DNA of 63,350 nucleotides, the filler included, from Raja brachyura (lineage: Eukaryota): NCBI GenBank assembly GCA_963514005.1. It is 4 parts of 4 records of this genome, joined end to end, with 100 filler letters (N's around TTAATTAATTAA, not from the genome) between each part and the next. Parts side by side here need not be neighbours in the genome. Positions count along the whole stretch, not along the records: positions 1 to 27,092 come from OY740790.1; 3 more parts are not named here. One strand, 5' to 3'. Under the pieces are notes generated by a model. The model saw only the letters and a program-made list of their open reading frames with translations, was not told where the DNA came from and did no database searches. Positions 1 through 63,350 of this stretch are shown here, in pieces (the first letter of the stretch is position 1; every line of letters begins with the position of its first letter). The translations under genes were made by a program, and so were the position numbers.

Positions 1-479
1 TTGGATCCACTTTAGCCACTGGAACAACTTGATCTTCATGATTCTTATCCAGGTCATGGAGGCATCTTACTCTAACACAATATCGATCTCACTTCCTACA
101 TCTTCTCCCTCCAAATGTATTGTACTCTCACCCTGGCCACAAACTCTTTGAAGTACTTCCCTCTGGTAGGCGACTCCAGACTGTCAAAGCCGCTACAGCC
201 AGACATTAAAACAGCTTTTTTCCACGAGTAGCTCTACTCAACAGCCAAAAGTCTATAGTTTGGTATTTTTTTTAATTCTACACGTTTAAATTATGTTTTA
301 TTTTTAATTGTCTACTGTACATCTAGTTGTTATCCTTGCGAGCAAAGTACCAAGGCAACTTCCTTGCATGTGTACGTACTTGGCTACTCAAATTTATTCA
401 ATTCAATATCAAAAATGTGTTTTGCAATTTATCACCATGACTAAACTTTACAATCACATTTTGATTACTCTTTATATCA

Positions 480-665
<186 letters not shown>

Positions 666-1736
666 CTAAAAGAAAAAAAGATATTTGAATTAAGTTTTAT
701 TGTCAGTCAAAGGGCCAGGTCCTTTTAATTTAAATACCATTAAACGAGGAATCCTGCCGATTACCGAAGCACATAGTTAAAACTCCCTGAGAATTACATT
801 TATGAACATGCAAAGCCCTACACAGGAGCATGTGTGTTTTTTACATGTGTAGTAGTGATCCATGCTCAACATTCAAAAAATAACTTTACAATCGCTGTTG
901 TAAACCAATTATTTCATGTTGTTAAACCTGTGCCTTCAATAAAATAAAATCAATAAAATTGATTTTAACACGACTACTAGTAAAAAGTAAAATATAGCAT
1001 TACACCTACTGAATCAAACACTTAAAGCATTGCTTTCACAGAACATGGCTGGTAGTTAAGTTTATCTGAGTTAAAGGATTTTATCTCCTTTTCACTTCTG
1101 GCCATTGACAATTTACTCCACCCATGTCGGAGTTAAACCCCCCCCTCTCCTGCATCTGCCTATAACTTGGCATGCTTAGTCCAGCCCACATCTCTCTTTT
1201 TCAGCTTTCACCCACTTACTCTTATCAGTCTATTGAAGGATCCCGATCTGTCCATTCCTTCCACATATGCTGCCTGACCTGCTGAGATTCTACAGTAGAT
1301 CGGAGAAGATCGGAGAAGAAAGGCAAGGGGCCATTGTTGGGATATCATGTTGAGTCCAGCAACGGCTTGCCTTTATTTTTTCCCTCCTCAACTGCCCATT
1401 TTAATATTATGTGCCACAGAAATTTTCCAGATAGAATGTAATTGTAGTTTCATGCGCTAGAATGAATCACACTATGTTATCCAATTTCTCCACTATAACT
1501 TACAATTTAAAAATATTTATAGTTATAACAGCATTTATTCTTATTGTGGATAATAAATTCAGATTGATTCAAACTAAGGATTACAATTAAATATTCCCTC
1601 CAATATTTATTTTGAGTAGTTTTGGCAATATACATCTTTTATGCCTTAAGCCATATATTTTATTTTCCATTTACTAAATTCAAGCTACATTAGATTCGAG
1701 TACAAGCAATAATTTCTTAGAACAATATATTATGGA

Positions 1737-3068
1737 CTAGACTAAGTTCACATGGGAGGGCTGGTCCCCCAATGCAATATTCCACATCTCCACCAATTCC
1801 AATATTTCTGGCCAGTGGGGGGGGGGGGGGGGGGGGGGGGTAGGCTTTCTGGAGCGCTAGTATGTGTGTTGTGGATCAAAGGGACTGGTTTCCAGAGGAC
1901 TAGTATGGACATTGTGGGCCGAATGGATTATTGGGCTGGCTGCTCAGTCACTCAGGCCAGGCAGCTCAGTCACTCTAGCCAGGCAGCATTTTAGAACCAA
2001 TAGAGACACTTTTTGCAAGCATTTTAGAACCAATAGAGACACTCTTTCTGCAAGCATTTTAGAACCAATAGAGACACTCTTTCTGCAAGCATTTTAGAAC
2101 CAATAGACACTTTCTGCAAGCATTTTAGAACCAATAGAGACACCTTCTGCAAGCATTTTAGAACCAATAGAGACACTTACTGCAAGCATTTTAGAACCAA
2201 TAGAGACATTTTCTGCAAGCATTTTAGAACCAATAGAGACACTATCTGCAAGCATTTTAGAACCAATAGAGACACTTTCGGCAAGCATTTTAGAACCAAT
2301 AGACACTTTCTGCGAGCATTTTAGAACCAATAGACACTTTCTGCGAGCATTTTAGAACCAAAAGAGACACTTTCTGCAAGGATTTTAGAACCAATAGACA
2401 CTTTCTGCAAGCATTTTAGAACCAATAGAGACACTTTCTGCAAGCATTTTAGAACCAATAGACACTATTTGCAAGCATTTTAGAACCAATAGACACTCTC
2501 TGCAAGCATTTTGTAACCAATAGAGACACTCTTCCTGCAACCATTTTAGAACCAATAGAGACACTCTTTCTGTAAGCATTTAGAACCAAGAGACACTCTT
2601 TCTGCAACCATTTTTGAACCAATAGAGACACTTTTTGCAACCATTTTAGAACCAATAGACACCTTTTGCAAGCATTTTAGAACCAGTAGAGACACTTTTT
2701 GCAAGCATTTATAGAACCACATTAAGGGCACTCACAGTAGACATGTGTTCAGTGCTATTCAGAACTCAGAGAGACGTGACCCTCTGGCTTCCTCCATTTT
2801 GCAGAGACTGAGTGAGGCACACCACTTCCTGGTTTTATAGTCCTTCCTCCTCCCTCCAGCAGGGGCAGCAGAGAGAATGGCGAATTTAAAAAAAAACATT
2901 AATATCTCTCTGATTTTTCATCAATGGGAAAAATCCTCTGGTCCAGGAAGGCGGAGGGGGGCTCTGAGCGAGCTGGCCAAAAATAACGGCCGTAGGTGCC
3001 GGCGTTCTCTCGGAAATCACACCACAGTGAACCAAAAGCGGTCAAGATCAGACTTTTAGTAATATAGA
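1737..3068 (-). mobile_element. Non-autonomous Helitron-like element
   Basis: Minus strand starts TCTATATTACTAAAAGTC and ends TTAGTCTAG. It sits between host A and T with no TSD, the classic Helitron signature. Confidence 0.75.
1985..2720. repeat. Minisatellite, ~31-35 bp unit (gcaagcattttagaaccaatagagacactttct), inside the Helitron
   Basis: About 20 directly visible tandem copies. They explain the repetitive ORFs 2094-2731. Confidence 0.95.
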
Positions 3069-3159
3069 TTTAAGGCATATTTGGTCATGTAATGAGATGG
3101 TATTAAAAAGAGATCCCGAAGTTAAGGGTTGTCCAGATAATAGAATATCAGTTACAGTT

Positions 3160-3595
3160 TGAGGGTGAGCATGATGAAAGAATGGGTCGACTGGGCTTGT
3201 ATTCACTGGAATTTAGAAGGATGAGAGGATGTTTTATAGAAACATAAAACATTCTTAAAGGATTGGACAGGCTAGATGCAGGCAAAATGTTCCCAATGTT
3301 GGGGCCCTCCAGAACCAGGGGGCACAGTTTAAGAATAAGGGGTACGCTATTTAGGACTGAGATGAGGAAAAACCTGTGAAATCCTCAGCCACAGAAGGCA
3401 GTGGAGGCCAATTCACTAGATGTTTTCAAGAGAGAGTTAGATTTAGCTCTTAGGGCTAATGGAATCAAGGGATATGGGGAAAAAGCAGGAACAGGGTACT
3501 GATTTTAGATGGTCAGTCATAATCATATCAAATGGCAGTGCTGGCTCAAAGGGCCGAATGGCCTACTCCTGCACCTATTTTCCTATGTTTCCATG
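3160..3595 (+). mobile_element. CR1 LINE 3' fragment (HER1-like)
   Basis: Degenerate LGLYSLEFRRMRG..IE / SRTRGHSL motifs and the typical tail gggccgaatggcctactcctgcacctattttcctatgttt. Confidence 0.85.
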
Positions 3596-4539
3596 AATAG
3601 CCCAGGTTCAAAACCAGTGTCTTAACTTAAACAAGGGTATCGGTAATTACAAGGTTTGAAGAAAGCTGAACAAAAAAAAGGCTACATCAAGGTCTGTAGA
3701 TCACCAGTGGTAGATTATCAAAACCATCAGCTCTCTGGGTCATGGATGTTGATTACTGCTGCACTGATAAAACACAATGTTGAAATTATCTTGTTTAATG
3801 CCAAAGTTAACTTCCTATTTCAAGTTTGATGGACAGCCAATATGCAGATCCGCAACATTTAAAAGTGACTGAGGGAGAGATATTGTCTGTGGATGCTAAC
3901 AGCAGAGTGACATGTAATAACTAGCAATCAAAATGTATCTCAAACTACATAATTTAATTTCTGATCTGCACAATAATAATGGATGACATTCTTAGAACAC
4001 CATTATTTTTCTTGCAAGATCTGGACCAATGAAAGCAAACACACCAATCTGGAAAAGACTCCTTGCATCCCTTGATGCAAAGCACACACATGAAGGGCAC
4101 AAACTAGCTGATTGTGACTTCAATGAATCACTGTCCATTTTGCAAAATCAAATGACGGAAATTTGTCTTTAATCACAAGCACCCCAAACACATGCTAGCA
4201 TATCAACCACCTGACACATTCCTTCCTCACACATCTGGCTTCACCGATTCTATGGAACAGAACATCAGATAGAGAGTGCAGTCAATATATTTAGCTTCAG
4301 TTTAGTGCAAGTAATTAAATACATTTGTTTTGCTACATCCATCGTTAATTTAAATTCATTAACATATAAAAGTACACCAATATTATTTATCTACAAGCAG
4401 GTCTCTTGCTCTTATTATTCACATCCCCAAAATATAAACAATGAAACTAATCAGATAACTATGATTTCTATGAATAAATTCATCCATAAATAAACATGTA
4501 ACAGTAATGACATTTATCTGGTTTGAACCATATGTTTTT

Positions 4540-5265
4540 CAGCACAGACACAAGCCATTTGGCCCAACTCGCCCATGCCGCCCAAGGTGCCCCATCAAAG
4601 CTATTGCCATTTGCTCATATTTGGCCCATATCCCACTCAGCCTTTCCTATCCAAATCTCTTTTAAATGTTGTTATTGTACCTTCCTCAACTACCTCCTCT
4701 GGCAGCTCATTCCACATTCCCACCATCATCTGAGTGAAAAAGTTGCCCCTCAGATTTCTATTAAATCTTTCCCCTCTTCCCCAACCTATGTCTTCCAGAG
4801 AAAAGATGTACATTTCATAGAGTCATACAGCACAGAAATAGACCCTTTAGCCCAACTCGTCCATGCTCCATCTAAGCTAGTCCTATTTGACCATTTTTGG
4901 CCCATAGCCCTTTAAACCTTTCCTATTCATGTACCTGTAATTGAATTTTAAATGCTGTTATAATACCTGCCTCAACTACCTCCTCTGGCAGCTCATTCCA
5001 CATACCCATCACCCATACTGACAAAGTTGTCCCTCAGGTTCCTATTAAATCTTGATCCTCTCACTTTAAACTTATGCCCTCTGGTTATTGATTCCTCTGT
5101 CCTGGGTAAAAGACTATGTATTCACCCTATCAATTCCCCTCACTATTTTATACATTTCTCTAAGATCAGCCCATAGCCTGCTGCTCTCCAAAGAATAAAG
5201 TCCTAGGTTGTTCAATCTCTCCATAAAGCTCAGGCCCTCGAGTTCAGACAACATCCTCGTAAATG
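4540..5265 (-). mobile_element. Two adjacent CR1 3' fragments
   Basis: Reverse complement of the CR1 3' end seen elsewhere (cctcaactacctcctctggcagctcattcca occurs twice). Confidence 0.7.
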
Positions 5266-6504
5266 TGACTAAGAGAAATTATAACTTGCTGAATAGGGTG
5301 TCAAGATACATATATATATATACACATCAGGGGCTAACAAGCATGATTTGGGAAATTATTTTTTAAAACTGATACTTTTTCAAGATGCAGTCTATATATG
5401 AAATACCATTTTACCATGTCAACATGCCATTTTTACAAGGAACTGGATGTAGTTTTATTGCTGAAATTATATAAATATGAATCTATGGGCTAATCGATGA
5501 GATTTGAAGAATACTAAACTAAGGCTGCGAGCAAGTACGAGGATCTGGCTAATAGGTTAGAATTATTTATTCTTCGCCATTGGTCACATCATCCGGATTA
5601 TAGATGAAAGTGCTGAAAAGCCTTTTTGCTGTATGAGATTCCTAACATTTTTAACATCAAAAATCCTAATCAATTCCCAACTTATTAAAGGTATACAAAG
5701 TAGTAATTAATTTAATTCACCACCCTAATCTAAAACTAAAAAAAGTATTTTAAAGCCAAATTAGACATCGATTGGTCTCATTTTTCCTAATTTTTGCAGG
5801 AAACATATTTAATATATTTCCTTTTATTAATCAATAAATCATTCTGACTTTTAAAACCCCCAAAAATTTGAGGACATTTGTAAAATGGTTCATGTGTGCA
5901 ATATTTATATTATATCCTGACCCATAGGTATGCAAATATAATTAATGAAAGGAACATGTCAACTTCTTTAAGTACATAAAAATAATTATGGTTCAGTTTA
6001 ATTGTAAAGCATTGCGAGCCTTTTCAAAATGTGCAGTCAAGCATTAACTGCTGTTGCATTCAATGGTGAATCCAGTCGTACAGTAAGGTGAACAGAATGG
6101 TAGAACAGAGGTCAAATCTGCTGAATTCAATGATAGGTCCAATGTTGGAGCAAAAGGTTGGATGCACTGGTTTCACCAGTGAATATAATGGGAGAGCGGG
6201 ACGTTAGGTCTGATGTAATAACAATATTTATATCAGCAGTTGCACAACAGCTTAGGTCAACCGGAATCTGACCTCCCAATTGTCCATCCAAACATCAATA
6301 TTTGAACAAGAGTTGCAAATTCTTAAGATGAGACAAATCTATCTGTCAGTCAGTCAGCTAGCCCGATTTGGCCCAAAGGTAGCTGGTAATTAAGAATGGG
6401 AGGGTGAATGACGAAAATAATGGGTGCAAAGCAACAGTATGGATAAGCGGGAGCAGATTTAAAAATTATCAACAGGGAGGAGGCAATAGATGACCGGTTA
6501 ATTA

Positions 6505-6747
<243 letters not shown>

Positions 6748-7233
6748 TCAAAGTCAGCCATTCAAAGTCAAATTTATCAGTATAACACCATGATTAAACA
6801 TAATCAGATGACAGCTCAACAGACCTAACCACACTCCTTGCCAATTATGTAGAGGAATATCTGATTTTCACCTTAACTTTCTATTCCTTTCTAGTTTCAC
6901 ACCTTCCTTATCAAGAATCCATTGGCTTTAAAAAATATTCAAAGCTATTGCTACTATTATGGAATTGAGTTCCAATCCCGACAAACCAGATATAAGGAAG
7001 TTGACTTGAGATCCGTTTTATATGGGAAACCTCTTATTTTCATACTTTCATAGATTCTCTTACAAGTAATATCTGTCTCACATCAACCCTTTCATGATCC
7101 CAGAGGATCTTGTATGTTCCAATCAAATCCCCAATGTTCCAATCCAGTCACCTAAACTCCTACAGATACAATCAAACATTGTCCAAGCAGTCCTCATAAG
7201 GGCTTATCCATCCATTCCGGGCACCCTCTGCTA

Positions 7234-7404
<171 letters not shown>

Positions 7405-7544
7405 TTAAAAAAACACATAAAATAATTTACTGACATTGATAAAAAATGAAAGCACTCCTTCTCCACAGTAAATCGATAACTTTTTTTTTCAATGCTTCGA
7501 AGGCCAAGAAATACAGTAACATAGGTATTAAAGTGAAGAAATGT

Positions 7545-8050
7545 GGTGACACTGATAGGCTGAAGTGTGCTTATTTCAATGCAAGTATTATGGAGAAAAC
7601 AGATGAACTTAGAGCCTGGATTGATGCTTCAGACCATGATGTGGCCATTGTGGAAATGTGGTTGTGTGAGGAACATGACTGGCAGGTCAATGTTCGGGGG
7701 TTTCGATGTTTCAGATGTGATCAAGAGGGAGGAAAAAGAGGTGGGGAGTTGCACTACTGATCAGGAAGACTGTCACTGTGATGCTCAGAGAGAACACACT
7801 GGAGGGGCAGAATAGGTAGCTCGGAAAAATAAGAAAGGTGTAAGGACTCTAATGGGATTGTACCACAGCGCCCACCAATAGCAAGCAGGAGATATATAAT
7901 TGTATATATGTGGATAGATAACCGATCTATGCCAAAACAACTGGGGTGTCTTCGTGGGTCATTTTAACTTTTCCAATATTGACTGAAACGTGCTCAGTGC
8001 CAAAGTCTTACAAAGGGCAGAATTTATGAGGTGACCTAAAAAAGGTTTCT
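7545..8050 (+). mobile_element. Degraded CR1 ORF2 AP-endonuclease fragment
   Basis: LKCAYFNASIMEKTDELRAWI...DVAIVEMWL...GFRCFRCDQEGGKRGG and a GHFNFSNID-like GDFN motif. Confidence 0.8.
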
Positions 8051-8136
8051 TGAAACAGTTTCTTAAAGGCCAGTTGATCGATGTTTAGAACTGGCATGTT
8101 CCAGTAAGGAAGCGGGGTGTGGGGGATAAGGATGGG

Positions 8137-9240
8137 ATAGACCAACACAAAGTGGTGCATAATTGTGAAGTGGAAGGAAAATGATACATGGTTTCCAAAT
8201 TTTATTACAAAAAAAATGGAAAAGTGTGGCGTGCAAAAATATTCAGCCCCCGAGTCAATACTTTGTAGAACCACCTTTTGCTGCAATTACAGCTGCAAGT
8301 CTTTTGGGGTATGTCTCTACCAGCTTTGCACATCTAGAGACTGACATTTTTGCCCATTCTTCTTTGCAAAATAGCTCAAGCTCAGTGAGATTGGATTGAG
8401 AGTGTCTGTGAACAGCAATTTTCAAGTTTTGCAAGAGATTCTCAATTGGATTTAGGTCTGGACTTTGACTGGGCCAATCTAACACATGAATATGCTTTGA
8501 TCTAAACCATTCCATTGTAGCTCCGGCTGTATGTTTAAGGTCGCTGTCCTGCTGGAAGGTGAACCTTCGCCCCAGTCTCAAATCTTTTGCAGACTCTAAC
8601 AGGTTTTCTTCCAAGATCGCCTTGTATTTGGCTCCATCCATCTTCTCATCAACTCTGACCAGCTTCCCTGTCCCTGCTGAAGAAAAGCATCCCCACAGCA
8701 TGATGCTGCCACCATCATGTTTCACAGTGGGGATGGTGTGTTCAGGTGATGTGCAGTGTTAGTTTTCCACCACACATAGCGTTTTGCATTTAGGCCAAAA
8801 ACTTCAATTTTGGTCTCATCAGACCAGAGCACCTTCCTCCACATGTTTGCTGTGTCCCCACACATGGCTTGTGGCAAACTGCAAAAGGGACTATTCTATT
8901 TTCGGATGATGGATTGAACAGTGCTCCGTGAGATGTTCAAAGCTTGGGATATTTTTTTATAACCTAATCCTGCTTTAAACCTCCACAACTTTATCCCTGA
9001 CCTGTCTGGTGTGTTCCTTGTGCTTCATGATGCTGTTTGTTCACTAATGTTCTCTAACAAACCTCTGAGGCCTTCACTGAACAGCTGTATTATACTGAGA
9101 TTAGATTACACACAAGTGGACTCTATTTACTAATTAGGTGACTTCTGAAGGCAATTGGTTAGACTGGATTTTATTTAGATGTATCAGAGTAAAGGGGGCT
9201 GAATACATTCGCACGCCAAACTTTTCAGTTTTTTATTTGG
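8137..9240 (-). mobile_element. Tc1-like DNA transposon remnant with DDE transposase C-terminus (ORF 8255..8725)
   Basis: KHDGGSIMLWGCFS, FQQDSDLKHT and WPSQSPDLNPIENL motifs. Inner inverted repeats aaaagtgtggcgtgcaaaaatattcagccccc (~8220) and gggggctgaatacattcgcacgccaaactttt (~9194). Outer ends are missing. Confidence 0.9.
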
Positions 9241-9279
9241 TCCATATCCCTCCAAACCTGTCCTATCCAGTGGAGTCCA

Positions 9280-9830
9280 TCCATGGAGTATTGTGTGCAG
9301 TTCTGGTCGCCCCATTACAGGAGGATGTGGAGGATTTGGAAAGGGTGCTGAGGATGTTTACCAGAATGATGCCTGGATTAGGGGGTATTAGCAACAAGGA
9401 GCCTGGATTAGGGGGTATTAGCAACAAGGAGAGGTTGGTCAGACAGATTGTTTTCTCTGAAATGCCGGTGGTTGCAGGGAGATCTGATAAAAGTAGATAA
9501 AATAATGAGAAGCATAGATAGGGTAGAGATTCACAATCTTTCTCCCAGGATGGAAAAATCAAACATGAGGGCATAGCTTTAAGGTGAGACAGGTAAAGTT
9601 TAAAGGAGATGTGCATGGCAAAGTTTGGTTTATTCAAAGGGTGTTGAATGCCTGAAATGTGCTGCCAAGGGTGGTGGTTGAACCAAATATGTTAGAGGCA
9701 TTTTTGGATAGGCATATGGATATATAGGGATATGGGTTACGTGCAGGTGGATAAGTGATGTTTGGCATCATGTTCGGCACAGACCTTGTGGGTTGAAGAA
9801 CCTGTTCCTTGGCCGTACTGTTCTATCTTG
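9280..9830 (+). mobile_element. CR1 LINE 3' fragment
   Basis: EYCVQFWSPH...DVEDLERVLRMFTRMMPGL; includes a 30-bp tandem duplication at 9371-9430. Confidence 0.8.
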
Positions 9831-10746
9831 TATAAGTAAAAAGATAATAAATAAAGTAGCTATATGGATCAACAATACTTGATGGTAGGGTTAGAACCAA
9901 TGGGAAATCATCTAGATTGAGGTGGGTCACAGTTTTTAGCCTACTCAATGGTAAACTGCATCTATTTTAATGGAAAATAAAAGTGGGGAGAAAGGAAATT
10001 TGGTAACCAAACAAATGGGTTGATAAAACATCCTCTTAGGAGCTTCAAGTAATTGAAGAATACAAAAAAAGATAATAAAATTGCATCCTTTCAAAAATAT
10101 TTTTCAAACTTTCTGGCATTGGGTGCATTAATTTTTCGGAAGTCTGTAAGGAAGTAGGTCATATGGAGTTGCATTTTGGGAGATATGTAATGTAGACAAT
10201 GATACACAGATACATTGAAGATAATTAGAAATTCCGGCCAGCTCACCTGCCTCTATCAATTCCTTCAAATCCACAGTATGGTGCCAGGTTTAAAGCAAGA
10301 CATTTTGTGGAATTAGAGGATCTCAATCTGCAGTGTCATGTAACTTAACTGAGCACTTCTGTAAACAACTAATATTGATCACCAATGAACCTAGCTGCAA
10401 AATATATATGTCGAATAGTAAAGTGAGGCAGGTCTGTTAAGCCAATTGGCAAGGAATATACTCATACACAGAAAAAATGAGCCTGTTACTGGAGCACTGG
10501 CAGTGCCTTAAGGAGAAAAGAGAATATAATGAAAATAAAATCAAGAAGAAAGTGTAACGATCATTTTCCATCATAAGATAAAAATAAATTTTAAAAAGTG
10601 GTGTCAATTAACTTTAAACATTTCCAAACCTATAAATTATGTATTAAAAATGAATTCATAGCTATTTTGGCACAGCATTTCTCATTGCCTGATCCCGTGT
10701 TTTGTATTCATTCTGAAATCAAGTACTTATGAATTGATTTACCTTG

Positions 10747-10973
10747 TGTTAAAGAAGGAACTGTAGATGCTGGAGAATCGAGGGTTACACAAAAAGCTGG
10801 AGAAACTCAGCGGGTGCAGCAGCATCTAAGGAGCGAAGGAGATAGGCGACGTTTCGGGTCGAGACCCTTCTTCAGGTCTGAAGAAGGGTCTCGACCCGAA
10901 ACGTCGCCTATCTCCTTCGCTCCTTAGATGCTGCTGCACCCGCTGAGTTTCTCCAGCTTTTTGTGTAACCCCC
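10747..10973. mobile_element. Palindromic non-autonomous Penelope-derived insertion with 15-bp TSD
   Basis: Perfect 94-bp inverted arms (10782-10875 / 10878-10971). Direct repeat aattgatttaccttg at 10732-10746 and 10974-10988. Confidence 0.85.
10874..10909 (+). ncRNA. Minimal type I hammerhead ribozyme motif
   Basis: aggt-CTGAAGA-a-gggt(ctcg)accc-GAAAC-GTC-gcct. Conserved CUGANGA/GAAA core, 4-bp helix II, loopless palindromic helix III (ACGT), GUC triplet at 10903-10905, helix I aggt/gcct. The same core is read on the minus strand. Confidence 0.6.
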
Positions 10974-12219
10974 AATTGATTTACCTTGATTTATAACTGA
11001 GATCAAAACTGATAGTGTGCCATTTATACCAAATAATGAATTCCAATAATTTCTAGAAATTTAAATCTGCAGTCATGTGTAAAAATGATTATTCATGCAA
11101 ATAGTTGCAGCCTAGTTGCTACACTAACAAATTATGTCAAACAAAATATGCCTCATTTACATGTGCTTATTGTCATTAGTCACTGATTTAAAAGGCAAGT
11201 ATTTAGACGTTGAGGCTGTAGTGAAGAAGCAGTGATATTCCTTCAAACAATTCCCATACTGAGTATCAGATACCACAATCCTAAACTGAACCCGCTGTGT
11301 CTAGACTCCCTGGCACCTGACTTCACTTATTTACCAGGAATCAGAGGCTTTCACTGCTCTCCCCACATTCTCACACCTTCTCCTTCAACATCTTTGAATG
11401 ATTACAATGCAAAAAAAAATGTTTTCTTCTGGAATCACTGTTCTGACCAATCACTCTGGGGTTCACAGTCTGATCAATTAGCTTATTTATTTCAGCAGAT
11501 AACTTCAAAGTGCAACGGGTATGATCTGAGGAAACCTTCAGCGGCATTCAATTAGTGGAAGAGACAGTACATATCAAAGGGAGCCATCAAAACAATGGCT
11601 TTACAAAATCCATGAACTCAAATCAAAGCATGTTGCCCAATCGGTTTAAAACAATCATTACATCATCCCGCAAGCATCCATTTTCATTGGTTCTGTATTA
11701 CAGTAATTCTATGGCTCCTTTGCACCAAGAATCAAATGACTTTTAAGAAGCAGGAATCAATTCATAATCCTTGGTCTTAACAATACTTTTCCCCTGATTA
11801 GCTCGCCACTAACTTCCTATTTTACATCTGAGCTGATGTGAGGAAGAGGAAATCCAAAAACCCTGACCCAGAGACTTACCAGAAGAAATGTGATCAGTAG
11901 TCTTAATGAAGACCATAGCTTAGTAACATCCTCACAACCTGATTAAGGATAGGAAAATCTTCAAAGCTGGATCTCAATTTAAAGCCACAATGCCTCAAAA
12001 CTTCTGATCTTCTCTCTGACATTTTAAATGGCAGCAAGCGTGGCACATTTCGACCTGTCATTAACTCTGGATCAACTCAAAATGTCAACGTATTCCTTCA
12101 GGACAAATAAAACTCCTGGGTTTGTCAGTACTGTTATACTTGGCTATGTGGGACTGGATTGAACTCAACCTGCGAGACGTGCACAGTGTGCGAGTCCATT
12201 GGCAATACGTCAGAATATG

Positions 12220-12500
12220 CTGAATACTCTATCGAACTTCTACAGGTATTGACTGCTTGCACCACGGTCTGGTTCAGCAACGTGAATGCTGATGAATAAA
12301 AGAGAGTGCAGAAAGTGCAGACATTGCCTGACCCCTCAAGGGTATTGACCTCCCCACCGCTGCCTCACAAAGACCTACACCACTCTGTCCACACCTTCAC
12401 AGCCAGCGTCAGAAAAAAGGTACAGGAGTCTGAGAACCATGACCTTCAGGTTCAAGAAAAGCTTCTTCCCATCAATCAATAGGCTCTTGAACGACACTGC
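12220..12500 (+). mobile_element. Degraded Rex1/Babar 3' fragment
   Basis: Similar to the Rex1 3' region at 20330-20660 (aacttctacagg...caggttcaagaaaagcttcttccc). Confidence 0.6.
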
Positions 12501-13351
12501 ACAACCCTACCTCAGCAATGACCTACCTTGGCATTTTTATGACACTGGCTTCCACCATTATGGTCTAGTTACCTGGTATAGTTAAATGTACAGTAAACAA
12601 TAATACAATAAATTGTTTGTTGTGAAGAAGAAAAGTCTAAAAAAGGGTCTCAACCCAAAACATCACCCATTCCTACTATCCAGCATTTTGTGTCTACCAT
12701 TGATGTAAACCAGCATCTGCTGTTCCTTCCTACACAAATTATTTGTTGTGTTGTTGCACTGATGTACCTGTAATGCTGCAGCAAGTATGAATTTCAATGT
12801 TCCGTTCTCGATGCATTAAACACTGGACATACGTATTATGGCTGTCGTTTTAAATCAGGTGTGGACCTCGGACCATAGGAGTGAGAGGTTGAAGATGTCC
12901 ACGAAAACTCCAGCCAGTTTGTCCACACAGGTTTTAATATGGCGGCCAGGCACATCATCAGGGTCAGATGTTTTGAGGGTTTACCCACATGTAGGATCTT
13001 TTAACATTGGCCTTGGATTCTGAGATTAGTGTTGTCGGGGGTTGTTAAGCCTAAGAAGCACATTATTGTTATTCCCTTCCAAGTGAGCAGAGCTTGTCTA
13101 GGAGGAGTAATACGTTGCTGTGGCTTGAGCTACTTGGCTCCACCTTATTGGAAATAAACATGTGCAAGCCTTGCCATAGTTGACAAATGTTTGTCTAATC
13201 CTCCAGTTTAGTCAAAAAGTGTCTCTTCATTTTCTCAATATCATTCTCAAAGTTGTACCCAGTGACATTACTATGATCAGCCTTGATCATATTGAATGGC
13301 GGTGCTGGCTCGAAGGGCTGAATGGCCTCCTCCTGCACCTATTTTCTATGT

Positions 13352-13539
13352 TTCTATGTATAAACACAGCTGTAATTTCTACATGGTGAAACCAAAATGT
13401 ATAAATCTACCCTTTAATAAAATCTGCCAATGTGCACTTTAACCACATGTGATTTTTCTATTACAAATCTCAAATGGTGGAGTACAGAAGCAAATAAATA
13501 AATGATGCGTCTTTGTTCCAAACATTGTGGAGGGCACTA
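13352..13539. mobile_element. Solo right terminal inverted repeat of a Tc1 family, preceded by a CR1 tail (13273-13357)
   Basis: Closely matches 16413-16598; ends ccaaacattgtggagggcacta. Confidence 0.85.
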
Positions 13540-13625
13540 TAAATCTCAACTGTCCATTATACAACAGTTTAATTGTCAATAACCAATCTAATTTTAAAGA
13601 GTCATTTACAAGTTGATGTAATTTA

Positions 13626-13772
<147 letters not shown>

Positions 13773-13869
13773 TCAGACGTTTCTGTCCCAAGTAATATGG
13801 ATGAAAACTTTTTTCTAAAAGTGTCATTGTAAAGGATGGATTATAATTGCAGGATCATTACTCCAGAAT

Positions 13870-27092: not shown

Positions 27093-27192
27093 NNNNNNNN
27101 NNNNNNNNNNNNNNNNNNNNNNNNNNNNNNNNNNNNTTAATTAATTAANNNNNNNNNNNNNNNNNNNNNNNNNNNNNNNNNNNNNNNNNNNN
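27093..27192. other. Artificial spacer N44-TTAATTAATTAA-N44
   Basis: Exactly 100 bp, six-frame stop linker, occurs three times in the window. Confidence 0.97.
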
Positions 27193-30100
27193 TCGTCGAG
27201 GTGATGACAAGGGTGCCAAGACAGGATGTCGCTGCCTGCCGCTCCTGTGTGGCTAAGCGACTCCCGCGCGGACCTGCCGCTGCTCCGCTGGTCTGATAAG
27301 ACATGATAGCGGTGATGAGTCGGTCCCGGCCGCCGAAGCGTGGTACCCCGACGTCCGCGAGGGCTTGCCGCCTGTCCTCCAAAGGCGACGTTCGGTCACG
27401 TCCTCCACTACAAGGGGGTGCGGTGACCGAGATGAGACTACACCGACCTGCAACCAGGCAGGCTCCCTCGGTGCTGAGTCTGTGCCGGCCGCACATGTGG
27501 TCCTACAGACCCAGGCCTTAATCCTTCACCGGTCCACGATCTGGTGGCCTGCTCCGGTGGAAGTCGACCCCGGCTCTATGGCGGGTTTACCGACTGCTGT
27601 GCGATACTTCCCCTGGTCCTCTCTCTGGTGACCTGCATATTTGGGGAGAGAGAACGTGCCAAGAATATAACACGTTACGCACCTTTTCTCCACTGTCGCT
27701 ATGGTTAAGTGACAGAGGTAGGGAGTCAGGGTCTTACCTACCCTGCTCCTGCGCGGTGCTCCTACCACTTACGGCACCATGGTCAGTCGTGGTGGAGAAT
27801 CGGGTCCTGACTGCGCAGGGCTCCCCTGATTTCCGCATTTTTATCCCGACCCGCAGAGCGGGTGCTGCCGACGTTGCGGGCAGATCCAGGAATGGTGGGC
27901 GTTGACTCACATCTGGAGGCGCCGGTATGTAGGTCCTTGCTGGCCTTCCGGTTTGACCCCGTGGCCTGGAATATGGAGTTTCCTGGCCGTTTGTCTGGTC
28001 AAGGTGTGCGACCTCATAAGACCCACTGTCTTGGCATGGTCGTCTGAATCCTTGACCTGCTTCAGAAGGTCTTCCCCGAATAGTTGTCTGGGTGGTGGTG
28101 TTGGAGATGCTCTGCGTAGCCCCACAAATTTGGGATTTAGCGTGAGCTTGATGGTACTTTTTCGAAATGCATTTATTTCGTATTGCGTGTTACGTAATGA
28201 TTCAAGAGCATCTTCCTGTTCGGTGTTCAAGTCCATCCCGTCTACCGACCTCGCAAAAGCGGTAATCCCAGATGTGAGCAGTTTAAGGATTTTCTGTAAT
28301 TTTTACTTCCTGTGCTCTTATGCTCGGGCTTATATTGCTCCAAATAGGCATGTTTACAATAGGTACATTGAGTGAGTTACAATTACTCGGTGTCTTGTAC
28401 CCATTCATGGCCTCCGCAAGGACCTGATCCTGTAGCTGGTGGTTGGTGAGGAAATCAATGGTAGTGGCCAGTTTAGTTTTGAGAGGTTGTCCCGATGATT
28501 TGGGTAACGCAAACTTGGCTGCCACGTCCAAAAGTTCTTCCTGAGGAACCTCAGGTGCCACTGGTTCGTGTACCAAGATATCCTCTTCTCCTGGTTGCCT
28601 CATGCTACCCATTGACGATGGGGGTATATCCAAAAGTCCCCTGGAACTGGACATTTCCTGCCGTTGATTTTGCTGCAGGATCCGTTCCATCATCCTCTCC
28701 ATCCGTTCAATGCGCCCTTCATCGTGCGTAAATGGGAGGTCAGAGCCCTCATGCCCGAAGGAACTCCTGAGGCTCATATCATCGGCCCGTACCTCATCGA
28801 GGTAATCTCGGTGCCATGACGAAAAGTCGCTGCCAGCCGCCTCAGCGAAGCTGTACGACTCCCGCGCGGATCTGCTCATTCGCCTCCTTGGATGAGCTAG
28901 GCCTGACTGCCTCAAAGGGCATATGCGGTGTGAAGTCGGCACCTGACGCCGCGGCGTGGTGACCCGACATCTGCGCGGGCTTGCCACCTGTCCTTCTCCT
29001 GGACTCAGGCGGCGTACGGTCCCGTCCTGCCGCTATTGGGGAGTGCGGTGACCGTGACGAGACTCCACCTGTATGACTCCACCTGGTCCAACTAGGTGGT
29101 GAGTCTACACTGGCCCTCCCTGGTCTGCCAGTGGACTCGGGTCTCGGTAAACCACCAGTCCGCAATCTAGCGGTCTCTGGTGAAATTCCTGCCCTAAAAG
29201 GGCTTTGTTGTTGAGCTCTATCCCTGGCTCTTTCACGAGGGCACGGGGAGAAGGGCCGTGCAGCAGCACGTGAAACCCGTTTGCTCATATCAGCCAACGA
29301 TTCTCTTCCTGTTGGCGATAGTAAAAAATGGAGTCAGGGTCTACCTGCTCCGGCGCCGTACCGACTTTCTGCTCTGCGGGTACCCCGCTTGTACACAGCT
29401 GTGTCGGTGGGTCGGGTCCTGTAGTCACAGGGCTCCCCGACTTTTGCGCCTTTTTCCCGGCCCGTCTAGCGGGTGCTGTCGTAGTAGAGAGCTTCCGGGA
29501 ATAATGGCCGACGACTCCTTTCGGAAGTCCTGCGGCCTGTACTTCTCTTATCCATGTCCCTGTTGGAGAAAACACAATTCAACACAGCAGGGACAACCAG
29601 CTCAAGGTTGCCTGTACTTATCTGAGTGGCCCTTATGAAGGGCTGGTGGTGAGCCGCGCTCTACGGGCTAGCCCCCGGGTATGTGAACCGACAGCCCACA
29701 GACCTTGCGGGCTGCGGTGCAGATGAGTGCTGTCCTGCCATTGCTGTGCAATGGTGAGTGTTGAGCCCGGACCCCACAGGGTCAACGAGCTGCCCCATTG
29801 TAAAAATAAGTTGGGCTTAGAACAACATGATAATGGCTGCAACTCCATTCCCTCTTAATTACAGCACTGGGATAATGCAGGCTGTGTAGAGTTGAGTTGG
29901 GGCTAACCCCTTACTCTGAGTTAATGCCGACAGCCCGCAGTATCCTGTGGGCTGCGGTGTAAGTCGGGCTGCTGCTCTGCCATTGCTAACCGCGAATGGC
30001 GAGCCTGCAAGCCCCTACTTCAATATAAATGCCGACAGCCCGCAGTATCCTTGCGGGCTGCGGTGTAAAATTGGGCTATGCTCTGCCGTTGCTTACTGCA

Positions 30101-30598
30101 CACGGCGAGTCTGCAAGCCCCTACTTCAATATAAATGCCGACAGCCCGCAGTATCCTTGCGGGCTGCGGTGTAAAAACGGGCGGTTGCTCTGCCGTTGCT
30201 CACTGCACACGGCGAGCCTGCAAGCCCCACTCACTTATAAATGCCGCCAGCCCGAGACCTGCGGGCTGCGGCGTAGTCGGCTGCCTCTGCCGTCCTCCGC
30301 CGGCGAGTGTGAACCCGGACCCACCTGGGTCAACGGGCTCTTCCCGACTCCATGAGTTAGAGCCGCCGCTGACTGCCCGCATTCCGCGGTCCGCAGTCAG
30401 TGTCGAAGCGGCCTGGAGCACTCTGAAAACAGAGTCTCTGTAAAGAAAAAACAGACGGCAGGTTAGTTTTTCCACTTACCTGCAGGTCCCAGCAGTAGAG
30501 GAGCAGCGCTCCTCCCTGCCCGTCGCTTGCACGCGCGTCGACGATATCGCGCATGCGTGCCTGGCGGGTTCTTCACGAAGTCACACGTGACTCCGAAA
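27193..30598 (-). mobile_element. DIRS-like (tyrosine-recombinase) retrotransposon, 5' portion with gag-like ORF1; cut by the segment edge
   Basis: GC/CpG-rich block starting TTTCGGAGTCACGTGTGACTTCG next to a (TA)n tract. ORFs 28283..28987 and 27907..28236 carry PSNCNSLNVPIVNMPIW, EINAFRKSTIK and LFGEDL motifs typical of DIRS ORF1. No RT or YR is visible. Confidence 0.7.
29923..30270. repeat. ~106-bp tandem repeat (3 copies plus a partial) in the DIRS-like leader
   Basis: aatgccgacagcccgcagtatcct starts at 29923, 30028 and 30134, with a variant at 30240. Confidence 0.9.
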
Positions 30599-30792
30599 TA
30601 TATATATATATATACAGATAAAGTGCAGATAAAGTTGTTATCGTTCATAGTTTGATTGAAGTTGTGTTTAATAGTCTGATGGCTGTGGGGAAGAAGCTGG
30701 TGAATCTGGATGTTGCAGATTTCAGGCTCCTGTACATTCTACCTGATGGCAGCGGAGAGATGAGTGTGTGGCCAGGATGGTGTGGGTCCTTG

Positions 30793-31250
30793 ATTTACCA
30801 AAATGATGCCTGGATTGGGGGATATTAGCTACAGGGGGAGGTTGGTCCGACTTGGAATGTTTTCTCTGGAACACGGAGGCTGCGGGGAGACGTGATAGGA
30901 GTATATAAAATGAGAGGCATAGATAGAGTAGCCAATCAGAGCCTTTTTTCCCAGGATGGAAAAATCAAATACTAAAGGGCTGAGCTTTAAGGTAAGAGGA
31001 GCAAAGTTTAAAGAAGATGTGCTGGGCAAATTAAAAAACAAAACTTTAAATAGTGCCTAGAACGTGCTGTCAGGGATGGTGGTTGAAGCATATATTATAG
31101 TGGCATTTAGGAGATTTTTGGATAGGCATATGGATATGCAAGGATATTTGTTTTGTGCAAACAGTTAAGAGTGGTCTTGGCATCATGCTCAACACAGACA
31201 TTGTGGACCGAAGGGCATGTTCTTGCAATGTACTATTCTACGTTCCATAT
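30793..31250 (+). mobile_element. CR1 3' fragment, preceded by a short minus-strand Rex1-type piece (30650-30792)
   Basis: Same subfamily as 9355-9830 (FTKMMPGL...ISY). Confidence 0.75.
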
Positions 31251-33013
31251 GCCTGGTCCAGAGGAGAAAAGATATTTAAAGATAATTGGAAGAAATAAAT
31301 TCAGTGAAGCAATGGATCAGCAAGGGTAGGCCTGCTTGTAGATTCTGGGCAAGAGATGGAAACAGGCTGTGCAGAGCTAGGACACTGTCGGAAGCTGTGG
31401 AGGGAAGGTCACGTGATGAAATGACATCCATGGCTGTCTGGATGACGATAATGGAGAAATGGTAACGTCTAGCTTGTCAATGTCACGTTGGTCACCCTTG
31501 TTTTACCCTGTCAGAGACATCCTCCTACCCAACCTCACTGCAGCTTTACAGGTTTAATTTTTAGTTCTGATTTTTAGGTATCCTCCTTTGGTGCCATATC
31601 TAAAAGGAGTGATCACTTTGATATTTTATAGTCCAGATAGTCAGCAGAAATTAGCAGAACATAAATGAAGGCACTCATAGATAACAAGTTCATCCTGGTG
31701 TATTTCATCTGTCCACTTACCAACTAAATAGCATCCTTCCTATAGCTCGGTGACCAGAACTGCACATAGTATTCCAAGTTCCCATCCCTCAACCATGTTT
31801 CCATAATAGCTATTTTATCACAATCACATGCACTTATCCAGTACCTCAGCACACAGGCTGAAACATTTAGGACCCAGGATAAGGGCCACAACCAGTTACA
31901 TGGTGAAATGTTTCCACTTGTGTGAGAATCTCAAACAAGGAGACCCAAGATTAGAAAATTAAAACAACTTAGGAAAAACAACACAGAGGGCGGTGAATCT
32001 ATGGAAATCTCCACCAGGGAGGGTTGTGGAGGCGAGATCATTGGGGATTTTAAAGAGGAAATTGATACATTTTGGAAGGATCAGAAAAATTGAGGCGATG
32101 GGGAACAGGCGCAGTAGAAATGTGGCATGGGTCAGATCAAACACTATCACACTGAATTGTGGGACAGGATTAAGGGGCCGAGTGGCTTACTACAGCTCCT
32201 AATTTTCTTGTTTTCTGTCCTCACCTCCTTGCTTAACAGTTGCATTTATTATCAAGTGCAATTGTTGTAGTATGTTCAATATCCTGAGATAAATAGTGAA
32301 CGCCTTTCCTTTTAGAAAGGTGGGGAAGGCACCGTTGCTTTGCTGCCCTGAAATATAACTGCCTCAAAATTACACAATCATGACATGCAAATCCAATTTA
32401 TTTCTGATTGCTGTGACTACAACTACATTTGTTATAGATCAAGCTACTTTAACCACATTTTTTAAAACTATTTGTGTATTTAAAACTGTGTAGGAACAAC
32501 ATGTTGCAGAGTGGCTAATCTATGCAATTCTCCATCCAGGAGGTTTGTGGAGGCTAGATTTTCATAGGTTTTCAAAAAGATTTAAATTATTGATTTAATC
32601 CTCCTCTCAAATAGTTAAACATTTGTTTCGACTCTCCTCCCACCCCTACAGTGTTTCAAGAATGCAGGTCATACACTTCCATCCGGACCCGAGAGTGTGC
32701 TGCCAGGGGATATATGAAGATTCAACAGTTTCACAAATTAATGCAGTACGATGTGCTTAAAACTATCCAAACTTAAACTTACATGGACGTTTAGTTTAAA
32801 AAGTAAAATTTAATGAGGGATTTTCTAATACAAATTTTACTTAAACAAAACCGACTACTCAAAATGTAGAAAGCAGCTGGAACACAATTGGTTACTGAAT
32901 AGCAATGTCCCATAAATACCGATTCAAGTCCCAAAATCTCTGTGCGTCACTGTGCGAGATTAGTTTGGAACAGCACACCACTTGCCTTGTGCAGAACACC
33001 AAGATTCAGGCTT

Positions 33014-33035
33014 CTATTCTTGTTCCTGATTGCAA
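33014..33035 (-). CDS. Candidate terminal coding exon of an unidentified gene
   Basis: atgtttgcag|T TGC AAT CAG GAA CAA GAA TAG; phase 2, compatible with the candidate exons upstream. Confidence 0.25.
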
Positions 33036-33251
33036 CTGCAAACATAACATTATTAAATGCTTAATCCACACAAGACATTTGCAAAGAGACATCTCTGCTG
33101 AGCAATGTTAACATGTAGACATTAGTAATTAATGAACAAACCAGTCACACATCCAGGCCTACAGTTTTCCAGGTCGTGTCTGTGATCTCTTCACAGCGTT
33201 AAATGCCATTCTTTTTGTCATCCAAACCTAAACCAAACAAACTCATCTTAC

Positions 33252-33275
33252 CAAAGCACATTCCGAATGCACCTT
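33252..33275 (-). CDS. Candidate 24-nt microexon
   Basis: tttgcttttcttttag|AAGGTGCATTCGGAATGTGCTTTG|gtaaga; strong acceptor and donor, frame-preserving, open in all three frames. Confidence 0.35.
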
Positions 33276-33599
33276 CTAAAAGAAAAGCAAATAGGGTCTG
33301 ATTAAATTGCACACTTTACTGTAAAACATTGAGCAGAAACTGTACTTGCAACAGAGGATGCTAACTTGCACTTCAGATCCAAACGCTGAGCAGCCAGCCC
33401 TGACCACACGGCTGAGTGTTGGTATGTATAATTTACTACCCAGGATGGAGTCCCTAGATAGACTGTGCTTACCGCAGTGAGCTCATTCAGTGGGGCGTTT
33501 TATAGAACAGCTTTTACAATCATAAAGTTCGCTATACTCAATGCAGTTTTGTACAAAGTACATTTAAAATTGCGAAAGTTCAGAATATCCCCAGATAAG

Positions 33600-34050
33600 A
33601 CCGTAAGAAATTACAGAGAATTGTGGACCCAACACAGACCATCACACAAATCACTTTCCCTTCCAGTGACTCCATCTACACTTCACGCTGCCTCGGCAAG
33701 ATTACCAGCATAATCATGACGAGTCTCACCCTGACATTCCCACTTCCCCTCTCTCCCATCAGGCAAGAGGATCAGAAGTGTGAAACGCATACCTCCAGAT
33801 TCAGGGACAGTTTCTTCCCAACAGTTATCAGGCTACTAAACCTATCACCAACTTGTCAGCAGTTCTGACCTACCATCTACCTCACTGAAGATACTCGGAC
33901 TATCTTTAATCAGACTTTATCGTGCACTATCCCATATCTGTACACTGTGGACGGCTTGATTGTAACACGTATTGTCTTTCCGCTGACAGGATAGCATGCA
34001 CTAAAAGATTTTCACGGTACCTCCGTACACATGACAATAAACTAAACTAG
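33600..34050 (+). mobile_element. Rex1/Babar-type 3' fragment
   Basis: Same family as 13870-14445 (DSIYTSRCLGK...HTSRFRDSFFP). Confidence 0.8.
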
Positions 34051-34691
34051 GAATGACACTGCCAATTTCCACACAGCAAAGATTCACAAATGGCCACGTG
34101 GCTGTGTGCACATTGGCAGCACAAGACTGTTCCAATGATTTGTAATGTTAGCTGGGCATCTGGTTAACTCTTCTCTTTTTTTGAGGAGTGCAATTGGATC
34201 AATTAGATCCACTTCAGAGGGTAGAGAGGGGAGGTCACAGAGTCAAGATGCAGGTAAACAAGCCCTTTGGCCCATCCTATCCAGCTTGATCATTGACCAC
34301 CCGTTTACAATCATTACTTTTCAATTCTATTCAACTCAAATTCTCATCGATTCTTCCAGATTCTACCATTCACCCAAACACTTGTGGCAATTTACAGTGA
34401 CCAATTAACCCACAAGCCAGTCCTTGTGGCCAGCCCCACACGATAACAGTTGTTCAACGTTATCTCATTGGTGGCAAAGCATAATTAATACGTCTTTACT
34501 TTGAAATCTTGGAGTTCACTTTGACCTAAAGGATATACTCAGTCAAGTTGTTGCACAAAATGACAAATTGATCAGATGCAGGTCAAGCAAACTAAACGCA
34601 TTGTCCTCTATTCAGTTGACCGCCGCTTCAATCAATCGTATGAAAGCATGAACACACGCGACAGTTTAACTCCGACTGTTTACAATATTAC

Positions 34692-34833
34692 CGGAACCAC
34701 TTGCATTTAATTTCCAGGCAACTATTGTTCTCTATGTTATTCATTGTCCCAGCAGCTATCATTGCTTCATCTTTCACATTGGTATTTGGGCTTAACTTTT
34801 CCACTTTCGCTTTGCCTCTTAGGACTGACTTTA
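34692..34833 (-). CDS. Candidate internal exon of an unidentified gene
   Basis: Non-repetitive open frame (V)KSVLRGKAKVEKLSPNTNVKDEAMIAAGTMNNIENNSCLEIKCKWF(R), with ctaac branch-like motifs upstream and donor CCG|gtaata. The acceptor could be 34833 or 34837. Confidence 0.3.
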
Positions 34834-36129
34834 CTGCCTCAGAACAAAATGTAACCGGCCAGCAAATTTTAAAAAAAGGGCACGTTAGAAGTTAGAAAGG
34901 GCATATCAGAAGGGCATATATTAAGAAGATATTTTAGTGCTTGTTGTGCTTCACTAATTTATTGTCCACTTTTTAAATTCCTTTTTTATTGCATCTCATC
35001 TGAATGTCTTTCTGGGTTAATAGCGCTGTATGATCACTGGCAACTCTACATAACCGTACACCATTCTATTGGACAGATTAGCAGCCTGATAAGACCCTCG
35101 TTTGTAAATGGGCATTTAGAGATGGTCTTCACAAGGAAAATATTTTGGAATCCATCTGCACCTGCACATTTAAATATGCTGATTCTTTCAAATAAATCTC
35201 TATAGGTGAATCATTGATTTAACCACATCCTGACAATGAGCAGTTGTTTAAGGTGCAGAAGTACTGAAATCATGCCTTAGTTATGTCCTTGTGACGCACA
35301 CGTTCTAGAGTAACAACCACAGCCTTGGCAAGCAATGAAAATACAACACATACTGCAACTGTGGACAAGAGATAAAATCCTATTTGACCACATTCTTGCA
35401 GGATGACTACTATTACCCAGCTATATGGAACTAGCATCGCACAGGTACTAATAACATTTAAAAAAACATTCACAAATCAGCACAATGCTAAAAGGAGTCA
35501 TTTATGCAATCGGAATGGTTGAGACTTGTAAAATGCAATGTAAACCAACAGGTGTGTAAGCCATTCATACAACACATATTATCAAAATACAGACAGATAC
35601 CAAATCTATCCAGAAAGAATCTCCTGGCTCTGAAGTTTCACATCGTTTCTCCTATTACCATACCAAACATTGTGGAGCACAGAAAATCTTACCTGCCCTT
35701 TCCCTATCTTCCCAGTCAAAGTGCCCACAGATTAAAGCTGGATTGGATGCACCACCATTATAAACATAAATTAGTAGAAACACTCAGCATAGATTTTTGA
35801 CAAAGTCCTGCACCAAATGCTGGTCCGGAAGGTTAAAGCATAAGATACACAAGAGAATGCAGATGCTGGAATTTGCAGCAACAGACTACTGGAAAAACTG
35901 AAATGGTCAAGCAGCATCTGTAGTGGGGGGTGGCCGTTGGTACTGTCAACATTTCAGGTACCATTGAAGGGTTTTGACCGGAAGATTCCATCCTCACCAC
36001 ACAGATGCTCTCAAGTTCCTCCAGTAGATTGCTTGCAGGATTTGAAGTATGTTGGCAATCCAAAATTAGCTTGTTGATAGCAGTCAAAGGGTAGTGGTGG
36101 TGGAGCATTTTTCTGATGCAGAGTCTGTA

Positions 36130-37320
36130 AATATTGATTTGCAGCAAGGTTTGGTGCATAAGAATGTAGGTGGTCTGATTTGTAAGTTTGCCAATGGCAT
36201 GAAAATAGGTGGAGTTGTATATTGTGAAGAAGGTTGAATAAGGTTACAGAGGGGGGTAGATCAGCTGGAAAATTAGACAAGAGTGATGGCAGGGAATTTA
36301 ATCCAGCAAAGTGGAAGGTAAATGCACTTTGGGACATCAAATACTGGCAGTACATGCACAATAAATCACAAAGACCTCAGGAGCGTTGAGGTACGGAGAC
36401 CTTAGAGTGAAAGTCCATAGCTACCTGAAAATGGTGTCACTGTTGGATAGGGTAGGGTAGAATGCACATGGTATGCTTGCCTTCGTCGGCCAGGCCACTG
36501 AGTATGTGAGTTGCACTGTCATGTTGCAATGGCACAAAACCTTGGTTAGGATGCACTTGGAATATTGTATATAGTTTTGATCACCAGGAAGGACCCTAAA
36601 GAAAGAACATTGTAACATTTTTTCAAAAGAGTGCCAAAGAGATTCACCAGGATGTTTCCAGGAATGGAGTGAGCCTTGGTTAAAGGGAGACATTGGTTAG
36701 GCTGGGAGATTACAAATGCTGGAATCTGTAGCAATAAAAGGTACCCATTTGAGGAATTAAGCAGGTCCGGCAACAATTATGGTGAGAAATGGGCAGACAA
36801 CATTTTGGGTCAAGATTCTTTACCTAGACAGTCAAGATGAAGGATTTTGATCTGAAAGTCAACTGTCCATTCCTCTTTCCAAGTGTTGCCTGACTCACTG
36901 AATTCCTGGGTTGGCTGGATTGTTCTCACTGAAGCACAGGAGCGGTGACTTTATAGAGGTTTTTTAAATTATGAGGTGCATAAATGGGATATAGTCCTCT
37001 TATTGTCTTTATTCCAGGATGTTGGGAATCTAAAACCAGAGGACACATGTTTATAATGAAAAGGGAGAAAATTAGATCTCAGGGCTAGTTTTTCACACAG
37101 TAACACAGTTAATATAGAACATGCTACTAGAGGAAATGGTCATGGCAAATACAATTACAATGTTTAAAAAGCATTTGAACAGTTACCTGGAATGGAAAGA
37201 GATAAGGGCTATATATCTAGCTTGGGCAAATGGGATTAGCATAGATAAGCACCACAATGAGCGTGGCCCAAAATTGGGCAAAAGGGCCTGTTCTGTGCTG
37301 TGCAACTCCATGAATCTATG
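36130..37320 (+). mobile_element. Old CR1 RT/3' fragment interrupted by a palindromic Penelope-derived repeat (~36705-36905)
   Basis: Degenerate KFANGMKIGG (KFADDTKIGG) and LEYCI.F motifs. The insert has inverted arms around gtcaagatgaagga. Confidence 0.65.
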
Positions 37321-37902
37321 AAATGCCCTATGATGCAATTAACATGATTTTTGCTATACTTGCCTCTTTTAACAGTAATCCGGAGATTGCAAAACTGTTG
37401 GTATATCTCCTTCTCTCCAGTGTGTAAGCAAATTCCTATACCGCGAATATTTTTGTTCACCCATTATATTCCTCAGTGGTGCATTCTTCATTTATGCCGG
37501 AACATATTTTTATTTTACAATGTACATAAAGTCTGCAGCACATACATAAAACGGTGAAAATGCATAGCAGCTGGGAGGAGGAAAAACAGACCACATTGAT
37601 TAATCTGACCAGGAGATGCATGATCTTCCTCCTCACATATGCTGACGAAGAACTAGCACTTCCACTTCCAGCATTTTTCACTTTTATTCCAGATTCCAGC
37701 ATCTTCATCTTTCCATCCCAAAATTTCCCATTTAAAACGATGTACTTTTACAAAGTTTCTACCAAGTACCTGTGCACAGCCTGCAATGTCCTGCAAACTT
37801 TAACCAAGTGCCAGCTATTTCACTTCAAATTCAATGAAGTGATTCTAGTGAATTAATGCAAATCCCTGGGAGAAATTCAACCCAGAGTAGTGGGACACGA
37901 AT

Positions 37903-62619: not shown

Positions 62620-63089
62620 CTGATAAGAATATCTACACTGATAGGTCAGACAGCATGGCTAAAGTACGTGGATAGGTGATGTTTTGGATGGGGAACCTTC
62701 TTCAGACTGATTAGAGTTGGGAGGAGAAAGCTGGATTAGACTGGGGCAGGGCAAAGCCTGGTAAATGATAGATAGATAAGGGGCATGGAAAGAGGGAGGG
62801 ACGGGATATAGTGACTATTCGGCAGGATAAAAGAATCCTGGGCCCAGTAGCGTTCAGCATTCGATAACTGGTTGCTTCCATTTAATATTCTTTTTCTTCC
62901 ATAATGCTCTACAAAAACTTTATATCGTATTCCTTTTGAATGTTAATACTATATTATTATCACTTCCCTTTCAGGCATCAAGTCTCAGACTGTTTTAGAA
63001 GAAAATATCTCCTCTTCTGTCTGATTCTTTTACCAATCATCTTAAATTTATGTCCTCGAGTTACCAATCATCATAAATTCATGTCCTCG

Positions 63090-63350
63090 GTACTCATGAA
63101 ATGCTTCAAGAGGCTGATCAAGAGCCACATCTACGCCTTCCTCCCTCGCAACATGGACCCGCTGCAGTTTGCATGCCATCTGAACAGATACACGGATGAT
63201 GCGGTCTCCCAGGTCTCTCTCACCTCAACAGCCAGAAAAGGGGGGGGGGGGGGGGGGCGCTATGTGAGGATGCTGTTCATTGACTTCAGTTCACCTTTCA
63301 ATACCATAGTCCCCACCAGACTTGCTGAGAAGCTGCTGGAACTGGGGCTG
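63090..63350 (+). mobile_element. Rex1/Babar RT fragment, runs off the window
   Basis: LMKCFKRLIKSHI...MDPLQFA...YVRMLFIDFSSPFNTIVP. Confidence 0.85.

What the first reader, a model, noticed from the sequence alone, without database searches (positions are those of the whole stretch)
10732..10988. Young perfect-palindrome insertion carrying a minimal hammerhead ribozyme core on both strands, inside a KIFAP3 intron
Seen: a 227-bp insert with a perfect 15-bp TSD and two 94-bp arms that are exact reverse complements around a 2-nt spacer. Each strand reads CTGAAGA-a-gggtctcgaccc-GAAACGTC from the centre. Known: Penelope-like elements carry minimal type I hammerheads with a loopless palindromic helix III, thought to cleave as dimers, and often insert with an inverted partial pseudo-LTR. 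Inference: this is a recently mobile non-autonomous Penelope derivative. On the + strand the fold-back junction supplies the 5' side of helix I (aggt/gcct); on the KIFAP3-sense strand helix I is poorer. In any transcript the 94-bp dsRNA stem would compete with ribozyme folding and could be a Dicer/ADAR substrate.
Basis: partly seen in the sequence, partly recalled or inferred. Interest (0 to 1): 0.7.

Follow-up and report, generated by a model that had tools for sequence, protein, structure and literature searches.

The report
Head-to-head Penelope retroelement end stub
This perfect DNA palindrome in an intron is real, but it is most likely an ordinary leftover of a very abundant Penelope-like jumping gene that landed as two short end pieces back to back, and its small self-cutting RNA motif is predicted to be folded shut by the palindrome itself.

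Summary
That is the one-sided 'tail' of Penelope-like elements (PLEs), so the whole is the published inverted-pLTR + tail + TSD layout. The family is very abundant: about 54,000-59,000 contigs were laid per run in four runs. This window holds nine older relatives, two of them decayed head-to-head pairs, and one follows a decayed PLE-type endonuclease motif (not database-confirmed). The insertion's left junction is shared by three organism labels (flanks 0-2.4% apart), so it is not private; arm identity needs no conversion. Any read-through RNA forms a -210 kcal/mol hairpin that buries the ribozyme (penalty 40 kcal/mol). Best mechanism (inferred): both target ends primed cDNA from the element's two reverse-transcription starts, and the two cDNAs joined at a native quasi-palindrome just 5' of the ribozyme core. 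The scan has noted this class on other genomes many times. Ordinary; useful only as material for testing how PLE inversions form.

The parts
10732..10746 (.). Left copy of 15-bp target-site duplication
10747..10781 (-). 35-nt one-sided PLE 'tail' at the outer end of the inverted arm
   Evidence: homologous tail in older copies; summed depth in the tail bin about half that of the next bin in 4 of 4 runs; 30-40 nt tail described in PMC8557442 and PMC11167929
10782..10875 (-). Inverted arm: truncated pseudo-LTR from hammerhead C3 to the tail boundary
10876..10877 (+). 2-nt spacer GT = native helix I positions 2.2 and 2.1 of the direct arm
   Evidence: (loose ends before 10876)
10878..10973 (+). 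Direct arm without tail (94 bp paired plus 2 nt)
10874..10909 (+). Minimal type I hammerhead motif; predicted cut 3' of 10905; predicted unable to fold within the full hairpin
   Evidence: definition in PMC4209133
10844..10879 (-). Same motif on the KIFAP3-sense strand; helix I has a mismatch at pair 2
10974..10988 (.). Right copy of target-site duplication
7231..7404 (-). Stop-to-stop frame holding the downstream KIFAP3 exon (Pfam KAP 415-462)
13623..13772 (-). Stop-to-stop frame holding the upstream KIFAP3 exon (Pfam KAP 377-416)
26550..27090 (-). Older relative with native upstream sequence, preceded by a decayed, frameshifted endonuclease-like stretch (CxxC, then CxxC-GLL-YIG), cut by an assembly gap
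36694..36918 (.). Older head-to-head pair, tail on the left arm, arms 68% alike, TSD-like repeat 10 of 12
35845..36041 (.). Older head-to-head pair, tail on the left arm, arms 57% alike; right arm picked by eye, no clear TSD
12610..12750 (+). Older single copy with tail and internal deletion, starting at the same GTCT boundary, 15-bp TSD (1 mismatch)
40275..40361 (+). Older tail-less single copy with exact 10-bp TSD, beginning about at the ribozyme cut site

Best explanation
The insert is a head-to-head pair of short end pieces of one very abundant repeat, flanked by a 15-bp duplication and with a 35-nt tail on one arm only, most likely left by a single truncated insertion of an endonuclease-bearing Penelope-like retrotransposon, and its hammerhead motif is predicted to be inactive here. 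Shown: anatomy, family abundance, recurrence of the layout, shared junction in three organism labels. Inferred mechanism: the element's GIY-YIG endonuclease nicked both strands 15 nt apart in AT-rich intron DNA; each free 3' end primed antisense cDNA on element RNA, the top strand from the outer RT start (giving the tail) and the bottom strand from the inner start 35 nt upstream (no tail); both cDNAs ran through the uncleaved ribozyme and stopped just 5' of its core, where the native sequence TCAG-T-CTGA is self-complementary and lets two cDNA ends meet; fill-in gave the perfect palindrome and the TSD. The commoner family junction has a 1-nt centre; this copy has one extra G. The stub codes for nothing. 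In KIFAP3 pre-mRNA it would fold into a 94-bp hairpin and be spliced out with the intron. Odds: about 0.9 that it is a PLE inverted-pLTR stub; within that, about 0.6 two-ended priming against 0.3 single-cDNA fold-back.
For: Layout equals the published one: inverted shorter pLTR, 31-bp optional tail, 8-10 bp TSDs, palindromes at head-to-head junctions (PMC3846280); 30-40 bp tail at one end (PMC8557442). In vitro a PLE protein cuts and extends both strands, starts RT at two sites whose spacing is the tail, prefers ATT, uses uncleaved RNA and is modelled as a dimer (PMC11167929); the TSD here and at 12610 begins A(A)ATT (the 40275 TSD does not). All min-HHR features are present, and opposite-strand pairs 100-700 bp apart were already reported (PMC4209133). 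Family size: 53,775-59,299 contigs laid in each of 4 runs; summed depth 1-8 million against 9-12 in the unique flank (not a copy number). 9 of 15 joints shown (689 not shown) join variably truncated inverted arms to 10875-10877; the 1-nt-centre form is in 83-93 contigs per run. Nine older relatives in 63 kb, two as head-to-head pairs with the tail on the same side; reversed-window control 0 hits. CxxC..YIG occurs once in six frames, about 240 nt upstream of a relative; 4 of 60 simulated windows had such a motif anywhere; motif order fits Neptune/Nematis endonucleases (PMC8557442). Hairpin -209.9/-208.0 kcal/mol; opening the core costs 40.5; P(G10.1-C11.1) 4e-20.
Against: No full PLE with RT was seen: no genome is held. 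The endonuclease remnant was not confirmed by any database (Pfam 0 of 3 frames; homologue searches blank; 3 phmmer hits look spurious; PDB 0), and it adjoins an old relative only 63-68% alike in alignment. The two-ended model is extrapolated from a lizard Poseidon protein; that paper does not show inversions in the parts read. PMC3846280 favours self-priming instead. No listed contig spans this copy's own centre without gaps, so its exact centre and arm purity rest on the assembly. In one organism a few fixed junctions have depth above 4,000, which one-off formation does not easily explain.
Confidence: 0.8

Rival explanations
1. Same PLE stub, but made by fold-back: one cDNA, primed at the tail, stops at the quasi-palindrome, folds back and copies itself (self-priming as proposed for rotifer PLEs).
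For: Palindromes at head-to-head junctions were read this way in PMC3846280. It gives identical arms by construction. The arms of the 36.7-kb pair share 11 of 60 non-majority letters, the highest of 36 pairings of old copies.
Against: It does not by itself explain why the second arm stops at the standard tail-less end, also seen in the single copy at 40285-40351. A 4-bp stem with a 1-nt loop is a poor primer. The 35.9-kb pair shows no clear excess (5 of 48; median fraction 0.07). Shared letters also fit two RNAs from one source locus.
Confidence: 0.25
2. The head-to-head composite is itself a MITE-like non-autonomous element that is transcribed and re-inserted as a unit.
For: Some exact junctions have contig depth 4,200-4,500 in run X10 and 0-4.3 in the other three runs for the one joint tabulated across runs (10822 to 10876); the 1-nt-centre palindrome has summed depth 43,600-94,300.
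Against: Left-arm lengths vary widely among joints; microhomology hot spots or tandem arrays give the same signal; depth is not copy number; a -210 kcal/mol hairpin is a poor RT template; the focal 2-nt centre is not shown to recur.
Confidence: 0.12
3. The perfect symmetry is partly artificial (short-read assembly filled the repeat with family-majority sequence) or maintained by arm-to-arm conversion.
For: The window is a gapped assembly (15 N runs). The focal letter is the majority in run X1 at all 23 variable places listed within the insert. If the insertion predates the A/C split, 2.3-2.8 changes are expected (3.2-4.5 with CpG boost) and 1 candidate (10972) is seen.
Against: P(1 or fewer changes) is 0.24-0.33, or 0.06-0.17 with CpG boost. 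Conversion should fix some private changes in both arms and none is seen. Old pairs have decayed to 57-68%. The left junction is in contigs of three organisms.
Confidence: 0.1
4. A host-selected functional RNA (active intronic ribozyme or small-RNA precursor) in KIFAP3.
For: Intact core, sense-strand intronic position, perfect 94-bp stem.
Against: Core integrity is expected from low age. The fold is blocked. Single min-HHRs did not cleave in vitro and dimers only weakly (PMC4209133). Older copies nearby have lost the core (0 of 8 keep both CUGANGA and GAAA).
Confidence: 0.03

Closest known systems
Insertions of EN+ Penelope-like elements with inverted pLTR, one-sided tail and TSD (Adineta Pen2a_Av/Pen2_Av, PMC3846280; general scheme, PMC8557442 Fig. 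2 legend; PMC8969392)
   Same: Head-to-head inverted copy, palindrome at the junction, 31-40 nt tail on one side, TSD.
   Different: No ORF between the repeats, both copies cut back to about 100-130 nt; TSD 15 bp rather than 8-10; junction sits right at the ribozyme core.
Minimal hammerheads (min-HHR) of metazoan PLE pseudo-LTRs (PMC4209133)
   Same: CUGANGA/GAAA core, extra nucleotide between 9 and 10.1, G10.1-C11.1, palindromic 15.2-16.2 with no loop 3, 4-bp helix I; opposite-strand pairs already reported.
   Different: Helix II is 4-5 bp rather than the 7-8 bp of Schistosoma; here the motif is buried in its own antisense.
Poseidon from Anolis carolinensis (PAc), in vitro (PMC11167929)
   Same: Two RT starts that define the tail, both strands cut and extended, AT-rich/ATT target, ribozyme upstream of the RT starts and not needed for insertion.
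   Different: The endonuclease remnant here has an upstream CxxC suggesting Neptune/Nematis rather than Poseidon; no protein of this family was tested.
Non-LTR retrozymes (bioRxiv 10.64898/2026.07.22.740005)
   Same: Non-coding, PLE-pLTR-related, type I hammerhead, present in a chondrichthyan genome of that survey.
   Different: Retrozymes are head-to-tail tandem arrays that allow dimeric folding; this is head-to-head with one ribozyme per strand.

Membership tests
EN+ PLE insertion (inverted pLTR type) | Inverted 5'-truncated copy adjacent head-to-head | tested here: met
   recurs at 35.9 kb and 36.7 kb and in joints
EN+ PLE insertion (inverted pLTR type) | 30-40 nt tail at one end only | tested here: met
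   35 nt, 10747-10781; tail-bin depth about half in 4 of 4 runs
EN+ PLE insertion (inverted pLTR type) | Target-site duplication | tested here: met
   15 bp exact; relatives 15 bp (1 mismatch) and 10 bp. No empty site was seen.
EN+ PLE insertion (inverted pLTR type) | Repeat adjoins a C-terminal GIY-YIG endonuclease with CxxC before YIG | tested here: inconclusive
   Motifs in the right order upstream of an old relative; no database confirmation
EN+ PLE insertion (inverted pLTR type) | Parent element with telomerase-like RT | not testable with these tools
   No genome held; none in window by motif scan
Metazoan min-HHR (type I) | Core CUGANGA and GAAA, NUH site | tested here: met
Metazoan min-HHR (type I) | Extra nucleotide between 9 and 10.1; G10.1-C11.1; palindromic loopless helix III | tested here: met
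   A10885; G10886-C10897; ACGU
Metazoan min-HHR (type I) | Helix II covariation in the family | tested here: inconclusive
   2 of 8 old copies keep 4 pairs with G-C to A-U at pair 3, 1 keeps them unchanged, 5 break one or more; gapless placement, few decayed copies
Metazoan min-HHR (type I) | Self-cleavage (as dimer) | not testable with these tools
   A double-hammerhead pairing is possible on paper (0 crossings) but is not the dimer MFE (-12.7 without helix I against -26.3); blocked in the full insert
Non-LTR retrozyme | Head-to-tail tandem units each with a hammerhead | tested here: not met
   Head-to-head; one ribozyme per strand
MITE-like non-autonomous element | Many dispersed copies of the same composite with different TSDs | tested here: inconclusive
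   High-depth fixed junctions in one run, variable junctions overall; no genome to count

The most novel reading that the evidence does not exclude
In these genomes head-to-head PLE stubs are not only dead ends: some composites with a fixed junction are re-copied as two-way, MITE-like passengers of the PLE machinery, and the junction hot spot is set by a quasi-palindrome (possibly also a splice acceptor, as in Drosophila Penelope) built into helix I of the ribozyme; thousands of barely mutated palindromes would then record, locus by locus, whether a dimeric PLE enzyme primes both target ends on two RNAs.
Probability: 0.15. Interest if true: 0.55.

Novelty: new member of a known kind. Interest (0 to 1): 0.2.

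Why it matters
As a single locus it matters little: it is one of very many PLE stubs. Its value is as clean material for an open question that PMC8557442 names: how PLEs form their tandem/inverted structures and tail. The geometry here (tail on one arm, none on the other, 15-bp TSD, junction at a native quasi-palindrome) maps directly on the two RT starts and two-strand extension seen in vitro, and a family census would separate two-ended priming from fold-back. Practically, such stubs mimic miRNA hairpins (8 sub-threshold Rfam miRNA rows) and 'ribozymes on both strands', so annotators should mask them.

Tried and rejected
Own genome not held, so no copy count, TSD census or full-length parent. 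Rfam: no hammerhead model hit the region at E up to 10 or the window at gathering; miRNA hits rejected as hairpin artefacts. Pattern scans of metagenome, viral (38) and prokaryote (39) contigs: 0 hits, as expected for an animal repeat. Sequencing runs: no RNA holder listed; 4 of 21 runs were laid. The right flank and organism D's flanks were patchily covered, which proves nothing; a second read-laying gave no data, so the state of the site in organisms D and E and any RNA evidence remain open. Endonuclease remnant: Pfam, homologue, representative and PDB searches gave nothing usable; the three phmmer hits are multi-stretch matches to long proteins whose matched parts do not resemble a nuclease. 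Arm-to-arm conversion considered and not required. The idea that junctions sit at the ribozyme cut site was rejected: they cluster about 30 nt upstream; only one old copy (40285) begins near the cut. The paper on dimer cleavage of PLE hammerheads (recalled as Lunse et al., RNA Biology) is not held and is not used. Five literature searches found no paper on this family in sharks or rays; the library lacks Repbase/Dfam and most subscription journals, so this is no claim of novelty. Supplementary figures of PMC11167929 and PMC4209133 (tail ends, vertebrate min-HHR alignments) could bear on the match and were not readable or not opened (one search gave labels only).

Full report
1. Observation. 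The anatomy is exactly as stated: a 15-bp direct repeat at 10732-10746 and 10974-10988, a 227-bp insert, and two 94-bp arms that are exact reverse complements around GT at 10876-10877. The 15-mer occurs only these 2 times in the window. Pfam KAP hits on either side (2 of 5 peptides scanned; profile 377-416 and 415-462) put the site in a roughly 6.2-kb intron of a minus-strand KIFAP3-type gene. No call names the organism; that the family belongs to sharks, skates or rays is my recall, echoed by unchecked notes of this scan.

2. The insert is not symmetric. The left, minus-strand unit runs 35 nt further (10747-10781). That extension is homologous to the 3' ends of older copies in the window, and in contigs of four runs the bin covering it has about half the summed depth of the next bin (1.07 vs 2.21, 1.19 vs 2.46, 1.01 vs 2.13, 1.79 vs 3.32 million; the bin includes 6 nt of TSD). 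An optional 30-40 nt tail at one end, an inverted truncated copy and a TSD are the described signature of endonuclease-bearing PLE insertions (PMC8557442, passages; PMC3846280, passages; PMC8969392, passages).

3. The family. Laying 4 of 21 listed runs placed 53,775, 55,252, 54,019 and 59,299 contigs, with summed depth of 1-8 million over the element against 9-12 in the unique left flank; the tool warns that this is no copy number, but the family is plainly huge. In the window, a search with the focal unit alone finds 7 older copies at E below 0.1; a family profile adds the partner at 36836 (E 1e-5, not in the model; reversed-window control 0 hits); the arm at 35960 was picked by eye. That makes nine older relatives: five single copies and two head-to-head pairs, both with the tail on the left arm and arms decayed to 57% and 68% identity. 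Two single copies have TSDs of 15 bp (1 mismatch) and 10 bp. In the contigs, 9 of 15 joints shown (689 not shown) join inverted arms of varied length to 10875-10877; a centre one base shorter than the focal one is in 83-93 contigs per run; and about 500 contigs per run stop matching before 10876 with a weak consensus ending ATCA. The native context is thus ATCA-GT-CTGA (also 3 of 8 older copies), which holds the quasi-palindrome TCAG-T-CTGA.

4. Link to a PLE protein. The old copy at 26677(-) is preceded by a frameshifted stretch with, in order, a CxxC-P motif, CxxC-GLL-YIG and a downstream His. PLE endonucleases carry two cysteines between GIY and YIG, and Neptune/Nematis an upstream CX2-5CxxC (PMC8557442). 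CxxC..YIG occurs once in the window's six frames; 4 of 60 Markov-simulated windows had it anywhere. No database confirmed it, so this is supportive, not proof. No RT was seen.

5. The ribozyme. Each strand has CUGAAGA, an extra A, a 4-bp helix II closed by G10.1-C11.1, GAA, the palindrome ACGU and C17: all features of the min-HHR defined in PMC4209133 (parts 1-2 of 4 read), which also reports opposite-strand pairs 100-700 bp apart, no cleavage of a single motif and weak cleavage of dimers. The isolated + strand motif folds with helices I and II (-8.9 kcal/mol), but in the insert the hairpin is -209.9 (+) and -208.0 (-), opening the core costs 40.5 kcal/mol and P(G10.1-C11.1) is 4e-20. Because the antisense arm is transcribed first, no kinetic window is likely (inference). 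Each strand has only one motif, so the dimer would need a second molecule. Helix II shows a compensatory G-C to A-U change in 2 of 8 old copies, is unchanged in 1 and broken in 5; none of the 8 keeps both core boxes. No non-CpG core letter is among the 24 variant rows listed for the insert, a weak sign of selection on source elements, confounded by the 88% filter.

6. Age. The unique left-flank contigs of organisms A, B and C (0 of 373, 2 of 368, 9 of 369 letters different) each run 21-26 nt into the insert and end there, so the insertion is shared, not private; run X1 may be the assembly's own sample; D was not resolved. In X1 the focal letter is the majority at all 23 variable places listed, so the copy is close to its subfamily's majority sequence. 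With 2.3-2.8 changes expected per lineage and one candidate seen (10972), P is 0.24-0.33, or 0.06-0.17 with a 5-10-fold CpG boost. Conversion is not needed; assembly smoothing is not excluded.

7. Mechanism. Both arms are antisense cDNA if read from their own target 3' end. The Anolis PLE protein cuts and extends both strands, starts RT at two sites whose spacing equals the tail, prefers ATT and uses uncleaved RNA (PMC11167929, parts 1-2 of 4 read). Applying this: a 15-nt staggered cut; top strand primed at the outer start (tail), bottom strand at the inner start (no tail); both cDNAs pass the ribozyme and meet at the self-complementary sequence 5' of its core; repair gives palindrome and TSD. 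This is inference. Fold-back self-priming (PMC3846280) is the main rival; re-mobilised composites are a minor one, hinted by fixed junctions with depth above 4,000 in one organism.

8. Comparison and verdict. It works like, and on the tested structural features is, an EN+ PLE inverted-pLTR insertion; the parent ORF is not shown. It is not a retrozyme (bioRxiv 10.64898/2026.07.22.740005, parts 1-2 of 5 read), which are head-to-tail arrays. My reading was set before I looked at the scan's notes; these list the same class in other genomes 9 times and are not independent support. New member of a known kind; interest 0.2.

Noticed in passing
window 8255-9024 (-): Decayed Tc1/mariner transposase in the same intron; one frame matches Pfam DDE_3 (E 3.6e-9).
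   Followed up: partly
window 26700-27090 (-): Frameshifted remnant with CxxC and CxxC-GLL-YIG motifs directly upstream of an old copy of the repeat; likely a Neptune-type PLE endonuclease, cut by an assembly gap.
   Followed up: partly
window 40275-40361: Old single copy with exact 10-bp TSD begins about at the predicted ribozyme cut site, a single hint that cleaved RNA can be a template.
   Followed up: partly
window 1205-1232, 26677-26700 (-), 62708-62730 (-): Native sequence upstream of the ribozyme core is pyrimidine-rich and ends in CAG, like a 3' splice site at helix I; PMC4209133 reports an intron end at the 5' end of helix I in Drosophila Penelope.
   Followed up: no
run X10, joints 10822-10876 and 10785-10874/10879: Fixed inverted-junction variants with contig depth 1,300-4,500 in organism D: possible amplified composites or a tandem array.
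   Followed up: no
window 1985-2730: Tandem array of about 21 copies of a 31-35 nt unit.
   Followed up: no
window 27093-27192, 52379-52478, 61479-61578: Assembly gap markers (44 N, a 12-nt TTAA linker, 44 N); with 9 other N runs they show a gapped assembly and give false repeat hits.
   Followed up: no
window 53480-60560: Large C/T-rich low-complexity region with 150-200 nt units repeated every 0.5-4 kb and a 38-nt minisatellite (55454-55871, 59623-59850).
   Followed up: no
window 24625-24924 and 38591-38890: Two copies of another repeat, 91% alike over 300 nt, probably a LINE fragment (inference).
   Followed up: no
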